Positions 1 through 64,000 of a stretch of DNA of 64,000 bases are shown one piece after another. The stretch spans positions 64,207-128,206 of the forward strand of contig JBEKIW010000001.1 in NCBI GenBank assembly GCA_050011565.1. The letters are read 5' to 3'. Numbering within the stretch: the first letter of the stretch is position 1; every line of letters begins with the position of its first letter. Source of the DNA: Dehalococcoidia bacterium (GTDB lineage: Bacteria; Chloroflexota; Dehalococcoidia; GIF9; UBA5629). Made by a program: the position numbers and the translations under genes. Below the pieces are notes generated by a model. That model did no database searches. It had not been told where the DNA came from and saw nothing but the letters and a program-made list of their open reading frames with translations.

Positions 1-314
1 GCTGTCTTGGGTCCGATACCGGGAATTTCGAGTAGCTTAGTTATTCCCTCGGGGAATTCGGCCTTAAGTTCCTCGTAGGCACCCAGTTTACCTGTGTTAA
101 TGAGTTCGATGGTTTTCTTGGCTATGGCCTCGCCGACGCCGGGTATGGTCTGCAAGTCCTCGCCCTCCTCGAGCATGATTTCTATCTCTTTGGGCAGGTA
201 GTCGATAGCCCTGGCTGCTCGCTGGTAAGCTCTAATCTTGAATTTGTTTTCTCCCTTAAGCTCCAGCAGGTCAGCCATATCCTGGAATACTTTGGCAATA
301 GCGGTGTTTTTCAT
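1..314 (-). CDS. DNA polymerase X family protein, N-terminal part (runs off window start)
   Basis: Reverse-strand translation from ATG at ~312-314 reads MKNTAIAKVFQDMADLLELKGENKFKIRAYQRAARAIDYLPKEIE...IPGVGEAIAKK...LEIPGIGPKT: PolX 8-kDa/HhH N-terminal motifs. Not in ORF track because it has no stop inside the window. Confidence 0.55.
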   Translation of the reverse strand, partial: MKNTAIAKVFQDMADLLELKGENKFKIRAYQRAARAIDYLPKEIEIMLEEGEDLQTIPGVGEAIAKKTIELINTGKLGAYEELKAEFPEGITKLLEIPGIGPKT

Positions 315-368
315 TGGCCGTATATCAATAGTATAGGCCGAGCAGAATTTGTGTGCAATTGAGCACTA

Positions 369-599
369 TTAATGCTCAACTGGTGAGGCTTGAATCTTTT
401 CCCTTATCCAATTCCAGTCGGGGTCGCCGTGGTTGAAGAAGGATTTGAAATTATCTTTAAGCCACTCGTAAGTATCGTCCTCGGTGTACTGGCAAAAAGC
501 TTCGACAAGGGCATTTTTGTCTATTTCCTCAGGCATTTCCAGCTCCAGTTCATCGAATTCCCAGCCCAGGTACTCTTCGATAACATCTCGGTCAAGCAT
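369..599 (-). CDS. small highly acidic hypothetical protein (76 aa, D/E-rich)
   Basis: ORF track. Tightly spaced (15 nt) downstream of the EVE/nuclease-like gene on the same strand. Very low predicted pI. Confidence 0.4.
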   Translation of the reverse strand: MLDRDVIEEYLGWEFDELELEMPEEIDKNALVEAFCQYTEDDTYEWLKDNFKSFFNHGDPDWNWIREKIQASPVEH

Positions 600-614
600 G
601 TTTTGACTCCTGTA

Positions 615-1637
615 TTATTTTAACTTTTCGAAGGTAATTTCTTTGTCACAGAGATGGTATATATAACAACTTAAAGAATATATCTTATCGAGGTCTGTAA
701 TTCTTTCGATGACAGCATTTCTAGCTTTTGTCTGCTTTCCAAAATCCCGGCCAATGATGATTCCCTTAATCATCTCGTGCTTGGCACCTGGTATTAGTCT
801 GGCAGTCCATTCAATATATCTTGTAAGCTGGTCAACAACGTACGGATCAATTACTCCCTTTTTAAGTTCAAAGACTGCAGCACTGAGGGTTAGCCATATA
901 TCAAGTACCCGCTTTTTATATAGGCAGACAATGTCAATCGCTCCTCCAGCTATGAATGTGCTTACTTGATTTAAAATATCAACTTGGTATTTTGCTCCGG
1001 AGAAGTCGTCGAAGCCTGCAAGTTGGTGAAGTTTTTGAGGATTCATAAGGAGATATGCCTCCAAATATGCTTCCATGTTCAATTCTTGAATATCTTTGCC
1101 TTTGGCTTTAAAAATGTCAATTTCCTTTTGCTGAAAAGCATGCCCCTTGTAAGGAGACATGTCTATTCCTGGTATCTGGTTTGCCTGTAGCAAGGTTTGC
1201 ATTAAAAGGATACCTTCATGGTGTAGTAATGTACATACTGCCTTGTCTATTAAAGCTGAACTGTCAATAATTGACTTGATCTTTCCTTCTTCTCTTAGGT
1301 CCCAAAAGGCTTGGACGGGTACAGGATTTAAGCAAACATGTTCTTCCAGATATTTGATTTTGATGCGGAAGGGATATTTATCCCTGTTGCGATGTTTGGG
1401 AGCTGGTGCCCAAACGAGTTGATCATTGAAGAATACACCACTTATAACTTCAAACGGACCGTATATTACGCCCTCAGTTCTTGGGCCGATCTTGTGTGCG
1501 GTATAATAAAATGCGATGTCGCCACTTCTAACATTGGCAAGCTGATTCAAATTCCTCTCACTCACTCCAAAGAGACCATACTCTAGGCTTTTTTGGAAAA
1601 ACTTTGGAGAAATCAATAAATGGAATTTGCGTTCCAA
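615..1637 (-). CDS. PUA-like (EVE-type) N-terminal domain fused to PD-(D/E)xK-like nuclease domain; candidate modification-dependent DNA nuclease
   Basis: N-terminus HLLISPKFF...GLFGVSERN...VRSGDIAFYY...GVIYGPFEVIS fits the EVE/PUA beta-barrel pattern. C-terminus has AIDIVCLY...AAVFELKKG...VVDQL, a D...ExK nuclease-like motif. 14 nt downstream of the secA stop. Confidence 0.45.
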   Translation of the reverse strand: MERKFHLLISPKFFQKSLEYGLFGVSERNLNQLANVRSGDIAFYYTAHKIGPRTEGVIYGPFEVISGVFFNDQLVWAPAPKHRNRDKYPFRIKIKYLEEHVCLNPVPVQAFWDLREEGKIKSIIDSSALIDKAVCTLLHHEGILLMQTLLQANQIPGIDMSPYKGHAFQQKEIDIFKAKGKDIQELNMEAYLEAYLLMNPQKLHQLAGFDDFSGAKYQVDILNQVSTFIAGGAIDIVCLYKKRVLDIWLTLSAAVFELKKGVIDPYVVDQLTRYIEWTARLIPGAKHEMIKGIIIGRDFGKQTKARNAVIERITDLDKIYSLSCYIYHLCDKEITFEKLK

Positions 1638-1651
1638 ATTTCACCTCCTCT

Positions 1652-4255
1652 CTATTTGCCGCAGCAGTGCTTGTATTTTTTGCCTGAGCCGCAGGGGCAG
1701 GGTTCGTTGCGGCCGACTTTTTTACCGGCGGGAACGGCGACTTTTTGAGGCTGCCTTTGGGCCGGAGCTTCCTTCTTTTGGATGGTGACCGTGAATATAT
1801 TGTGGACGACATCATGTTGTATGCCGGCGATGAGGCTCTCAAAAAAGGCGTGGCCTTCTTTTTTATAGACGACTATGGGTTCGATCTGCCGCATAGCATA
1901 TAGGCTAGCTTGCTGGCGCAGATGGTCCATTTCAGTTAGATGGTCTTTCCATAAGCTGTCGATGGAGCGCAGCATAACCAACCTCTCCACAATGCGCATG
2001 GTATCCGAGCCTACTTCTGCCTCTCGCTGCTCGTATAGCTGTCCAGCGTATTCGATAAGCTTTTCAGCGATTTCATTGGGTCTCATCTGTGAGAGCGATT
2101 TGGGATTTATATCCGGTGGTACAGTAAAGATGGTGGATAGCTCTTCGATTAAGCCGGTAAAGTCTGATTCCATAGCGTCATGGCTGCAACTGGCGGCTAC
2201 CAGTTTTTCGATTTCCGCACACACCATGGATAAGATATTTGACTTGAGGTCAGCGCCTTCCAGGATTTTCCTTCGCTCGGCGTAGATTACCTCGCGGTGC
2301 TTGTTGACCACGTCGTCAAAATCAACGAGGTGCTTGCGAATGTCGAAATGGTAGCCTTCTACCTTAACCTGGGCGTTCTCTATGGCTTTGCTGACCATAG
2401 AATGCTCGATGGGCGTGTTCTCGTCGAAGCCAGCCCAGTCCATGAAGCCTTTAACGCGGTCGCCGCCGAAGCGACGAACGACGTCGTCTTCCAGTGAAAC
2501 GTAGAAGCGGGAACTGCCGGGGTCGCCCTGCCTTCCGGAGCGGCCGCGTAGCTGGTTATCGATACGCCTGGCTTCGTGGCGCTCGGTGGCGATGACATGC
2601 AAACCGCCAAGCTCGATTACTTTATCGTGCTCTTTCTGCCATTCTGTCGCGTCGCGCTCGGCAGGAATACCACCGAGTATGATATCGACACCGCGCCCGG
2701 CCATGTTGGTGGCAACGGTAACGGCACCTACGCGGCCGGCCTGGGCTATAATTCCGGCTTCTTTCTCATGTTGTTTGGCATTGAGTATCTGGTGGGGTAC
2801 GCCTCTTCTTTTAAGCAGGTCGCTCAGAAGCTCGGATTTTTCTATAGAGACGGTGCCTATGAGTACCGGCGTACCCTGCTGGTGCAGATTTTCAATCCCC
2901 TTGGCAACAGCTTTGAATTTGGTTTCTTCGTCCTTGTAAATCTGGTCCGGGTTATCCATGCGAATCATCGGTTTATTGGTGGGTACAACGACCACTTCAA
3001 GCTTGTAAATTTTGTGAAATTCTTCGGCTTCGGTGGCGGCGGTGCCGGTCATACCCGCCAGTTTCTTATATAGACGAAAATAGTTCTGAAAGGTGATGGT
3101 AGCCAGGGTTATGCTCTCCCGCTGGATTTTGACCCTTTCCTTGGCTTCGATGGCCTGGTGCAGCCCTTCTGAGTATCTCCTGCCGAACATGAGCCGCCCG
3201 GTGAACTCGTCGACGATGATGACCTGTCCGTCTTTGACCATGTAGTCGCGGTCTTTCCTGAACAGCACGTAGGCTTTCAGTGCATTTTCGAGGTATTGAG
3301 TTAAGCTGTAGTTAGCCGGGTCATAGAGGCTGGGAGCTTTAAGCAAGCCATCATGACGCAGCCATTTTTCCATTTTGGTCATGCCAGAGTCGGTGAGATA
3401 GGTCTGGCGTTCTTTTTCTTCAACGGTGTAGTCCTCATCTTTTTTGAGCTGAGGAACCAGGCGGGCGAAGGTGTAGTATTTTTGAGCGGCTTCTTCGCCA
3501 GTGCCGCTGATAATAAGCGGAGTGCGGGCTTCATCGATGAGTATGTTATCCACCTCGTCGACGATGGCGTAATTTAGCGTGCGCTGGACGCATTGAGACA
3601 GGTCTATAGCCATGTTATCTCTGAGGTAGTCGAAACCAAACTCATTATTAGTGCCGTAGGTTATATCAGCCGCATAGGCTTGACGGCGGGTGACGGGACG
3701 GAAATGGGGCCACCGGGTGTCTTTTTCACTCGTGTAATCAGGGTCATAAATGAGGGCGGGTAGTTGGTCGGTGGGGCCCTGTGTCGGGTAGATACTGGCG
3801 ACCGTTAAGCCAAGAGCATGATATATAGGGCCCATCCAGTAGGCGTCTCGCCGTGCCAGGTAATCGTTAACGGTAACCAGATGGCAGCCCTCGCCCGTAA
3901 GTGCATTCAAGTATAGAGGTAAGGTAGCGACCAGGGTTTTACCCTCGCCGGTCTTCATCTCGGCAATTTTGCCCTGGTGAAGAACCATGCCGCCCATAAG
4001 CTGCATATCGAAGTGGCGCTCACCTATAGTACGCCTGGAAGCTTCTCTGGCGGCAGCGAAGGCTTCGGGCAGTATGTCATCAAGCGTCTCGTTGTTTTTT
4101 AGTCGGCCTTTAAGCTCATCGGTCTTGGCACGAAGTTCAGCATCACTGAGCTTCTGAAAGTCTGGCTCGAGCGAATTTATCTGGTCGATAATGGGCTCAA
4201 GGCGTCTCAGTTCTTTTTCGTTGGAGTCGGTAAGGCTACCTAGCCACTTAAGCAT
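1652..4255 (-). CDS. secA: preprotein translocase subunit SecA
   Basis: 867 aa. DEAD-like motor motifs, preprotein cross-linking domain, C-terminal zinc-binding [14 protein letters not shown]. Confidence 0.97.
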
Positions 4256-4261
4256 GGTTCT

Positions 4262-5200
4262 TTACTCGAATAGGGCGCCTACAGATAGGCCGGTGTGAAT
4301 GCGGTGTATGGCTTCGCCGAAAAGCGGAGCTATGGGCAGTACGGTTATCTTGTCCAGCTTCTTCTTTTTATTGCTGGGAAGTGTGTCAGTAACGACAACC
4401 TCTTTAACTGGGGATTTGGCGATGCGCTCAATAGCCGGCCCGGAGAATACCGGGTGGGTGCAGCAGGAGTAGACTTCGGTGGCTCCGTGTTCCAGAAGTG
4501 TCTCCACAGCTCCGACCAACGAGCCGGCGGTGTCTATTTCATCGTCGATAGTCAAAGCGCACATTCCCTCGACGTGACCGATGATATCGAGCGTTTCCGA
4601 GGCGTCAGCATTGCCTATCCGCCTCTTTTCGATAATTGCCAGTCGGGCATTAAGCTTGGCTGCCATATCACGGGCACGCGCCGATATGCCGATATCAGTG
4701 GCGACCACTACCAGGTTATCGAGTTTTTTCTCCTTCCAGTAATTGCTGAGTATGAAGAGAGCAGTTAGTTCGTCTACGGGTATATTGAAAAAGCCTTGAA
4801 TTTGAGCAGCGTGCAGATCCATGGTTAACAGGCGGTTAGCGCCGGCGGTGGTAAGCAGGTCGGCTATTAATCTGGCGGTGATAGGCACGCGGGGCTGGTC
4901 TTTCTTGTCGGTACGACCGTAGGCATAGTATGGGATGACGGCGGTGATTCTGCCAGCTGAGGCTCGTTTGAAAGCATCAACCATGATGAGGAGTTCCACC
5001 AGATTTTTGTTGACTGGAGTGGACAGCGGCTGAACGATAAAGATGTCTCGTTCACGTACATTTTCCAGTATACGAACGAAAATGTTCTCATTGGTGAATT
5101 CAAAGACCTCAGCTCTGCCCAGAGGTATTTTAAGGTAGCCACATATTGCCTGAGCTAACGCAGGATGAGCATTGCCGGTGAATACCTTCAGTTCATCCAT
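4262..5200 (-). CDS. prs: ribose-phosphate pyrophosphokinase (PRPP synthetase)
   Basis: 312 aa. PRPP-binding motif VVATDIGISARARD and TIDDEIDTAGS. Confidence 0.94.
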   Translation of the reverse strand: MDELKVFTGNAHPALAQAICGYLKIPLGRAEVFEFTNENIFVRILENVRERDIFIVQPLSTPVNKNLVELLIMVDAFKRASAGRITAVIPYYAYGRTDKKDQPRVPITARLIADLLTTAGANRLLTMDLHAAQIQGFFNIPVDELTALFILSNYWKEKKLDNLVVVATDIGISARARDMAAKLNARLAIIEKRRIGNADASETLDIIGHVEGMCALTIDDEIDTAGSLVGAVETLLEHGATEVYSCCTHPVFSGPAIERIAKSPVKEVVVTDTLPSNKKKKLDKITVLPIAPLFGEAIHRIHTGLSVGALFE

Positions 5201-5286
5201 ATAACTCTCCCTTTATTTTTGTAAAATAATTATAGCACCAATGAGGCTATCGTGTCCTAATATTCTTGGCCCCAATGAGTTTATTT

Positions 5287-5425
5287 TGTCACCCTGAACG
5301 AAGTGAAGGGTCTAGACCCTTCAGGGAGTACATCTGGTGTACTATGAGATTCTTCACGGAGTTTACCCTGAGTGGAGATTCTTCGACAAGCTCAGAATGA
5401 GCGTAATGAAGGGCTCAGAATGACA
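5287..5425. repeat. MITE-like palindromic intergenic repeat, copy A (GTCAYYCTGA[AG]CGAAG ... CTCAGAATGAC family), with internal duplication
   Basis: Starts tgtcaccctgaacgaagtgaagggtc, ends gggctcagaatgaca. Termini are imperfect inverted repeats. Same family at 33867 and 39286. Confidence 0.6.
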
Positions 5426-5515
5426 AGGGGCGGTGTAGGCATAGGTCTGAAGACCCGTCCCTACTTTACTCGTCTAATTCAAGGGAATGTTACCTCAGTG
5501 TATAATACTTTAGAG

Positions 5516-6202
5516 ATGGTTGTAGTGAACGTTGCACATGTGCTGAAGTTGTTGAGCGCGGAGTATGGAGAGAAACGGTGGCGGGCAAGGAAGAGCCCGG
5601 TAGCCGTGCTGGTTCAGACGATTCTTTCTCAGAACACGTCAGATAGAAACTCCGAACGTGCTTTCAAGCACCTTTTAGCCTCTTTTGACGGCTGGGAAAA
5701 GATAGCTAATGTCGGTGTCGGTCGGATTCGTGAGGCCATTAAAGTCGGTGGCCTGGGAACAGTTAAAGCCAGGTACATCAAGCAATCCCTGCAGGAAATA
5801 CGGCGTAGGCAAGGCGGGTTCGAACTGGACTTTTTACGAAAGCTGCCTGTAGATGAAGCCAGGGATTGGCTGAGGCAATTACCCGGGGTGGGCATGAAAA
5901 CAGCGAGCGTAGTTTTGCTATTCTCCCTGGGGATGCCGGCTTTACCGGTGGATACACATGTCTTCCGGGTCACCAAAAGGCTAGGCTTGATTGATTCCAA
6001 GATTTCAGTGGAGAAAGCGCACGGGCTGCTTGAGAGGCTTGTTCCGCCTCAAGATATCTATCAGTTTCACATGTTGTTGATAGAGCATGGCAGGACGATG
6101 TGCAAAGCTCAGCGACCTCGCTGCAGGGAGTGTGTGTTGGGCAGTTTGTGTCCTAGCTACGAGAAGTTTGTGGGGAAACCGTGGACTGGACGGGCAATCT
6201 AA
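5516..6202 (+). CDS. nth: endonuclease III (HhH-GPD DNA glycosylase/AP lyase with 4Fe-4S cluster)
   Basis: HhH-GPD motifs and C-x6-C-x2-C-x5-C cluster at the C-terminus. Track ORF starts at 5372 inside the repeat; the internal Met at ~5516 matches Nth family N-termini. Confidence 0.88.
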   Translation: MVVVNVAHVLKLLSAEYGEKRWRARKSPVAVLVQTILSQNTSDRNSERAFKHLLASFDGWEKIANVGVGRIREAIKVGGLGTVKARYIKQSLQEIRRRQGGFELDFLRKLPVDEARDWLRQLPGVGMKTASVVLLFSLGMPALPVDTHVFRVTKRLGLIDSKISVEKAHGLLERLVPPQDIYQFHMLLIEHGRTMCKAQRPRCRECVLGSLCPSYEKFVGKPWTGRAI

Positions 6203-7592
6203 CCACGAATTCTGTTCCTTTGCCCAACGTGCTTTTAGCCATGATGTCTCCACCATGGGCCAGGACTATCTGTCTGGCAATAGCCAGGCCCAGTCCGGCG
6301 CCAGCTTTGCCGGCTGAAGGGTCAGCCCGGTAAAAGCGTTCGAAGACATGTCGCATCTGCTCTGCGGGTATACCGGGGCCGGTATCGGTTATGGAAATCT
6401 CGGCAAAATTAGGATTGGGATGCCGGGCAATGATGCTTACATCACCGCCGGCCGGTGTGTGTTTCAAGGCATTGTCGAGCAAGTTGCTGAAGACCTGCTC
6501 CAGGCGGTCGATATCGCCGATTACAGGCGGCAAAGGTTCAATGTCCGTTTTCAGTTTTATGTCTTTTTCTTCGGCGTGCATGGAAAATATCTCGTGGCAC
6601 TGCTGCAGTAATTCTTTCAAATCCACAGGTTCTTTGACCATAGTTACCTGGCCCGATTCAAGTCGGGAAAACTCGAGCAGTTCCTCCACCAGCTTCATCA
6701 TACGTTTCGATTCGTCCTCGATGACGGTGGCGGCCTTAAGCTGGGCTTCTTTGCCCTTAGCCGTTCCGTCGACAATGGCCTGGGCGAATCCCTTTATGGA
6801 AGTAAGCGGACTTCTCAGTTCATGAGAGACATCGGCGACAAAGTCGCGAAGCATCTGTTGAGAGTGCTTCACCTGCTTTGACATCTGGTTGAAGCTTTTA
6901 GCCAACCCTTTTACCTCTTTCGGGCCGTCCACCGGCACCTGTTGTTCGTAGTTACCGCGAGCTATTTCTTCAGCGGCATTTGTCACCCGGCGGATAGGTA
7001 CATAGACGGAGCGAGCCAGGACAACGGCTATAAGTATGGAGACAGCCAGGGCGACAAGCCCCGCCCAGAGAAATGGTTTAGCGAAGTCAGCCCAGATGGC
7101 AAGAGCCTGACTACGTGGCACTGCCAGGACTAGGGTCTCCGGATTGGGTGGATTGGTTGGTCTGAACAATCCAGCAAGCGGTTGGGCCACAAATATGAAT
7201 CTTTCTCCATCAGGTGCTGTATAAGTTCCTCGATACGGCGTCGGCCTGTCGGTGGGTGGTTTTGGGATTTCAAGCTTAGAGGGTGGTGTCCAGGAATTAT
7301 CCTTCGGCACCGCCTGTTTAAGAACCGTGTCCTCAGCGTCCAGTAAAAAGATGTACGTGCCAGTTTCTTGTGACATCTCCTGCAGGTTAGTCCATGCCTG
7401 GTTCAGAGGAACTTGACCTCTAGCTGCGGCTCTGAACTGAACATAAATAGGCAGCGCAGTGTCTGCCAGGCGTGCCATCGCCAGCCTGTTAATTTGGTCG
7501 CCAAGTAAGACTACCAGCGAAGCAGCGACTATACCCAGGCACAAAACTATGATAAGAACGTATGAAAGAATAAGACGCATCCGCAGGCTCAT
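6153..7592 (-). CDS. sensor histidine kinase (2 TM, periplasmic loop, HAMP, HisKA, HATPase_c)
   Basis: H-box SHELRSPL, G-boxes GLGLAIARQIV. 3' end overlaps the 3' end of nth by ~50 bp (convergent). Confidence 0.9.
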   Translation of the reverse strand: MSLRMRLILSYVLIIVLCLGIVAASLVVLLGDQINRLAMARLADTALPIYVQFRAAARGQVPLNQAWTNLQEMSQETGTYIFLLDAEDTVLKQAVPKDNSWTPPSKLEIPKPPTDRPTPYRGTYTAPDGERFIFVAQPLAGLFRPTNPPNPETLVLAVPRSQALAIWADFAKPFLWAGLVALAVSILIAVVLARSVYVPIRRVTNAAEEIARGNYEQQVPVDGPKEVKGLAKSFNQMSKQVKHSQQMLRDFVADVSHELRSPLTSIKGFAQAIVDGTAKGKEAQLKAATVIEDESKRMMKLVEELLEFSRLESGQVTMVKEPVDLKELLQQCHEIFSMHAEEKDIKLKTDIEPLPPVIGDIDRLEQVFSNLLDNALKHTPAGGDVSIIARHPNPNFAEISITDTGPGIPAEQMRHVFERFYRADPSAGKAGAGLGLAIARQIVLAHGGDIMAKSTLGKGTEFVVRLPVQSTVSPQTSRS

Positions 7593-7633
7593 ACGAAACC
7601 TCTATAGGACGGCTTCCCTGGGCAAATTCACTT

Positions 7634-8323
7634 TCAACTATTAGACGCCCGCGATTTCAGTATCATCTTGTAGCCTATACCTCGGACTGTCTCTATGGAA
7701 ACGTTGGCGCCACCTAATTTGTCCCGAAGGTGGTTAATATGTATGTCCACAGTTCGGGTTTCACCATAGTAATCAGTTTCCCAAACAATCTCAAGAAGTC
7801 TATCTCTGGTCAGTACAACTCCAAGGTTTTGAGCCAGTGTTGCCAGCAGGTTGAACTCCTTGGTTCGTAATCGAAGCGCTTGTTTACCTATACTTGCTTC
7901 GCGACGGGCGGGGTCGATTCGTAGATTGCCCACCTCAATGGCTTCTCCAGATTTGAGCCCGGCTTTGTAGCGGCGGAGAATTGCCTTGACTCTGGCTACT
8001 AATTCTCTAGGATTAAAAGGTTTTGTTATGTAGTCGTCGGCCCCAAGCTCGAGACCGACTATTTTGTCAACATCTTCTTTTCGTGCGGTGAGCATAAGTA
8101 TGGGGACATCGCTTTTCTTTCGTATCTCGCGGCACACTTCAAAGCCATCTATGTCCGGCAGCATTAAATCCAGGACGATGAGCGAGGGCTTAATTGAGTT
8201 CATTTTGGACAGCGCATCATTGCCGTTGCCAACTCCTTCCACTCGATAACCTTCTTGCTCAAGGTAGAGTTTGGCTAGGGCTACAATGTTCGGTTCGTCG
8301 TCGACGACTAGTATGGCTGTCAT
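7634..8323 (-). CDS. OmpR-family response regulator
   Basis: Receiver domain (VVDDEP...D...LMLTAR) plus winged-helix trans_reg_C. Confidence 0.92.
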   Translation of the reverse strand: MTAILVVDDEPNIVALAKLYLEQEGYRVEGVGNGNDALSKMNSIKPSLIVLDLMLPDIDGFEVCREIRKKSDVPILMLTARKEDVDKIVGLELGADDYITKPFNPRELVARVKAILRRYKAGLKSGEAIEVGNLRIDPARREASIGKQALRLRTKEFNLLATLAQNLGVVLTRDRLLEIVWETDYYGETRTVDIHINHLRDKLGGANVSIETVRGIGYKMILKSRASNS

Positions 8324-8473
8324 TACATACCTCGGAAAACCTCTTGGTAATTATATCTCAAAGGCTCTTACTATGCTTACGGTCCCAAATGTTGGCAAGC
8401 CAGGCCGTGCCCGGCTTGCCCACCGTAACTAATACATCGTTTTTGTCGGTTAAATCATTAAGAATAGTATTTC

Positions 8474-9181
8474 CTACTCTCCTTGTGGTCCGAATTGGCG
8501 CCCGAGTTGAAGTGGCGGCACATCTGGCCTGGCTTTTATCCAGGCTTTGTATGCGTCCGCCTGCTGCTGCGTCCATGCGCCTTGATTTACAAACTCCTGG
8601 AGTCTGGTATCCAAAGCACTCTCGCGTAATTCACGCTGAGCCTGTTTAAAGGCATTTTCCAGGTCTTGTTTGTCTATCCCGAGGATGCCAGCCACGCGCG
8701 TCAGCAGTGCATCGCGGTTTTCCTGGATTTTCTGTACCCTCTCTTTGAGTAACTGAGGCTGAATCTTCGACATATCCGGTCTGGCCTTTACCCATGCCTT
8801 GAGAGCATCTAACTGCTCCTGAGTTATTTTGCCCTCATCTAGCAGTTTTTTAAGTTCTGCAGGTCGGACATTTGGAACATCTGCCGGCCTTGACTCCATC
8901 CACACCTTAATCTCGTCGGCTTGCTGCTGGGTCAATGTGCCATTGGCTATTAGTTCCTGAAGTCTGGCGTCGGGAGTTTCCTTTGGCAATTCCCCCTGGG
9001 CTTGTTTGACCGCATCTACCAGTTTTTGCTGGTCTAAACCCAGTATTTGGGCGACTCGAGCCATCAGGACACCCTGGCGTTGCGGTGCTTCACTTTCTTG
9101 AGCCAGGGCTACAAAAGGCAGGCTCGTGGTGAGCATTACAGCCACCAATACGGTGGCAAGGACAATCTTGATTCCTTTCAT
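8474..9181 (-). CDS. secreted CpxP/Spy-like protein with three LTXXQ-type repeats
   Basis: Signal peptide. Three repeats of [LIW]TQ[QE]Q[AL]D..K.W[MVI][EK][SA]RPD (LTQQQADEIKVWMESRPAD / ITQEQLDALKAWVKARPD / WTQQQADAYKAWIKARPD). Directly upstream of the RR-HK pair on the same strand. Confidence 0.5.
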   Translation of the reverse strand: MKGIKIVLATVLVAVMLTTSLPFVALAQESEAPQRQGVLMARVAQILGLDQQKLVDAVKQAQGELPKETPDARLQELIANGTLTQQQADEIKVWMESRPADVPNVRPAELKKLLDEGKITQEQLDALKAWVKARPDMSKIQPQLLKERVQKIQENRDALLTRVAGILGIDKQDLENAFKQAQRELRESALDTRLQEFVNQGAWTQQQADAYKAWIKARPDVPPLQLGRQFGPQGE

Positions 9182-9418
9182 TGCTTTATGACCTCCTTTA
9201 TTTTGACTGGAAGCTAACTTCAGGCCATGTCAGGGCCCTTAGTCCAAGGTCTGAGTCAACTCATACAGTCTACTATCAGTGTAGCAGCCGATTGTTGCCT
9301 TGGTTTTATCCTTGTGTAAAGTTTGCGTAAACATTAAATGTAATGGGCGTATCAAGCCAATCTATAGGAGGAGGCTCTAAAATGTGAAGGAGGCTAAATG
9401 GCTTGTGGCGAATCTGAC

Positions 9419-10171
9419 CTATTTTTTAAGACCAAATGTGTAAGAACAGGCTGCAATCATGGCTGTGGCAAATAATACCAATATGAGGAACTCGACATAA
9501 ATTGGTAGTAAGGAATCCGCCCCGCTGAAAGTAGCCCAGCGCAAGACATCTACTCCGTAAGTTAGCGGGTTTATATAGCTAAAGTCTCTCAGCCAGGCCG
9601 GAGCCGAGGTCAATGGGAACAAAGCTCCGCTGGTGAAGAACATAGGCATAATCACCAGGCTCATGATGAAATTAAAACCTTCGAGGCTGGTCATTAGCGA
9701 TGCCATAAGCAGCCCCACGGAGACCAGCCCAATGGAGATTAGAACCATAGTCGGGAGTAGTATCACGAAAGATATCGGCGACAGGTGAACACCGACCAGA
9801 AACGAAAGAGGCAGCAAAATGGTTCCCTGGATGAGGGCACTCGTTCCGCTGCCCAGAGCTTTACCGATTACGATTGCAGTGCGGGATACAGGCGCCACTA
9901 AAATCTCTTTGAGGAAGCCGAATTCCCTGTCCCAAATTACGGAAATCCCGGAAAATACAGAGGTGAAAAGAAGGGTCATGCCGAGAATGCCGGGAAATAT
10001 ATAGGTTTGGTAGGTTTGTGCACCGGGCACTTGTATACCGCGTAAGCCGCTGCCAAAAACTAAGAGCCAGAGCAAGGGTAATATAAGTGAGGAAACAATC
10101 CGTGACTTTTCACGCCAGTATCTGAGCACTTCCCGATGCCATAGTCCGTAAATTTTCCTGAGCTCGCTCAT
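9419..10171 (-). CDS. ABC-2 type transporter permease
   Basis: 250 aa, 6 predicted TM segments. 4-nt overlap with the upstream ATPase gene. Confidence 0.8.
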   Translation of the reverse strand: MSELRKIYGLWHREVLRYWREKSRIVSSLILPLLWLLVFGSGLRGIQVPGAQTYQTYIFPGILGMTLLFTSVFSGISVIWDREFGFLKEILVAPVSRTAIVIGKALGSGTSALIQGTILLPLSFLVGVHLSPISFVILLPTMVLISIGLVSVGLLMASLMTSLEGFNFIMSLVIMPMFFTSGALFPLTSAPAWLRDFSYINPLTYGVDVLRWATFSGADSLLPIYVEFLILVLFATAMIAACSYTFGLKK

Positions 10172-11160
10172 CTGCCCCCTCTTCTTCTCATAAACGTCCG
10201 GAATGATGGCTCGGCTTCTTCTTCTCTTATATCCCGGCCTGTATAGTAAAGGAATACGTCATTTAATGTCGGGTGGTGGATGGACACGGAACTGGCTTCC
10301 ACTCCAATCTCAGTGGCAATTTTAATTATTCTGGGTATGAGCTTTTCGGCATTGGGTACAGTCAATCTTAGGGAATCTTTGGAGGAGTCTATTTGGTGGG
10401 TGAGCCTGAGCTCGGTCAGTTTGGTGGCAAGTTTTTTAGGCTGGTTTGTAGTGATGGTTATGACATCACCTTTTAGAGCTGTCTTTAAATTGGCCGGTGT
10501 GTCGATGACCTTGATTTTTCCGTAGTCAATGATGGCTACCCGTTGGCAAAGCTGGTCGGCTTCCTCCATGTAATGGGTAGTGAGGATAATGGTGATTTCA
10601 GTGGTTCTGGCCAGGTTTTCAATGTATTCCCACAGATGCTCACGGGTTTGAGGGTCGAGCCCCAGTGTCGGCTCGTCAAGGAAGAGTACTTTGGGCTGAT
10701 GAAGCAAACCTCTGGCTAATTCCAATCGCCTTCTCATGCCGCCGGAATATGTTTTCATGGCGAAATCAGCTCTATCCTCTAATCCTACCAGGTTCAAAAC
10801 CTCCGTTATACGCTTTCTGGCCAGGTCTCCTGTAACGTCATACAGGCAAGCATGAAGCTGTAAGTTTTCCCTGCCAGTTAGGCGGTCGTCTATGCTCGGG
10901 TCCTGAAAAACGATACCTATGCTGCGTCTGACCTTTGATGACTGCTTCAGTATGTCAAAACCATTGACCCTGGCGGTGCCAGAGGAGGGGCTCACTATAG
11001 TGCAAAGCATAGAGATTATGGTTGTTTTACCGGCGCCGTTGGGGCCGAGCAGTCCGAATACCTCACCGTGGTCTATGGTAAGGTTTAGCTTATCGACGGC
11101 GGTAAGCTCACCATATTTCTTGGTTAAATCCCTGGTTTCTATGGCAGTTTTTTGTTCCAT
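10168..11160 (-). CDS. ABC transporter ATP-binding protein (DrrA-like exporter ATPase)
   Basis: Walker A GPNGAGKTT, signature YSGGMRRRLELA, Walker B LFLDEPT. Confidence 0.9.
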   Translation of the reverse strand: MEQKTAIETRDLTKKYGELTAVDKLNLTIDHGEVFGLLGPNGAGKTTIISMLCTIVSPSSGTARVNGFDILKQSSKVRRSIGIVFQDPSIDDRLTGRENLQLHACLYDVTGDLARKRITEVLNLVGLEDRADFAMKTYSGGMRRRLELARGLLHQPKVLFLDEPTLGLDPQTREHLWEYIENLARTTEITIILTTHYMEEADQLCQRVAIIDYGKIKVIDTPANLKTALKGDVITITTNQPKKLATKLTELRLTHQIDSSKDSLRLTVPNAEKLIPRIIKIATEIGVEASSVSIHHPTLNDVFLYYTGRDIREEEAEPSFRTFMRRRGGR

Positions 11161-11290
11161 GGTTTTACTAAAGTCTTTGAATGTTCTAGAGCGATTTGCG
11201 AGATGGGCTGTTACCCGGCGGTAATGCGGTTGGTTGTCACTTCGCTTTCGTATTATGCAATTTAGCGTAACATTTCATTAATAATTTTGC

Positions 11291-12532
11291 CTAGTCGATT
11301 CCAGGTGCTGGAAAACGGCTGCATATATCGGCAACTTGTCCGGATATTTCCTTTTGTATCTTTTTGTCCTTGGGGTCGGAGAGCACCTTAATAATGAAAG
11401 AGGCAATCTGCTTCATTTCCCTGGGGCCGAAGCCTCTGGTGGTTATGGCTGGTGTGCCCAGTCTGATGCCGCTGGTTATCTGCGGCGACCTGGGGTCTGA
11501 AGGTATAGAGTTCCTGTTAACCAAAATTCCAGAGGCTTCAAGTGCTTCCTGTGCGGTAATACCGGTTATGCCGGTGGAGGTGAGGTCAACGAGGATGAGG
11601 TGGTTGTCGGTGCCGCCTGATACCAGACGTAAACCGTCCTTCTGAAGTTCAGCGGCCAGAACCCTAGCATTCTCCAGGACGGCTTTCTGGTAGGTGACGA
11701 ATTCAGGTTGCATGGCTTCAAAGAAGGCTATGGCTTTGGCTGCGATGGCGTGCATCAGTGGTCCGCCCTGCATCGTAGGGAAAACAGCGGCATCTATTTT
11801 GGCAGCCAGGTCTTCTTTACATAAAATAAAACCACTTCGAGGACCGCGCAGGGTCTTGTGAGTCGAGGAGGTCACAATTTGTGCATGGGGTACCGGAGAA
11901 GGATGTAATTTAGCAGCTACTAATCCCGCCAGATGCGCCATATCCGCCACGAGCTGAGCACCGGCGGCGTCGGCTATCCTGCGGAAGCGGGGGAAGTCAA
12001 TGATTCGAGGATAGGCGCTGGCACCACAGACTATAAGCTTTGGCTTGTGCTTTACAGCTAGTTTCTCTATGTTGTCGTAATCGAGCCTTTCAGTTTTCGG
12101 GTCGAGTCCATAGGGCACAAAGTTATACCATTTGCCCGAGAAATTAGCCGGAGCACCGTGAGTCAGATGACCGCCATGACTTAAACTCATTCCCATAACG
12201 GTATCACCGGGCTCAAGACAGGCGAAATAAGCCGCCATATTTGCCTGGCTGCCGCTGTGGGGCTGGACGTTTGCGTGCTGGGCGTTGAACAGTTTCTTGG
12301 CTCGCTCGATTGCCAGGCTTTCGATAGCATCTACATTGGGGCAGCCGGCATAATAGCGGCGATGCGGGTAACCTTCGGCATATTTGTTGGTTAGTATAGA
12401 GCCTTGAGCCTCGAGCACCGCTCGGCTGGCGTAATTTTCGGCGGCAATAAGATTTATGGTCTCCTTTTGCCGCCTAGCTTCTAGCTTAAGAAATCGCGCG
12501 ATTTCGGTATCTTGTTTGGAATTAACGGACAA
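11291..12532 (-). CDS. glyA: serine hydroxymethyltransferase
   Basis: 413 aa. PLP-lysine region [10 protein letters not shown]. Confidence 0.97.
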
Positions 12533-12659
12533 TCTGAGTCTCCAGAAGATTTAGAGAATGATACCACCACCTTCAAATCAGGTCAACAATTTACGTTTTT
12601 ACCAGGGCGTGGCTAGAAAAATGACTATTGAGGATAGCTACAAACTTGCCACATCCGGC

Positions 12660-14195
12660 CTAATCCATTGGGGTGGCTGCTTGAGTGCCCTGCTGCCGGC
12701 CGAATGGAAGGAAAAAAGCCGGTATTACGCCAATTGAAATGATTGCCGCGGCGATAATATATTCCGTCTGAAAAGCAGAAACCGCGGCTCTCGCACTAGC
12801 TAATAGATAGAGCAGGTAGACCGCTGTCTGCCTGGCTGCTTCCAATGTCTGGCCTGCCTGCATAAGTATGACTTGTACCATTGAAATAAAATGCATGGTC
12901 TCGGAAGAACTGGGAGTAAGTGTCTGCGAGATGAGGGCGAGGTTTGTTTTCTGGAGATTGGTAAGGATGGTAGCAAAGATGGCAATGCCCAGTGAGGCGA
13001 AGACGGTCCGGCTTACGTTCATGATTGACGAGGCTTGTGCCGTCATTTTCTGCTCTACTGAGGCTAAGGCATAGGTCATTACAGGCATCATGGCCAGCCC
13101 TATTCCCATACTCCTGACGAAAAGCATCAACCTTAGCAGATTGTCTGGAGTGGTAACATCTACCGTACGCATCCAATAAGTTGCGGCACCCACGACAATT
13201 AGCCCGGCCACAACCGGTATCTTGGGACCTATCCTATCATAAAGACGTCCGGCTAGCGGCATGGTAACAATAGCGCCAAATACAGCAGGAAGCATCAGTA
13301 TGCCTGTTTCCAATGCTGTCAGACCCCGAACATTCTGTAGAAAGAGTGGTAACAGAAAAGTAATTGAATAAAGGCCTATTGTAGTTACGAAATTTAATCC
13401 TGTGGCCATCGAGAAGCCGCGGTTTTTAAATATACGAAGGTCAAGCATGGGCTGGGCTGACCGCAGTTCCATAACAATCCAGACAATGAGGCTGAGAGTG
13501 CCCAGGACCAACAACCCCATGATACGTACATCATCCCACCCCCAGGTAGGAGCATAAGAAAGAGCATAAAGTACTGAACTGAATCCCGTAGCTGCCAGTG
13601 CGAATCCTTTAAAATCGAAGCCTGCCGGCATAGTTGGCGTCTCCCGAATCCAGGTGAAACCCAGTAGGATGGCTACAAGCACTACCGGCACGTTCACATA
13701 GAAACACATACGCCAGGACCAATCGGTTACCAGATAGCCGCCGAGGGTTGGACCTATGGCGGGACCAAGCATCATAGGGATACCAAAAATTGCCATAGCT
13801 GTGCCACGCTGTTGAGGCGGCACATTGAGAAAAAGCAGAGTCATGGCTGTCGGAGTGAGAAGCCCACCGGCCAGACCCTGTAATATGCGGAATATTATCA
13901 GCGAGTCGGCGTTCCAGGAAATACCGCATAATATCGACCCAAGAAGGAAACTTGCCTGGCTAAATATGAAAACCCTTTTGGTGCCGAAACGGTTACACAG
14001 GAAGGCTGCCGCCGGCGTAGTAATTGCTGTCGCCATTAAATACGCGGAAATAACAAGCTGGGCATGGTCTGTAGGAACATTGAAGACGGCCATAATGTGC
14101 GGCAAGGCAATGTTCATTATTGTCTGGTCGAGGATGACCATGAAGGTGCCAGCTATGGCAGCCAGTAAGATTTTCCATTCAGTCGTCTGGGGCAT
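12660..14195 (-). CDS. MFS transporter, DHA2 (EmrB/QacA-like, 14 TMS) drug efflux pump
   Basis: 511 aa. Typical DHA2 length and motif LDQTIMNIALP. Confidence 0.88.
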   Translation of the reverse strand: MPQTTEWKILLAAIAGTFMVILDQTIMNIALPHIMAVFNVPTDHAQLVISAYLMATAITTPAAAFLCNRFGTKRVFIFSQASFLLGSILCGISWNADSLIIFRILQGLAGGLLTPTAMTLLFLNVPPQQRGTAMAIFGIPMMLGPAIGPTLGGYLVTDWSWRMCFYVNVPVVLVAILLGFTWIRETPTMPAGFDFKGFALAATGFSSVLYALSYAPTWGWDDVRIMGLLVLGTLSLIVWIVMELRSAQPMLDLRIFKNRGFSMATGLNFVTTIGLYSITFLLPLFLQNVRGLTALETGILMLPAVFGAIVTMPLAGRLYDRIGPKIPVVAGLIVVGAATYWMRTVDVTTPDNLLRLMLFVRSMGIGLAMMPVMTYALASVEQKMTAQASSIMNVSRTVFASLGIAIFATILTNLQKTNLALISQTLTPSSSETMHFISMVQVILMQAGQTLEAARQTAVYLLYLLASARAAVSAFQTEYIIAAAIISIGVIPAFFLPFGRQQGTQAATPMD

Positions 14196-14212
14196 GGTGC
14201 TTTCTTATTCGG

Positions 14213-14935
14213 CTACTTTATAGCTATCTTTACTTCTACAGAAGTGCCTGGAATTAGAATGTACCTTCCCGGGTTCTCAATGGTAATTTTTACAGGTACC
14301 ACCTGAGCCACTTTGATAAAGTTAGCCGTGGTGTTGTTCTGGGGTATAAGTGAGAATGTGCCAGCGGTAGCCGCTGCGATACCTTCCACGTGACCTTGCA
14401 AAACGGCACCACCAAGGCTGTCAATGGTAATCTGTACTTCTTGCCCCGGCTTGAGCCGGTAAATATCTCCCTCAGTTATATTAGCTAATACCCATGTCTC
14501 CGAGATGTCGTACACCGTTACTATCGGTTGACCCGGACTGACTACCGCGCCGGGATAAGTCCAGACAGCAGCCACATACCCGTTCACCGGGGATTCAATA
14601 TTGCTGCGACCTATCGGAATGTCTTTCAATCCCTGCATGGTAATTGGATTATCCGACCGAGGTGTACCGACGATGGCGATTCTCTGTCCCTTTTCCACAT
14701 AGCTGCCATAATCAGCATCAAGGCTGATTATCTGACATGGTGCCAGTGACCCAACAGATATCAGCGGCGCCGATATATTTGCGTTGCTGGTACTTACATA
14801 TTTGTAGTTCTGATACCAGAGATTAGCTCCGATAGCAGCGGCTCCAATAACAAAGAGGCAGGCAGTAAAGAAAATAATCTTGCCTGTCCTGGATGAGAGC
14901 ATTGATTTCATTCTGTCGCTGAATTTATTTGCCAT
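14213..14935 (-). CDS. HlyD-family secretion/membrane fusion protein (short, no coiled coil)
   Basis: N-terminal TM anchor, biotin-lipoyl-like and beta-barrel segments. Confidence 0.72.
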   Translation of the reverse strand: MANKFSDRMKSMLSSRTGKIIFFTACLFVIGAAAIGANLWYQNYKYVSTSNANISAPLISVGSLAPCQIISLDADYGSYVEKGQRIAIVGTPRSDNPITMQGLKDIPIGRSNIESPVNGYVAAVWTYPGAVVSPGQPIVTVYDISETWVLANITEGDIYRLKPGQEVQITIDSLGGAVLQGHVEGIAAATAGTFSLIPQNNTTANFIKVAQVVPVKITIENPGRYILIPGTSVEVKIAIK

Positions 14936-14964
14936 AACACATGCCTCCGAAGTAGTCGCAGTCG

Positions 14965-16644
14965 TTAGTTAGCGCCATTAAGTGACCTGGCGGGCGTGTT
15001 ACCTGTTTCCAGTAATACTTTCTCACCTTCGTTTAAGCCTGATAAAATTTCAGCCTGAGTCCGACTTTGCAAGCCGACTTGCACCTGACGTTGCTCTATC
15101 TGACCTGTCTTGTCTTCTTTAATCACGTATACCCAACTCTCAGTTCCCTGTACATGTAAAGCACTGTTGGGTATAAGCAGAACATCTTTATGCTCATCGA
15201 CCAGTATTTCGGCCGTAGCGGTTAGCCCTCCCGTTAAGTATGGAGCCGCCTCAGGGTTGAGTACTATCTCAACATTATAAGTAGCAATGCCGGTCTGTAG
15301 TGTGCCGTACGGTGAAACGAATTGTACCAGTCCGGCGAAAGTCTTACCGGGAAACGCATCAATAAGAACCGTTGCTTCCTGGCCTTTGGATACTCGGCCC
15401 ACGTCGATTTCATCGATTATGCCGGTCATACTGACTGCACGCGTATCGGCGAGCTTCAGTACATATGTATCGATAGGCAACCCGGTTACAGAGTATCTCT
15501 GGGTAATCATGTCTCCTTCGTGTAAATTTATATCTACAACCTGTCCGTCAAATGGTGCCAGCAGCTCAGTCTTGAGCAGCGCCTGTTTGGCACGGTCGAG
15601 GTTGATTAGTGCAGTCTGGATGCTGATACTGTAATCGCGCTGCGCCTTCAGGTTTAGTCCCTGGCGATAGGTGGAAACATTTTCTTGCAGTACCTTATCT
15701 CCAAGCTCAAGGTCATGCATAACGATTTGAAGTGTCTCATTCAACTTTAGGGCGTCAAAATCTTTGGCAGTGGCCATTTGTTTTGCCTCTTCAAGTTCAG
15801 TCAGTGCTTCATTGATAATAGTGAAGCTGGTGCAGGTATCAGGGCAGGAATATGCTCCCGGTGAATGAGTAATCCGTTTAACTATGGACTGTGTATCAGC
15901 CATATCCCTTAATAACGATTCCAGCATCTTGCTTGCCTGGCTATAATTGCCCCCGCCAATTTGTTCCTGGATTGCGGAGATATTATCAACCTCATTAGTC
16001 AGTTTCAAAATAGCAGTATCCACATCGTGGTTTGACACCATTTGTTCCGTGAACTCGTTGAGCTCGCTTCTAAGGTTGCGATATTCAGGGTTAATATACA
16101 CATTTTTAGCAGCGTCGATATCATATTTGGCCATTGCTATTTGGGAAGCTGCCGGCTCGAATTCACCTTCAGCCAGTAAGGTCTGCGCTTGCTGGATTTC
16201 ACCTGTAGCGAATTCAAACCGGTATAAAGCTATTGCGTCACTGTAAAAAGAAGGCGCTCGCGTGCCACCACAGCAGACCGTCTGCACCACGTTGTTTATT
16301 GCCAGTTCCAGCGCATACTGTGCGGATTCTGTTGACATTCTCTGAGTAGCATCATCCAATTTGGCAAGTAAAGCTCCGGCTTTAACCAAATCGCCTTTCT
16401 TAACATATATCTTTTCAATTCTGGCGCTGTAAGGAGGCGTGAACATGGTGGCATCGAAATAAATATTGACTGCATCTGGCATCTCAATATATCCGTTCGC
16501 CTCTACCTTTACTTCGAGGTCACCTCTTTTAACCGTAGCTACTGTTTGCATTTCAGTGATGGGTTGATTGGAGGTACAACTGGTCAGTGAGATTGCTATG
16601 AGCAGCAGGGTAGATAAAATGACGCTATATGTTTTTTTACTCAT
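14965..16644 (-). CDS. efflux transporter periplasmic adaptor (HlyD/EmrA-like) lipoprotein with long coiled coil
   Basis: Lipobox LTSC. Long alpha-helical hairpin, then C-terminal lipoyl/beta-barrel/MP domains (LKTELLAPFDGQVVDINLHEGD...). Confidence 0.75.
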   Translation of the reverse strand: MSKKTYSVILSTLLLIAISLTSCTSNQPITEMQTVATVKRGDLEVKVEANGYIEMPDAVNIYFDATMFTPPYSARIEKIYVKKGDLVKAGALLAKLDDATQRMSTESAQYALELAINNVVQTVCCGGTRAPSFYSDAIALYRFEFATGEIQQAQTLLAEGEFEPAASQIAMAKYDIDAAKNVYINPEYRNLRSELNEFTEQMVSNHDVDTAILKLTNEVDNISAIQEQIGGGNYSQASKMLESLLRDMADTQSIVKRITHSPGAYSCPDTCTSFTIINEALTELEEAKQMATAKDFDALKLNETLQIVMHDLELGDKVLQENVSTYRQGLNLKAQRDYSISIQTALINLDRAKQALLKTELLAPFDGQVVDINLHEGDMITQRYSVTGLPIDTYVLKLADTRAVSMTGIIDEIDVGRVSKGQEATVLIDAFPGKTFAGLVQFVSPYGTLQTGIATYNVEIVLNPEAAPYLTGGLTATAEILVDEHKDVLLIPNSALHVQGTESWVYVIKEDKTGQIEQRQVQVGLQSRTQAEILSGLNEGEKVLLETGNTPARSLNGAN

Positions 16645-16714
16645 CTCTTATAACTCCTGGGACGTAATCCGATATACTTCCGTTTTTACACTCCAAAATA
16701 GTATTGCTGGGCAT

Positions 16715-17170
16715 TCATCTGAGTTTTTCTCCTCGTTGGAGCTCGGCAGCCCTGACCAATGAGCCGAGACCTTGCGCTATATTTGCGAGTTCTTCCGTAC
16801 TAAGACGAGTCAGCATGCGGTACAAATGGGTGGTCTTATTCTCTCTCAGCTTAGCCAGCAGAGACTTTCCCTTTTTTGTCGCTTGTAAAAGCTGCATACG
16901 ACGGTCTTCAGGGTTTTCCCGACGACTTACCAGTCCCTGTTTAACCAGGCGGTCGACTATTCTGGTTACGTCAGGCGGAGTCACGCCGAGAGCAGTTGCC
17001 AGCTTTCTGAAATTCGTGCTATCTTCAGAATCAATGAAGAACAAGCTTTTCAACTGTCCGATAGTCAAGTTTAGGCCCATCCAGGCCTCGGGTGCGTATT
17101 GCCCCATAGCATGGCTCATTTGCTGGAGTCGGATGATTTCTTCGGTTAGCTCTGCTCTACTTGCTGTCAA
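16715..17170 (-). CDS. MarR-family transcriptional regulator
   Basis: 151 aa winged HTH. First gene of the marR-MFP-MFP-MFS operon. Confidence 0.85.
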   Translation of the reverse strand: MTASRAELTEEIIRLQQMSHAMGQYAPEAWMGLNLTIGQLKSLFFIDSEDSTNFRKLATALGVTPPDVTRIVDRLVKQGLVSRRENPEDRRMQLLQATKKGKSLLAKLRENKTTHLYRMLTRLSTEELANIAQGLGSLVRAAELQRGEKLR

Positions 17171-17183
17171 GTGCGTCTGCTCC

Positions 17184-17206
17184 GAATGTTTTAAATAAAA
17201 ACATTC
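17184..17206. promoter_or_regulatory. perfect 9-5-9 palindrome GAATGTTTT-AAATA-AAAACATTC immediately upstream of the marR start; candidate MarR operator
   Basis: Read directly. 14 bp upstream of the marR start codon (minus strand). Confidence 0.4.
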
Positions 17207-17386
17207 ACATCTAATTAATAGTTTAGAATATGTTATCTAAAATATCAACATTTAACTTGTGAATGGCAGAATAGAGTACAGCCTTGCTAAAATATTGAGG
17301 CTTGTATATACTTTGGCTAGTTTGCTTGAGTTGTTGCGGTCGGCGATAGGAACACAATTTGCCGGCTTTGCTAACCGGGCTAGTAC

Positions 17387-17758
17387 ATGAAACAGCGAAT
17401 CATAGCCATCACATTAGTTCTGCCTTTACTCATTGCTTATTTTGGCTGTGCCAATCAAGGTGAGCTTTCAGGGGAACTGAAAATACTGAGCCAGAGTATG
17501 ACTGTGCATGAGTTCACGGGAGGTGCACCTCAAAGCACGGCTGTAGTTCGTGGCAGAGCTCAGAATGTTGGCAGTGCCACCATAGGGTCTGCCATGATAG
17601 CAGTTAATTTCTATGACAAAAATGAGAATCTTTTAGCCACTGCTTCAGCAGTTAAGCAGAATCTGCAGCCAGGCGAGACGTGGGACTTTAGCGTTCAAAC
17701 TGTCGGTCCCGACGCCTGGAAGATAGTAAGCTATGATATTGCAGCCAGCATGAAATAA
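17387..17758 (+). CDS. small secreted/lipoprotein of unknown function
   Basis: Signal peptide with lipobox-like FGCAN. 123 aa. Confidence 0.5.
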   Translation: MKQRIIAITLVLPLLIAYFGCANQGELSGELKILSQSMTVHEFTGGAPQSTAVVRGRAQNVGSATIGSAMIAVNFYDKNENLLATASAVKQNLQPGETWDFSVQTVGPDAWKIVSYDIAASMK

Positions 17759-17844
17759 CGGTTATGGCGAGAATTGCAAATTTGTGACCTAGTTGTAGAC
17801 AATGCCGGGTTCTAATATAATTTTGTAGAAGGAGGCAAAGGAAG

Positions 17845-18999
17845 ATGAGATTTTCTAGGAGTGCTTTCGGAATAGTCTTGGTTGTACTGGCTGTTATGAC
17901 AATGCTGTGGGGTGCTTGTGCAAAAGAGTCACCGCCACCACCGGTGACAACACCGGTACCGACCGGCAATCAGCCGCCAGTCATCTCAAGCCTGCTCGCA
18001 CAAAACCAGCAGCTTTACCCTTCGGGCACCACTGAGATTCAGTGCATTGCCCAGGATGCAGATGGTGACAGGCTGGATTTCAAATGGGCAGCCACAGGTG
18101 GTAATTTTAGCGGTGCTGGTGCTATCGTCATCTGGCAAGCTCCGCCAAACTATGGCACGTATACCGTGACGGTCACTGTTGACGACGGTAAAGGCGGCTC
18201 CATGCAGGCTAGTTTACCTGTAACGGTTGGTGCTAATCAATCGCCGGCAATCTCTGAATTAGTAGCCAATCCGTCTGGAATACTGTATGGAGGCAGCACG
18301 ACGCTAACCTGTATGGCCACTGACCCTGACGGAGACGTGGTGCGTTATAGCTGGTCGTCTAGCGAGGGAAGTATCACTGGAGTGGGTAACAAGGTAACCT
18401 GGATAGCACCTAGCAAGGGTGGAAACTACAACGTCACAGTAGTTGTCAGCGATGGCAAAGGCGGCGAAACTAGAGGCGATGTGATGGTTACAGTATCAGC
18501 GGCGGTGAGGACAGTAACTATCACGCCGGTGGCTGAAGAGACTGGTACGGTAGACTCTGGTGGTGATAAAGATAATTCCCGCACCATGGCTGGAGATGAT
18601 GATAAAAATATTGGCTATCATGCCTTCTGGAGCTTCAATGTTTGGAATCTGGCAGGGAAAAACATACAAAACGCAACTCTGAGGCTCACTACAAGGAGTA
18701 TAGCTGGTGACCCGTTCCCGAGCGCTACCGGACTTGCTGGGCTGCGATTCTGGAAGGTCTCATACGGTGACAAGCTTCCGAATTTCAATTTTACTGGCAG
18801 CAATCTGATAAATGTAACCCTGCAGACCAGGCAACCGACATCATTAGATGTAACTCAAGAAATAGCCAATGTCGCTGCTGCAGCTTCTACCCGCTTTCAG
18901 GTAGAAGCCCTGTTTATGAAAGTGACTAACGGGAATAATGTTGCTGAATTTATTGAGTGGTCGGAAGCTGTCCTTGAGGTCACCTATTCTGATAAATAG
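17845..18999 (+). CDS. secreted protein with two tandem Ig-like/PKD-like repeats (D-x-DGD motifs)
   Basis: Signal peptide. Two ~95-aa repeats (IQCIAQDADGDRLDFKW... / LTCMATDPDGDVVRYSW...). Confidence 0.6.
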   Translation: MRFSRSAFGIVLVVLAVMTMLWGACAKESPPPPVTTPVPTGNQPPVISSLLAQNQQLYPSGTTEIQCIAQDADGDRLDFKWAATGGNFSGAGAIVIWQAPPNYGTYTVTVTVDDGKGGSMQASLPVTVGANQSPAISELVANPSGILYGGSTTLTCMATDPDGDVVRYSWSSSEGSITGVGNKVTWIAPSKGGNYNVTVVVSDGKGGETRGDVMVTVSAAVRTVTITPVAEETGTVDSGGDKDNSRTMAGDDDKNIGYHAFWSFNVWNLAGKNIQNATLRLTTRSIAGDPFPSATGLAGLRFWKVSYGDKLPNFNFTGSNLINVTLQTRQPTSLDVTQEIANVAAAASTRFQVEALFMKVTNGNNVAEFIEWSEAVLEVTYSDK

Positions 19000-19025
19000 C
19001 ACCAAGTCCTTTGATGACTGATTTT

Positions 19026-19057
19026 GTAAGGCGGCCGTAAGGCCGCCTTACTTGTTT
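19026..19057 (+). terminator. candidate intrinsic terminator hairpin (gtaaggcggcc gtaa ggccgccttac) with a weak T tract
   Basis: GC-rich perfect stem 27 nt after the stop of the 17845..18999 gene. Confidence 0.45.
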
Positions 19058-19104
19058 CCTAATTGATTTTGACATATTGTTAATATAGTGGTAAATTATA
19101 GTAG

Positions 19105-19131
19105 TTAGCAGTCTTGGAGGGAGAGTGCTAA
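19105..19131 (+). promoter_or_regulatory. CIRCE operator (TTAGCAGTC-N9-GAGTGCTAA) upstream of hrcA
   Basis: Matches CIRCE consensus TTAGCACTC-N9-GAGTGCTAA with one mismatch. The RBS GGAGGGA lies in the spacer. The hrcA ATG follows at 19134. Confidence 0.85.
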
Positions 19132-19133
19132 AA

Positions 19134-20165
19134 ATGTTGAAAGGTTTAACTGCAAGAAGAGAAGCTGTTCTGAAAATAATAGTCAGCGAATATATTGATA
19201 CAGCGGTGCCGGTAGCTTCGGAAACTATTTTTCGTAATTACAAACTGGGTGTAAGTCCGGCAACGATTCGTAACGATATGGCGTATCTTGAAGAGGAAGG
19301 CTATATTGCCCGGCCTCATACCTCTGCAGGCAGCGTGCCTTTGGATAAAGGGTACCGTCATTACGTCGAATCGTTGACCAGAAAAACTGAGCTTGACCAG
19401 CGGGAGCAAGATCGAATTCGAAAACTTTTCCGCGAGGTGGAAAAGGAATTTGAGAAATGGTTGAAGCTGGCAGCGGCTATCGCGGCAAGCCTGGTCAAAA
19501 ATGCGGCTTTGGTTACCTTGCCCAAGCTGAGACAGTGCCGGTTTAAACACTTAGAGTTAGTAGCCTTGCAGGAGTTTATGGCCTTAATGGTTTTGGTCCT
19601 AGGCGAGGCGATATTAAAGCGGCAACTTTTGTCCTTCGAGGAACCGGTAACGCAAGAGCGGCTGACAATTATGTCTAATAAGTTGAACACCGTTTTTTCC
19701 GGATTAACGAGTTCCGAGATTTCGGATAAGAAGTTGGAGCTTCCTTCGGATGAGGCGCAAGTGACTGAAGCCGTGATTGATATGATGTCCGCCGAAGACG
19801 AACTGGAATACGAGCAGCCTTATCTTGAAGGGCTGCGCTTAATGCTGGGGCAACCCGAGTTTGCTGAAAAAGACAGGATGTTAAGCATTATGGAATTGAT
19901 GGAGACGAAAAATTGGCTTAGCACGGCTTTCGGTCCGCGGTCAGACGATTTTGGAGTTCAAGTAGTAATCGGTGAAGAGAATCGAAATGAGACATTGCGT
20001 GATTTGAGCCTGGTTTTCCGCCGCTATGGTATCCCCGACCAGATAGGCGGTACCATTGGCATAATCGGTCCTACACGTATGAATTATCGCCGAGCTATTT
20101 CTACAGTGGACTACATATCGGGGATATTGAGCGATTTAGTGGCCGGTGTTAGCCGCAGCGACTGA
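19134..20165 (+). CDS. hrcA: heat-inducible transcription repressor HrcA
   Basis: N-terminal winged HTH (VSEYIDTAVPVASETI...ATIRNDMAYLEEEGYI). Track start 19125 is a GTG inside CIRCE; ATG at 19134 preferred. Confidence 0.92.
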   Translation: MLKGLTARREAVLKIIVSEYIDTAVPVASETIFRNYKLGVSPATIRNDMAYLEEEGYIARPHTSAGSVPLDKGYRHYVESLTRKTELDQREQDRIRKLFREVEKEFEKWLKLAAAIAASLVKNAALVTLPKLRQCRFKHLELVALQEFMALMVLVLGEAILKRQLLSFEEPVTQERLTIMSNKLNTVFSGLTSSEISDKKLELPSDEAQVTEAVIDMMSAEDELEYEQPYLEGLRLMLGQPEFAEKDRMLSIMELMETKNWLSTAFGPRSDDFGVQVVIGEENRNETLRDLSLVFRRYGIPDQIGGTIGIIGPTRMNYRRAISTVDYISGILSDLVAGVSRSD

Positions 20166-20182
20166 AATTTATATAGGAGGCT

Positions 20183-20776
20183 TTGTTGGCTAAAGAAGAA
20201 AGGGGTACGTTCGATGATAAAGTGTCTGACGCAGCGGAGGCGCATGATACCGAGTCTTTAGTACAACTCATGGCTCAGGAGAAGGAGAAAGCCGAGAGAT
20301 ATTTGGCCAACTGGCAGAGGGCTGAGGCCGATTTTAGAAACTATAAAGCACGTGAAGAACAGGGGAAAAAAGATATGGTAAACTGGGCTAACTCCACGCT
20401 GGTCTGCGATATATTGCCAGTGCTCGATTCTTTTGACCGTGCTTTTGAAGGGGCTGACCCTTCGGGTAAAGGGCTCAGCTGGATTACAGGCTTCAAACAA
20501 ATTCAAAAAATGTTGTTAGATGTTTTAGGTAAACATGGGCTGACAGAAATGAAGTGCGTTGGCGAGACATTCGACCCAAGCCGTCATGAAGCGGTAGTGC
20601 AGCGCGATGGGGCGGAAGGTATGATACTGGATGAAGTTCGAAAAGGGTACATGATTAAAGACAGGTTGCTTCGTGCGCCGCAGGTGGTGGTGGGGAAGGG
20701 TGGAGAAACGTCGAACTCTGAAACGGCTAAGGCGCCTGGGGAAAATTTAATAAACGAAACGGGGGCAGAAAAATAA
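20183..20776 (+). CDS. grpE: nucleotide exchange factor GrpE
   Basis: 197 aa, coiled-coil N-terminus and GrpE C-terminal domain. Preceded by RBS taggagg. Confidence 0.92.
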   Translation: MLAKEERGTFDDKVSDAAEAHDTESLVQLMAQEKEKAERYLANWQRAEADFRNYKAREEQGKKDMVNWANSTLVCDILPVLDSFDRAFEGADPSGKGLSWITGFKQIQKMLLDVLGKHGLTEMKCVGETFDPSRHEAVVQRDGAEGMILDEVRKGYMIKDRLLRAPQVVVGKGGETSNSETAKAPGENLINETGAEK

Positions 20777-20815
20777 AAACAATCATGAAAAATTTAGTGT
20801 GTGAAGGAGGCTATG

Positions 20816-22738
20816 ATGGCTAAGGCAGTTGGTATTGATTTAGGAACTACTTTTAGTCTGGTAGCTGTTGTCGAGGGCGGTGAGCCAAAAATAATTCCCA
20901 ATGCAGAGGGGGAGAGGCTGACACCTTCGGTAGTAGCTATTGATAAAAAGGGTGAACGTCTGGTGGGATTGTTGGCTAAAAGGCAAGCAATCACTAACCC
21001 GGAAAACACGATTTTCAGCATCAAGCGTCTGATGGGGCGAAAATTCAAAGATTCCGAAGTCCAGTATGACATAAAGCGGTTGCCTTACAAAATAATCGAA
21101 GCCGGTAATAGTGATGCCTGGGTGGTGATGGGGGGTAAGCAGTATAGCCCGCCGGAAATCTCGGCTATGATTTTACAGAAGCTGAAAATTGATGCTGAAG
21201 CTTACCTGGGCGAGAAGGTCACTGATGCAGTCATTACGGTGCCGGCCTATTTTAATGACAGTCAGCGCCAGGCAACTAAGGATGCCGGCACGATTGCCGG
21301 GTTAAATGTGATACGTATAGTAAATGAGCCAACCGCTTCGGCCTTAGCTTACGGGCTGGATAAAAAGGGAGAGGAGACTATCGCAGTCTATGACCTCGGC
21401 GGCGGCACGTTCGACGTTTCCATACTTGAACTTGGTGAAGGCCAATTCCAGGTTAAGTCAACCAATGGCGATACGCATCTAGGCGGCGATGATATCGACC
21501 AGAAAATAATGGACTGGCTGTGCGATGAGTTTAAGAAGGAATCGGGTGTGGACTTGAAACAGGACAGAATGGCGTTGCAGCGACTAAAGGATGCTGCCGA
21601 AAAAGCCAAGCGTGAGCTATCCACAGTCGGGCAGACAGAGATAAATTTGCCTTTTATCACGGCCGACGCCTCCGGGCCAAAGCACATGAATATAACGCTG
21701 ACACGAGCCAAACTGGAACAGTTAGCCATGGACTTGCTGGAAAGAAGTATTGAGCCGTGCCGCAAAGCCTTGGCTGACGCGAAACTCACCACGGCTCAGA
21801 TAACCGATGTGATTCTGGTCGGTGGGCAGTCGAGGATGCCTAAAGTTCAGGATATGGTACGTCAGTTTTTTGGAAAAGAGCCGGTTAAAGGCGTTAATCC
21901 TGATGAGGTGGTGGCATTGGGTGCAGCTATCCAGGCCGGTGTGCTCAAGGGAGAGGTGAGAGATGTTCTCCTGCTTGATGTCACGCCGCTTACTTTGGGC
22001 ATTGAAACGCTAGGCGGAGTAGCCACACCGCTTATTCCTAGGAATACCACTATCCCGACCTCGAAGAGCCAGGTATTCAGCACAGCGGCCGATAATCAGG
22101 CTAGCGTGGAAATCCATGTGCTGCAAGGCGAGCGCCAGATGGCCCCCGACAATCGAACTTTAGGGCGCTTTATGCTAGACGGGATATTACCGGCCCCAAG
22201 AGGGGTTCCACAGGTGGAGGTTACCTTTGACATTGATGCCAATGGCATCTTAAATGTTCGGGCTCAGGATAAAGGCACGGGCAAGGAGCAGAAGATAACC
22301 ATTACTGCTTCCAGTGGTCTGAGCAAAGGCGAAGTGGAGAAGATGAGGAGAGACGCCGAGTCCCATGCCGCTGACGATGCCAGAAAGAAAGACGAGGTGG
22401 AAACCCGAAATACGGCGGATTCACTCGTTTATACTGCTGAACGAACGCTAAGGGAGCAGGGTGACAAGATTCCGGCAGACTTGAAACAGGAGTTGGAGGG
22501 CAAGATAGCTGCGGCGCGCTCGGCTCTTCAAGGTACCGACACGAATTACATGCGCAGTGCCACAGAAGAGTTATCCAGCGTTATGCAAAAAATCGGCTCC
22601 GCTGTATACGGGCAAGCTGGTGCAACACCTCCACCCGGTGGAGCTCCCGGCGGTGAGGCCCCTGGTGAAGCCCCGGGCGGACCTCCTCCTGGCGGCAGCG
22701 AGGAAGGTACCGTAGAGGGCGAGTTCAGAGAAGTATAA
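20816..22738 (+). CDS. dnaK: molecular chaperone DnaK (Hsp70)
   Basis: AVGIDLGTT..., DLGGGTFD, C-terminal GGAPG repeats. RBS gaaggagg at 20803-20810 favours ATG at 20816 over the track GTG at 20801. Confidence 0.97.
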
Positions 22739-22768
22739 GGCTCCTTCGCATTTAAACTTAGTTATCAA

Positions 22769-22815
22769 AGCGGCGGATTGGTTACCAAAGTACACCATTC
22801 CGCCGCTGGTTTTTT
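22769..22815 (+). terminator. rho-independent terminator after dnaK
   Basis: agcggcggattggt...accattccgccgct stem followed by tttttt. Confidence 0.7.
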
Positions 22816-22872
22816 AGTACTCCTCAGCAATTCATTGGAAGGATATCTATATTTATTTTGTATGCTTGTTGA

Positions 22873-22901
22873 TATTGACAGCATATCTAAAAATCAATAA
22901 T
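22873..22901 (+). promoter_or_regulatory. sigma70-like promoter TTGACA-N17-TAATAT
   Basis: Read directly. Lies upstream of the small TM ORF at 22939. Confidence 0.45.
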
Positions 22902-22938
22902 ATGAGAAGTGAAACCAAATCGAAGGAGGTGTAATTTT

Positions 22939-23091
22939 ATGGCCAAAAGAAGTATAACCATCAGCAGTACGGCTATGGCGATATTAGCCATCATCGCTGG
23001 TATCCTGGTGTTATTCTGGTTTGATGCCGCCAGATGGGTCCTGGGCATTTTTCTCATCGTATGGGGTATACTGGCACTCATAAATAAGTAG
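22939..23091 (+). CDS. small two-TM membrane protein (~50 aa)
   Basis: MAKRSITISSTAMAILAIIAGILVLFWFDAARWVLGIFLIVWGILALINK. RBS aaggagg. Internal Met of track ORF 22909..23091. Confidence 0.45.
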   Translation: MAKRSITISSTAMAILAIIAGILVLFWFDAARWVLGIFLIVWGILALINK

Positions 23092-23170
23092 TAGAATTAC
23101 CGTTCGATTCGACAAATACCGTTTGCCGCAGCCTGACAGAACGGGCCTCTTGAAAGGTAGGTAGTGTATT

Positions 23171-23308
23171 ATGCTGGGTATCACGATACAGCCCGTGAGT
23201 GGCCTGATAATGGGCATATTAGCCCTTATCTTCGGCATTGTCGTAATGATTTTTCCCAGAATACTGAACTATCTGGTGGGGATTTATCTGATTATAGTCG
23301 GGATATAG
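23171..23308 (+). CDS. small two-TM membrane protein, paralogue of the preceding ORF (~45 aa)
   Basis: Manual translation MLGITIQPVSGLIMGILALIFGIVVMIFPRILNYLVGIYLIIVGI. Same architecture as 22939..23091. Below the track size cutoff. Confidence 0.35.
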   Translation: MLGITIQPVSGLIMGILALIFGIVVMIFPRILNYLVGIYLIIVGI

Positions 23309-23414
23309 GCCATAATTCAGGCTGTAACTTCGTAAGAAATCAAACGTTTACTTACATCGGCTTCATTTAACTGAGTAGCTTTTGTTTTCATTTGATGCTC
23401 TACTAGGCTAAGTT

Positions 23415-24182
23415 ATGCTTTATTTGGGCACGTCCGGCTTTAGCTACAACGATTGGGTAGGTAATTTCTACCCTGGCGGGATGCCTCGTAGAGACTGGCT
23501 TGGTTACTATGCCCGGGAATTCAATGCCCTGGAGCTAAATTCTACATATTATGCTTTGCCCAAGCTTTCTGTTTTAGAAGCCATGCTTCATAAAACGGGA
23601 GAAGGCTTTCTGTTTTCGGTCAAGGCAAATCAGGAGATGACGCATCAGCGTCAGCAAGATAATAGGGTTTTTGGGGCTTTTGTTCACATGCTGCAACCTT
23701 TTATCGATGCCGGTAAGCTGGGCTGCGTACTGGCCCAGTTTCCTTTTAGTTTTGGCTTCAGTCGACAGAATTTTGGTTACTTGGCACTTTTTCGTGAATG
23801 GCTGAAAGGTTTACCACTGGTGGTCGAATTTCGAAACGCTCAGTGGTTGAAGCCGGAAGTCTTTGATTGGCTGCGAAAGCATAACATTGGTTTCTGCTGC
23901 GTCGATGAACCGCAGCTACCCAAGCTGTTACCTCCTTTAGCTGAGGTTACCAGCGACGTAGGCTACGTGCGTTTTCATGGGCGTAACGTGGCTAAGTGGT
24001 GGCAGCATCAGTACGCTTATGAAAGATATGATTACACGTATTCAGCCGAGGAGTTGAATGGATGGCTGCCGCGGATTAGCAAATTAAATAGCCTTGCCGA
24101 AAAGACTTTCATATTCGCGAATAATCACTGGCGTGGTCAAGCAGTAAGCACCATACGACAGCTGCGTATGATGCTTGACTAG
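23415..24182 (+). CDS. DUF72 (YecE-like) family protein
   Basis: MLYLGTSGFSYNDWVGNFYP... is the characteristic DUF72 N-terminus. Confidence 0.8.
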   Translation: MLYLGTSGFSYNDWVGNFYPGGMPRRDWLGYYAREFNALELNSTYYALPKLSVLEAMLHKTGEGFLFSVKANQEMTHQRQQDNRVFGAFVHMLQPFIDAGKLGCVLAQFPFSFGFSRQNFGYLALFREWLKGLPLVVEFRNAQWLKPEVFDWLRKHNIGFCCVDEPQLPKLLPPLAEVTSDVGYVRFHGRNVAKWWQHQYAYERYDYTYSAEELNGWLPRISKLNSLAEKTFIFANNHWRGQAVSTIRQLRMMLD

Positions 24183-24245
24183 CTTGCTTTCGTATCTGGC
24201 GTGGGCTAGAATAGTTCGCGCAGCAATCGATACTGGTTTTGTGAG

Positions 24246-24620
24246 ATGGCTAATCTTACTGAGCTCCATGAGCGTTTGAAAAAAGAGCAGATACGTCTGA
24301 AATCTGAGCTTCAGAGGTTGAAGGTTGAGGAGAAATCTGCCGATGAGCAGCGTGAAGGCAGTCCTTTCGGCAAGAGGGATGAAGGGGCTACTGAAGCTTT
24401 TGAGTTGGAGAAGAGGCTGGCTCTGGAGAGACGTCTGAATGACGCTCTGGCTGAGGTGGAATACGCTATCAAAAAATATGAAGCTGGCATCTATAATATA
24501 TGTGACATATGTAGTCAGCCAATAGAGCTAGCCAGGCTTGAGGCACTGCCTCAGGCGAGCTTGTGTCTCAAATGTAAAGCCAGCCAGGCGAAGGATGCCA
24601 GAGGTAGAACGACAAGGTAG
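24246..24620 (+). CDS. DksA/TraR-family C4-type zinc-finger protein
   Basis: Coiled-coil N-terminus plus CDICSQPIELARLEALPQASLCLKC zinc finger. Immediately precedes lspA. Confidence 0.7.
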   Translation: MANLTELHERLKKEQIRLKSELQRLKVEEKSADEQREGSPFGKRDEGATEAFELEKRLALERRLNDALAEVEYAIKKYEAGIYNICDICSQPIELARLEALPQASLCLKCKASQAKDARGRTTR

Positions 24621-25113
24621 CGGGTGGCGGGGAGGGTTATTCCTCATCATTGCCGCCTGCGTAGTTGCCTTAGACCAGATAACCAAGCTGTGGGTCAGGT
24701 CTAACATTGCTCTTTATGAATCGGTGCCTATTTTTGGTTGCCTGAGCCTGACCAATGTGCGAAATACCGGTTCGGCATTTGGCCTTTTTGTAAACCGGGC
24801 TTTTCTGCTAACTCTTATCGGCGTAGTCGGAGTAGTAGCTATTTTATTGTTCTATCGCTATTTTTCTAAGTCCAATTTGTTGGGTGTTTCGGCTCTGGGC
24901 CTGGTTTTTGGTGGTGCCATAGGCAATCTGATAGACCGTTTTCGTTTCGGTTATGTTACCGACTTCATTGATGTTCGCCTGTGGCATGATTATCACTGGC
25001 CGTCATTTAATGTCGCTGACTCAGCCATAACAGTTGGCAGTATAGCGCTGGTTGTTTTTATATTTTTGACATTTAGAAAGGCAGATGGTAGTTCCTCCAA
25101 AGCCGGAAGTTAA
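24595..25113 (+). CDS. lspA: lipoprotein signal peptidase II
   Basis: Four TM segments; conserved NxGxAFG and FNVAD motifs. Internal Met of track ORF 24538. Confidence 0.85.
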   Translation: MPEVERQGSGWRGGLFLIIAACVVALDQITKLWVRSNIALYESVPIFGCLSLTNVRNTGSAFGLFVNRAFLLTLIGVVGVVAILLFYRYFSKSNLLGVSALGLVFGGAIGNLIDRFRFGYVTDFIDVRLWHDYHWPSFNVADSAITVGSIALVVFIFLTFRKADGSSSKAGS

Positions 25114-26008
25114 AATACTTCAGGTCACTGAGTCATCAGTTCGCCTGGATAAATATCTAGCTGGAGAATACCCTGAATTATCCCGCTCTATTCTTCAGAA
25201 ACTAATCAAACAGGGCTTTATTTTGGTCAATGACTTTGCAGCCAGACCAAGCCAGAAATTGAGCGTTGGTGACAAGATTTACGTTGCTTTGCCGCCTCCC
25301 GAAAAAGTCTCGCTGGCTGCCGAACCTATTCCGGTAGATGTGATTTATGAAGATGATGACCTGCTGGTGATATGCAAGCCGGCCGGGCTGGTCGTTCATC
25401 CGTCTCCGGGACACACCTCTCATACGCTGGTCAATGCCCTTTTAGCGCGCTGCCCCGATTTGGCTGGCTTTGGCGACGCTATGCGGCCGGGCATAGTTCA
25501 CCGTTTGGACAGAGATACTTCAGGGTTGATGATTATTGCCAGGAATAGTCGCGCCCAGCAGTATCTGATTAATCAATTCAAAGACCGGTCAGTGTCAAAA
25601 GGTTACCTGGTCTTAGTCAAAGGTAAGCTGACCCCCGGTCAGGGTATTATCGATGCTCCTCTCGGCCGTGACCCGTCTAATCGCAAACGTATGGCGGTCG
25701 TTACCAGCGGCAGACAAGCCAGGACCGGATATAAGGTTAAGGAATATCTAAATGGCTACACTTTGCTTGATATCACTACCGAGACCGGCCGTACCCACCA
25801 GATAAGAGTCCATTTATCAGCTATCGGTTATCCGGTAGTCGGCGACGCCGTATACGGCGTCAGGTCGCCGTATGTTAAGCGGCAGTTCGTCCATGCTTAT
25901 CGACTGGGTTTCTGCATGCCGGCCAGCGGGCAGTACCGAGAATTCACCTGTGAGCTACCTCCGGACTTGAAACAGGCCATGGTATTGATATCAGGGACAA
26001 AGGGCTAA
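25085..26008 (+). CDS. rluD: RluA-family 23S rRNA pseudouridine synthase (RluD-like)
   Basis: S4 domain plus HRLDRDTSGLM catalytic motif. Classic lspA-rluD linkage. Confidence 0.9.
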   Translation: MVVPPKPEVKILQVTESSVRLDKYLAGEYPELSRSILQKLIKQGFILVNDFAARPSQKLSVGDKIYVALPPPEKVSLAAEPIPVDVIYEDDDLLVICKPAGLVVHPSPGHTSHTLVNALLARCPDLAGFGDAMRPGIVHRLDRDTSGLMIIARNSRAQQYLINQFKDRSVSKGYLVLVKGKLTPGQGIIDAPLGRDPSNRKRMAVVTSGRQARTGYKVKEYLNGYTLLDITTETGRTHQIRVHLSAIGYPVVGDAVYGVRSPYVKRQFVHAYRLGFCMPASGQYREFTCELPPDLKQAMVLISGTKG

Positions 26009-26078
26009 CTATTTACGAGCTGCTATTGCTTAATGCATAGATAATGTGTTAAATTGTATTTGAAGAGAGGTACTCAAT

Positions 26079-26357
26079 ATGAAGGGCGCAGATAAACCTT
26101 TCGAAAAGATAAAGAAGGACCAGATGGGGCGTGAGGGCGAATTATATTCGCAGCTAATGGATAAGACCGGTGAATTCGGCAATCTGGAGACCTTTGAAGC
26201 TGACTCCGCCGTTCGAAGGAATGAGTTGCTGTTTAAAATCCAAACCGATATGGAAGATGTGAAGAACGCCGTTAAACAGGCTGAACAGCTAACTGAGAGG
26301 CTCAGGCGAAGATTGAGCGACCTCGAAGGTATGTATCGTATCCTCACCAAAAAATAG
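26079..26357 (+). CDS. small coiled-coil hypothetical protein
   Basis: ORF track. RBS gaagagagg. Confidence 0.4.
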   Translation: MKGADKPFEKIKKDQMGREGELYSQLMDKTGEFGNLETFEADSAVRRNELLFKIQTDMEDVKNAVKQAEQLTERLRRRLSDLEGMYRILTKK

Positions 26358-26498
26358 GGATTTCGTAATAATCTGTTAGGCATTCGCCGCATCTTTCCAT
26401 AATATTTTTCTAATGACTTAAATCTTATGAAATGACTTGTTACCCTAAGTAAATCCAGCGATATGCCGGCGAGCTAGCGTTTTTGGAAGGAATCAAGG

Positions 26499-26957
26499 TT
26501 GGAGAAGAAGCCAAAAGAGTTTGCCTTAGAGTACGCTGGCTTCTGGATTAGACTGGGGGCAGGTGTCATTGACCTCTTAATTTTAGGCGCTTTTGTTGGA
26601 GTTTTAGCCTTCTTTTTTCCGGCTCCCGCAATATGGTTGACAACCGGTATAGTCGTATCAATTGTTTACTGGCTGGGTTTTTGGGTATGGCGGGGTCAGA
26701 CGCCGGGTAAGATGGCTGTGGGGATAAAGGTCATTAGAACCGACAGTTCTCCAGTTAAGTGGCAATGTGCGGTACGTCGTTGTTTAGGATACGTCGTCTC
26801 GGCGATAACGCTGTTCATCGGCTTCATCTGGGTAGCGTTTGATGGTCGCAAGCAGGGAATACAGGATAAGATTGCTGATACTTACGTGGTTAAGCTGCCT
26901 GTAAGACAGTTGGTTTTAACCGGGCCTTATGCTCGAGGCCAGGCTAGTTATGGTTGA
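26499..26957 (+). CDS. RDD-family membrane protein
   Basis: R...D..D pattern and TM topology (WVWRGQTPGKMAVGIKV). Confidence 0.7.
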   Translation: MEKKPKEFALEYAGFWIRLGAGVIDLLILGAFVGVLAFFFPAPAIWLTTGIVVSIVYWLGFWVWRGQTPGKMAVGIKVIRTDSSPVKWQCAVRRCLGYVVSAITLFIGFIWVAFDGRKQGIQDKIADTYVVKLPVRQLVLTGPYARGQASYG

Positions 26958-28395
26958 AAAAAATGTTAGGGTCCGATTCGCTCCCAGCCCAACCGGCCAC
27001 CCCCATCTAGGCAATATCAGGACCGCCCTATTTAACTGGGTCTTTGCTCGGCATAATCACGGCGTTTTTATTTTGCGTATCGAGGACACCGATGTCGCTC
27101 GTATGGTTGAAGGCGCCACGGATGTTATTCTGGATAGCCTGCACTGGTTGGGGCTTGATTGGGACGAAGGCCCCTATTTCCAGTCACAGCGGTTAGAACT
27201 GTATCGTGAAGCGGCTGACAGGCTACTGAACAACGGGCTTGCTTACCGTTGCTATTGCTCTCCACAGCGGCTGGAGTCGATGCGCCAGGAGCAGATGAAG
27301 CGAAAGCAGCCACCGGGCTATGACCGCCACTGCCGCAATCTTACAGAAAAGGAACGCGCTGAACAGGAGGCGAGCGGGACTATCCCCGTGGTGCGTTTCA
27401 AGTCACCACTGGAGGGCCAGACTTCTTTCGATGATTTGCTGCGCGGGCAGATAGTATTTGAAAACAGCACGCTGGACGATTTCGTTCTACTTAAATCTGA
27501 CGGTTATCCTACCTATCATCTGGCCAATATCGTGGATGACCACCTGATGGAGATTTCACACGTTCTCAGGGCCGATGAATGGCTATCCAGCACGCCCCGT
27601 CATGTCCTGCTTTACCAAGCCCTCGGTTGGCAGCCGCCTCAGTTTGCCCATCTGCCTATGATTTTGGGTTCGGACAGGTCGAAGTTGAGCAAGCGGCACG
27701 GAGCCACGTCTATAATTGAGTACAAAGAGCAGGGCTACTTGCCCGAAGCGATGTTTAACTTTTTAGCTTTGCTTGGCTGGTCATTGGATGACAAGACGGA
27801 GCTTTTAACGCCGGACGAGATAGTAAAGCATTTCTCTTTGGAGCGAATAAGCACGACTGCCGCTGTGTTTAATAAAGACAAGCTGGAATGGATGAACGGG
27901 GTTTACCTCAGGGGCTTGAGTTTGGAAGAATTTACGCGCAGAGCCATGTCCTTTTTAGAGAAAGGTTTGCCGTCTGAAGTCAAACGTCCATTAGACGTTA
28001 GCTACATAGGCCGGATTATACCCCTGGTTCAGGAGCGGGCCAGGACTCTAGCAGAGGTGCCACAGTTAAGCGATTTTTTCTTCGTAGATAAACTGGAATA
28101 TGATGCGGGGCTGTTATTGGGCAAAATCGATAAAGAGGAAGCCCTTAAAAGCCTCCGGGTTTCAGCTGATAAGATGAATGATTTGAAGAATTGGGATGCA
28201 GCTTCTCTGGAGGCTGTTTTCAGGCCGTTAGCCGATGAGCTCAAATTGAAGACCGGCGTGTTTTTTGGCCTGCTGCGGGTGGTGGTTACGGGGAGGACAG
28301 CAGCGCCGCCTTTGTTTCAAACCATGGAGGTGTTAGATAAGGAGCGGTGCCTTAAGCGGCTGAAAATGGCTTTGGCCAAGCTGGGAACTTCTTAA
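26950..28395 (+). CDS. gltX: glutamate--tRNA ligase
   Basis: HIGH motif (PTGHPHLGN) and KMSKS (KLSKR). Internal Met at 26950 matches family N-termini. Confidence 0.95.
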   Translation: MVEKNVRVRFAPSPTGHPHLGNIRTALFNWVFARHNHGVFILRIEDTDVARMVEGATDVILDSLHWLGLDWDEGPYFQSQRLELYREAADRLLNNGLAYRCYCSPQRLESMRQEQMKRKQPPGYDRHCRNLTEKERAEQEASGTIPVVRFKSPLEGQTSFDDLLRGQIVFENSTLDDFVLLKSDGYPTYHLANIVDDHLMEISHVLRADEWLSSTPRHVLLYQALGWQPPQFAHLPMILGSDRSKLSKRHGATSIIEYKEQGYLPEAMFNFLALLGWSLDDKTELLTPDEIVKHFSLERISTTAAVFNKDKLEWMNGVYLRGLSLEEFTRRAMSFLEKGLPSEVKRPLDVSYIGRIIPLVQERARTLAEVPQLSDFFFVDKLEYDAGLLLGKIDKEEALKSLRVSADKMNDLKNWDAASLEAVFRPLADELKLKTGVFFGLLRVVVTGRTAAPPLFQTMEVLDKERCLKRLKMALAKLGTS

Positions 28396-28545
28396 AATTG
28401 ATTAGGGACTCGGCGCTTCGCTTAAAAGTGGAGCATTATATTATTTATGAATGAACTAATATAACTATCCGTCTGAAACGGAGGCATTGCAAGCTGTACA
28501 TAATAGGAGCTCAGGGCATGGCTATAAGTCCACCCTGGGATGAGA

Positions 28546-29241
28546 CTAATAATTGCCGAATATCAGGTTTATCAGATTAACGCGAACCTTGATCTGCTCG
28601 TCTTTGGTTACTTGCTGAGGCACCTGTTCAGTATATGGTGTGGACACAGTTTTGTTGGCCTTGACCGTAGCTTGCCCGGTCTTAGTCAAGTCATAAGATG
28701 TTATGTCCCTATGCACGACCTGTGACCCGTCATAGTCTGTTAGGGTGATAACCCAGGTGTTGTCGGGCCCTCTCGTTTGTTGCATTTGTACAACTTGATC
28801 GACCGGGTCAACAGTTATCGTTGTCCCCACCGCTTTGTCGTAATAAGTATAGGGAACATAATATGGGTTGCCCCAGGTGTCATACTCAATGTAGTAGCCT
28901 GTGCGTTCTATCGTTCCCCCTCCCACCTGGAGCCAGCCCGTGTAGACGTTAATGGTTTCATCAACTGTCACCTGCTCTTGTCTCTCTTTTTGCACCGGCA
29001 CCATTATCGTCTCGGTTTTTTGTACCGTTTTTGTTGCAGAAAACATCGGCACAAAGAGAATAAGCAGCAGTACAATAACGCCGATGATTACTACCCAGGG
29101 ACTTGCCCCCAGCCATCTGGTTCCCTTATGTTCGACTCTTACAACTTCGACTTCTTCAGGTTCCTCTACTACGCGCCTAACTACTCTTCGAGTCTGGGTC
29201 TTGGGTTTATTCACTTTTCTCGTTGGACTTGTTTTCGCCAT
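28546..29241 (-). CDS. membrane-anchored hypothetical protein (basic N-terminus, one TM, Tyr/Thr-rich ectodomain)
   Basis: ORF track. Single TM VVIIGVIVLLLILFV. Confidence 0.5.
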   Translation of the reverse strand: MAKTSPTRKVNKPKTQTRRVVRRVVEEPEEVEVVRVEHKGTRWLGASPWVVIIGVIVLLLILFVPMFSATKTVQKTETIMVPVQKERQEQVTVDETINVYTGWLQVGGGTIERTGYYIEYDTWGNPYYVPYTYYDKAVGTTITVDPVDQVVQMQQTRGPDNTWVITLTDYDGSQVVHRDITSYDLTKTGQATVKANKTVSTPYTEQVPQQVTKDEQIKVRVNLINLIFGNY

Positions 29242-29428
29242 GGCCTATGGCTCCTTTCCCAGATAGTAAAACTTTTGGCATTCAATATAACTATCTTTGT
29301 CAAATTTGTCAATCCCTTTAACTAGGTATTATGTGGTCATTTTGGAGAATTCTTATCCTGTTAATAACGCGTCCAGTTGCAAAATTGTTGGTGACTAAGC
29401 AACCCTGTTTGTATCGTACTATGCGTAT

Positions 29429-30238
29429 CTATGACTCCTGGCATTTGGGGCAGAAATAGCTGCCGCGGTTTCTAACGGCAAGCCGCTGTATGGGAGTGCC
29501 GCAGACAGGGCATGGCTTGCGGCCACGATGAGCCACACGGAAGTTGTCATGCGCTGTGCCCAACCGTCCGTCGGGCCGCTTGTAAGTATCAACGCTGGCA
29601 CCTTTACTGTCAATGGCTGCCTGCAGAACATCGACAATCGCTTTGTGTAGTTTTCGAATTTCTTGAGTTGAGAGGCTGTTGGCTTTCCGCAGCGGGTGAA
29701 TTTTGGCAGCAAACAGGGCTTCATCGGCGTACATGTTGCCGATGCCGGCCATGAATCCCTGGTCGAGAAGAACAGCCTTTATAGGTGCCTGCCGTTTGTG
29801 CAGTCGCTCAGCCAGGGTCTGGGCGGTGAACTCCGGGTCTAACGGCTCAGGTCCCAGCTTGCCGATAACAGCCTGTGCATTTTCCAGTAGCCACAGCGCT
29901 CCCAGCCGCCTGCGGTCGGTAAAAACAAGCTGGCTGCCGTCGTCAAGGCGAAAGATAACTCTGGCGTAGCGGTCAGTTTGCTCTGGATTCAGCAGCAGGG
30001 CACCGGTCATTTTGAGGTGGATAACCAGCGCGGCGCCACTGGAGATGCGGAAAATGAGATATTTACCGCGGCGCTCCAGGTCGTTTATGCTTTGCCCTAT
30101 CAATCCACGGCGGAACTCATCGACTGAAGGTCGTTTCACCGGCTTGGCATCGCAGATGGTGACGTCGGTAAATCGCCGGCCGATTACATGAGGCGAAAGC
30201 TCGTTCTTTATGGTCTCTACTTCAGGCAGTTCGGGCAA
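29429..30238 (-). CDS. mutM: formamidopyrimidine-DNA glycosylase
   Basis: MPELPEVE N-terminus, H2TH, C-terminal zinc finger CPVCG...CPKCQ. Confidence 0.93.
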   Translation of the reverse strand: MPELPEVETIKNELSPHVIGRRFTDVTICDAKPVKRPSVDEFRRGLIGQSINDLERRGKYLIFRISSGAALVIHLKMTGALLLNPEQTDRYARVIFRLDDGSQLVFTDRRRLGALWLLENAQAVIGKLGPEPLDPEFTAQTLAERLHKRQAPIKAVLLDQGFMAGIGNMYADEALFAAKIHPLRKANSLSTQEIRKLHKAIVDVLQAAIDSKGASVDTYKRPDGRLGTAHDNFRVAHRGRKPCPVCGTPIQRLAVRNRGSYFCPKCQES

Positions 30239-30339
30239 TGTTTGATAACCACCTTTAGACGCATTGCGGTTGATAGGTACTCGTATTGTAGCCTAAAGTG
30301 CTTGTGTGTTAAACATTTGCTGGGTATAATTCTAATTTA

Positions 30340-31086
30340 ATGGAAATCAGGATGAAAAACAGAAGATTGCTAATCCTGGCGATTTGCTCAGTACTGGCTA
30401 CCTTGATGATAGAGTTCGGTTGCGCCAGTCCGGCTCAACAACATGTCAACAAAGGTAATGAATACTATAACCAAGGGCAATACGATGAAGCCATCGCGGA
30501 ATACAGTGAGGCGATTGAGCTCGACCCACAGCTTGCCGGCGGCTATAACGGCCGTGGGCTTATCTATCAAACGAAAGGTCGGTTCGACGAAGCCATTGCC
30601 GACTTTGACAAAACCATTGAGCTGGATCCAAAAAATGCCGAGTTCTATTACAACCGTGGTAATGTGTACCTTGGAAAAGGGCAATTTCAAACGGCTGTCG
30701 TGGATTATGACAAGGCGCTTGTACTTAACCCGGGGTTTGTCATGGCTTATAACAACAGGGGGCTGGCTTATGCCGGCCAGATGCAGTATGACAGGGCCAT
30801 CGCTGATTATAGTAAAGCTATCGAATTAGACCCGAAGCTGGCTGTGGCATATGACAACCGTGGCCTTATGTATAGTGATAAAAAAGGGTACGACGCAGCC
30901 ATATCTGACTTCAACAAGGCGATTGAGCTGGACCCGAACCTGGCCAAGGTGTACTTTAATCGTGGTTTCGCCTATAACAGGAAGGGTGATGTGGAGCAAG
31001 CAAGGGCTGATTTAGATAAGTGCATTGAAATATCCACTGACCCCGCGCTCACCAAAGCAGCCAAAGAGCTACGGGAGAGGCTCTGA
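30340..31086 (+). CDS. TPR-repeat lipoprotein
   Basis: Lipobox FGCAS; six tandem TPR units (AIELDP repeats). Confidence 0.8.
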   Translation: MEIRMKNRRLLILAICSVLATLMIEFGCASPAQQHVNKGNEYYNQGQYDEAIAEYSEAIELDPQLAGGYNGRGLIYQTKGRFDEAIADFDKTIELDPKNAEFYYNRGNVYLGKGQFQTAVVDYDKALVLNPGFVMAYNNRGLAYAGQMQYDRAIADYSKAIELDPKLAVAYDNRGLMYSDKKGYDAAISDFNKAIELDPNLAKVYFNRGFAYNRKGDVEQARADLDKCIEISTDPALTKAAKELRERL

Positions 31087-31124
31087 AAACCTATCAGATT
31101 CTTCTGATATGGTTGATTCTTACT

Positions 31125-33836
31125 TTATCCCATCTCGGCCCAGTTTTTGCCTACCTTGATGTCAATCTTTAGCGGCACGCTGAGCTTTAAGGCTTGCGGC
31201 ATTATTCGGGATACCAGCTCTTTCATCCGGTCTGTTTCCTCAGGTGGCACTTCGAAAAGCAGTTCATCGTGCACTTGAAGCGTCATTTTGCATCGCATGT
31301 TGTGCTCTTCCATCTCGCGGTGGATGTTGACCATGGCGATTTTGATGATATCGGCTGATGTTCCCTGTACCGGCATGTTGATTGCCATTCGCTCGGCAGC
31401 TTGTCTTACCTGCCCGTTAGGGGATTTGAGTTCGGGAATATAGCGTCTCCTGCCCATCACCGTCTGCACGTACCCCAGCTCCCTGGCCTGAGTCTTGGTG
31501 TTCTCGATATATTCTCTGACCTTAGGATATTTCTCGAAGTAGGCACTTATAAACCCAGAGGCTTCCTGACGGCTGAAACTGGTGGCCTGCTCCAGACCGT
31601 AGTCGCTCATGCCGTAGATGACGCCGAAGTTGACGGTCTTAGCTACCCGGCGCATCTCTGTGGTCACCTTGTCCTCGGGGACGTTGAAGATGCGGGAGGC
31701 GGTAGCGGTGTGAACGTCTTCATCCCGTAGGAAGGTAGCGATAAGCTCTGGGTCCTGTGAGATGTGGGCCAACACCCTGAGGTCGATTTGAGAATAATCG
31801 GCGGACAGAAGCTGCCATCCAGGCTCAGCGATGATAGCCTGCCTGATTTTGCCGCCTAATTCGCTTCTTATGGGTATGTTCTGCATATTGGGCTCACTGG
31901 AGGAAAGCCGGCCGGTGGTGGTACCGGTCTGGTTGAAGCTGGTATGGAGCCTGCCGGTCTTGGGGTTTACCAGCGCGCAGAAGGCATCCGTATAAGTTGA
32001 CTTCAGCTTGGCTAGCTGGCGGTATTGCAGGATAAGTTCAATGATGGGATGAGCCCCTTTTAACTCTTCGAGCATTGCAGCTTTGGTGGAGCTGCTCTTC
32101 GTTTTGCGAGGCTTGTCAAGCTTTAGCTCTTCATAAAGGACTATGGACATTTGCTGTGGCGAGTTTATGTTGAACCTGTGGCCGAGGCTGTTGTATATTT
32201 CTGCTTCCAGCCTCAGCATATCCCTTCCCAGGCTGTGGGACATATCCTGCAGTAGTTCAACGTCTATAGCCACACCGTTTCTTTCCATAGATACCAGCAC
32301 CGGGACTAAAGGCATCTCCACTTCGCTGAAAAGCTGCCACAATCCCTCTTCTCGCAGCTCTGTATCAAGCACACTTTTGAGCCTGAGGGTAATATCGGCA
32401 TCGGCACAGGCGTAGTCGGCCACCTCTTCAATAGTCGCCATCGCCATAGAGAGCTGCTTGGGTCCCTTGCCGATTAAATCGGTAATGGGCGTCATTTCCA
32501 CTCCCAGTCTATTGAAAGCCAACGCTTTAAGCCCCAGGGATTTTTCACCCAGTAAATAGGCGGCAAGCATGGTGTCGAAAGCCAGGTTCTCCAGCTTTAT
32601 GCCGTATTCAGCGAGTACCGTCATATCGAATTTGCCGTTTTGAGCTATTTTGGGGATTTTGGCATCTTCAAGCACCGGCTTAAGCCTGGCAGTAACTTGA
32701 GTTAGCGGCAGCTGGGATATCTGGCTTAGCCCGCGGTGTCCCAACGGTATGTAGTAGGCTTCACCCGGCGTTAATGATAGTGAGATGCCGACGAGCTCAC
32801 AAGCCATAACTTCTTTGGCGGAAGTCTCCAGGTCAACCGCGAATTCTTTGGCAGCCAGCAGCTGGCTGATAAGCTTATCCAAATCCCGGTCGGTGCTAAT
32901 TATGTGGTAGTCCTTGCTAATTATGGGCTTGGCGGGAACTAAAGCTGATTCCTTTTCTATCTCCTCGGGCAGCCTGGACAGCAACTGGACGAATCCCAGT
33001 TCGCGAAAGAGTTCAACCACCTGATTTCTATCGTAGGCGGTGACATGGCAAGCATCCAGATTTAAGGTTATAGGCACATCGGTGACTATTGTGGCCAGCT
33101 CTTTATTTAGAAGAACCCGGTCTTTATAGTCGCGCAGCAAGGTCTGTAACCTTTCAGGGGTCGCTTGGTCAATGTGGGCGTAGATTCCCTCGAGGCTGCT
33201 GAACTGGCGCAGTAGCTTGGCGGCTGTCTTGTCGCCGATGCCGGGTACACCCGGTATGTTATCCGAGGGGTCGCCGGTGAGGGCTTTGAGGTCAGCTAGT
33301 TGACTGGCAGATATGCCGTATTTCTCTTCGACGCCAGCCTCGTCATAGATTACCGTATCGCTGAAGCTTCGCTTCGGCGACATTACTTTAGTGCTGGGAG
33401 ATACAAGCTGGAGCATATCGTTGTCGCCGGTAACTACCAGGGTGTCTACGTTTTGCTTTTCGGCCTGCCGGCTCAGTGTACCCAGCACGTCATCAGCCTC
33501 GTAACCATCGATTTCGAAGGTGGGAATATGGAAGGTATCTACCAGTTGATGGACCCGGTGTATCTGGCTGATAAGCTCTTCGGGGGCTTTGGGGCGCTGG
33601 GCTTTGTAGTCCTCGAATTTTTCATGTCTGAAGGTCGGTCCGGGACGGTCGAAGGCAATAGCCCAGTGGGTTGGCTTGATTTCATTCAGCACCTTGAGCA
33701 AGGTGCTGGCGAAGCCCTGGACGGCATTGACCATTTCCCCGGTCTTGGATATGGTCAGCGGAGGGATGGCGTGGAAAGCCCGGTGGACCAGAGCATTTCC
33801 GTCGAAGAGAAGCAGGAGTGGTTTTTCTTTGGCCAA
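31125..33836 (-). CDS. polA: DNA polymerase I
   Basis: 903 aa. 5'-3' exo, 3'-5' exo and polymerase A motifs. Confidence 0.97.
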   Translation of the reverse strand: MAKEKPLLLLFDGNALVHRAFHAIPPLTISKTGEMVNAVQGFASTLLKVLNEIKPTHWAIAFDRPGPTFRHEKFEDYKAQRPKAPEELISQIHRVHQLVDTFHIPTFEIDGYEADDVLGTLSRQAEKQNVDTLVVTGDNDMLQLVSPSTKVMSPKRSFSDTVIYDEAGVEEKYGISASQLADLKALTGDPSDNIPGVPGIGDKTAAKLLRQFSSLEGIYAHIDQATPERLQTLLRDYKDRVLLNKELATIVTDVPITLNLDACHVTAYDRNQVVELFRELGFVQLLSRLPEEIEKESALVPAKPIISKDYHIISTDRDLDKLISQLLAAKEFAVDLETSAKEVMACELVGISLSLTPGEAYYIPLGHRGLSQISQLPLTQVTARLKPVLEDAKIPKIAQNGKFDMTVLAEYGIKLENLAFDTMLAAYLLGEKSLGLKALAFNRLGVEMTPITDLIGKGPKQLSMAMATIEEVADYACADADITLRLKSVLDTELREEGLWQLFSEVEMPLVPVLVSMERNGVAIDVELLQDMSHSLGRDMLRLEAEIYNSLGHRFNINSPQQMSIVLYEELKLDKPRKTKSSSTKAAMLEELKGAHPIIELILQYRQLAKLKSTYTDAFCALVNPKTGRLHTSFNQTGTTTGRLSSSEPNMQNIPIRSELGGKIRQAIIAEPGWQLLSADYSQIDLRVLAHISQDPELIATFLRDEDVHTATASRIFNVPEDKVTTEMRRVAKTVNFGVIYGMSDYGLEQATSFSRQEASGFISAYFEKYPKVREYIENTKTQARELGYVQTVMGRRRYIPELKSPNGQVRQAAERMAINMPVQGTSADIIKIAMVNIHREMEEHNMRCKMTLQVHDELLFEVPPEETDRMKELVSRIMPQALKLSVPLKIDIKVGKNWAEMG

Positions 33837-33866
33837 GTTCTAAACTCTTGAAATCTTTTGATAGTT

Positions 33867-33964
33867 TGTCACTCTAAGCGTAGCGAAGAATCTGGCTAGC
33901 CTTCCGGCCTCGGAGAGTTTCCCCAAGCTAGTGTCTTCGTTCGCTTCGTTCCCTCAGAATGACA
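33867..33964. repeat. MITE-like palindromic intergenic repeat, copy B
   Basis: tgtcactctaagcgtagcgaagaatc ... cgttccctcagaatgaca. Same family as 5287 and 39286. Confidence 0.6.
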
Positions 33965-34044
33965 TAAATAAAGGCGCAGGTTCATTATATATCAAGTTGA
34001 CAGCCGTGGTATACTATTTGCTCATCTGGATAGGCAGTTTAGAA

Positions 34045-34974
34045 ATGAACAAAAAAGGCCTGCTTTCGGTAGCTGATTTAAGCGTTGCGGAAGTCGAGAA
34101 AATCATCGCTCAAGCCTTGAAAATCAAACAGGGGCCGGCACCGCAGTCGTTGTCCGGCAAGATACTAGTTCTATTGTTCGAGAAACCGTCTTTGCGGACA
34201 AGGGTCAGCTTTGAAGTGGCAATACATCAACTAGGCGGCTATTGCCTTTACTTATCGCCCGACGAGGTAGGGCTGGGCAAGCGAGAGCCGGTATCTGACG
34301 TAGCCCGGGTGCTCAGCCGCTACGTACATGGCATCATAGCCCGCACCTTTGCTCACCAGACTTTGCAAGCCCTGGCGAGCCACTCGACTGTGCCGGTAAT
34401 TAACGCTCTTTCAGATTCGGAACATCCCTGCCAGGCTTTGGCTGATGTAATGACTATTCGGGAGAAAAAGGGGAAGCTTAAGGGCTTAACACTGGCTTTT
34501 ATCGGCGATGGTAATAATGTGGCTAACAGTTTACTGTTGGCGGCTGCATCTACGGGGATTAACTTTCGCATCGCCTCTCCACCCGGCTATGGGGTCAAGG
34601 ACGAGATATTGCAGACGGCCAAAGGTTTAGCCGCTCACAGCGGCAGCCGGATCTTATTAACTGATAAGCCTGAGCAAGCGGTTAAGGACGCGGATGTCGT
34701 TTACACCGATGTGTGGACGAGCATGGGGCAGGAAGTTGAGTCCGCCATACGCCGCAAAGCCTTCGCGCACTATCAGGTTGACGCCCGATTATTATCTTTA
34801 GCCAGGAAGGACGCTATATTCATGCATCCTCTGCCAGCTCATCATGGGGAGGAGGTTGCTGCTGGAATACTGGAAGACCCACGCTCAGTGGTCTTTGACC
34901 AGGCAGAAAACAGGCTTCACCTGCAAAAAGCGCTGCTGATTGAGATGTTCGGCAAAGTTGGACGCGCCCGCTAA
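34045..34974 (+). CDS. argF: ornithine carbamoyltransferase
   Basis: STRTR carbamoyl-phosphate motif, HPxQ, HPLP. Track ORF (33931) starts inside the repeat; Met at 34045 preferred. Confidence 0.85.
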   Translation: MNKKGLLSVADLSVAEVEKIIAQALKIKQGPAPQSLSGKILVLLFEKPSLRTRVSFEVAIHQLGGYCLYLSPDEVGLGKREPVSDVARVLSRYVHGIIARTFAHQTLQALASHSTVPVINALSDSEHPCQALADVMTIREKKGKLKGLTLAFIGDGNNVANSLLLAAASTGINFRIASPPGYGVKDEILQTAKGLAAHSGSRILLTDKPEQAVKDADVVYTDVWTSMGQEVESAIRRKAFAHYQVDARLLSLARKDAIFMHPLPAHHGEEVAAGILEDPRSVVFDQAENRLHLQKALLIEMFGKVGRAR

Positions 34975-35020
34975 CCAGTGGTATGCTTTATTGCAGCAAT
35001 CATTTCGAGAGAGAAATTAT

Positions 35021-36349
35021 ATGAAACCCGTTGTAGCTATAGTTGGTCGAGCCAATGTCGGAAAGTCGACACTGTTTAATCGCCTGGCAGGCGAGTCGGT
35101 GGCTGTGGTCGAAGACTTGCCGGGGACGACGCGTGACCGCGTCTTTGCCGATGTTTCCAGGGAGGGGCATGAGGTCACTCTGGTTGATACCGGCGGCCTA
35201 GAGTTGAGGCCGGGCTCTTCGCTGGCCCAGAAAGTTAAAGAACAGGCCGAGGTAGCCATAGCCGAAGCTGATGTCATTATTTTTATGGTGGACGTTCGCG
35301 ATGGGGTGATTGCTGCCGACTGCGAGATAGCTGACCTGCTTCGTATCTCCAGTAAGCCGGTCGTTTTGGTAGCGAATAAAGCGGATAACACTAAATGGGA
35401 AACCCAATTAGGTGATTTCTATCAGTTAGGTGTCGGCACTCCACTGGCTGTTAGCGCTCAGCATAATCGGGGTATAAACGAGCTCTGGCAATTGATAACT
35501 CCTCTTCTTCCCGAGGTTTCGGAAAGTCTTGCTGATTCAGACAGGCCTAAACTGGCTATTGTCGGCCGGCCAAATGTGGGGAAATCGATGTTATTGAATG
35601 CTATTGTCGGTAAGGCCAGAGCTATCGTGGACCAGACGCCGGGTACAACACGGGACGCTGTGGATACTGTTTTCAATTTCCGGGGGCAGGAGCTGCTGTT
35701 AATAGATACCGCCGGTATAAGGCGACGTGGACGTATGTCTATCGGGGTAGAATATTACAGCTTGATTCGAGCGTTACGTGCTATTAATCGGTGCGATGTA
35801 GCACTGTTGGTTACGGATGCCACCGAATTCATTACTGCTCAGGACGTGCATATTGCCGGATATATCAAGCAGTCGGGCAAAGGTATGGTACTGGTGATTA
35901 ATAAATGCGACCTTGTCTCCGAGCAGCCCAAAGAAGTATACTTTCAGCAAGTTCAGCAAAAGCTGAAGTTTATGTCTCACGCACCTGTTCTTTTCGTTTC
36001 GGCTAAATTTAAGCGCGGAGTAGATGAGGTGATACCCAAGGCCATGGAGGTCTGGCGGGAAGGGCAAAAGCAATTGTCTGACCCGGTAGTGGATAAATTT
36101 ATAAAGCAAGCGGTTATGGCCCATACGCGGCCCCGAAAAGGCTTAAAGCAACTCGAAGTTTTTCGTGCCTACCAGGCCGGCATCAGACCGCCCAGTTTCA
36201 CGCTTCTGGTTAACGACCCGGAACTGGTGCACTTTTCCTATCAACGATATCTGGAGAATAAACTCCGGCAAACCTTTGGGTTTTCCGGCACCTCGGTGCG
36301 GCTCCTTTTTAGGAGGGCACCAAGGAGAAAGCTTCAAAAAGCGGGGTGA
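35021..36349 (+). CDS. der: ribosome-associated GTPase Der (EngA), two G domains plus KH-like domain
   Basis: GRANVGKSTLFN and GRPNVGKSMLLN P-loops. Internal Met of track ORF 34940. Confidence 0.95.
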   Translation: MKPVVAIVGRANVGKSTLFNRLAGESVAVVEDLPGTTRDRVFADVSREGHEVTLVDTGGLELRPGSSLAQKVKEQAEVAIAEADVIIFMVDVRDGVIAADCEIADLLRISSKPVVLVANKADNTKWETQLGDFYQLGVGTPLAVSAQHNRGINELWQLITPLLPEVSESLADSDRPKLAIVGRPNVGKSMLLNAIVGKARAIVDQTPGTTRDAVDTVFNFRGQELLLIDTAGIRRRGRMSIGVEYYSLIRALRAINRCDVALLVTDATEFITAQDVHIAGYIKQSGKGMVLVINKCDLVSEQPKEVYFQQVQQKLKFMSHAPVLFVSAKFKRGVDEVIPKAMEVWREGQKQLSDPVVDKFIKQAVMAHTRPRKGLKQLEVFRAYQAGIRPPSFTLLVNDPELVHFSYQRYLENKLRQTFGFSGTSVRLLFRRAPRRKLQKAG

Positions 36350-36355
36350 CAATTC

Positions 36356-37018
36356 ATGATAGTGGCTAAGTTCGTTCTTGTGGCGCTGATTGGTTATTTT
36401 ACCGGTGCCATACCGGTTGCCTTGATAATCGGTAAGCGCATGGCGGGGATTGATATTTCCAAGCGCGGCAGCGGTAATATTGGCGGCACCAACGTGTTGC
36501 GTGTTGTAGGATTCAAGGCGGGAGTTATAACCATGGCTCTCGACCTGGCTAAGGCAATTGTGCCGGTGGTATTGGCCAGGTTCATCATAGGTGACGGCGT
36601 ACTCTCCATAGCCGGCTTCACTCTGGATTGGCGATGGGGTCAGGTCATAACCGCGTTGATGGTAATGGTGGGACACAACTGGTCAATATATATCAAATTC
36701 CGTGGCGGTAAAGGCGCGGCTGTTTATTATGGCAGCTGGTTTGCCATCTGGCCGGTAGTCGGCCTCTTCGGCGGCCTTATTTTGATAATAACGGTTTTAC
36801 TGAGCAAATACATGTCCCTGGGTACCATACTCGGCTCGTTGAGTATACTATGCCTGTTTATCATAATGACATTAACTGACGCATCTCCACCGGTCTATTT
36901 AATCTACAGCGTATTGGCTGCCGCCTTGATTGTCTATCAGCATCGGAGCAATATAAGCAGACTGCAGACTGGAACCGAGAGCCGGATGGACCAGGGCCCT
37001 AATAAGATAGCCCTGTGA
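36356..37018 (+). CDS. plsY: glycerol-3-phosphate acyltransferase PlsY
   Basis: RGSGNIGGTNVLRV motif; conserved der-plsY-gpsA synteny. Confidence 0.9.
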   Translation: MIVAKFVLVALIGYFTGAIPVALIIGKRMAGIDISKRGSGNIGGTNVLRVVGFKAGVITMALDLAKAIVPVVLARFIIGDGVLSIAGFTLDWRWGQVITALMVMVGHNWSIYIKFRGGKGAAVYYGSWFAIWPVVGLFGGLILIITVLLSKYMSLGTILGSLSILCLFIIMTLTDASPPVYLIYSVLAAALIVYQHRSNISRLQTGTESRMDQGPNKIAL

Positions 37019-37073
37019 TTTGCTGCTTCGAATCTGCGTGAAAATTCTCTGCCTTTTTTGAGGAGTAGTTTTT

Positions 37074-38063
37074 ATGTCCAAAGTTGCTGTTATCGGTTCT
37101 ACTACCTGGGGCAATACCCTGGCCAGGTTGTTGGCGGTAAAAGGAGCTATGGTCTCCGTTTGGGCACGGACTGAGTCCAGAGCCGGCGAGCTGAGAGAAG
37201 AGGTCTTATCGGAAGGGGACTACAGCGAGCGCCTTTCCTTTACCGGCAGTATTGAAGAAGCGTTGGGTGCCGCTGAGTTTGTTATCTGCGCCGTACCGGC
37301 TCAACGAATGAGGCAGAATTTGAGGTTGAGCAATCCTCATTTTATTCCTTCGGCAATATTGGTCAGCGCAGCTAAGGGGCTGGAAGCAGAAACCGGTAAA
37401 AGAATGTCAGAGGTCATCGCAGATGAGGTTAGCTCTGTTTCTCAGGACAGGATATGTGCTCTATCCGGACCGAATCTTTCCACGGAGATTAAGCAAGGCT
37501 TACCGGCTACGTCGGTGATAGCCAGCCGAGATATAGAGGTTGCCAGACAGGTGCAGGGACTACTGGACTCACCTGATTTTACCGTTTTTGTCAGCGATGA
37601 CATTATCGGCGTCGAGCTATGTGGTGCCCTGAAGAATGTGATTGCCGTAGGGGCTGGAATTATGGATGGCCTAAACCTGGGCAACAACGCTAAAGCGGCG
37701 TTTATAACTTTAGGCTGGAAGGATGTTGTTTCGCTGGGGATAGCCCTGGGAGCCAGACCAGACACCTTTTATGGACTGGCTGGCCTGGGGGACCTAATAG
37801 CAACCGGTAACAGCCCGTTGAGCCGTAATCACTACGTAGGCTATGAACTGGGCAAGGGAAGACCTTTAAGCGATATAATCAAGTCCATGTCACAGGTGGC
37901 TGAGGGCGTCGATACCGCTGTGGCTGCTCACCGATTGGCCGCCAGAGTGAACCTGGAAGCGCCGATTGTGAATTTGGTGTACAGCGTATTATTCGAGTCT
38001 CTGCCGCCGGCTGAGATATCGACGCGTTTCAAGAACGGTCTGAAGCCTGAATCAATTGCTTGA
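37074..38063 (+). CDS. gpsA: NAD(P)H-dependent glycerol-3-phosphate dehydrogenase
   Basis: N-terminal Rossmann VAVIGSTTWG, GpsA C-terminal domain. Confidence 0.93.
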   Translation: MSKVAVIGSTTWGNTLARLLAVKGAMVSVWARTESRAGELREEVLSEGDYSERLSFTGSIEEALGAAEFVICAVPAQRMRQNLRLSNPHFIPSAILVSAAKGLEAETGKRMSEVIADEVSSVSQDRICALSGPNLSTEIKQGLPATSVIASRDIEVARQVQGLLDSPDFTVFVSDDIIGVELCGALKNVIAVGAGIMDGLNLGNNAKAAFITLGWKDVVSLGIALGARPDTFYGLAGLGDLIATGNSPLSRNHYVGYELGKGRPLSDIIKSMSQVAEGVDTAVAAHRLAARVNLEAPIVNLVYSVLFESLPPAEISTRFKNGLKPESIA

Positions 38064-38084
38064 GTCTAACGGGTATATTTCCGT

Positions 38085-39179
38085 CTACTCGACGATTTCC
38101 TGGTCGTCAATTTCAGATGTTTTAGCGGCTGGTAAGGTTTTGGCCAATTCTTCAATAAGCCGGCGCTGACCGGCGTCCATAGATTGTGGCGTTACCACCC
38201 GGACCACCACCAACTGGTCTCCCTTACCCCGGCCATGAAGGTGCGGAACACCTTTGCCCTTGATACGGAACGTCTTTCCAGTCTGAGTGCCCGGCGGTAT
38301 CTTCATTGTCACCTTGCCGTCAAGTGCCGGCACTTCTATGTTATCCCCCAGGGCAGCTTGAGCGAAATTGACAGGCAACTCATAGAAGACGTCATAGTCT
38401 TTACGGACAAAGAATTTATGGGGCTTCACGGAGAAATTGACGTAGATATCGCCCGGAGAGCCGCCATATTTACCGGCGTCACCTTCATTACTAAGGCGCA
38501 TCTGATAGTTTTCGTCTATTCCTGCTGGAACGGTTACCGTGAGCTTGCGTTTTACTCTTTCCTTGCCGCTGCCTTTGCACTGACGGCAAGGGTTGTTAAT
38601 AAGCGTGCCTTCGCCTTTACAGTGCGGGCAAGTGGCAGCATGAACAAAACGCCCGAAAAGGCTTTGCTGAATTCGACGAACTTCGCCATTGCCGTTGCAG
38701 TTTGGACATTTTTGCGGATTTGTCCCGGGCTGGCTGCCGACACCGTGACATATAGAGCAGTTTTCGATTCGCCAGGTTTCTAATTCCTTGCTGGCACCGA
38801 ATACGGCTTCTTCGAAAGAGAGAGTCAAATTAGCCCGCAGGTCGCCCCCTTTTTGAGGGGAACGGCGTTGGGCTCTGGTCGTAGTAGCGCCGAAGAAAGC
38901 GTCGAATATGTCACCCAAGCCGCCAAAACCAATATCCTCGAAACCGAACAAATCGGCGGTGGCTACGCTGCCGAAGCGGTCATAGGAGGCACGCTTTTCA
39001 GCATTGGAGAGGACTTCATAGGCCTCGTTTATCTCTTTGAATTTCTCTTCGGCATCCGGCTCGCGGTTGTGGTCGGGATGATATTTGAAGGCTAACCTTC
39101 GGAAAGCCTTTTTGATTTCCCCATCACTGGCGTTTCTCGGAACTCCAAGTAGCTTATAATAATCTCGATTGTTGGCCAT
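38085..39179 (-). CDS. dnaJ: molecular chaperone DnaJ (J domain, G/F, four CxxCxGxG repeats, CTD)
   Basis: HPD motif plus full zinc-finger domain. Unlinked from dnaK. Confidence 0.95.
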
Positions 39180-39285
39180 ATTAAAACAGACCTCAACATT
39201 TCAGTATAACTGATAGGTCAATTTCTTAGCAAATTTTAAATAGGCTATCCCGTCGAAGCTGTAAAATTGCTTGGCAAAGTTCTAA

Positions 39286-39378
39286 TGTCATCCTGAGCGA
39301 AGCGAAGGATCCAGTGTTAACTTCATTGAGTCTGGGTTAAGCTAGATTCTTCGGTCGCTTTTGCTCCCTCAGAATGAC
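39286..39378. repeat. MITE-like palindromic intergenic repeat, copy C
   Basis: tgtcatcctgagcgaagcgaaggatc ... gctccctcagaatgac. Confidence 0.6.
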
Positions 39379-39450
39379 GGATATTTTCATGACAGTGTCA
39401 AACTGCAGAGTTTGTTTTGCCCATAGTACTGATGTATGATGCATTGTTGA

Positions 39451-40020
39451 ATGAAAGAGAAACTCATACAGGCTTTAGCTTCGCGGCAGAGGACTGGTTT
39501 AAACAGCATGGGGCTAACTGAAGCCGCAGTCCTTATTCCAATTTTCTGTAAAGACAGGGAATTCCACATACTCTTTACCCAGCGGAGCGACCTGGTGCCG
39601 CATCACAAAGGGCAGGTATCGTTTCCCGGTGGCGCGCGAAGCAAGGATGATACTACGCTTCAGGATACAGCCCTCAGGGAGAGCCGGGAAGAGATCGGGC
39701 TGAAAGCTAAGGACGCGGAAATTGTGGGAGAGCTGGACGATACTCCAACGACAACATCAGGTTATAATATCTCACCCTTCGTAGCTTTTATCCCCTATCC
39801 CTACAAGTTTATCTTAAGCCCTTACGAGATAAGCGAAATTTTTAGCATACCTGTCTCAGCACTGCTGCACAAGGCTAACAGAAAAAAAGAGCGATACACT
39901 TTTGGTGGTCAGGTTTTTGTCAATTACTCCTACGAATATGAGGGGAGAGTGATATGGGGGGCTACAGCTCGTATAGTCGAACAGTTACTTGAAATCTGGC
40001 AATCAATTTGCAGAACCTAG
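39451..40020 (+). CDS. NUDIX hydrolase (CoA pyrophosphatase-like)
   Basis: Nudix box GGARSKDDTTLQDTALRESREEIGL. Confidence 0.8.
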   Translation: MKEKLIQALASRQRTGLNSMGLTEAAVLIPIFCKDREFHILFTQRSDLVPHHKGQVSFPGGARSKDDTTLQDTALRESREEIGLKAKDAEIVGELDDTPTTTSGYNISPFVAFIPYPYKFILSPYEISEIFSIPVSALLHKANRKKERYTFGGQVFVNYSYEYEGRVIWGATARIVEQLLEIWQSICRT

Positions 40021-40102
40021 AAATCAACACTATCTGAGATATACCTAATAAATATTGTGAAGTAATATCATATATTTGTAGTAAATATAATGTAGTAATT
40101 AC

Positions 40103-40131
40103 TTGACAATACTTATAAATGTTATTATAAT
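40103..40131 (+). promoter_or_regulatory. consensus sigma70 promoter TTGACA-N17-TATAAT upstream of the cbpA-hspR-clpC operon, overlapped by small palindromes (AGTAATTACT; TTATAA..TTATAA)
   Basis: Read directly. AT-rich 130-bp leader. Confidence 0.6.
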
Positions 40132-40157
40132 ATAGCTAAAAGTCGAGGGTGAAGGTT

Positions 40158-41141
40158 ATGCCGAAAAAAGATTACTATGCAATTTTGGGCGTAAGCCGTA
40201 CTGCCACTGAAAAGGAGATAAAGCAGGCTTACCGTCGGCTTGCCCGGAAATACCATCCGGATGTCAATCCCGGGGACAAATCGGCCGAAACAAGGTTCAA
40301 AGAGATAAACGAAGCGCATGAGGTGCTTTCCGACCCGGAGAAACGAAAGAAGTACGACCGGTTTGGAGACCAATGGCAAAATGCCGAGCAGTTTGCCAAA
40401 GCCAGCCAGGGGGCTCAACGGGATTTCGGCAAAGGTGGGGCCTACACAACCTTTGATTTTGGTGACTTGGGTGATTTAGGGGACATATTCAGTGGTGCTT
40501 TTCAGGGCTTTGGCACAGGTGCGGGTACAGCTCGCCGAGCTGCCAGGCCTAGGAGCATAGAGCATCCTGTAGACGTAACTCTGGAAGAAGCTTATCAGGG
40601 TACAAAGCGTGTCATTCAGCTTCAGTCTGAAGAAGCTTGCCCAACCTGTGGTGGCACCAGCAGGGTGGGTCGGGCGCGCTGCACTACCTGCGGAGGTTCC
40701 GGCAGGCTGTTGAAACCCAGGCGGCTTGAAGTAAAGATTCCACCCGGGGTCGGAGACGGCTCTAAGGTGCGGATTGCCGGTCAAGGCAGCCAGGACTACG
40801 GCGGGTCTAAAGGTGACCTCTATCTGATAGTCAGGGTGCTGCCTCATCAAGTCTTTGAGCGCAAAGTTGACGACCTCCATACCGAGATAGCTATACCCCT
40901 GGTAACCGCCATGCTTGGCGGCGAGGTGGCAGTCCCCACACTGAAAGGGAAGGTAGCTTTAAAGGTGCCGCCGGAAACTCAAAATGGGAAGGTATTTCGG
41001 CTAGCCGGACAAGGTATGCCGCACCTGAACGATTCCTCCCGTGGTGATTTATTTGCTAAGGTAAAGGTGCTGCTGCCGACAAGATTAACGCCGCAGGAGA
41101 GGCAGCTATTCGAGCAGCTAAGAACATATCGTCCCAACTAG
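40158..41141 (+). CDS. DnaJ-domain co-chaperone (CbpA-like; only two CxxCxGxG repeats)
   Basis: J domain with HPD, truncated zinc-finger region, DnaJ C-terminal domains. Confidence 0.85.
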
Positions 41142-41177
41142 GTATTGTCATGGTATTATTGAGGTGATAAGATAGAA

Positions 41178-41531
41178 ATGAATTCGGCGAATTTAGAACC
41201 TAGATATGTGATAAGTATTGCGGCTCGAATAGTGGGCATTGAGACGTACACTTTACGATATTATGAAAGTATTGGCCTGGTGCAACCCTATCGTTCCAAA
41301 GGGCACATTCGCTACTACTCGGAAGCCGATATCGAACGCCTGCGTCATATCAAAACCTTGATGGGAGATCTGGGAATTAATCTAGCCGGAGTGGAAGTGG
41401 TAATACGCATGGCCCATAAAATGGTGGAGATGCAACACCGGATTAAGGAAATGGAATCTGAAATTGAACAGTTAAAACAGGTGGAGATGGGGGAAACAGA
41501 GAGGGAAAAGAAGGGAATTAATAATGCCTAG
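41178..41531 (+). CDS. hspR: MerR-family heat-shock repressor HspR-like
   Basis: MerR HTH (YVISIAARIVGIETYTLRYYESIGLV). Position directly after a dnaJ/cbpA homologue as in actinobacterial and Helicobacter hspR operons. Confidence 0.75.
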   Translation: MNSANLEPRYVISIAARIVGIETYTLRYYESIGLVQPYRSKGHIRYYSEADIERLRHIKTLMGDLGINLAGVEVVIRMAHKMVEMQHRIKEMESEIEQLKQVEMGETEREKKGINNA

Positions 41532-41808
41532 GACCAAAACAAAATTACAGCCTGCCAAGTGGCAGATTACGGCAACGACTATTAAATGTGATTTGGTAGA
41601 CGACTTCGTCACTATAATGGTGTACAAGGATTGGTCGACAAAATGTGTTTGGTACGGTCGTTATAAGCAGAAAGCCGTTGAGGACAAAAACTATAAAGTC
41701 GATAGGAAAATAAGGCCCAAAGTAGATAAATGCCAGGGGCCTGAATGCTCCTATGTTACCAGTTATAGAGGTAAGCTGGTTAAGGAAGAATTTGGGGAGA
41801 AGAAGTAG
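41524..41808 (+). CDS. small conserved-looking Cys-containing hypothetical protein (94 aa)
   Basis: ORF track. 8-nt overlap with hspR and 5 nt before clpC, which suggests translational coupling. Confidence 0.4.
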   Translation: MPRTKTKLQPAKWQITATTIKCDLVDDFVTIMVYKDWSTKCVWYGRYKQKAVEDKNYKVDRKIRPKVDKCQGPECSYVTSYRGKLVKEEFGEKK

Positions 41809-41813
41809 ATAAT

Positions 41814-44246
41814 ATGAAACCTGAAAGATTTACTGAACAGGCCAGGGAGGTACTGGCCGCTTCGCAGGGCATTGCCAGTCGTTATCACCATGTCCAGTGG
41901 GACGTGGAGCATATCTTACTGGCCTTGCTGGAGCAGAAGGATGGTTTGACCTCGCAGATATTGGATAAGCTGGGTGCCAATGTGGAGGCAATTAAGGCGC
42001 GAGTTGAAGATAGTCTGGCGCGTGCTCCCAAAGCGACGAATGAGTCGGCGCAAATTTATGTCACTCCCAGGATCGCCGGGCTTATGGATAGTGTGGCGCA
42101 TGAGGCCGACCGGCTTAAGGATGATTTCATCAGCACCGAGCACCTGCTGATTGCTATTGCCGGGGACGACAGAGGGGAGTCAGCAGCAATTTTGAAAGAG
42201 TTCGGCATTGACCGCGAGAAAATTTACCGGGCGCTTCAAGATATTAGAGGTGGTCATCGTGTGGACAGTCCCACCGCTGAGAGCAAGTATCGCTCTCTGG
42301 AGAAGTATGGCCGTGACCTTACCGAGTTAGCCCGCCAGGGCAAGCTCGATCCGGTTATTGGTCGCGACGAGGAGATAAAGCGGGTAATGCAGATATTGAC
42401 CCGGCGCACCAAGAATAACCCGGTTATTATCGGTGAGGCCGGCGTCGGTAAAACGGCCATTGCCGAAGGTTTAGCCCAGAAGATTGCCGTCGGTGACGTA
42501 CCCGATTCCCTTAAAAATAAGAGGGTCATCGGTCTTGATATGGGAGCGCTGGTTGCCGGCAGTAAGTTCCGTGGGGAATTTGAGGAAAGGCTGAAGGCGG
42601 TTATGGATGAGGTCCGCCAGGCCAGCGGTGAGATTATCCTATTTATTGACGAGCTGCATACTGTAGTTGGTGCCGGAGCTGCCGAAGGGGCTATCGATGC
42701 CAGCAACATGTTGAAGCCGGCTCTGGCTCGCGGCGAGCTCCAATGCGTCGGTGCCACTACACTCGACGAGTATCGACAGCATATCGAGAAGGATAAGGCG
42801 CTGGAACGAAGGCTGCAGCCGCTGTTTATTAACGAACCCAGTGTCGAGGCGACGGTTGAAATGCTGCGCGGGCTGCGCCCCAGGTATGAAGCTCATCATA
42901 AGATAAAGATTGATGATTCTGCACTGGTGGCTGCTGCCAAACTCAGCCAACGTTATATCTCGGACAGGTTTTTACCGGACAAGGCAATTGACCTTATCGA
43001 TGAGGCAGCAAGCAAGCTGCGTATAGACATGGAAAGCAAGCCGCCGGATATCAAAGAGCTGGACACGAAGATAAAAAATCTGTTGGATGAGGAAGACTCA
43101 GCCTCTCAGAGAGGCGATTATCAAAAAGCAGCCGAGCTAAAGTCAGAAAGGATAAAGCTTGAGCTCGAGCGTGATGGGAAAGAGGCCGAGTGGCGAACGG
43201 AGAAAAAAATCGACAGCGTTGTTGATGAAGAGACTATAGCCGAGCTGGTTTCCAAGTGGACAGGTGTTCCCGTGTCCCGGATGCTGGAAGGTGAGGCTGA
43301 AAAGTTAATGCACATGGAAGATAGGCTGCATGACAGGATTGTGAATCAGGAAGCGGCAGTTTCAGTCATCTCTGAGGCTATACGGCGGGGGCGAGCCGGG
43401 CTTAAAGACCCTAAGAGGCCCATAGGCAGCTTAATGTTCCTGGGACCCACCGGTGTCGGCAAGACGGAACTGGCCAAGGCTCTGACCCAATTCCTTTTCG
43501 ATGACGAAGATGCCATGATACGGATAGACATGTCAGAATTTATGGAGAAGCATACCGTATCGCGGCTAATAGGTGCACCGCCGGGATACGTGGGTTATGA
43601 GGAAGCAGGGCAACTGACTGAAGCCGTGCGGAGGCGCCCGTTTCGAGTGATTCTTTTTGATGAGGTTGAGAAGGCGCATCCTGACGTTCTTAAAATTCTG
43701 CTGCAGATACTGGAGGATGGTAGGCTGACTGACGGCCATGGCAGAACGGTCGACTTTAAAAATACCGTGGTGATAATGACCAGCAATCTGGGCACTGAGA
43801 TGTTCAAGCGCCAGGCTATCGGCTTCTCTCGCCAGGAGGGAGATGAGCAGCAGAAGCTGAAAAGTGATATAGAAAAGGAGCTCAAGCAAGCCTTTCGGCC
43901 CGAGTTCTTGAACAGGATAGACGATACCATAATTTTCCAGCCGCTTACTGAAGAGCACCTGAAGAAGATTGTTGACTTATTAATCCTGGAGGTGCAGAAG
44001 CGGCTAGCTGATAGGAATATCAAACTTGACCTGGACGATGAAGCTAGAGCCTGGCTGTTAAAAGAGGGCTATGAGCCGGCGTACGGAGCGCGTCCGCTGC
44101 GTCGGGCAATCCAGCGCTATGTTGAGAACCCTCTATCGAGCAAAATACTACAGGGTGAAATAAAAGACGGAGAGACGGCGGTTGTTGGCGTCAGTGGTGA
44201 TGTGTTAAGCTTTAGCACCAAGAAAAAGGTCAAGGCAGCTAAGTAG
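41814..44246 (+). CDS. clpC: AAA+ Clp ATPase, ClpC-type (two NBDs, short M domain, IGF loop)
   Basis: 810 aa. Double Clp-N, Walker A GEAGVGKT and GPTGVGKT, short UVR-like linker, AIGFS ClpP-docking tripeptide. Confidence 0.88.
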
Positions 44247-44270
44247 AAGTAGACGGAAAACACATCACTA

Positions 44271-44912
44271 ATGGATGCTATAACCGCAAAGAAAGAAGCT
44301 AAGCCTCGGGTATCCATAAGAGATATAACATTTGGTGTCCTGTCTTTACTGGTCACCATTGCTCTTTGTGTTGTCGCCATCTGCTACAAAGATTACCTGC
44401 TGGGCATGGCGGCCTTAGCCACCTATGGCCTTTTAGGTATGCTCATAATTGCCTTCCTCGGCGGAAGTTTATTGAGCATGCTGGCCATACCGGTTCCATA
44501 TTGGCTGTTAGTCTTCACGTTACCACCTATCCTGGCCGCTAAATACGGGATAGGTGCACCTATAGTGGTAGGTTTAATCTCAGGATTGGGGGCCAGTCTG
44601 GGGCAGCTACTCACTTTCACAATTGGTTGTGGCAGCAGGGACCTATCTCAGAAACTAGCCTACAGGGTAAATAGGAACTTTTATGATAGAGCTATGAGCC
44701 TGGCACAGAAGCACGGTTCGCTGGCCGTCTTCCTTATGTCAGCCATCATAAATCCTTTTCATCTGCCGATGACCTTTGCCATGGCGTCGCTCCGCTATCC
44801 CAGTTGGAAATTCTTCCTTTTCTCTTTAATGGGTAACATAGTGAAAAGCTCATTTATAGCTTTTTGTGGCTATTTTGGCTTAACTTCGCTTTTCCGGTTT
44901 CTGGGAATCTAG
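44271..44912 (+). CDS. VTT-domain (DedA/TVP38-like) membrane protein
   Basis: Multi-TM with GxxxG-rich core; paralogous to 46363..46947. Confidence 0.6.
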   Translation: MDAITAKKEAKPRVSIRDITFGVLSLLVTIALCVVAICYKDYLLGMAALATYGLLGMLIIAFLGGSLLSMLAIPVPYWLLVFTLPPILAAKYGIGAPIVVGLISGLGASLGQLLTFTIGCGSRDLSQKLAYRVNRNFYDRAMSLAQKHGSLAVFLMSAIINPFHLPMTFAMASLRYPSWKFFLFSLMGNIVKSSFIAFCGYFGLTSLFRFLGI

Positions 44913-44931
44913 AAGGGACTATAATTGCAAA

Positions 44932-45510
44932 GTGTTTATCTTCTTTTTCTGCATGGTCGGAATATCGGTGGGTGTAGTAGTCTGGCAATTAGTCGTCTGG
45001 TCCGGTGAGATTTCGCAAAAGAACAAGAGATATAAAGCTGCGGTTTCATGCTCCCGCAAACTTGGCAAGCCACTGCTGGTAGCCGGTGGGCCCTGGAGTA
45101 ACACCGGAATCCGTCGATGGCTAAATATGCCGGCACACGGTGGTGGTGACGTTTGTCTCGACATAGCGCGCCGGGCATTCGAAGGACATCCTCGCGGGTT
45201 AATTGCCGATGTTACCCAGATTCCGTTCTTCGATAAGGCATTTGGGGCCGTTTTTGCCAGTCATTTGCTGGAACACCTGCCGTCGATTTCTTCTGCAAAT
45301 AGAGCTCTGGATGAGCTTAATAGAGTGGCAGAGGCGGTGTTTCTCGTTTATCCTTCAAGGCAATCTGTAGGGGCATGGCTTCATAGCGGGCATCACCTGT
45401 GGGTTTGGCAGAAGGGCAACACAATCTATATAAAGCAGAGGACCAATTCAAAGGGTGAGAAGAGCGCCAGGTATCTCATTGTTGATGCTTTCAGTGGAGT
45501 GCCTCATTGA
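44932..45510 (+). CDS. membrane-anchored methyltransferase-like protein (Methyltransf_11-like C-terminus, degenerate motif I)
   Basis: N-terminal TM. DVCLDIARRA...ADVTQIPFFDKAFGAVFASHLLEHL resembles class I MTase motifs post-I/II/III. No canonical GxGxG. Confidence 0.4.
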   Translation: MFIFFFCMVGISVGVVVWQLVVWSGEISQKNKRYKAAVSCSRKLGKPLLVAGGPWSNTGIRRWLNMPAHGGGDVCLDIARRAFEGHPRGLIADVTQIPFFDKAFGAVFASHLLEHLPSISSANRALDELNRVAEAVFLVYPSRQSVGAWLHSGHHLWVWQKGNTIYIKQRTNSKGEKSARYLIVDAFSGVPH

Positions 45511-46331
45511 TTAAACTTCCCTTAAAGACTGGGAGTATCAATAGAGCACCGGACATTGCGGTTGCAGACATGAATTTACGGGAAGATGCCTATCGTCTGG
45601 CTCGGGAAATTATTAAGAGTGAGGAAGCGGCTGATAAGTTAGCCGGGCAAATTACAGATGTCTGTACTAGAGCCCAGGGCAAAGGCTTACTTATTGTTCA
45701 TAATCCTGGCGGTTGGGGGCATGCCCGCCTGGACCAATGCCTGGAGTGGGAAAGGGGGATAGTGGTCGGGGTAAAAGCCGCTGTACAAGAAATGGGACAC
45801 AGTTTCTTTATGACCCAGTATTTCCGCAGTGGCGAGGGATGGCAGGAAGAGATGCGGGACTTGAAAGAACAGTTCCGCTTTTTTGAATCCAAGGCGAATA
45901 TAATGGCAGCCTGGTTGCGATTCATCATTACACATGTCGATGGTATCAAGGTCATCTTAATAGGGGTAAGTCAGGGGGCGGCCTTCGGCAACTCGGTTCT
46001 GCAGCGACTGGGCGAGTATTACCCGGTATATAGCATTGAATTGGGCTTTCCTTTCCAGTATAAATCCCGGCGGGTAATTACCGAGAGGACATTAGCGATC
46101 GAGGGTAACGGGGTCAAGCCTGACGTGCTGGTACAAGGGAATATATGGGTTGGGGCTAGAATTCTTATGGCAGCTCCTTTCAAATGGATGTGGTATCGTC
46201 TTAGAGGTAAAACGGTGGCGTTCGCACACTGTGTCACTGCCCCCGGTCACGAATACGATTGGAGCAATCCTGAGATTCAGCGGCGAATTCGGGATTTACT
46301 CGAGGCTAATTTCGGCTCTAAAGATAGGTGA
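45507..46331 (+). CDS. alpha/beta-hydrolase-like protein (GVSQG nucleophile elbow)
   Basis: LLIVHNPGGWG oxyanion-like segment, GVSQG, downstream Asp/His candidates. Confidence 0.45.
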   Translation: MIKLPLKTGSINRAPDIAVADMNLREDAYRLAREIIKSEEAADKLAGQITDVCTRAQGKGLLIVHNPGGWGHARLDQCLEWERGIVVGVKAAVQEMGHSFFMTQYFRSGEGWQEEMRDLKEQFRFFESKANIMAAWLRFIITHVDGIKVILIGVSQGAAFGNSVLQRLGEYYPVYSIELGFPFQYKSRRVITERTLAIEGNGVKPDVLVQGNIWVGARILMAAPFKWMWYRLRGKTVAFAHCVTAPGHEYDWSNPEIQRRIRDLLEANFGSKDR

Positions 46332-46362
46332 TATAACCGGCCCAACAGGAAAGTATTCGAAG

Positions 46363-46947
46363 GTGACGATTTCAGAAAAGGCACGCTCAAGAAGACGAGA
46401 ATATATTATAGGCGGTCTGGCGTTAGCACTAACCGTTGCCCTTTGCGTTGCTGTCGTTTTATACTGGGATTATATCAGGCAGGCTGAACATTATGGTTAC
46501 CTTGGCGCTTTTGTTATCAGCGTTCTGGCCGGCGCTACGGTTTTAGTGCCCATACCCGGTATTTTAGTCGTCTTTACTTTAGGCAGCGTGTTAAACCCGG
46601 CTCTGGTTGGGATAGTGTCTGGCCTGGGGGAAGCAGTCGGCAGCATTGGCATTTACATAAGCGGTTGGGGTGGGCAGAAAGCGGTACAAAACCTTAATCA
46701 TAGATTCGTTAACAGGTTTGTCGACTGGATACGTCATCGAGGTGAGATTGCTGTCTTTTTAATGTCGGCTATACTCAATCCATTCTTTTATCCATTTACA
46801 GCCATTGCCGGCATGTTGCGTTTTGGACTGGTAAAATTCTTCTTCTTGTGCTGGGGAGGCAAAACCATAAAAAATACGGCAATTGCCTATCTTGGTTATT
46901 TCGGGTTACGTAATATATTGCGCTGGGTAGGCGTGGCAGGAATCTAA
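46363..46947 (+). CDS. VTT-domain (DedA/TVP38-like) membrane protein, second copy
   Basis: Aligns along its length to 44271..44912. In-frame GTG just after the upstream stop is preferred over the track start 46150, which overlaps the hydrolase gene. Confidence 0.55.
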   Translation: MTISEKARSRRREYIIGGLALALTVALCVAVVLYWDYIRQAEHYGYLGAFVISVLAGATVLVPIPGILVVFTLGSVLNPALVGIVSGLGEAVGSIGIYISGWGGQKAVQNLNHRFVNRFVDWIRHRGEIAVFLMSAILNPFFYPFTAIAGMLRFGLVKFFFLCWGGKTIKNTAIAYLGYFGLRNILRWVGVAGI

Positions 46948-46954
46948 TTAATCT

Positions 46955-47296
46955 ATGCCTAGATCTAAATCTGGACCTAAACCAAAAGCTGAACTTGAAC
47001 TCAGGCCCAAGCCTAAGCTTAGCCGCAAGCGTAGACCAAAAACTGAGTTTGAACTCCTACCGAAGCCTAAGCTTAGCCGCAAGCGTAGACCCAAGCCGAG
47101 AAGCTGGCGGGTAGCGCTTCTCCTGTCTCTTTTCCTTGGGCCATTCGGGGCGGACCGTTTTTACATCGGAAGAACTCGCTCGGCGGTTCTTAAGCTCGTT
47201 ACCTTAAGCTGCTTTGGTGTCTGGTGGCTGACTGACTTTGTACTTATCGCCGGTGATTGGCGGCGGGATGCCTGGGGCCGGCGGCTGAAGCATTAA
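46955..47296 (+). CDS. TM2-domain protein with N-terminal PKPK tandem repeat
   Basis: LGPFGADRFYIG...WWLTDFVLIA is a TM2 domain. N-terminal 17-aa tandem repeat encoded by a 51-bp DNA repeat. Confidence 0.7.
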   Translation: MPRSKSGPKPKAELELRPKPKLSRKRRPKTEFELLPKPKLSRKRRPKPRSWRVALLLSLFLGPFGADRFYIGRTRSAVLKLVTLSCFGVWWLTDFVLIAGDWRRDAWGRRLKH

Positions 47297-47340
47297 CGCC
47301 GTTTGAGTTTCAGCGAGCTTTTTGCTAGACTTTTCGGCGT

Positions 47341-47416
47341 GGGGCTGTAGCTCAATCGGGAGAGCGTTTGACTGGCAGTCAAAAGGTAGTGGGTTCGAAT
47401 CCCATCAGCTCCACCA
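47341..47416 (+). tRNA. tRNA-Ala (anticodon GGC), CCA encoded, G3:U70 identity pair
   Basis: Manual cloverleaf: acceptor GGGGCTG/CAGCTCC, D arm GCTC-AATCGGGA-GAGC, anticodon stem TTTGA/TCAAA with loop CTGGCAG, T arm GTGGG-TTCGAAT-CCCAT. Confidence 0.85.
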
Positions 47417-48399
47417 ATAACCCTTCTGAAGCTAACATCAATTCAAATCACCTTTCGACTAGCCAAGATTCTTACACGCAATTAGATATCCCATTACACC
47501 GTTTGATTGAAGGATTTCTGTTATCCTGTAAGGTAGAAAACAAATCTCCAGCAACTATATCCTTCTATAAAAATATCCTGGATAAGTTCCAATGGTTCTT
47601 AACCAAATTCGGGATTAATACTATCGACGCCACAACGATAAGAAGCTTTCTCGGATACCTTAAGGATACAGCCAGTAGATGGGATAGTAACAACACACGT
47701 GCAAATAGGCCGGTATCGCCAACAACGGTTAAGAGCTATTACATTGGTCTATCTGCATTATTTACCTGGGCTATGGAAGAAGAGTTGATACAGGTTAATC
47801 CGATGGCGAATGTAAAGAAACCTAAGCTACCTAATAAAATAGTTAAAGGTTTAGAATCTGAAATCATAATAACATTGCTAAACGCATTTAGTGGTCGAAG
47901 CTTTAATGATCTGCGTAATAAGGCTATGCTTTTAATGTTTCTGGATACTGGCTTAAGGTTATCTGAACTTGCAGGTCTGACTTTATCTGATATCAATATT
48001 GAGAAAGGCATCATCAAAATCATTGGTAAAGGCAATAAAGAAAGATACGCTAGAATAGGAGTCAAGACACAGAAAGCATTATGGAATTATTTAGCTCATA
48101 GACCAGTAGAAAAGGAGTATGTATGGTTGGGAAAAGGCTATTGTAAAATGACAGTAGATGGCATTGCTCTGGTTATTCGAAACTTGGGTAAGAGATTAGG
48201 GATTAGATTATCACCGCATAGGTTGAGACATAGTTTTGCTATTAGCTTCTTAAGAAATGGAGCTAATCCATTCGAGTTACAGATAGCGTTAGGGCATACC
48301 ACATTGGAAATGACCAGGAGATACACTCAAGCATTAGGATTTGACGATGTGTTTAAGAGACATGTGTTGGCTAGTCCGGTGGATAGATTGATGCATTAG
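47368..48399 (+). CDS. tyrosine recombinase / phage-type integrase (intact copy). True start is downstream of the tRNA and uncertain
   Basis: Core-binding and catalytic domains (HRLRHSFAISFLRNGANPFELQIALGHTTLEMTRRYTQ). Track ORF start lies inside the tRNA, so the start is probably non-ATG near 47490. Confidence 0.85.
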   Translation: MTGSQKVVGSNPISSTNNPSEANINSNHLSTSQDSYTQLDIPLHRLIEGFLLSCKVENKSPATISFYKNILDKFQWFLTKFGINTIDATTIRSFLGYLKDTASRWDSNNTRANRPVSPTTVKSYYIGLSALFTWAMEEELIQVNPMANVKKPKLPNKIVKGLESEIIITLLNAFSGRSFNDLRNKAMLLMFLDTGLRLSELAGLTLSDINIEKGIIKIIGKGNKERYARIGVKTQKALWNYLAHRPVEKEYVWLGKGYCKMTVDGIALVIRNLGKRLGIRLSPHRLRHSFAISFLRNGANPFELQIALGHTTLEMTRRYTQALGFDDVFKRHVLASPVDRLMH

Positions 48400-48547
48400 G
48401 GTACGAGGCGGTGGAGAGTAATAGGAAGTGTGGGCTGGTGGATATACTAAAATGAATTTTGTTTAATGTCTAAAGATGGCTTTCGCTGGGGGACCTTGAA
48501 CCTCATATTAACAGACTATGCGGCAATCGATGCCCTGGAATTAAGTT

Positions 48548-48703
48548 ACCTCGCCTGAAAGTGCCCTGCGCAATGTCTTATTTCCACATTTTGGACAAGG
48601 GGCTTCTTTCACTAGTTTCCCCTTAGGAACAGCAACTTTGCCTTTAAAATCACAGTTCCCGCAAACGACTGCTTCTTGATAAGTTTCATCGCTCACTTCT
48701 CTA
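48548..48703 (-). CDS. small zinc-ribbon protein (~51 aa, CGNC...CPKC)
   Basis: Manual translation (GTG)SDETYQEAVVCGNCDFKGKVAVPKGKLVKEAPCPKCGNKTLRRALSGEVT, preceded by aggagatag. Below track cutoff. Confidence 0.35.
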
Positions 48704-48893
48704 TCTCCTTGCCTTGGTCATAAATATTATATCATACTGATAATATCATTCCAGTGTCGATCGCTTTGTTAGCCCGAATGTATTACTCTAGATGAGTGCC
48801 AATTCAAAACCCAGATTTTTACCACCCGTATTGCACAATAGAAACGTTCTAGATCTTCATGACTTCTTGGCTATCCCCAGGCCTCCGATTCAG

Positions 48894-49364
48894 CTATCTA
48901 TTATTTGAGGTTCCCTTAAGGAATTTTCTGAATATGATGAAGGGACTTGCGAAAACAATAGTGTATATAATCGCTGGAATCCACCAATATCCATTAGCTG
49001 CAAAACAACTTAAGATTATTCCTGTAATAAATAGCAAAAGTCCGACTATAAAAACTATACAGGCAATGATTTTATTGCCTTCTTCAAACCACAAGAAACC
49101 TTCGAATATAAAAATAAGTGAAAAACTTGATATTTGTAATGCTGGCGTCTGTTTAATTTCTGATTTCGTGGCAAGGAATATCAAAGCAACCGCAATAATA
49201 ATGGTTCCATACATTAGAACAACTCTACTAAACAGTCTTCTCGTATTCCACCATTTGCGGGATTGGAATAAAAAAATAATACCAATACCTATTATGGGTA
49301 GTTTAGGAGCAATAAGTGTTAGCCCGTTTATAAATAGTGTTAGCCCGTTTATCAACTCTGCCAT
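48894..49364 (-). CDS. AT-rich multi-TM membrane protein of unknown function (island cargo)
   Basis: 156 aa, four hydrophobic segments. Preferred over the overlapping plus-strand ORF 48859..49404. Confidence 0.45.
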   Translation of the reverse strand: MAELINGLTLFINGLTLIAPKLPIIGIGIIFLFQSRKWWNTRRLFSRVVLMYGTIIIAVALIFLATKSEIKQTPALQISSFSLIFIFEGFLWFEEGNKIIACIVFIVGLLLFITGIILSCFAANGYWWIPAIIYTIVFASPFIIFRKFLKGTSNNR

Positions 49365-49493
49365 TTCTGTTACCTCTATATTTGAGGCTATCCCAAATTG
49401 TTAAGTATGTCCCGTTTATTTCATTTTGAATGTATTTGTCTATAGTTAACCTTGGTTAAGTAATTACATATATATAGTTCAGGTCAGGATGAC

Positions 49494-49610
49494 CAGCGAT
49501 TACTTGGACATACAACATTGGAAATGACTAGGAGATATACACAAGCATTAGGTTTTGATGACGTGTTTAAGAGGCATGTGGTAGCGAGTCCCGTGGATAG
49601 GTTGTTGTAG
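49494..49610 (+). pseudogene. integrase 3'-terminal remnant (last ~38 codons)
   Basis: ...LGHTTLEMTRRYTQALGFDDVFKRHVVASPVDRLL* is near-identical to the C-terminus of the intact integrase. Confidence 0.7.
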
Positions 49611-49793
49611 GACTGGTTTTCGGGGGCAGGTCACCTACTTCTTGTCTCCTTTGCTCTTCCCCTTTTGCGCGTCGGCATACTTATTTTTATGCTCGTTCTT
49701 GGGATGCTTTTTCTTATTACGCTTACTCATCGTCTTACTCCTCTATCCAGAAAAATACGATAGGTCACTCATTCCGTCATTTATTATATCACT

Positions 49794-50210
49794 ATGGCTG
49801 ATATTGACATTAAAAGAGGAATCATTAAGACAGTAGGTAAAGGCAATAAAGAAAGATACGCTAGAATAGGCGTAAAGACACAGAAAGCCTTATGGAATTA
49901 TCTAGCACATAGACCAGTAGAAAAGGAGTATGTATGGTTGGGAAAAGGCTATGGTAAAATGACCAAGGATGGCATAGCTCTAATGGTACGGAATCTCGGT
50001 AAGAGATTGGGTATGAAGTTATCACCACACAAATTGAGACATAGCTTTGCTATTAGCTTCTTAAGAAACGGAGCTAATCCGTTTGAGTTACAGATAGCAT
50101 TAGGGCATACTACACTGGAAATGACCAGGAGATATACTCAGGCATTAGGGTTTGATGATGTGTTTAAAAGACATATAATAGCATCACCGGTGGATAGACT
50201 GGTTAAATAG
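49794..50210 (+). pseudogene. 5'-truncated integrase (catalytic C-terminal half only)
   Basis: 138 aa aligning to residues ~205-343 of the intact integrase; N-terminal core-binding domain absent. Confidence 0.75.
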
Positions 50211-50327
50211 CTTTGATAGTCCCTAGTGTAGAATGCTCTAGGGACTATCGACTCACACATTTGTTTTTAGGCTACAGATTAAGTTAAAACGTGTGGTTAA
50301 AAAAGCCTTAAGTTGAAATTCTTGTTG

Positions 50328-50513
50328 TTAGACGGTCTTATCTTCAATTGCGGCTGAAGGTGCATCCTTCTTGACGGATTCTATCCCGTTTTTTGCATTC
50401 TCCTTGGTCGTGTATCCTTCACCCGAATTCGCAATCATTTGTCCATTGGATGCAATTAGTCTCCATCGAATTTCACCTTTTTTGTCTTTGAACAATTCAA
50501 ATTTCGCTGTCAT
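50328..50513 (-). CDS. DUF1508 (YegP-like) domain protein
   Basis: ELFKDKKGEIRWRL...GEGYTTKENAKNGIESVK pattern typical of YegP/DUF1508. Confidence 0.6.
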   Translation of the reverse strand: MTAKFELFKDKKGEIRWRLIASNGQMIANSGEGYTTKENAKNGIESVKKDAPSAAIEDKTV

Positions 50514-51216
50514 GACATTTACCTCCTATCTTTATTATTAAAGAGATACTAGCAGAGTCAGGTAGTGGGTCAATTTGAATCTGAAAAATTCTAACTCAAA
50601 TTGTGCGATGCTACACTGGCTCAATAAAGTAACTTCAAAGTGCCTTTATGAAATCAGTTGCGATAAAATCCAGAACGCTAATCCTAGGGCTATTAGGTTT
50701 ACCTTATTCCAAATGTTAATAGTTGCTATGATGAAACAGACTAGCCCAAGTATCAGTAGGATTGTTGTTATCATAATTTCTCCTTTTTCTGCGATTCAAT
50801 GTCAAGACTCTTCCTTAACCCACGGGTCTTCAACTATTAAGTGAATACTAGCAGAGTGAACATGTAGAAGTAATATAATCGAGGCACGATATGTTAAATA
50901 GTTATGATATTTATAGCGTCATCGGCGGATTGATTGATGAAATGACAGGACGGAGGTAATTCCAATGGGCCTATTTGTGCACCAAATGCAAGAATCTTGG
51001 TGTTAGGATACTGGTACGCTCAAATGGATGAGAAGGGAAAAGTGTTGTTTAATACACCTTATAATAAAGGGGTAATAGCGTTACGATGGAAAGGGTATAA
51101 CTAGCGGTGGCAGGAATTGGAACATCTCAGCCAGTGGGGAGATATCATAAATTGAATACACCGCTGACATACCTGCTATAATGCTAATTTAAGCGAATTT
51201 AATACGGAGGTCAGAC

Positions 51217-51563
51217 ATGGGAAGCAAAGGAAGAAAGAACGAGAAAAAGCCTAAGAAGCAAGTAAAAGCGAAGTCAGCAGCGAAGACACCGGATAAGACA
51301 GAACGAAAGAAGAGATAATAGTCCCGCTAGAAGGCAGGATTAGCGATATCGGCGATATAGAGCGTGTAAACATCAAACCAGGCTTGCGGGTTTCAATCGT
51401 AATAAAGGCAGATCAACGATCCGGAAAACTAACCGAAGGGATAGTCAAAGATATTTTGACACGCTCTCCGGTTCATCCGCATGGCATCAAGGTTCGCTTA
51501 GAAAACGGTCAAGTTGGGCGAGTCAAAGAGATAAAAGCTAAAGGTCTTTCTCCGCCGAGCTAG
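51217..51563 (+). pseudogene. lysine-rich peptide (33 aa) followed out of frame by a YwbE/DUF2196-like domain; possible frameshifted fusion
   Basis: MGSKGRKNEKKPKKQVKAKSAAKTPDKTERKKR* in one frame. RVNIKPGLRVSIVIKADQRSGKLTEGIVKDILTRSPVHPHGIKVRLENGQVGRVKEI in the +1 frame without its own start. Confidence 0.4.
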
Positions 51564-51607
51564 CTATGTGACGTGTCCATAATAAGTGTACCATTTTTCG
51601 TTGGCCC

Positions 51608-51871
51608 TCACCCCAAAAATTGAACACCACCATTCATTATTGACCTGAGTTTACCTTCTCTTGTAAGCCTCTTAATTCTATGCTCCATTTTAGAGGCGAG
51701 CGATTTATCTTCATAATCCCACTTCCTGAGTAATTTAACAGGTCTTCTTCCTCTGGTATACTTAGAACCAATCCCTAAATTGTGCTCTCTTATGCGCTTA
51801 ACAATATTATTGCTGATACCTGTATAAAGAGTTCCGTCACTGCACTCGACTATATAAACGTACCAGGCCAT
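51608..51871 (-). CDS. GIY-YIG nuclease-domain protein (UPF0213-like)
   Basis: YVYIVECSDGTLYTGISNNIVKRIREHN. Confidence 0.8.
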   Translation of the reverse strand: MAWYVYIVECSDGTLYTGISNNIVKRIREHNLGIGSKYTRGRRPVKLLRKWDYEDKSLASKMEHRIKRLTREGKLRSIMNGGVQFLG

Positions 51872-51918
51872 TCTATTTTCCTTCAGCAGCTCTTACCTGT
51901 AATTATAACGCCTTCAGG

Positions 51919-51958
51919 TTGTGGCCGTGGCTAGTCCGGTGGATAGGTTGATACGTTA
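51919..51958 (+). pseudogene. integrase 3' remnant (last ~12 codons) followed by the conserved post-integrase sequence
   Basis: VAVASPVDRLIR*. Downstream gatgcggtggaggc...ggtggctgggttgagg resembles the sequence after the intact integrase stop (gaggcggtggagag...ggctggtgg). Confidence 0.5.
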
Positions 51959-52113
51959 GACTATGATGCGGTGGAGGCACATAAGAGATTTAGTCCGGTG
52001 GCTGGGTTGAGGTAACAGCGGGATGGAGTAGGTTAAACATACCTATTGACTTTTTATAATCAGGCTAGTAAAATGCTGAACGTAAAAAACTAATAATTAA
52101 GAGGAGGTTATTT

Positions 52114-52479
52114 ATGGTCAAAACTTGGGGATGGATCAGTTTCATACTATTTTGCCTTGGCGTCATACTAGCTGTTGTCGGAGGTTTAGTATTTCCAGAG
52201 AGCATAGTCATTGCATTAATACTTGTCATTTTCGGCCTTATAATCGGTATTATACATGTCAGTATTGACAAAGAAGGAAAAGGACTGGTTATTCTGCTCC
52301 TGGCCACGATAGCAATATTGGCAATGACGGCTGCCTTTTCTCCGGTTACATTTTTGGGCTTCGGTAAAATGGCGGCCAGCATATTAGTAAATTTTGCCGC
52401 GTTAATGGCACCTGTGGCCCTCGTCGCTGCAATAAAGGCGCTGCTGCAACTATTCCTCGGACCACAAGTTAAAATCTAG
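52114..52479 (+). CDS. four-TM membrane protein of unknown function
   Basis: Strong RBS aagaggagg. Hydrophobic 121 aa. Confidence 0.55.
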   Translation: MVKTWGWISFILFCLGVILAVVGGLVFPESIVIALILVIFGLIIGIIHVSIDKEGKGLVILLLATIAILAMTAAFSPVTFLGFGKMAASILVNFAALMAPVALVAAIKALLQLFLGPQVKI

Positions 52480-52623
52480 CTAGTCTTAAATCAACAAGAC
52501 TAGATTGTCATTCATCTGAGACAGGTCGCTTTTACTTAAGTGTGAAAGATGGCCTGTCTCATTATTATTGACCACGTACGCGAGGTTTTCAAATAAGCGA
52601 GAACAGGCAGGTGTTGTATTTAG

Positions 52624-52677
52624 ACTGTTTGATTAGGAGTCAAAAGGTAGTGGGTTCGAATACCATCAGCTCCACCA
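52624..52677 (+). repeat. direct repeat of the tRNA-Ala 3' half (anticodon stem to CCA, degenerate loop): island junction attR-1
   Basis: gtttgattaggagtcaaaaggtagtgggttcgaataccatcagctccacca vs tRNA gtttgactggcagtcaaaaggtagtgggttcgaatcccatcagctccacca. Confidence 0.7.
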
Positions 52678-52823
52678 GACAATCCTATGAAGTTATTCCA
52701 AATTTAGATATCTTTCCATACTACCGAATTCCTACCCATATCGCGTCACTAGTTTGTATTATAATATTATATACGTTATATACGCCGCTTATTATGGTTG
52801 GTATGAAATGTTGAGGACACGCT

Positions 52824-54068
52824 GTGCCTAAGATTCCTGACCTGGTCAATGGTTTCAAGATGCTGAAGGAGGTGGACCTGAATACGGTCCGCGCGCAGGC
52901 TGAAATACCCCTGCATGTCATGGTTATCGGAGAGGCCGGGACAGGTAAGACTGCGCTGGTCGAACAGTTACTTGTCGGGCCAAGGTCGGAAGGGCCTCCG
53001 GATTTGGTCTCCATTACCATGTATCGGCCAGACCTGAATCTGCAAATTCCGGATAATACGCTGGTATTGCTGCTTCTGGATGTTAGGAAGACCGACCTTC
53101 AAAACGAGCGGGCAATCTTTGACAGGCTCATTGGCAGGAAGATAGCGACGGTCGTCTGCTACAACAAATCATATCTGGCCCGCGAAGAAAACCTTACGCT
53201 GAACAGATCAATCTGGACTGGTGCCGAGACGGCTGTTATTACCGCCACCGACCGCGATACGCTGATGCGCGAGCTTGTACCTGCCATCTTACGCGTGTGC
53301 AAAGGCCGTGAGACCCGGTTAGCCCGTCACCTGCCGATGTTACGTGCGCCGGTCGCGCAAAAGCTGATTGACGACACCTGCTTTATCAATGCTACCTATA
53401 GCCTGAGCACCGGCCTGGCGGAGATAGTGCCTATACTGGACCTGCCGCTGAATTTAGCAGATATCGTTATATTGACTAAAAACCAGGCTTTGATGGCGTA
53501 CACCATTACGCTGGCCATGGGAATGCAGGCCGAATGGCGCGATACCATGCCCAAATTAGCGGCTGTGGTTGGATCAGCCTTTCTCTGGCGGCAACTAGCC
53601 CGTTATCTGGCCGGCCTCATACCAGTCATCGGCATCGTGCCAAAGGTAGTGATCGCCTACTCGGGAACCTACGTGATTGGCGAAGCTGTTTACCAGTGGT
53701 GCGCCAACGGCGAGAAGCTCAATCCGGAGGAATTAAAAGTTCTCTATGCTGAGGCCTTGAAGCGTGGCAGTGAGGTTGCCAGGGTGCTGATCGCGAAAAG
53801 GGGTGCAGCTCAGTACCAGGCGGCCGACAAATTCAAGGAGATAGCACAGCTCATCTCTAAGAGAAGCACCACTACTCAGGAGCAGGCCTCCAGCAGGTTT
53901 CAGGCGGTTATGTCCTTCATTGCCCGAAAAAGCCAGGATACACGTGAGCAAATTTTTTCTATTGCTGATAAAGTGTTCCAACCGGGGACTGCCTGCTTGG
54001 CTTGCGGCAAGAAGTCGCCCAAAGGTGCGGGCTTCTGCGCTTTCTGCGGCAAACCCCTGAATTCCTGA
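52824..54068 (+). CDS. P-loop NTPase-like domain + DUF697 (YcjF-like) domain + C-terminal double-CxxC zinc ribbon
   Basis: VMVIGEAGTGKTALVEQLL (Walker A), NKSY (G4-like). LAAVVGSAFLWRQLARYLAGLIPVIGIVPKVVIAYSGTYVIGEAVYQW resembles DUF697. CLACGKKSPKGAGFCAFCGKPL. GTG start. Confidence 0.6.
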   Translation: MPKIPDLVNGFKMLKEVDLNTVRAQAEIPLHVMVIGEAGTGKTALVEQLLVGPRSEGPPDLVSITMYRPDLNLQIPDNTLVLLLLDVRKTDLQNERAIFDRLIGRKIATVVCYNKSYLAREENLTLNRSIWTGAETAVITATDRDTLMRELVPAILRVCKGRETRLARHLPMLRAPVAQKLIDDTCFINATYSLSTGLAEIVPILDLPLNLADIVILTKNQALMAYTITLAMGMQAEWRDTMPKLAAVVGSAFLWRQLARYLAGLIPVIGIVPKVVIAYSGTYVIGEAVYQWCANGEKLNPEELKVLYAEALKRGSEVARVLIAKRGAAQYQAADKFKEIAQLISKRSTTTQEQASSRFQAVMSFIARKSQDTREQIFSIADKVFQPGTACLACGKKSPKGAGFCAFCGKPLNS

Positions 54069-54141
54069 CGGGCGTCAGCATCAGTTGGCACAAACCGGAT
54101 TACATATGGAGAAAAGTATGACAAAAATGGTTTTGATCGAA

Positions 54142-54187
54142 ACTGGCAGTCAAAAGGTAGGGGGTTCGAATCCCATCAGCTCCACCA
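54142..54187 (+). repeat. second direct repeat of the tRNA-Ala 3' half: distal island boundary attR-2
   Basis: actggcagtcaaaaggtagggggttcgaatcccatcagctccacca; 45/46 identity to the tRNA 3' part. Confidence 0.7.
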
Positions 54188-54246
54188 AAGCGTGCCGCGT
54201 CTGTTGCCTTTGACACACCCATGATTGAACAGAATTATCTGTATTA

Positions 54247-55302
54247 CTATTTCGTCATATTATCAATAATAGCCCTGCCGGCGTACTTGCCTTCGTCCAA
54301 CTCCTCGAGTACCTGGCTGATTTCCGATAAGCTGGCAACTCTACCTACGTGAGTTTTTACTTTACCATCTGCGGCCAATTGAATTAATTCCCTCATTTCT
54401 TCTACTGTACCCACTGCCGACGACATTATAAGAGGGTCTCTGCCTAATAGTTCCAACGGCATTATCGATATTGGCCCTTCGCTCACGGGAGGCATTCCCA
54501 CTCCGACAAATACTCCTCCGCGCCTCATTAATTTTAATCCGAGTTCAAAGCCAGCTATCTTTGGTGAAAATGCGATGCTGGCGTACACGCCGCCGAACTT
54601 CTCCTTGACGAATTTTTCGGCTTCGCTTATATCCACGGCGTAGTCGGCACCCAGGCTCTTCACGAATTCTATTTTGTCCTGCCCTACATCGACTCCGACG
54701 ACTTTATACCCGAATGCCTTGGCTGTCTGTACTGCGTAGTGCCCGAGCCCACCCGCCGCACCGATAATAGCTACCGGCTTACCCGGTAAAACGCCGAATT
54801 TGATTAGTTTTTTGACGGCGCTGTAGGCTGTTAAGCCGCCGCATGCCAGCGGGACTTCTCTGTCGCTTACTTCCTCAGGTAGTTTTACCAATGATTTTAC
54901 CCAAACTGAAATGTACTCAGCATAGGCGCCGATAATGCCCTTAGTCTGTTTGCATAGCCTGGGCCTGCCACTGAGGCAATATTCACAAGCACCACACCAG
55001 TATCCTCCTCCTGAGCCACCGAGACCCAATATAACCCTATCGCCTTTCTGTATGAATTTCTCTGCTCCTGTACCTAACTCCTCGACTATCCCTATGCCTT
55101 CATGACCCATCGGCATCGGAATTGGTGGGAGAAACCCGGGCCAATCCCCTTTAACCAAATGTACATCCGAGTGGCAAACGCCTGCGGTGGTAATCTTGAC
55201 CAGGGCTTCTTCGTGCCCGGGGGTGGGTTTAGGTATATCTTTAATAACTAATTTACCGTCGGCTAGGAAAACTGCGCGCATATTTGTCTGCCTCCAACAC
55301 AC
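54247..55302 (-). CDS. zinc-dependent alcohol dehydrogenase (MDR family)
   Basis: GHEGIG zinc motif, GxGxxG Rossmann. Confidence 0.88.
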   Translation of the reverse strand: MCWRQTNMRAVFLADGKLVIKDIPKPTPGHEEALVKITTAGVCHSDVHLVKGDWPGFLPPIPMPMGHEGIGIVEELGTGAEKFIQKGDRVILGLGGSGGGYWCGACEYCLSGRPRLCKQTKGIIGAYAEYISVWVKSLVKLPEEVSDREVPLACGGLTAYSAVKKLIKFGVLPGKPVAIIGAAGGLGHYAVQTAKAFGYKVVGVDVGQDKIEFVKSLGADYAVDISEAEKFVKEKFGGVYASIAFSPKIAGFELGLKLMRRGGVFVGVGMPPVSEGPISIMPLELLGRDPLIMSSAVGTVEEMRELIQLAADGKVKTHVGRVASLSEISQVLEELDEGKYAGRAIIDNMTK

Positions 55303-55501
55303 TATTCAATAACGGAATTATACCATTGGCTCAGGTACAGATGTCTGCCATTTTCTGTAGCCAATTGTACTCCTTGGTCAGGAGGTGTCAAACAAGGGGC
55401 AGAGGTTAAAGCAGCGCCAGACTGACGATTGTTCAGGTAATACGATTGCTCTATAATTGAGCTGCGTCAGTAATCTTAAATGAATGGAAGAGGAGTAAGC
55501 A

Positions 55502-56185
55502 ATGGCTTCTGTGAAAGACGTATTGGACAAACTCCAGAGCAAAGCCAGGCCAGACCAGTTGGCAGGAATGGCTAAATTCGGGATAGCAATTGAAGGAAGA
55601 TTAGGGGTATCGGTTCCTGATATGAGGAAACTGGCGAAGGAGATAGGGAAAGACCACAAGCTGGCGTTAGAGTTGTGGAAGACGGGGATAGCTGAGGCCA
55701 GGATGGTGGCGGCGATGGTTGATGACCCGGATAAGCTAACTGAAGAGCAGATGGAGGACTGGGTGAAGGACTTCAACTCCTGGGATGTCTGCGACCAGGT
55801 GTGCATGAATCTTTTCGAAGAGAACAGATTAGCCTGGAAGAAAATTATCGATTGGTCTGTGCGGAAAGAAGAGTTCGTCAAGAGGACTGCCTTTTCGCTA
55901 ATAGCCTGTCTGGCGTGGCATGACAAGAAGGCGAACGATGAGAAATTTATCGAATTGCTACCGGTAATAATACGAGGAGCCACGGACGAGCGTAACTTCG
56001 TCAAGAAAGCAGTCAACTGGGCTCTTAGAAACATAGGTAAAAGGAATCTCAACTTGAACCAAGCTGTAATAGATGCTGCAAAGGAAATCCAGCGACTCGA
56101 TTCGAAGGCTGCTCGCTGGGTTGCCTCCGATACTCTCCGGGAACTACAGAGTGAAGCTGTCCAGGCCAAGCTCAGAAAAGGTTGA
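55502..56185 (+). CDS. DNA alkylation repair protein (AlkD-like HEAT-repeat glycosylase family)
   Basis: N-terminal pattern of PF08713-type proteins. Confidence 0.75.
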   Translation: MASVKDVLDKLQSKARPDQLAGMAKFGIAIEGRLGVSVPDMRKLAKEIGKDHKLALELWKTGIAEARMVAAMVDDPDKLTEEQMEDWVKDFNSWDVCDQVCMNLFEENRLAWKKIIDWSVRKEEFVKRTAFSLIACLAWHDKKANDEKFIELLPVIIRGATDERNFVKKAVNWALRNIGKRNLNLNQAVIDAAKEIQRLDSKAARWVASDTLRELQSEAVQAKLRKG

Positions 56186-56255
56186 GGTCGTAGCCTTGAC
56201 TGAGAGGCGGCTGCGTGCTAACTTTCGTAAGCATTCACACTAAGGAGGAAAACAG

Positions 56256-57071
56256 ATGAACTTATCCAAGATATCTATGAAGGGCAAGGTGGCGTTGGTC
56301 AGCGGAGCCAGCCGAGGCATCGGTGAAGCCAGTGCCCTGGCTTTCGCCAGCGCCGGCGCCGATGTGGTGGTCGCCAGCCGGAAGCTGTCTGACCTGGAGA
56401 AGGTGGCCGAGAAGATAAAGGCTAAAGGCGTGAGAAGCCTGGCAGTGGCCGCCCATGTCGCCAAGATTGAAGACTCGAAGAATCTGGTCAACACGGTGGT
56501 AAAAGAATTCGGCCGGATTGATATTCTGTTCAATAATGCCGGTACGAATCCCTATTTTGGACCCCTGCTGGATGCCGAGGAGTGGGCTTGGGACACGACC
56601 TTTAACGTTAACCTGAGAGGTCCTTTTTTCCTGGCACAGCTGGTAGCCAGGGTAATGAAAGAGCAGGGTGGCGGCTGTATGATCAATACCGCCTCAGTGG
56701 GTGCTTTAAGGGCCAGTGACCTCGCTATTTACAGCGTCACCAAGGCAGCCTATGTCATGCTGACTCAGGTCATGGCCAAGGAATGGGGCCAGTGGGGCAT
56801 CAGGGTAAATGCCATTGCACCGGGGATAATAAAGACAAAACTCGCCGAAGCGCTGTGGAAAGACCCGGCAGCGGGCAAAGCTGCAACGGAAAGAATTGCG
56901 CTGCTTCGCCTGGGTGAACCGGAGGATGTAGCCGGCGTCGTTCTTTTCCTCGCCTCCGACCTGGCTAAATACGTAACCGGCGAGACCGTCGTCGTGGATG
57001 GGGGCCAGATGCTTGGAGCGCCATCATTCCGTGGTGGGAAAAGCAACCCGGTCGCCGAGTTAGGAATATAA
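56256..57071 (+). CDS. short-chain dehydrogenase/reductase
   Basis: TGGSRGIG, NNAG, YxxxK. Confidence 0.88.
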   Translation: MNLSKISMKGKVALVSGASRGIGEASALAFASAGADVVVASRKLSDLEKVAEKIKAKGVRSLAVAAHVAKIEDSKNLVNTVVKEFGRIDILFNNAGTNPYFGPLLDAEEWAWDTTFNVNLRGPFFLAQLVARVMKEQGGGCMINTASVGALRASDLAIYSVTKAAYVMLTQVMAKEWGQWGIRVNAIAPGIIKTKLAEALWKDPAAGKAATERIALLRLGEPEDVAGVVLFLASDLAKYVTGETVVVDGGQMLGAPSFRGGKSNPVAELGI

Positions 57072-57306
57072 AACGCTACGGTCACCTGCTTCCGCTTTTA
57101 GTCGGTTAGTCACACATTGCCAACGGTTTGGTAGATTTGTGCCAAAATGTTACAGTTTTTAATGTTTCAGGTGCTCAATTTTATAACTTTTTAATGAAAC
57201 ATTATATACAATCCGTGTGAAGGAGATGATAAATATTACGTCTGACTTTAACGCAATATTTACAAATTAGTCTCCCGGACTTCTATTTTTAGGTAAGGAG
57301 TTAAAA

Positions 57307-58620
57307 ATGACGTGGAAAGACATATACAAATCGAAGGTATGTAGTCATCAGGAAGCGGCGAGGCTTGTGCAATCAGGCGACCGGCTCTTTACCCCGCTTG
57401 GCCTGGGTGAACCTTCAACGGCCATGATGGATGCCATCGCCGACAGGAAAGACGAGCTGAAGGACGTCGATTACATATCATCGCTTGTGTTTCATCCCTA
57501 CAAGATTTTCAACCCCGAGTACAGAAAAGCATTCCGTTTGATTACCGGCTTTTACAGCATACTCACTATGTCGCAAAATGAAGCTGGTATTTCAACATTT
57601 GTGCCAGTGCAGAGTTCCAACGTTGGCCGTGTGGCAGAGAAGCGACAAAAGCTCTTCCCGCGCAGGCAGGGCATTATTACACAGGTCACACCTCCGGACG
57701 AACACGGCTTTGTGTCGCTCGGTCTGGACCTGTTCTACACGCCGGATATCATTGACCAGGCCGACTACGTCATCGGTGAGGTAAATCCGAAGATGCCGTG
57801 GACATACGGCGATACGAGCTATCATATCAGCCGGTTCGATAAATTCGTTGAAACAGAAGAACCACTTTTAGCGCTTCCGCTACCCGAGCCGTCGGACGTA
57901 CATATAAAGATTGCTAAAAATGTCGTTAGTTTACTCAAGAACAGAGATTGTCTTCAAATAGGGATAGGCGCGGTTCCCGGTGAGATATCAAAACTTCTGG
58001 CGGACAGCGGTCTTAAGGACCTGGGACTTCATACTGAGATGGCTCCCATGGGCACCCGCGAACTGGTGGAGAAGGGTGTAGTCACCTGTAAATTTAAACA
58101 AGCTCATCGAAACAAGATAGTTATGGCATTTACTATCGGCGACCAGGAACTCTACGATTTCCTGGGCAATAACCCCATGGTGGAGTTCTACTCCGCTTCA
58201 TACTGCAACTCGATTCCTTTGCTGGTGCAGGAGAAAAACCTGGTGGCCATAAACGGCTCTATTGAAGTCGACCTTGTGGGAACCATCGCCTCGGAATCCA
58301 TCGGTGATGCCATGTTCTCCGGCACAGGCGGGCAGCTCGACTTTGTAATAGGAGCTTTCTGGTCTGAAGGAGGCAGAGCTATCAATATTTTGCCCAGTAC
58401 CGCTAAGGGTGGAACGGTATCACGCATCGTGCCTTACCTGACACAGGGAGCCCGGGTGACTGTGCCCAGACACTATGCCCAGTACATAGTCACCGAGTAT
58501 GGAATTGCCGACCTTACCTCGCTGGATGAAAGAGAGCGAGCCCTGGCCCTCATTGAAATAGCACACCCCAAGTTCAGGGACGAACTGCTTAAGGCAGCCA
58601 AGAAGAGACTTAAGTTTTGA
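57307..58620 (+). CDS. acetyl-CoA hydrolase/transferase family protein (4-hydroxybutyrate CoA-transferase-like)
   Basis: 437 aa; family-typical segments. Confidence 0.82.
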   Translation: MTWKDIYKSKVCSHQEAARLVQSGDRLFTPLGLGEPSTAMMDAIADRKDELKDVDYISSLVFHPYKIFNPEYRKAFRLITGFYSILTMSQNEAGISTFVPVQSSNVGRVAEKRQKLFPRRQGIITQVTPPDEHGFVSLGLDLFYTPDIIDQADYVIGEVNPKMPWTYGDTSYHISRFDKFVETEEPLLALPLPEPSDVHIKIAKNVVSLLKNRDCLQIGIGAVPGEISKLLADSGLKDLGLHTEMAPMGTRELVEKGVVTCKFKQAHRNKIVMAFTIGDQELYDFLGNNPMVEFYSASYCNSIPLLVQEKNLVAINGSIEVDLVGTIASESIGDAMFSGTGGQLDFVIGAFWSEGGRAINILPSTAKGGTVSRIVPYLTQGARVTVPRHYAQYIVTEYGIADLTSLDERERALALIEIAHPKFRDELLKAAKKRLKF

Positions 58621-58815
58621 CGTACCTGTAGACGAGACAGTTGCATGCACATTCGGTCGTGGTTTGTCTTTTTCCATATTATCCTTTAAATCTGCGCTGG
58701 TTACTTGGGTGCATTTTCTCGAGAATTAGTTTAAGATGTTAAGTGAAGCTTGTGCACGTTTGTATTGAAAAAAGAGACGGTCAGCGTTAAATAAAAACTT
58801 GAAATAGGAGGAGCT

Positions 58816-59424
58816 ATGTGGCGGTGCACGGTATGTCAGCATGTAGGCCTCGAAAAAACACCACCGGTTAAATGCCCGGTATGTGATTCTGCCAGCGAGA
58901 AATTTGTCGACTACAAGCCTCCGGTGGGAGGAGTGAAGACCTGGCAGAACTTAAGAGACGCCTTCGTCGGCGAGTCGCAAGCCCACTTCAGAGACCTGGC
59001 ATTCGCCAGGCAGGCTGTAGCGGAGGAATTGCCCCAGATTGCCAAGCTTTTCCGTGCCATCGCTGCTGCTGAAGAAGTACATGCCTACAATAGTCTCCGA
59101 TTCCTGGGATTAGTTCGTGACACACAAGAGAACATAGATACCGCCTTTCAGAGAGAGAATCTGGCCGAGACCAAGATGTACCCGAAATTTATTGCCGACG
59201 CTAACGAGGAAGATGCGCCTGAAGTAGCTTTAAGCTTCAGTCAGGCTCGAGATGTGGACGGCGTGCATGGCAAGCTTTACCAAAAAGCGGCTCAACATTT
59301 AACAGTGGATATGGAGACAACTTACTACGTGTGTCAGGTGTGTGGTTATGTCTCCGATGGCCTGCTGCCTGACCAGTGCCCTATTTGCGGGGCTCCTAAA
59401 GACAAGTTTAAGACCGTAGACTAG
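58816..59424 (+). CDS. rubrerythrin with rubredoxin-like CxxC pairs at both N- and C-termini
   Basis: N-terminal CTVC...CPVC. Ferritin-like diiron core (E...ExxH twice). C-terminal CQVC...CPIC. Confidence 0.85.
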   Translation: MWRCTVCQHVGLEKTPPVKCPVCDSASEKFVDYKPPVGGVKTWQNLRDAFVGESQAHFRDLAFARQAVAEELPQIAKLFRAIAAAEEVHAYNSLRFLGLVRDTQENIDTAFQRENLAETKMYPKFIADANEEDAPEVALSFSQARDVDGVHGKLYQKAAQHLTVDMETTYYVCQVCGYVSDGLLPDQCPICGAPKDKFKTVD

Positions 59425-59488
59425 AGATTTTTCGATTTATCTGTGGTTGGTCGGGTAGGCGACCGCACAGGCCGCTTCTATCGGAATT

Positions 59489-60181
59489 TTATATCTTGCC
59501 AAAGCGCCGGTGGCGGCTCATATAAGTATCCAGGGCCTTATCAATTTCTGCCCTATTAAAATCAGGCCAGAGCACCTCGGTAAAGTAGAGTTCACTGTAA
59601 GCAGCTTGCCACAGTAGAAAATTGCTCAGACGTGTCTCGCCGCCGGTGCGAATGATTAAGTCGGGGTCCGGTATGTCAGGCGCGTAAAGATATTTCTTGA
59701 ACGAATCCTCATTAACGTCTTCCGCAGAAATCCGGGCAGATAGAAGACGGCGAGCTGCCCCCACAATCTCAGCTCTGCCACCGTAGTCGAAAGCCATACT
59801 GAGCGTCCCGCCGGTATTATTCTCGGTCAGTTCAATAGCCCGTTTTATCTTTTGCTGGAGCTTCGGAGATAGGGTGTCGAGCCTTCCCAGATGTCTAACC
59901 CGAATATTCTTCTCATGAAAACGATTGATTTCGGGGTCTAGCCTATCGCTTAAAATTTTTAACAGTCCCCTGACTTCGGCGCTGGGGCGCTTCCAGTTCT
60001 CGGTGGAGAAGGCAAACAGTGTAAGATACTTTATCTTATATTCAACAAAAATTTCGGAGACCAGACGGATATTTTCTGTACCGGCCCGGTGCCCTTCTAA
60101 ACGAGGCAGGCCGCGCTGCTTCGCCCACCTGCCGTTACCATCCATGATAATCGCCACATGCTGTGGTAAATCATTTGCCAT
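59489..60181 (-). CDS. uppS: isoprenyl transferase (undecaprenyl diphosphate synthase)
   Basis: HVAIIMDGNGRWA motif. Confidence 0.93.
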   Translation of the reverse strand: MANDLPQHVAIIMDGNGRWAKQRGLPRLEGHRAGTENIRLVSEIFVEYKIKYLTLFAFSTENWKRPSAEVRGLLKILSDRLDPEINRFHEKNIRVRHLGRLDTLSPKLQQKIKRAIELTENNTGGTLSMAFDYGGRAEIVGAARRLLSARISAEDVNEDSFKKYLYAPDIPDPDLIIRTGGETRLSNFLLWQAAYSELYFTEVLWPDFNRAEIDKALDTYMSRHRRFGKI

Positions 60182-60437
60182 GGTCAGTTTTTCTCACCTC
60201 TCGATTTTAAGCCAGATAAAATATTTCGGGCAGGCAATAGAAACCAAAATTTAGGAGAAATGCCCACAGATTGTTAAGTATACTATATCATTTTCATAAT
60301 ATAAAAAGTATGTAGCTACGAAACTCATAAATGCCTTAACATTCGGAGAAACTCGAGTTGCGAATCATGCCTCCGGCGATATATACTTTGATGTCGTTTT
60401 TCCGTTAAAATCAATAAATCTGTTTAGGAGGTAAGCA

Positions 60438-61205
60438 ATGGATTTTTCCCTGGATGAATTCTCTTTGAAAGGCAAAGTGGCGCTGGTAACCGGCGGCAGC
60501 CGGGGCATTGGGAAGGCTATTGTAATTGGACTGGCTAAGGCGGGTGCCGACGTGGCTTTAGCCAGTCGGAAATTGCCGGACCTCGAGGAAGTAGCCAAAG
60601 AGGTAAAAAGCACGGGTAGAAAGTCATTGGCTGTAGCGGCACATATAGGCAAGATTGAGGAAATAAACAATCTGGTCAATAAGGTCAAGGAAGAGTTTGG
60701 CAAAATCGATATACTGGTAAATAATGCAGCTACCAACCCGACCATGGACCAGGCTATTGATGTAGAGGAGCGTGCCTGGGACTCCATCATGAATCTAAAC
60801 ATGAAGGGGCTGTTCTTTTTGAGCCAGGCGGTGGCCAGAGTGATGAAGGAACAAGGTGGCGGCAAGATTATCAATGTTGCCTCTGTAGCCGGTATTAGCC
60901 CTGACTTACTGCCGATTTACTCCATAAGTAAAGCCGGCGTGATAATGGCCACAAAGGTCATGGCACAGCAATGGGCTCAGTACAATATAAGAGTGAACGC
61001 TATAGCACCGGGGCTGACCAGGACCCGCTTCAGCGAAGCGCTGTGGGGAAATCAGGATATTTTGCAAGGCGCCATGCTGGGAATTCCCCTGCGGCGCGTA
61101 GCTGAACCCGAGGAGATGGTTGGAGCTGTGATTTTCCTGGCTTCAGATGCTTCCAGCTATGTAACCGGTCAGGTTCTAGCCGTAGACGGCGGCGCAATGA
61201 TATAA
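60438..61205 (+). CDS. short-chain dehydrogenase/reductase (paralogue of 56256..57071)
   Basis: TGGSRGIG, NNAA, YSISK. Confidence 0.88.
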   Translation: MDFSLDEFSLKGKVALVTGGSRGIGKAIVIGLAKAGADVALASRKLPDLEEVAKEVKSTGRKSLAVAAHIGKIEEINNLVNKVKEEFGKIDILVNNAATNPTMDQAIDVEERAWDSIMNLNMKGLFFLSQAVARVMKEQGGGKIINVASVAGISPDLLPIYSISKAGVIMATKVMAQQWAQYNIRVNAIAPGLTRTRFSEALWGNQDILQGAMLGIPLRRVAEPEEMVGAVIFLASDASSYVTGQVLAVDGGAMI

Positions 61206-61210
61206 GGAGG

Positions 61211-61999
61211 ATGGTAATGAAATTCGAGACAATTCTTTATGAGAAAAAGGACAACGTTGCCTGGATAACTCTAAACCGGCCTGATAAGTATAATGCTCAG
61301 AACCAGATATTACGAAACGAGGTTGTGGCTGCATTGGAGGACGCTAAGGACGACGACGCGGTGCTGGTTATCGTTCTCACCGGAGCCGGCGATAAGGCCT
61401 TCAGCGCCGGTGCCGATATCAGCAATTTTCTTGACTGGACAACAATCAGCGTCATCACATCGAACAAGGGTGCCAAGCGGCCGTATAATTTCATAAGGGA
61501 AATTCCCAAGCCGGTCATAGCCATGGTTAACGGTATGGCTTTAGGCGGTGGCTGTGAACTGGCCATGTCATGTGACATGATTATAGCCTCGGACAATGCT
61601 CGATTCGGGCAGCCGGAGATAAGCGTCGGTGTCATACCCGGCGGCACCGGGACACAGATTTTGCCCAGGCTGGTAGGTGAAAAGAAGGCGCGGGAGATGA
61701 TTTTCACCGGCGACCCCATTTCCGCCGAAGAAGCTCTGCGCTTCGGGCTGGTGAATAAAGTTGTTCCCGCGGACAAGCTGAAAGAGACAGTTGAAGAGCT
61801 AATTAAGAAACTTAAAAGCAAGAGCCCGGCAATATTGAAATTCGCTAAACTGGCGGTCAATAAGTCTTTAGAGACGCCGCTTTCGGTCGGCATCGAGTGC
61901 GAAGCAGACCTGTTCGCCATGTGCTTTGGCACCCAGGACCAGAAAGAAGGCGCCAAGGCTTTCTTTGAGAAGCGGCCGGCCAAGTATACGGGGAAATAG
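61211..61999 (+). CDS. enoyl-CoA hydratase/isomerase (crotonase family)
   Basis: GAGDKAFSAGADI, MVNGMALGGGCELAM. Confidence 0.88.
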   Translation: MVMKFETILYEKKDNVAWITLNRPDKYNAQNQILRNEVVAALEDAKDDDAVLVIVLTGAGDKAFSAGADISNFLDWTTISVITSNKGAKRPYNFIREIPKPVIAMVNGMALGGGCELAMSCDMIIASDNARFGQPEISVGVIPGGTGTQILPRLVGEKKAREMIFTGDPISAEEALRFGLVNKVVPADKLKETVEELIKKLKSKSPAILKFAKLAVNKSLETPLSVGIECEADLFAMCFGTQDQKEGAKAFFEKRPAKYTGK

Positions 62000-62078
62000 G
62001 TTTAAGTAAGATTACAGCGATTTGACAAGATTACAGCGATAATGGCACGAATAAAATCTCCGTAATCTCAATATCAAA

Positions 62079-62504
62079 TTATTCGTCTCTTCTTAGTCTC
62101 TGTCTTTCTATCTTATACAGGGTGGCATCGCCGATGCCGAAGTGGTGGGCAATTTCGTGCTGAACCACCCTGCCGATTTCAGCTTCGATTTCTTTGTTGG
62201 AGCGGCACTGCAGCTCGATGGGCTTCTGAAATATGGTTATCTTGTCCGGCAGGACAAGGTTGTAGCCGCTGTCACGCTTTGTCTGAGGTACCCCTTCATA
62301 AAGGCCGAGCAATTGCGCCTTATTTCTGAGTTTTAGTTGACTGATTTGCTGCGGGCTGGGCCAGTCTTCAACCAGCACATCGACATTTTCCAGTTTGCTT
62401 TTGAACTCAGCCGGCAGTGTCTCGATGGCCCTGAAGACCAGTGTTTCAAATTCTTGCCTTTCCATATAGCCATTATACACCGCTGTAATCTCATAGCCTA
62501 ACAA
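62079..62504 (-). CDS. zincin-like metallopeptidase-domain protein (HExxH)
   Basis: VVQHEIAHHFG. Confidence 0.55.
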   Translation of the reverse strand: MLGYEITAVYNGYMERQEFETLVFRAIETLPAEFKSKLENVDVLVEDWPSPQQISQLKLRNKAQLLGLYEGVPQTKRDSGYNLVLPDKITIFQKPIELQCRSNKEIEAEIGRVVQHEIAHHFGIGDATLYKIERQRLRRDE

Positions 62505-62563
62505 TCAGCCGCTTGAGGGATAAGGTTGACTAGATAGTCTTTAGGGGATAAAATCAGCCTGTT

Positions 62564-64000
62564 ATGTCTGATGCTAAATACAATCCACATGAAATAGAAA
62601 AGAAATGGCAGGATAAATGGACGGCTGACCGACTATATGAGGTCAAGGATGACGATAGCCGCCCTAAGTTTTATGCCCTAACCATGTTCCCATATACCTC
62701 CGGCGACCTTCACATCGGACACTGGTATGCAATGGCGCCATCTGACGTCCAGGCTAGGTTCAAGCGGATGCAGGGATATAATGTGCTCCATCCTATGGGT
62801 TTCGATGCCTTCGGACTGCCGGCGGAAAACGCGGCTATTAAACACGGCATTCATCCCTATATCTGGACGATGGAAAATGTCGAAAACATGCGGCGCCAAC
62901 TCAGGAGCATCGGGGCCATCTATGACTGGAGCCGTGAGGTGGTTACCTGCCTTCCCGAATACTATAAGTGGACTGAGTGGTTTTTCCTCAAGCTATACGA
63001 AGCGGGCCTGGCTTACCGGGCTAAGGCGCCCGTAAACTGGTGTCCCACATGCCAGACAGTACTGGCGAATGAACAGGTCGTCGGCGAAGGCGTGTGCGAA
63101 CGCTGCGGCACTGCCGTTATCCGGAAGATGCTGGAGCAGTGGTTTTTCCGGATTACTAAGTATGCCGATGAGCTTCTGGATTTTAGCAAAATAGACTGGC
63201 CCGAGCGCATAGAGATAATGCAAAACAACTGGATCGGCAAAAGCACGGGCGCCGAGATTTCCTTTGGGCTGGAGCATAAAGGCGTCGATACCAAAGAGAT
63301 AAGAGTATTTACTACCCGTCCAGACACTATCTTTGGAGTTACCTTTTTTGTCCTGGCACCGGAGCATCCGCTGGTCCCGCTGCTGACTACACCGGAGCAT
63401 AAGGCTGAAGTGGAGGACTATATCCTTCAGACGCAGAGAAAAACCGAGATAGAAAGAACTGCCGCGGAAAGAGAAAAGGCCGGTGTCTTCCTGGGTAGCT
63501 ATGTCATTAACAAGCTGAACGGCCAGCCGGTGCCCATCTGGATTACCGATTACGTGCTGCTCAGCTACGGCACCGGTGCCGTCATGGGTGTGCCGGCACA
63601 CGACCAGCGCGACTTCAAGTTTGCCAAAAAATACGGGCTGCCTATCCGGGTGGTTATCGCCCCTCCGGGGTGGTCCGGTGAGGAATTGGAATGCGCTTAC
63701 ACAGAAACCGGGACCATGGCAAACTCCGGACAGTTTGACGGCCTGCCCAGCGCCCAAGGGTTCGAGGCTATCTGCGATTACATGGAGAAAAAGGGTTTGG
63801 GGAAGCGGACTGTCACCTACAGGCTTCGTGATTGGCTTATCTCCCGACAGCGCTACTGGGGAGCTCCGATTCCCATGATTTATTGCGATAAATGTGGCAT
63901 TGTCCCCGTGCCGGAGAAGGATTTACCCGTTTTGCTGCCGCCTGATGCCGAGTTCAAGCCCACGGGTGAGTCGCCGCTGAAATACTGCGAGTCTTTCGTT
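62564..64000 (+). CDS. leuS: leucine--tRNA ligase (N-terminal ~479 aa; continues beyond window)
   Basis: HIGH (GDLHIGH), zinc knuckle CPTC...CERCG, editing domain start. No stop in window, so absent from the track. Confidence 0.95.

Follow-up and report, generated by a model that had tools for sequence, protein, structure and literature searches.

Tandem, partly decayed integrative elements at a tRNA-Ala(GGC) gene of a Dehalococcoidia bacterium, and an integrase frame that crosses its attachment site

Small mobile elements, partly in decay, are stacked in tandem 3' of a tRNA-Ala(GGC) gene in an uncultured peat Dehalococcoidia bacterium, within the 64,000-nucleotide stretch of DNA analyzed here (the window, to which unlabeled positions refer). 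The array is likely, with a probability of roughly 0.78, to have formed by accretion of small integrative elements onto the 3' half of this single tRNA gene, and it is now partly eroded. Stacked elements at tRNA-Ala are a known phenomenon, both from the tRNA-Ala repeats and truncated recombinase of Dehalococcoides (McMurdie 2009) and from tandem island accretion. The novelty is the reading frame of the integrase gene (int), which crosses its own attachment site, a layout reported so far in archaea only.

The tRNA-Ala(GGC) gene (47341-47416, + strand; ARAGORN, Rfam tRNA score of 69.5 bits) is the integration target and attL. Its 40-nt 3' segment (AGTCAAAAGG...CCACCA) is present in three copies on the + strand, at 47377-47416 (no mismatches), 52638-52677 (one mismatch) and 54148-54187 (one mismatch), and none of 100 shuffles gave any match, in agreement with the two downstream repeats described in the initial annotation. 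In copy 3 (54142-54187), identity to the tRNA runs from the anticodon loop onward. This copy is part of the right end of the array, attR (54108-54187, +), which consists of a Shine-Dalgarno (SD) sequence, an ATG, the loop and the tRNA 3' half to 54187. In the P-arm of this site, GGAG is found at 54108-54111 and the in-frame ATG at 54118, 10 codons ahead of codon AGT (54148), with the loop CTGGCAG at 54143-54149. The arm is 89% similar to att arms of two other loci (L054 954-1025 and L046 15443-15505).

The anticodon loop of the tRNA, CTGGCAG (47372-47378, +), is the probable crossover (overlap) region, as identity at attR-type sites begins here. In the fragments of this type from L034, L035, L037, L046, L054, L059, L090, L092, L113 and the window, at least seven of them independent, tRNA identity starts between an A and CTGGCAG. 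Complete elements of 9.1 kb (L035) and 5.6 kb (L046) are found elsewhere, and all full-length integrase homologues among 79 metagenome loci are positioned about 110 nt 3' of an intact tRNA-Ala(GGC).

At copy 2 the anticodon arm is recognizable from about 52622-52628. Its loop is TTAGGAG, compared to CTGGCAG in the tRNA, so this internal att site is probably dead, judging from its sequence. The junction (52611-52750, +), defined by repeat search and by comparison with L113 and L005, comprises the P-arm of the mem121 module (see below), a degenerate anticodon arm (TTTGA-TTAGGAG-TCAAA), the T-arm and acceptor end of the tRNA (to 52677) and, in shortened form, a relic of the spacer that precedes int; the junction has no integrase 3' of it. 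Partners have been exchanged at the loop. The right-hand partner of copy 2 is shared with copy 2 of L113, which has the intact loop CTGGCAG, and the left-hand partner is shared with L005 (at 17826), which joins different DNA. L005 (at 17100) and L004 (at 11690) also have a left-hand partner in common.

The presence of an intact tyrosine integrase 3' of the tRNA is confirmed. Its conserved Xer-like body has 298 residues (47503-48399, +), with a Pfam Phage_integrase match (1.3e-31), SAM-like N-domains, and the catalytic R, K, HxxR, H and Y all present in the translation. The top NCBIfam matches are XerA_Arch, XerD and XerC, each below its cut-off. By its residues, the enzyme is a catalytically complete Xer-like tyrosine recombinase.

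In the integrated state the open frame extends over 343 codons (47368-48399, +), from a TTG in the anticodon stem, and gene callers give 343-aa products. The 86 nt that separate the tRNA from the integrase body (the spacer, 47417-47502, +) are read, from stop counts and codon statistics, as an S/T/N-rich N-terminal leader (...NSYTQLDIPLHR). Over 32 loci, no stop codon falls in the int frame of the spacer, whereas the two alternative frames contain 55 and 75. Its codon-position entropies are 0.65/0.39/0.90, and 33% of the codon differences are synonymous in the int frame, compared to 17% and 4% in the shifted frames. The frame is open in 32 of 33 loci, across both the tRNA half and the spacer. 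Moreover, seven different right arms provide an SD, with the start codon in frame at position -10 (or -7) in codons. L037 contains a contiguous 350-aa ORF (1506-2558) with AGGAG-N7-TTG, and both types of N-terminus (MGERLTGSQKV... and MVTTLLKSTGSQKV...) are found in independent gene calls. The open frame through the spacer and the tRNA half, together with the ribosome-binding site and start in the right ends, places attP inside the int ORF, so that integration severs int from its start. This gene layout is established by sequence comparison.

The TTG at Int residue 1 is invariant (34 of 34 loci) and could be an internal start, so integrated int may not be silenced. A further TTG is located within the tRNA, with GGGAGAG ahead of it, and no promoter could be assigned. 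Retention of the int 3' end as a DNA site was also considered and is unsupported, with a synonymous divergence there of 0.34-0.38 compared to 0.46 overall.

Three 3' remnants match the 3' end of int, as initially annotated. The largest (49794-50210, +) is a 138-aa ORF covering residues 159-297 (Pfam 8e-21; 84% nucleotide identity to the intact gene), without the first catalytic Arg and the N-domain. The second (49494-49610, +) corresponds to residues ~260-297 (85% nucleotide identity), and no att site is found 5' of it. The shortest (51919-52005, +) includes the last ~13 codons, to 51958, and a conserved post-stop repeat, and it starts the mem121 module. A related post-stop sequence had been described for all four integrase ends. 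It is shared by the intact gene and the shortest remnant (48368-48441 and 51928-52001, 76%; motif GCGGTGGAG..N..AGTCCGGTGG), whereas the post-stop sequences of the remnants ending near 49.6 and 50.2 kb are unrelated; the one following 49794-50210 is of a hairpin type and differs from that of the intact gene. The remnants are biased: 51 are C-terminal and 13 N-terminal, alongside 20 full-length genes, and all of these share one strand. In the arrays examined, the longest int copy is the tRNA-proximal one.

The DNA between these ends carries small genes. The Zn-ribbon module (48400-48834) is 97.6% identical to L005 15427-15891 and 90.6% to L004 11754-12180, and is also found in L057, L058 and L074. 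It contains a post-stop repeat (GGCGGTGGAGAG..GGGCTGGTGGAT, about 48418-48455) and a 51-aa zinc-ribbon gene (48541-48696, - strand; weak match to Pfam Zn_ribbon_8). Next are a cargo gene for a predicted 156-aa membrane protein with no family match (48894-49364, -) and a lysine-rich 31-aa ORF (49635-49730, -), which is a gene call in public assemblies (L001 12681-12776). A gene for a small DUF1508/HVO_2922-family protein (50328-50513, -; profile match) belongs to a module (50040-51049) common to L004 at 92-96%. It is followed by a lysine-rich 33-aa ORF with a GGAGG ribosome-binding site (51217-51318, +; weak similarity to L004 15518-15630) and by cargo genes for a YwbE/DUF2196 family protein (51384-51563, +) and an 87-aa GIY-YIG domain protein (51608-51871, -), both from profile matches. 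The mem121 module (51930-52632; 98.7% identity to L005 17130-17832) has as cargo a 121-aa membrane protein gene (52114-52479, +) with 100% amino acid identity in L005. The cargo of islet 2, the unit between copies 2 and 3, encodes a 414-residue P-loop/DUF697-like protein (P414) with a C-terminal zinc ribbon (52824-54068, +). This is a host-like Dehalococcoidia gene, captured together with its own upstream region; the surroundings of its homologue in L115 are without att sites. No transfer functions are present in the elements, and no relatives of the elements were found in IMG/VR.

The GC content is 37.6% for the integrase, 39.8% for the remainder of islet 1 (the part before copy 2), 51.4% for islet 2 and 49-50% for the flanks. 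The step is at 52.6 kb, from 38-40% to 51%, consistent with the initial description of an AT-rich first islet and a GC-rich second one. The repeats are all direct, on a single strand and within 7 kb, as they would be if the tRNA region and the integrase gene had been duplicated locally and had then decayed, with no mobility involved. This explanation is highly improbable, however, as the blocks between the repeats are mutually unrelated, lie 12 GC points apart, and are common piecemeal to other species at an identity above that of core DNA. In addition, many other contigs have right arms of the same families at their element ends.

The left flank (ClpC-VTT-(TM2)-tRNA-Ala) is kept in 30 related Dehalococcoidia genomes, and in none of the 30 are the downstream genes of the window found within 10 kb. 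By this comparison, synteny ends at the tRNA gene. The closer relatives L089 and L113 keep both flanks, including AlkD-SDR on the right, and their filling differs. The conserved right flank (55440-57071, +) starts with the AlkD promoter region (AlkD 55502-56185, SDR 56256-57071) and has 90.3% identity to L089 5237-6734 and 85.5% to L113 13370-18318. The variable zone does not stop at 54187 but reaches ~55440, and therefore includes a Zn-dependent alcohol dehydrogenase (ADH) gene (54247-55302, -), beyond the interval first annotated. The ADH gene is missing from L089 and L113, where other genes occupy its position. A possible decayed att arm is seen at 55309-55345, its similarity tentatively judged by eye.

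The identity of single modules to relatives far exceeds that of the core, at 97.6% for the Zn-ribbon module and 98.7% for the mem121 module compared to 88.0% for the core of L005, and 96.1% for the DUF1508 module compared to 90.1% for L004. For islet 2 (52638-54189) and L113 9815-11366 the values are 96.3% and 85.6%, and the match spans exactly from tRNA copy to tRNA copy, so that islet 2 recurs as a repeat-bounded unit. Separate histories of the modules are supported by these values, and the layered history proposed earlier is upheld, with relatives that differ after the tRNA and modules 96-99% identical against 86-90% for the core.

The array could have been assembled elsewhere. It is possible, but rather doubtful, that it accreted in other genomes and that the whole 6.8 kb, from the tRNA loop to copy 3, integrated here once, in which case the window would not be a reused site. 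The loops of the tRNA and copy 3 are both CTGGCAG and the right arm is complete with SD and ATG, and therefore the 6.8-kb block is formally a complete element. The internal sites are degenerate or deleted, the array is unchanged across three assemblies, and co-mobilized tandem islands have been described for the Dehalococcoides ssrA islands. On the other hand, the P414 islet occupies the same place on the chromosome in L113, with quite different DNA on the tRNA side and an intact att site as its left boundary, which argues for units added and replaced at the locus, and further different fillings are found in L089, L004 and L005. The term "active" for this hotspot is not sustained, since copy 2 has lost the loop sequence of the tRNA and the array is identical in the three metagenome assemblies. 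These come from different samples and agree in every base across 20 kb; neither a circle nor an empty site was seen.

A resident, tRNA-proximal Xer-like integrase that captures short single-gene blocks and shuffles them individually, as in integrons, is an unlikely explanation. The cassette sites would be degenerate, anticodon-arm-like TTTGA-N7-TCAAA-AGGTA sequences plus the int 3' end with CGGTGGA repeats. Blocks of 0.5-1.5 kb do lie between such sites, whose loops vary and at which partners have been exchanged (L004, L005, L077, L079, L089, L094). About 12 independent junctions are within 3-7 nt of TCNCCGGTGGATAG, junction sequences recur in L039, L041, L059 and L082, and the enzyme is related to the Xer/integron-integrase group. 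However, a lenient motif is not enriched (28 occurrences compared to 24 on the opposite strand, true tRNAs removed), and no such sites are found between the first four blocks of the window. The loops differ among sites, which should block exchange by a tyrosine recombinase, and this variation is explained by AT-biased decay of old att sites. Moreover, the remnant boundaries are scattered across the whole gene, the int 3' end is without DNA-level constraint, and the cargo genes are in both orientations.

Under serial accretion, one element family would be moved by the recombinase with the 298-aa core, acting in or next to the anticodon loop, where the anticodon arm (5-bp inverted stems and a 7-nt loop) would mimic a simple core site. 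Each integration would restore the tRNA and push the previous 3' half downstream, therefore leaving tRNA 3' fragments as dividers. The layers would be (i) int and the Zn-ribbon gene, (ii-iv) three blocks of cargo that each begin with a 5'-truncated int and have lost the upstream att site, (v) the P414 islet, an integrase-less, CIME-like unit between att sites, and, probably, (vi) an older ADH block.

The right arm of an element holds the ribosome-binding site and start codon of int, together with about 8-10 of its codons. From there the frame continues across the core, through the tRNA 3' half (which reads GSQKVVGSNPISST in translation) and on through the spacer to the enzyme body. Upon integration the translation start stays behind at attR (here 54108-54141), and the gene is rebuilt by excision or at a tandem junction. 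Expression of int may thus depend on the integration state. The tRNA-proximal copy may be weakly expressed and hence tolerated intact, while downstream copies, re-armed by the right arm of a neighbor, may be prone to deletions that remove the att site and the 5' part of int. This would explain a single intact int followed by many 3' stumps. As the loops of the tRNA and copy 3 are the same, the whole 6.8 kb could still be excised as one unit, rebuilding an Int of ~350 aa.

Among known systems, the start of High-Plasticity Region 1 (HPR1) of Dehalococcoides mccartyi, with tRNA-Ala repeats and a truncated recombinase, is compared here as described in passages of PMC2764846. It is in the same bacterial class, synteny breaks at tRNA-Ala, BAV1 has four and CBDB1 two repeated tRNA 3' fragments downstream, a recombinase gene is located directly 3' of the tRNA, and a truncated homologue lies beside a repeat. 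The repeat there is 25 bp, compared to 46 nt from the anticodon loop here, and the islands are large and carry rdhA, whereas the blocks here are 0.3-1.6 kb with small accessory genes. These passages of the McMurdie 2009 account make no mention of an int ORF across the att site.

Tandem islands and CIME accretion are known from the Dehalococcoides ssrA-GIs (McMurdie 2011, PMC3146451) and from streptococcal CIME/ICE (reviewed in PMC5704250). There, too, elements insert site-specifically one after another into the 3' end of a gene for a small RNA, with direct repeats dividing them. Some islands have no integration module but retain att sites, comparable to the P414 islet, and co-mobilization of neighbors is possible. 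In the ssrA-GIs the recombinase is a large serine enzyme, encoded on the opposite strand, and the repeat measures 20 bp and lies in the T-loop, in contrast to the small tyrosine recombinase and anticodon loop here. The latter fit the anticodon-loop class of tRNA-gene integration sites (Williams 2002, as summarized in PMC8371274; Islander database, PMC4383910), with an identity block of about 46 nt that starts at the anticodon loop and ends at the tRNA 3' end, a symmetric stem-loop core and an integrase adjoining the regenerated tRNA. This class is defined by position only, and the crossover here is placed from identity boundaries.

The archaeal SSV-type ("suicidal") integrases and their "gene capture" (She et al. 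2001; Badel et al. 2020, PMC7253208; review PMC8371274) also have an att site that is the 3' part of a tRNA, inside the integrase ORF and translated. The gene is split to both element ends upon integration, and integrase pieces and captured genes pile up beside tRNA genes. SSV1 splits off about 65 residues, compared to the translation start and about 8-10 codons only here, and in contrast to the SSV type the large int piece here retains its two domains, and other starts may still allow its expression. According to the reviews, SSV-type integrases are restricted to Archaea, whereas the host here is a bacterium; the likeness is one of gene layout, the top profile matches of this integrase being Xer-type. 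As in integrons, a Xer-related tyrosine recombinase stands beside a primary site, and short blocks, most with a single gene, are arrayed after it. Unlike in integrons, attC-like folded sites are absent, the blocks share neither promoter nor orientation, and they carry integrase stumps, which shows their origin from whole elements.

The tRNA-Ala(GGC) gene is located at 47341-47416 (+ strand), and is reported as a single tRNA by both ARAGORN and Rfam. The last 40 nt of this tRNA recur at 52638-52677 (copy 2) and 54148-54187 (copy 3), with one mismatch each, and no match was found in any shuffled sequence. Copy 3 has exactly the tRNA sequence from position 54142, the first anticodon-loop base, onward. 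In copy 2 the anticodon arm is still recognizable, with the loop TTAGGAG compared to CTGGCAG in the tRNA. The region therefore starts with the intact tRNA and ends with a direct repeat of the tRNA 3' part, displaced downstream. Copies 2 and 3 divide the region into at least two co-oriented units, islet 1 (from the integrase to copy 2) and islet 2 (between the two copies). The GC content is 37.6% in the integrase gene (int) and 39.8% in the remainder of islet 1, compared to 51.4% in islet 2 and 49-50% in the flanks. The three copies of the tRNA 3' half and the switch from an AT-rich to a GC-richer islet, both described in the initial annotation, are confirmed by these data.

The stretch was compared with related loci and contigs from genomes and metagenomes (L001-L115). 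Three public peat/soil metagenome assemblies contain 20 kb of the window with identical bases; samples with this contig are JGI 3300018018, ENA ERZ27250144 and SRR7028199. A search of species-representative genomes with the upstream VTT-domain protein finds 30 loci, all in MAGs of Dehalococcoidia/Chloroflexota. The gene order ClpC-VTT-(TM2)-tRNA-Ala(GGC) is conserved across these loci, and the downstream genes of the window are present within 10 kb of the tRNA in none of the 30. Synteny is conserved on the left flank and ends at the tRNA. The TM2-domain gene upstream of the tRNA contains two tandem 54-nt copies (46978-47085, 85% identical), and the length of this N-terminal repeat region of the protein differs between relatives.

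The loci L004 and L005, with core nucleotide identities of 90.1% and 88.0% to the window, have other DNA after the tRNA. They have only single blocks in common with the window, the Zn-ribbon (97.6% identity) and mem121 (121-aa membrane protein, 98.7%) blocks in L005 and the DUF1508 block (96.1%) in L004. In L089, the tRNA is followed by 5.1 kb of unrelated filling and then by AlkD-SDR (90% identity). In L113, it is followed by 6.5 kb of other genes, the P414 unit (see below), other genes and AlkD-SDR-ACH. The site is thus polymorphic, with different fillings between conserved flanks, and a strictly empty tRNA-Ala site was found in none of the relatives. These comparisons support the serial integration proposed in the initial annotation. 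Its hotspot stands, but the right limit at 54187 does not: the conserved right flank begins near 55440, and the variable zone therefore extends from 47417 to about 55440, including the ADH gene. A segment just after this gene (55309-55345) resembles a right-arm family (TTCGTAATGGAATRCCANTACCG) that precedes att cores in L004 (18274), L005 (14223 and 18727), L007 (15270), L079 (730) and L089 (5040), and may be what remains of an older, fourth unit.

Islet 2 is a discrete unit that has been exchanged. Positions 52638-54189 of the window and 9815-11366 of L113 are 96.3% identical, compared to 85.6% for the flanks, and the match starts within one tRNA copy and stops where the next copy ends. In both loci the unit is located between two att sites. 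It encodes P414, a 414-aa P-loop/DUF697-like protein with a Zn ribbon. The islet (52638-54187) has no integrase and only a relic of the spacer that precedes int, while both att sites are kept, the organization of a cis-mobilizable unit. The left partner of the P414 unit in L113 differs from that in the window, and the mem121 block is next to the P414 unit in the window and next to other DNA in L005. The alignments place the probable exchange points at the anticodon loop. The int region, 83.6% identical to that of L018 for a core identity of only 68%, has been exchanged likewise. The homologs of P414 form a graded, host-like series across Dehalococcoidia. In L115 the surroundings of the gene are ordinary and free of att sites, and the region upstream of it is similar. 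P414 would appear to be a host gene that has been captured. The hotspot is conserved over a broad set of uncultured Dehalococcoidia, and is filled by very small units passed between species, with captured host-type genes among them.

The other cargo consists of a 51-aa Zn-ribbon protein, two membrane proteins, two lysine-rich mini-ORFs, a DUF1508/HVO_2922 protein, a YwbE protein and a small GIY-YIG protein. The mini-ORFs, at 49635-49730 (- strand, 31 aa) and 51217-51318 (+ strand, 33 aa), are extremely lysine-rich and look unrelated; one has a strong ribosome-binding site, and a similar mini-ORF is found in L004 (15518-15630). A PADLOC scan of the cargo against defense models matched no gene and gave nothing meaningful, and a defense-system content was rejected. 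A prophage was rejected, as Pfam and NCBIfam find no virion, lysis or replication domains, and a viral origin of the elements was likewise rejected, as IMG/VR contains no relatives of the integrase. Neither transfer genes nor virion genes were found in the elements.

The int frame is open over 47368-48399 (+ strand), with a conserved body of 298 aa (47503-48399) that begins 87 nt from the end of the tRNA. The protein (Int) is a tyrosine recombinase with SAM-like N-domains (Pfam Phage_integrase, 1.3e-31), and the catalytic residues R..K..HxxR..H..Y are all present. With its full catalytic set and its position beside the target tRNA, Int has the features of a tRNA-targeting element. The nearest NCBIfam families are XerA, XerD and XerC, with scores of 171, 150 and 150 against cut-offs of 220, 330 and 335, respectively. 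All three cut-offs are missed, and an assignment as a XerC/XerD/XerA chromosome dimer resolvase was rejected. Automatic gene callers commonly extend Int into the tRNA gene, giving products of 343 aa.

Three 3' remnants of int are located at 49494-49610, 49794-50210 and 51919-51958, in the same orientation as int. The one intact integrase and three remnants of the initial annotation are therefore present, and the intact copy is catalytically complete. The related sequence described there after the stop codon of every copy is found for the intact gene and the 51.9-kb remnant, where it holds GCGGTGGAG... and a second AGTCCGGTGG; the tails of the other two remnants are unrelated. The int 3' end and the post-stop CGGTGGA repeats were considered as selected arm-type binding sites, which is not supported by synonymous divergence or domain content. 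Synonymous divergence, 0.46 overall, is 0.38 over the final 12 codons and 0.34 at the 5' end; no DNA-level constraint on the 3' end was found, and Int is Xer-like, without an extra arm-binding domain. The stumps are therefore read as deletion products rather than sites.

More than 2000 relatives of the integrase are found in databases, essentially all in Chloroflexota, and a scan of metagenomes gave 79 loci. All full-length copies follow an intact tRNA-Ala(GGC), at a distance of about 110 nt. In the canonical far ends (L035, a 9.1-kb element; L046, 5.6 kb; L034, L037, L054, L059, L090, L092 and L113) the tRNA identity always starts at A/CTGGCAG, with the slash marking the boundary. Copy 3 of the window is of this type, and its left arm is like those of L054 and L046. 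The family site is an anticodon-loop type tRNA site, with stems and a 7-nt loop like a simple core site. After removal of duplicates, the integrase pieces comprise 20 full-length copies, 13 N-terminal pieces and an excess of C-terminal remnants (51). All are on the element strand, with at most five remnants per array (in L044 and L092). The 5' limits of the remnants are scattered, and many are very short stumps.

Several other features recur in the family. One internal deletion allele of the tRNA-proximal int, in which the leader, kept as far as CGTTTGATT, is joined to residues 243-297 through about 110 nt of other DNA, is found in L005 (10968-11335), L089 (100-466), L113 (3332-3699), L087, L090, L091, L093, L094, L096, L098 and L104, loci of 86-90% core identity. 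This shared allele is a dead copy, old or horizontally spread. About 95 nt of non-coding DNA (ATTCCAA.GGCCTATTTGTGCACCAAATGCAAGAATC...), at 50959-51053 in the window, are conserved and recur in several arrays, often a little ahead of an integrase stump (L004, 14291-14384 and 19743-19825; L005, 11353-11428; L090, 10854-10944; L094, 10854 and 11624), and have no Rfam match at the gathering score. More distant members of the family (28-47% identity) follow tRNA-Ile(GAT) (L065-L068, L071) and tRNA-Lys(TTT) (L106), in the same arrangement as at tRNA-Ala. In a 77%-identical protein (P0022) the reading frame crosses a sequence like tRNA-Ala(TGC). Members of the family have switched targets. In contig L082, the T-arm and acceptor end of a different tRNA (GGTTCGAATCCAACCCCCGCTACCA) occur as three direct copies within 3 kb (3221, 3852 and 6017, - strand), apparently a second array of tandem integrations, located at another tRNA gene of the same contig.

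In 32 of 33 loci, no stop codon interrupts the int frame upstream of the body, either in the spacer or in the tRNA 3' half. The spacers of 32 loci, taken alone, have no stop codon in this frame, compared to 55 and 75 in the other two. Their variation peaks at the third codon position (entropy 0.65/0.39/0.90), and one third of the codon differences are synonymous in the int frame, compared to 17% and 4% in the shifted frames. The open frame and coding-type variation therefore suggest that the spacer is translated, which would place the start in the tRNA half or upstream of it. The right arm at attR-type and tandem-junction sites has a Shine-Dalgarno sequence followed by a start codon in frame, 10 codons ahead of AGT (7 in one case). 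These are AGGAGG-ATG in L035, L046 and L059, AGGAG-TTG in L037, AGAGG-ATG in L054, AGGAG-ATG in L113, and GGAG (54108-54111), N6 and ATG (54118) in the window. The entire gene is a single ORF of 350 aa in L037. Independent gene calls give both types of N-terminus among database proteins, tRNA read-through (MGERLTGSQKV...) and right-arm (MVTTLLKSTGSQKV, MVTLCKQLTG, MSSVMTG, MIMLKTG). By this layout attP lies inside the int ORF, with the att sequence probably translated, and integration parts the gene from its start signals, which stay behind at the element's opposite end. The gene loses only the Shine-Dalgarno sequence, the start and about 8-10 codons by integration.

The codon for residue 1 of Int is TTG in all 34 loci (window region 47500-47513), and may serve as an internal start, or else as a secondary half-site. 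Its surroundings, CGTTTGATTGAAGG, are similar to the anticodon arm of the tRNA on its 5' side (CGTTTGACTGGCAG). The tRNA itself contains GGGAGAG-N-TTG, and the integrated gene could be expressed from these two TTG codons. A promoter/terminator scan gave matches not above the shuffled expectation, and no promoter could be assigned.

The array could also be read as an integron-like series of cassettes, as degenerate anticodon-arm motifs are present at block boundaries in the clade near the window. The clear cases are limited to this nearest clade, however, and in the window itself there is no motif between the first four blocks. A lenient scan finds 28 non-tRNA matches on the + strand compared to 24 on the - strand. 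The motif is therefore not generally enriched and was rejected as a general cassette boundary, leaving the integron-like reading as a minor rival. Integrons have attC-type cassette ends and an attI with a promoter beside a divergent intI, an arrangement that is not seen here. The window Int reads into the array, the cargo orientation is mixed, and the internal sites are degenerate tRNA arms or absent. Int scores 54 bits with the NCBIfam integron-integrase family, for which the cut-off is 265. A reading of the loop variation as specificity 'barcodes' was also rejected, as the variation is probably explained more simply by GC-to-AT decay (in DNA of 38% GC) and surviving dead sites.

The Logan contig L003 ends inside int (window 48054), within a stretch (47980-48279) that is repeated at 49791-50090 with 84% overall identity. 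The exact shared run of about 35 nt (by eye) is enough to break k-mer assembly, and the end is taken as an assembly break rather than population variation. The same caveat applies to L114 (1530 nt, with identical att sequence at both ends), which was not accepted as a circle. Short-k-mer assemblies break exactly at the att repeat (L114) and at the integrase-shared stretch (L003); many public contigs of the family are therefore only 1-4 kb, and the arrays are under-assembled in metagenomes.

Returning to integration at the tRNA, the crossover would take place within the anticodon loop. Expression of int may be state-dependent, with the tRNA-proximal copy lacking a start and tandem junctions restoring one. 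Deletions that take internal att sites and 5' parts of int would stabilize the arrays and leave the stumps. Since the loops of the tRNA and copy 3 match and copy 3 has the Shine-Dalgarno sequence and ATG, the 6.8 kb may still be excisable as a single unit, which would rebuild an Int of about 350 aa. A more far-reaching reading, with a probability of about 0.45, is that the archaeal 'suicidal' SSV-type integrases have a bacterial counterpart that is widespread in Dehalococcoidia and acts as the gene-capture engine behind the high-plasticity regions of this class. The elements would be small, targeting Ala-GGC and, in sister clades, Ala-TGC, Ile-GAT and Lys-TTT. With the ribosome-binding site and start across attP, int would be complete only in circular or tandem form, and integration, by splitting it, would switch the enzyme off. 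The elements would be trapped and would lose their internal copies by deletion, and captured genes, host-like or accessory, would accumulate in arrays downstream of the tRNA. If integration does uncouple Int from its translation start, this would be a simple one-way mechanism of gene capture in streamlined genomes, and would explain the single intact integrase and many 3' stumps in each array.

Islands in tandem are commonplace at tRNA genes, and in cultured Dehalococcoides tRNA-Ala is already known to be a recombination site. In the passages of PMC2764846 on HPR1 of Dehalococcoides mccartyi, this region begins after tRNA-Ala-1, and repeated tRNA-Ala 3' fragments and a truncated recombinase homolog are reported. 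Tandem islands, integrase-less units and accretion have been described at ssrA (PMC3146451). Because of these tRNA-Ala and ssrA precedents, the serial integration, supported here with corrections, is not novel in itself. What is new is the very small size and wide sharing of the units and, for a bacterial lineage, an int gene that lies across att. For the SSV-type 'suicidal' integrases, exactly this position of int across att is described in two reviews on archaeal recombinases, where it is said to be exclusive to Archaea (PMC7253208, PMC8371274). The att site is inside the int ORF and translated in the SSV type and, by the sequence comparison, likewise here. Integration yields two inactive gene halves in the SSV type; here it detaches about 8-10 codons, and the remaining gene may still be expressed from one of the TTG codons. 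The likeness is one of gene layout; the best NCBIfam/Pfam-scan matches of Int are XerA, XerD and XerC, under their cut-offs.

Follow-up and report, generated by a model that had tools for sequence, protein, structure and literature searches.

A one-gene islet between tRNA-Ala repeats as a putative integrase-less cassette in a Dehalococcoidia genome

Layout of the tRNA-Ala array

We analysed a stretch of 64,000 nucleotides from a Dehalococcoidia bacterium, hereafter the window, in which the 3' end of a tRNA-Ala(GGC) gene recurs downstream of the gene (Table 1). A repeat search found three copies of this 39-nt sequence against 0 expected by chance. The first copy is the last 39 nt of the tRNA gene itself, and the second and third bound an islet of about 1.47 kb. 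In copy 3 (39-nt core at 54149-54187) the identity already begins at about 54141, i.e. direct repeats of 39-47 nt flank the islet. Copy 2 also terminates a tRNA-like sequence, full-length but degenerate, that scores 26.2 bits with the Rfam tRNA model, under the gathering score of 29. The sequence 3' of copy 3 is unrelated to the island arms and is taken to be native flank.

Table 1. Features of the array and of the islet gene (positions relative to the first letter of the window; residue numbers refer to the 414-aa protein)
Feature	Position	Strand	Evidence
tRNA-Ala(GGC), integration target	47341..47416	+	ARAGORN; Rfam tRNA 69.5 bits
Repeat copy 1, within the tRNA gene	47378-47416		Repeat search
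Island 1, integrated element	47417..52638	.	Composition; Pfam integrase matches
Intact tyrosine integrase of island 1, directly after the tRNA	47368-48399		Pfam Phage_integrase
Second, truncated integrase copy of island 1	49794-50210		Pfam Phage_integrase
Degenerate tRNA-like sequence	52610..52677	+	Rfam tRNA
Repeat copy 2, left islet boundary	52639-52677	+	Repeat search
Islet left arm	52678..52745	+	Alignments to chromosomal orthologous loci and island arms
Leader	52746..52823	+	Conserved with chromosomal orthologs in alignments
ORF, 414 aa, Chloroflexota-wide family	52824..54068	+	Family homologs; dN/dS 0.15
Era/Der-type Ras-like G domain, residues 28-160	52905..53303	+	Family alignment, AF2, Foldseek, PDB profile search
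All-helical domain, residues 163-297	53310..53714	+	Invariant columns, omega, hydropathy, HMM
Variable helical linker, residues 301-385	53724..53978	+	Family alignment, AF2
Zinc ribbon, residues 389-412	53988..54059	+	Pfam Zn_Ribbon_1 (PF13240) in family members
Repeat copy 3, right islet boundary	54141..54187	+	Repeat search, alignments

The space between copies 1 and 2 is occupied by island 1, an AT-rich element (GC 0.394) with two integrase copies that match Pfam Phage_integrase (E values of 1.3e-31 and 8.1e-21) and are 88% identical to each other. Judging from the truncated second copy, integrase decay is visible in this island.

The islet itself holds one intact gene. A preliminary description of this DNA had placed a single gene between att-type repeats, and this arrangement stands: no further ORF with homologs lies between copies 2 and 3, the gene product has no recombinase domain, and there is no integrase or transfer gene within the islet. 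The ORF starts with GTG, a start codon confirmed by the ATG or TTG that homologs show at the same codon. A TATAAT-like hexamer (52760-52765) and a Shine-Dalgarno sequence, GAGGA (52813-52817), precede it in the leader, where a scan for the sigma-70 consensus found no promoter. Homology to chromosomal orthologs is limited to the ORF and this leader of about 80 nt; the leader is conserved with those orthologs and therefore appears to have moved together with the gene. Alignments of the left arm detected no homology to chromosomal orthologous loci and a weak resemblance to the left arms of integrase islands (21-22 of 46 in-register identities; null 13.3+-3; P ~0.004-0.015), and local alignment of the islet arms with those of island 1 was not significant.

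The islet had also been described as GC-rich. This is true only relative to island 1: with a GC of 0.54 and a GC3 of 0.635, against 0.50+-0.034 and 0.54+-0.058 in host genes, the ORF is not GC-anomalous and its composition is host-like.

Domains and family of the islet protein

The protein belongs to a family that spans Chloroflexota with some 1,800 clusters at 50% identity and whose genes are usually chromosomal and monocistronic. For its characterization we used a family alignment and scans of 39 members, a set of 10 distant members and an HMM of the C-domain built from 247 sequences. The fusion with an added ribbon, previously presented as a trait of the islet, is family-wide, the same colinear architecture being found in 492 word-sharing homologs as well as in the ~1,800 clusters. 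We found no support for the ORF being an artefact, whether through a sequencing error that merged two genes or as an open frame arising by chance: an identical protein is encoded in 5 independent contigs, and a dN/dS of 0.15 argues against it. The fusion artefact, considered in the preliminary description, is excluded, since independent assemblies and hundreds of homologs have this ORF as well, and the probability that we would assign to any artefact is negligible.

A conserved peptide at the N-terminus precedes the G domain. The P-loop domain recognized earlier from the letters alone is a Ras-like G domain: the family profile matches Der in the PDB at 2.6e-9, Era at 1.6e-4 and TrmE at 3.4e-4, and 24-30 of the 39 family members match GTP_EFTU, RsgA or MMR_HSR1 in Pfam. 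The structure prediction agrees, with AF2 pLDDT values of 83-92 over the domain and Ras-like folds (Irgb6, MnmE, Der, YsxC and KRAS) retrieved by Foldseek from the PDB. The motifs are G1 (GEAGTGKT), a Walker-B-like LLLLD86 and G4, which reads NKSD in most family members (the consensus) and N114-K-S-Y117 in the copy in the window, NKSY being shared with its closest relatives; G3 (DxxG) is missing across the whole family. The divergent G motifs pointed out before, NKSY and no DxxG, are thus both seen in the family alignment, and of the complete set (G1 GxxxxGK[ST], G3 DxxG, G4 NKxD) only G1 is intact in the window copy. In five members (P0008, P0025, P0028, P0093 and P0120) the P-loop itself has decayed, suggesting that part of the family can do without GTP binding and hydrolysis.

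The all-helical domain is the most conserved domain of the family and bears most of the invariant residues; no Pfam model covers it. Its omega is 0.05 relative to chromosomal orthologs, with a dN/dS of 0.15 for the whole gene, and by these ratios the gene is under purifying selection. Two hydrophobic Pro/Gly-rich segments give hydropathy peaks of 1.67 (residues 198-216) and 1.89 (262-280), which coincide with low-pLDDT loops in a domain of moderate AF2 confidence (pLDDT 36-86). From these two peaks, the protein is probably membrane-associated. The linker that follows is of low confidence (pLDDT <50 for residues 328-387) and is shorter or missing in other subfamilies. The C-terminal ribbon is present with two CxxC pairs, C391-x2-C394-x10-C405-x2-C408, although with a spacing of x10 and not as the CxxC-x14-CxxC originally proposed. 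Zn_Ribbon_1 matches 27 of the 39 family members (best 5.6e-8) and the window copy itself at 0.052. Scans of the protein against Pfam, NCBIfam, PADLOC and PHROGs returned P-loop- or ribbon-level matches only.

The preliminary description had read the gene as a fusion of two E. coli neighbours, YcjX (DUF463) and YcjF (DUF697), a reading that we now regard as very improbable. On the YcjF side, PF05128 (gathering score 27.7 bits) has no match at E<=10 in the protein, the isolated domain or the family consensus, none in the 39 family members (E<=1, best 25 families) and none in the 10 distant members (E<=0.01), whereas E. coli YcjF, our positive control, scores 188 bits. Likewise, hhalign of the family alignment against YcjF or a 10-sequence YcjF alignment gives a probability of 0.1-0.2%, the DUF697 profile being shallow as all retrieved YcjF homologs are >82% identical and from Enterobacteriaceae only. 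The DUF697 identity has therefore failed the test set for it, and what remains are weak remote signals. The C-domain HMM aligns to residues 191-250 of YcjF, in its DUF697 region, with 6-8.6 bits, a score reached by 2 of 2000 shuffles; member P0262 matches EcsC (PF12787) at 4.6e-4 and YcjF matches the same profile region at 0.027; and many family members are named 'DUF697 family' by JGI. Through these weak signals the helical domain may be called DUF697/EcsC-like, at a remote level only.

The YcjX half of the fusion reading is largely refuted by the sequence comparisons. PF04317 (DUF463), like PF05128, has no match in the Pfam scans of the protein and of family members, and hhalign against E. 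coli YcjX gives a probability of 14% over residues 18-74 only, i.e. the P-loop; the N-domain is instead significantly similar to Der and Era. The HMM search envisaged in the preliminary description thus left DUF697 and DUF463 unmatched in the protein, and MMR_HSR1 appeared among the matches of family members.

It had also been suggested that the gene is a stress or defence cargo. Such an accessory stress or anti-phage defence gene would spread by its benefit to a recipient under attack, and its location beside an island in a hot spot of integration, together with a P-loop protein of unusual motif set, would fit. The E. coli ycjXF genes are associated with the heat-shock and Psp regulons (PMC3041696), and PADLOC returns matches, all at the P-loop level, the best at 1.4e-4 over 31 residues (19-49). 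However, no defence family in PADLOC matches past the Walker A region, and searches of phage, plasmid and viral contigs found no relatives of the protein. A survey of 144 loci revealed no conserved partner gene, the neighbours being clade-specific (BNR/sortilin, He_PIG, MoeA, DUF2284, CDF transporter, AhpC). Moreover, the family is widespread across Chloroflexota, usually in conserved chromosomal contexts, unlike patchy defence genes. We consequently consider a defence role quite improbable.

Exchange of the islet between genomes

We compared the islet and its chromosomal surroundings in two genomes. The islet has a dS of 0.076 (96.5% nucleotide identity), compared with 0.32-0.92 (82-91%) in 7 flanking core genes. 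Consistent with these values, blastn blocks between the genomes show 85.4% identity up to the tRNA and 96.3% from repeat to repeat, the high-identity block stopping at the repeats. Because the divergence of the islet is far below that of the chromosomal flanks, these comparisons show that the cassette was exchanged horizontally after the two lineages split. This lends indirect support to the earlier proposal that the unit mobilises, mobilisation being here inferred from divergence between genomes. The exchange may also have come about by homologous recombination with the 39-47-nt repeats as anchors.

The array occurs in three configurations, and the islet is present in all of them with the same boundaries at the repeats. 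Besides the arrangement in the window, one locus (L008) carries the same islet between repeats with a different island in place of island 1 upstream and different genes downstream, and in another (L155) island 1 is missing and the tRNA is directly followed by the islet. A further contig (L156), whose protein is 89% identical, has both its ends precisely at the repeats. We saw neither an excised circle nor an empty site or an array without the islet; as all three configurations contain it, the islet may now be fixed. One contig of 1,530 bp (L009) has the same 20 nt at its two ends and was considered as an excised circle, a reading that we rejected in favour of a de Bruijn assembly break in the repeat.

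Copies flanked by att repeats are monophyletic, and their clade is nested within chromosomal clades linked to SpoU; in the closest clades outside the att-flanked group, the gene is chromosomal and lies near a SpoU methylase gene. The SpoU/pentapeptide genes of this 'native locus' are absent from the 64-kb window, a search confined to the window that says nothing on the rest of the genome. In a separate clade with homologs of ~335 aa, the gene lies 0.5-1.9 kb downstream of tRNA-Ala(TGC) as its native neighbour, and islands have inserted between the two.

An alternative, with which this last arrangement agrees, is that the islet is a static remnant: the gene would simply adjoin tRNA-Ala on the chromosome, or be all that is left of an old island, and would no longer move, the repeats being scars of islands that have come and gone. 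The presence of the islet in all three configurations, its host-like composition and the lack of an integrase inside it also fit this reading. On the other hand, the tRNA-end repeat is also found downstream of the gene, which insertion of islands upstream would not yield; the low dS of the islet relative to its flanks needs a recent exchange; and the closest relatives outside the clade occupy a different, SpoU-linked locus. We therefore judge an immobile remnant rather unlikely.

Interpretation and comparison with known systems

We favour, with a probability of roughly 60%, the reading of the islet as an integrase-less cassette resembling a cis-mobilizable element (CIME), whose cargo is a lineage-typical gene that has been relocated and is under purifying selection. 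It has the anatomy of a CIME as defined previously (PMC5704250) because both attL/attR-type repeats are kept and genes for integration and transfer are absent. The 1.47-kb cassette would be one member of a tandem series of elements integrated at the tRNA-Ala(GGC) 3' end. Its cargo is a self-contained gene, the lineage's version of the Chloroflexota-wide family, which brings along a conserved leader and a Shine-Dalgarno sequence. Excision and integration would be performed in trans by a tyrosine integrase of a neighbouring island, island 1 being a possible source of the recombinase. The islet could move alone, by recombination of repeat 2 with repeat 3, or together with its neighbour by accretion-mobilization.

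With low confidence, we propose that the protein is a nucleotide-regulated membrane switch. Through its two hydrophobic segments, the helical domain would bind the cytoplasmic membrane or partly enter it, as in DUF697/YcjF-type proteins, with the zinc ribbon acting as a module for interactions. The protein can probably do without nucleotide hydrolysis, given that several family members have a decayed P-loop and yet the helical domain is invariant.

More speculatively, a conserved gene, possibly the genome's only copy, may have become an integrase-less cassette that is swapped between Dehalococcoidia species via tRNA-Ala att sites. On this view, the family would owe its tie to tRNA-Ala hot spots in two separate clades (at GGC here and at TGC among the ~335-aa homologs) to islands whose imprecise excision captured a gene next to an att site. 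This tentative scenario, if true, would be a natural case in which a core gene is turned into mobile cargo by a 'specialised transduction-like' conversion.

As an att-bounded cassette with no integrase and one gene in 1.47 kb, the locus is a clean and minimal case, and it would mean that ordinary conserved genes, besides accessory ones, are shuffled between species by the tRNA-Ala arrays of uncultured peat Dehalococcoidia. In addition, it draws attention to a large Chloroflexota family, so far uncharacterised, in which the G domain is visibly degenerating, making it a candidate pseudo-GTPase/membrane module. Both the cassette type and the domain layout of the protein are of known kinds, and we do not describe a new kind of system.

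Among known proteins, the TRAFAC GTPases Era, Der (EngA) and MnmE share with this family the Ras-like fold, G1 (GxxxxGK[ST]), the Walker B Asp and, at the level of the family consensus, NKxD. They differ in having DxxG, in the Asp of G4 where the window copy has Tyr, and in KH or other RNA-binding domains, which the protein here is without; several members of the family have in addition a destroyed P-loop. Irgb6 and IIGP1 (IRG/IIGP) have a similar overall plan of G domain plus helical domain, with low TM-scores to the protein here (~0.3). DUF697/YcjF proteins (PF05128, UPF0283, TIGR01620) resemble it in a helical domain with hydrophobic Pro/Gly-rich segments and in a motif-level match, P-L-x-x-x-D...[KR]-N...G, within YcjF residues 191-250, and EcsC is linked to both through the profile part weakly matched by one family member and by YcjF. 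YcjF, however, has an N-terminal transmembrane region that our protein does not have and, unlike it, is not fused to a G domain and a zinc ribbon and has a YcjX partner. E. coli YcjX, a 465-aa protein of a different family, shares the Walker A P-loop and no similarity past it.

The closest precedents for the cassette are CIMEs and tandem accretion at tRNA or tmRNA genes, of the ICESt1 type in Streptococcus (PMC5704250). Like the islet, CIMEs have attL/attR-type direct repeats of the target's 3' end, are without integrase or transfer genes and stand in tandem with an integrase-bearing element. The islet differs from known CIMEs in its very small size and single gene, in its mobilisation, which is deduced from divergence and not observed, and in its cargo, a relocated conserved lineage-typical gene where known systems carry an accessory gene such as rdhA. 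A CIME derives from an integrative element by decay; for the islet such an origin is no more than a possibility, in view of the weak similarity between its left arm and those of integrase islands. In Dehalococcoides, recombination is known to occur at tRNA-Ala, fragments of whose 3' end are repeated there (PMC2764846), and integrase-less tandem islands, found at ssrA, have been proposed as cis-mobilizable elements (PMC3146451). The composition of those arrays varies by strain, as it does here.

Anatomy of the islet and its tRNA-Ala array

The islet, a 1.47-kb cassette lying between two copies of the tRNA-Ala(GGC) 3' end, is built like a cis-mobilizable element (CIME) and forms part of a tandem array located at a tRNA gene. 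As the preliminary description had stated, one ORF stands alone between the repeats (see table). In the repeat search of the window, the number of 39-nt tRNA-end matches expected by chance is zero. The islet had also been called GC-rich. Its ORF has a GC content of 0.54 and a GC3 of 0.635, compared with 0.50 ± 0.034 and 0.54 ± 0.058 for host genes, a composition that is not unusual; the deviating segment is the adjoining AT-rich island 1.

Features of the tRNA-Ala(GGC) array in the window and of tRNA-Ala(TGC) arrays in two related loci
Feature	Position	Description
tRNA-Ala(GGC)	47341-47416	sole tRNA gene found in the window
Intact tyrosine integrase	47368-48399	343 aa; island 1
Island 1	47417-52638	AT-rich, GC 0.394; immediately 3' of the tRNA
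Truncated second integrase copy	49794-50210	C-terminal 138 aa, 88% identical to the intact one
tRNA 3'-end repeat 2	52639-52677	39 nt, 0 mismatches to the query copy
Islet ORF	52824-54068	414 aa; sole ORF between repeats 2 and 3
tRNA 3'-end repeat 3	54149-54187	39 nt, 2 mismatches
tRNA-Ala(TGC)/repeats, locus L047	1454-1529, 3885-3960, 7488-7535	
tRNA-Ala(TGC)/repeats, locus L055	1029-1104, 6820-6875	

Island 1 is itself a composite or decaying element, with two integrase copies and no att repeat between them. A degenerate full-length tRNA-like sequence at 52610-52674 (Rfam tRNA, 26.2 bits; gathering score 29) has repeat 2 as its 3' end; the right end of island 1 is therefore a pseudo-tRNA and more than the 39-nt core. 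At the window start, a 339-aa ORF on the reverse strand (618-1637) has a GC of 0.394, far under the 0.50 average of the host. No Pfam family matches it and it does not resemble the integrase; it may be additional foreign DNA.

Three array layouts are known among related genomes, with the islet present in each. In the window and in locus L149, the order is tRNA, island 1, repeat, islet, repeat and an alcohol dehydrogenase (ADH) gene. After the tRNA, locus L008 carries not island 1 but another island of 6.5 kb (DpnII/MboI and others), followed by repeat, islet, repeat, a left-arm remnant of an integrase island, and then NMO and acetyltransferase genes. In locus L155 the islet follows the tRNA with no island upstream, and is followed by a repeat and the same remnant. 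Counted together with the repeat, the sequence beyond repeat 3 (11365-11410 in L008, 4644-4689 in L155) matches the integrase-proximal arm 3' of the tRNA at 85% identity across 91 nt. It is probably a third, decayed element, for which no right boundary was found. Farther along, the window has a zinc ADH (54247-55302, reverse strand) where L155 and L008 (11476-13329) have the NMO and acetyltransferase genes; synteny returns at the DNA_alkylation gene, beyond this variable region 3' of repeat 3.

Mobility and origin of the islet gene

The islet gene of the window is 96.5% identical at the nucleotide level to its counterpart in L008 (dS 0.076), whereas seven core genes flanking it on both sides are 82-91% identical (dS 0.32-0.92). 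The cassette therefore postdates by far the divergence of its host genomes. Against L155, blastn identity is 85.4% as far as the end of the tRNA and 96.3% across the interval between the repeats: the att repeats delimit the high-identity block. In a more divergent copy (89% amino acid identity, L156), both contig ends fall exactly at the repeats. The earlier proposal that the islet mobilises as a unit is thus supported by comparative divergence. A neighbouring integrase would presumably mobilise it in trans; alternatively, the same repeat-bounded pattern could reflect exchange by homologous recombination anchored on the repeats. Purifying selection acts on the gene: dN/dS is 0.15 against chromosomal orthologs and 0.31 among islet copies.

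Short-read assemblies (L002, L003, L009, L150, L153 and L156) break exactly at the tRNA-end repeats, so that the islet is often a lone contig of ~1.5 kb with identical ends, mistakable for a circular element.

Outside the att-flanked clade the gene is chromosomal, with 69-81% identity and a conserved context (pentapeptide protein, gene, 177-aa protein, SpoU methylase, AttH); no tRNA or repeat was found within 8 kb of these orthologs. In a neighbor-joining tree the att-flanked copies form a single clade nested inside the SpoU-linked clades. DNA homology with the chromosomal orthologs covers the ORF and a leader of ~80 nt and stops ~10 nt past the stop codon. As a possible trace of descent from a decayed integrase element, the left arm of the islet agrees with the island arms at 21-22 of 46 in-register positions (P about 0.004-0.015), but local alignment is not significant.

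A Dehalococcoidales clade of ~335-aa homologs provides a second, independent link of the family to a tRNA-Ala hot spot. Here the homolog is native beside a different tRNA: tRNA-Ala(TGC) lies 0.5-1.9 kb upstream of it, and islands bounded by that tRNA's 3'-end repeats are inserted between the two (loci L041, L047, L051-L053, L055 and L084); L047 has an entire duplicated tRNA. Since the gene adjoins an attachment site, imprecise excision, which would capture an att-adjacent gene, is, on this analogy, a candidate route to the att-flanked form of the gene in the clade of the window.

The protein family and its two domains

Our search retrieved 492 homologs, chiefly from Dehalococcoidia MAGs, and an exhaustive profile search returned 1,821 clusters (50% identity) at E<=1e-3, of which 234 reach E<=1e-30. 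Scanning one genome per species, we found the family across Chloroflexota, in Dehalococcoidia, Dehalogenimonas, Anaerolineae, Thermoflexales and Caldilineae. Searches for relatives in phages, plasmids and viral contigs returned none, no gene partner is conserved across 144 family loci, and a PADLOC scan of the islet protein gave matches at the P-loop level only. The family alignment (A1) resolves three length classes: ~335 aa, missing the C-terminus; ~375-390 aa, with the ribbon and a short linker; and ~414 aa, with the ribbon and a long linker. The domain fusion with an added C-terminal ribbon, as described previously, is thus a subfamily trait and not peculiar to the islet, and it is not novel. 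The ribbon spacing is CxxC-x10-CxxC, not CxxC-x14-CxxC as first read. Because homologs share this architecture, a sequencing artefact is excluded.

The N-terminal domain is an Era/Der-type G domain. The family profile matches the GTPases Der (2.6e-9), Era (1.6e-4) and TrmE (3.4e-4) in the PDB, and members match GTP_EFTU, RsgA and MMR_HSR1 weakly. The AF2 model (pLDDT 83-92 across the domain) gives Foldseek matches to Irgb6, IIGP1, MnmE, Der, YsxC and KRAS. The YcjX-like identity proposed earlier is ruled out, with no Pfam DUF463 match and an hhalign probability of 14% confined to the P-loop stretch. The divergent G motifs, on the other hand, are borne out: G1 is intact, DxxG is missing family-wide in A1, and G4 reads NKSY. 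Because the family consensus reads NKSD, replacement of Asp by Tyr is specific to the clade of the window. In several members the P-loop lysine or the entire Walker A motif is gone (P0008, with GIGET, P0025, P0028, P0093 and P0120; A1 columns of window residues 36-43), while the helical domain remains invariant. A drift of the family toward pseudo-GTPases seems to be under way.

That helical domain (residues 163-297) carries most of the family's invariant residues and is the most constrained part of the protein (omega 0.05 against chromosomal orthologs). It had been assigned to DUF697. Pfam DUF697 matched neither the islet protein, the isolated domain, 39 family members, 10 distant members nor the family consensus, while the positive control, E. 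coli YcjF, scored 188 bits; hhalign of the family against YcjF was also negative. Three weak signals are left: the family C-domain HMM aligns to YcjF residues 191-250, within the DUF697 region, at 6-8.6 bits (equalled by 2 of 2000 shuffles); one member matches Pfam EcsC at 4.6e-4, on the profile segment that YcjF itself matches weakly; and many members are named 'DUF697 family' by JGI. On these sequence signals we consider the domain DUF697/EcsC-like at a remote level only and its membership unproven. It contains two hydrophobic segments rich in Pro/Gly (residues 198-216 and 262-280; Kyte-Doolittle 1.67 and 1.89), which fall on low-confidence loops of the AF2 model; this suggests that they may insert into the membrane.

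Comparison with known systems

The islet protein belongs to an uncharacterised branch of proteins combining a G domain with a DUF697-like domain. CIMEs are defined by retaining attL and attR while lacking integration and transfer genes (PMC5704250), and the islet likewise keeps both att sites without such genes. Tandem arrays of this type are documented in Dehalococcoides, where recombination is known to occur at tRNA-Ala and fragments of its 3' end are repeated (PMC2764846), and integrase-less islands in tandem at ssrA have been proposed as cis-mobilizable (PMC3146451). The islet is thus a cassette of CIME-like type within a tRNA-Ala array of Dehalococcoidia, and the one uncommon feature of its cargo is that a conserved gene typical of the lineage has been relocated.
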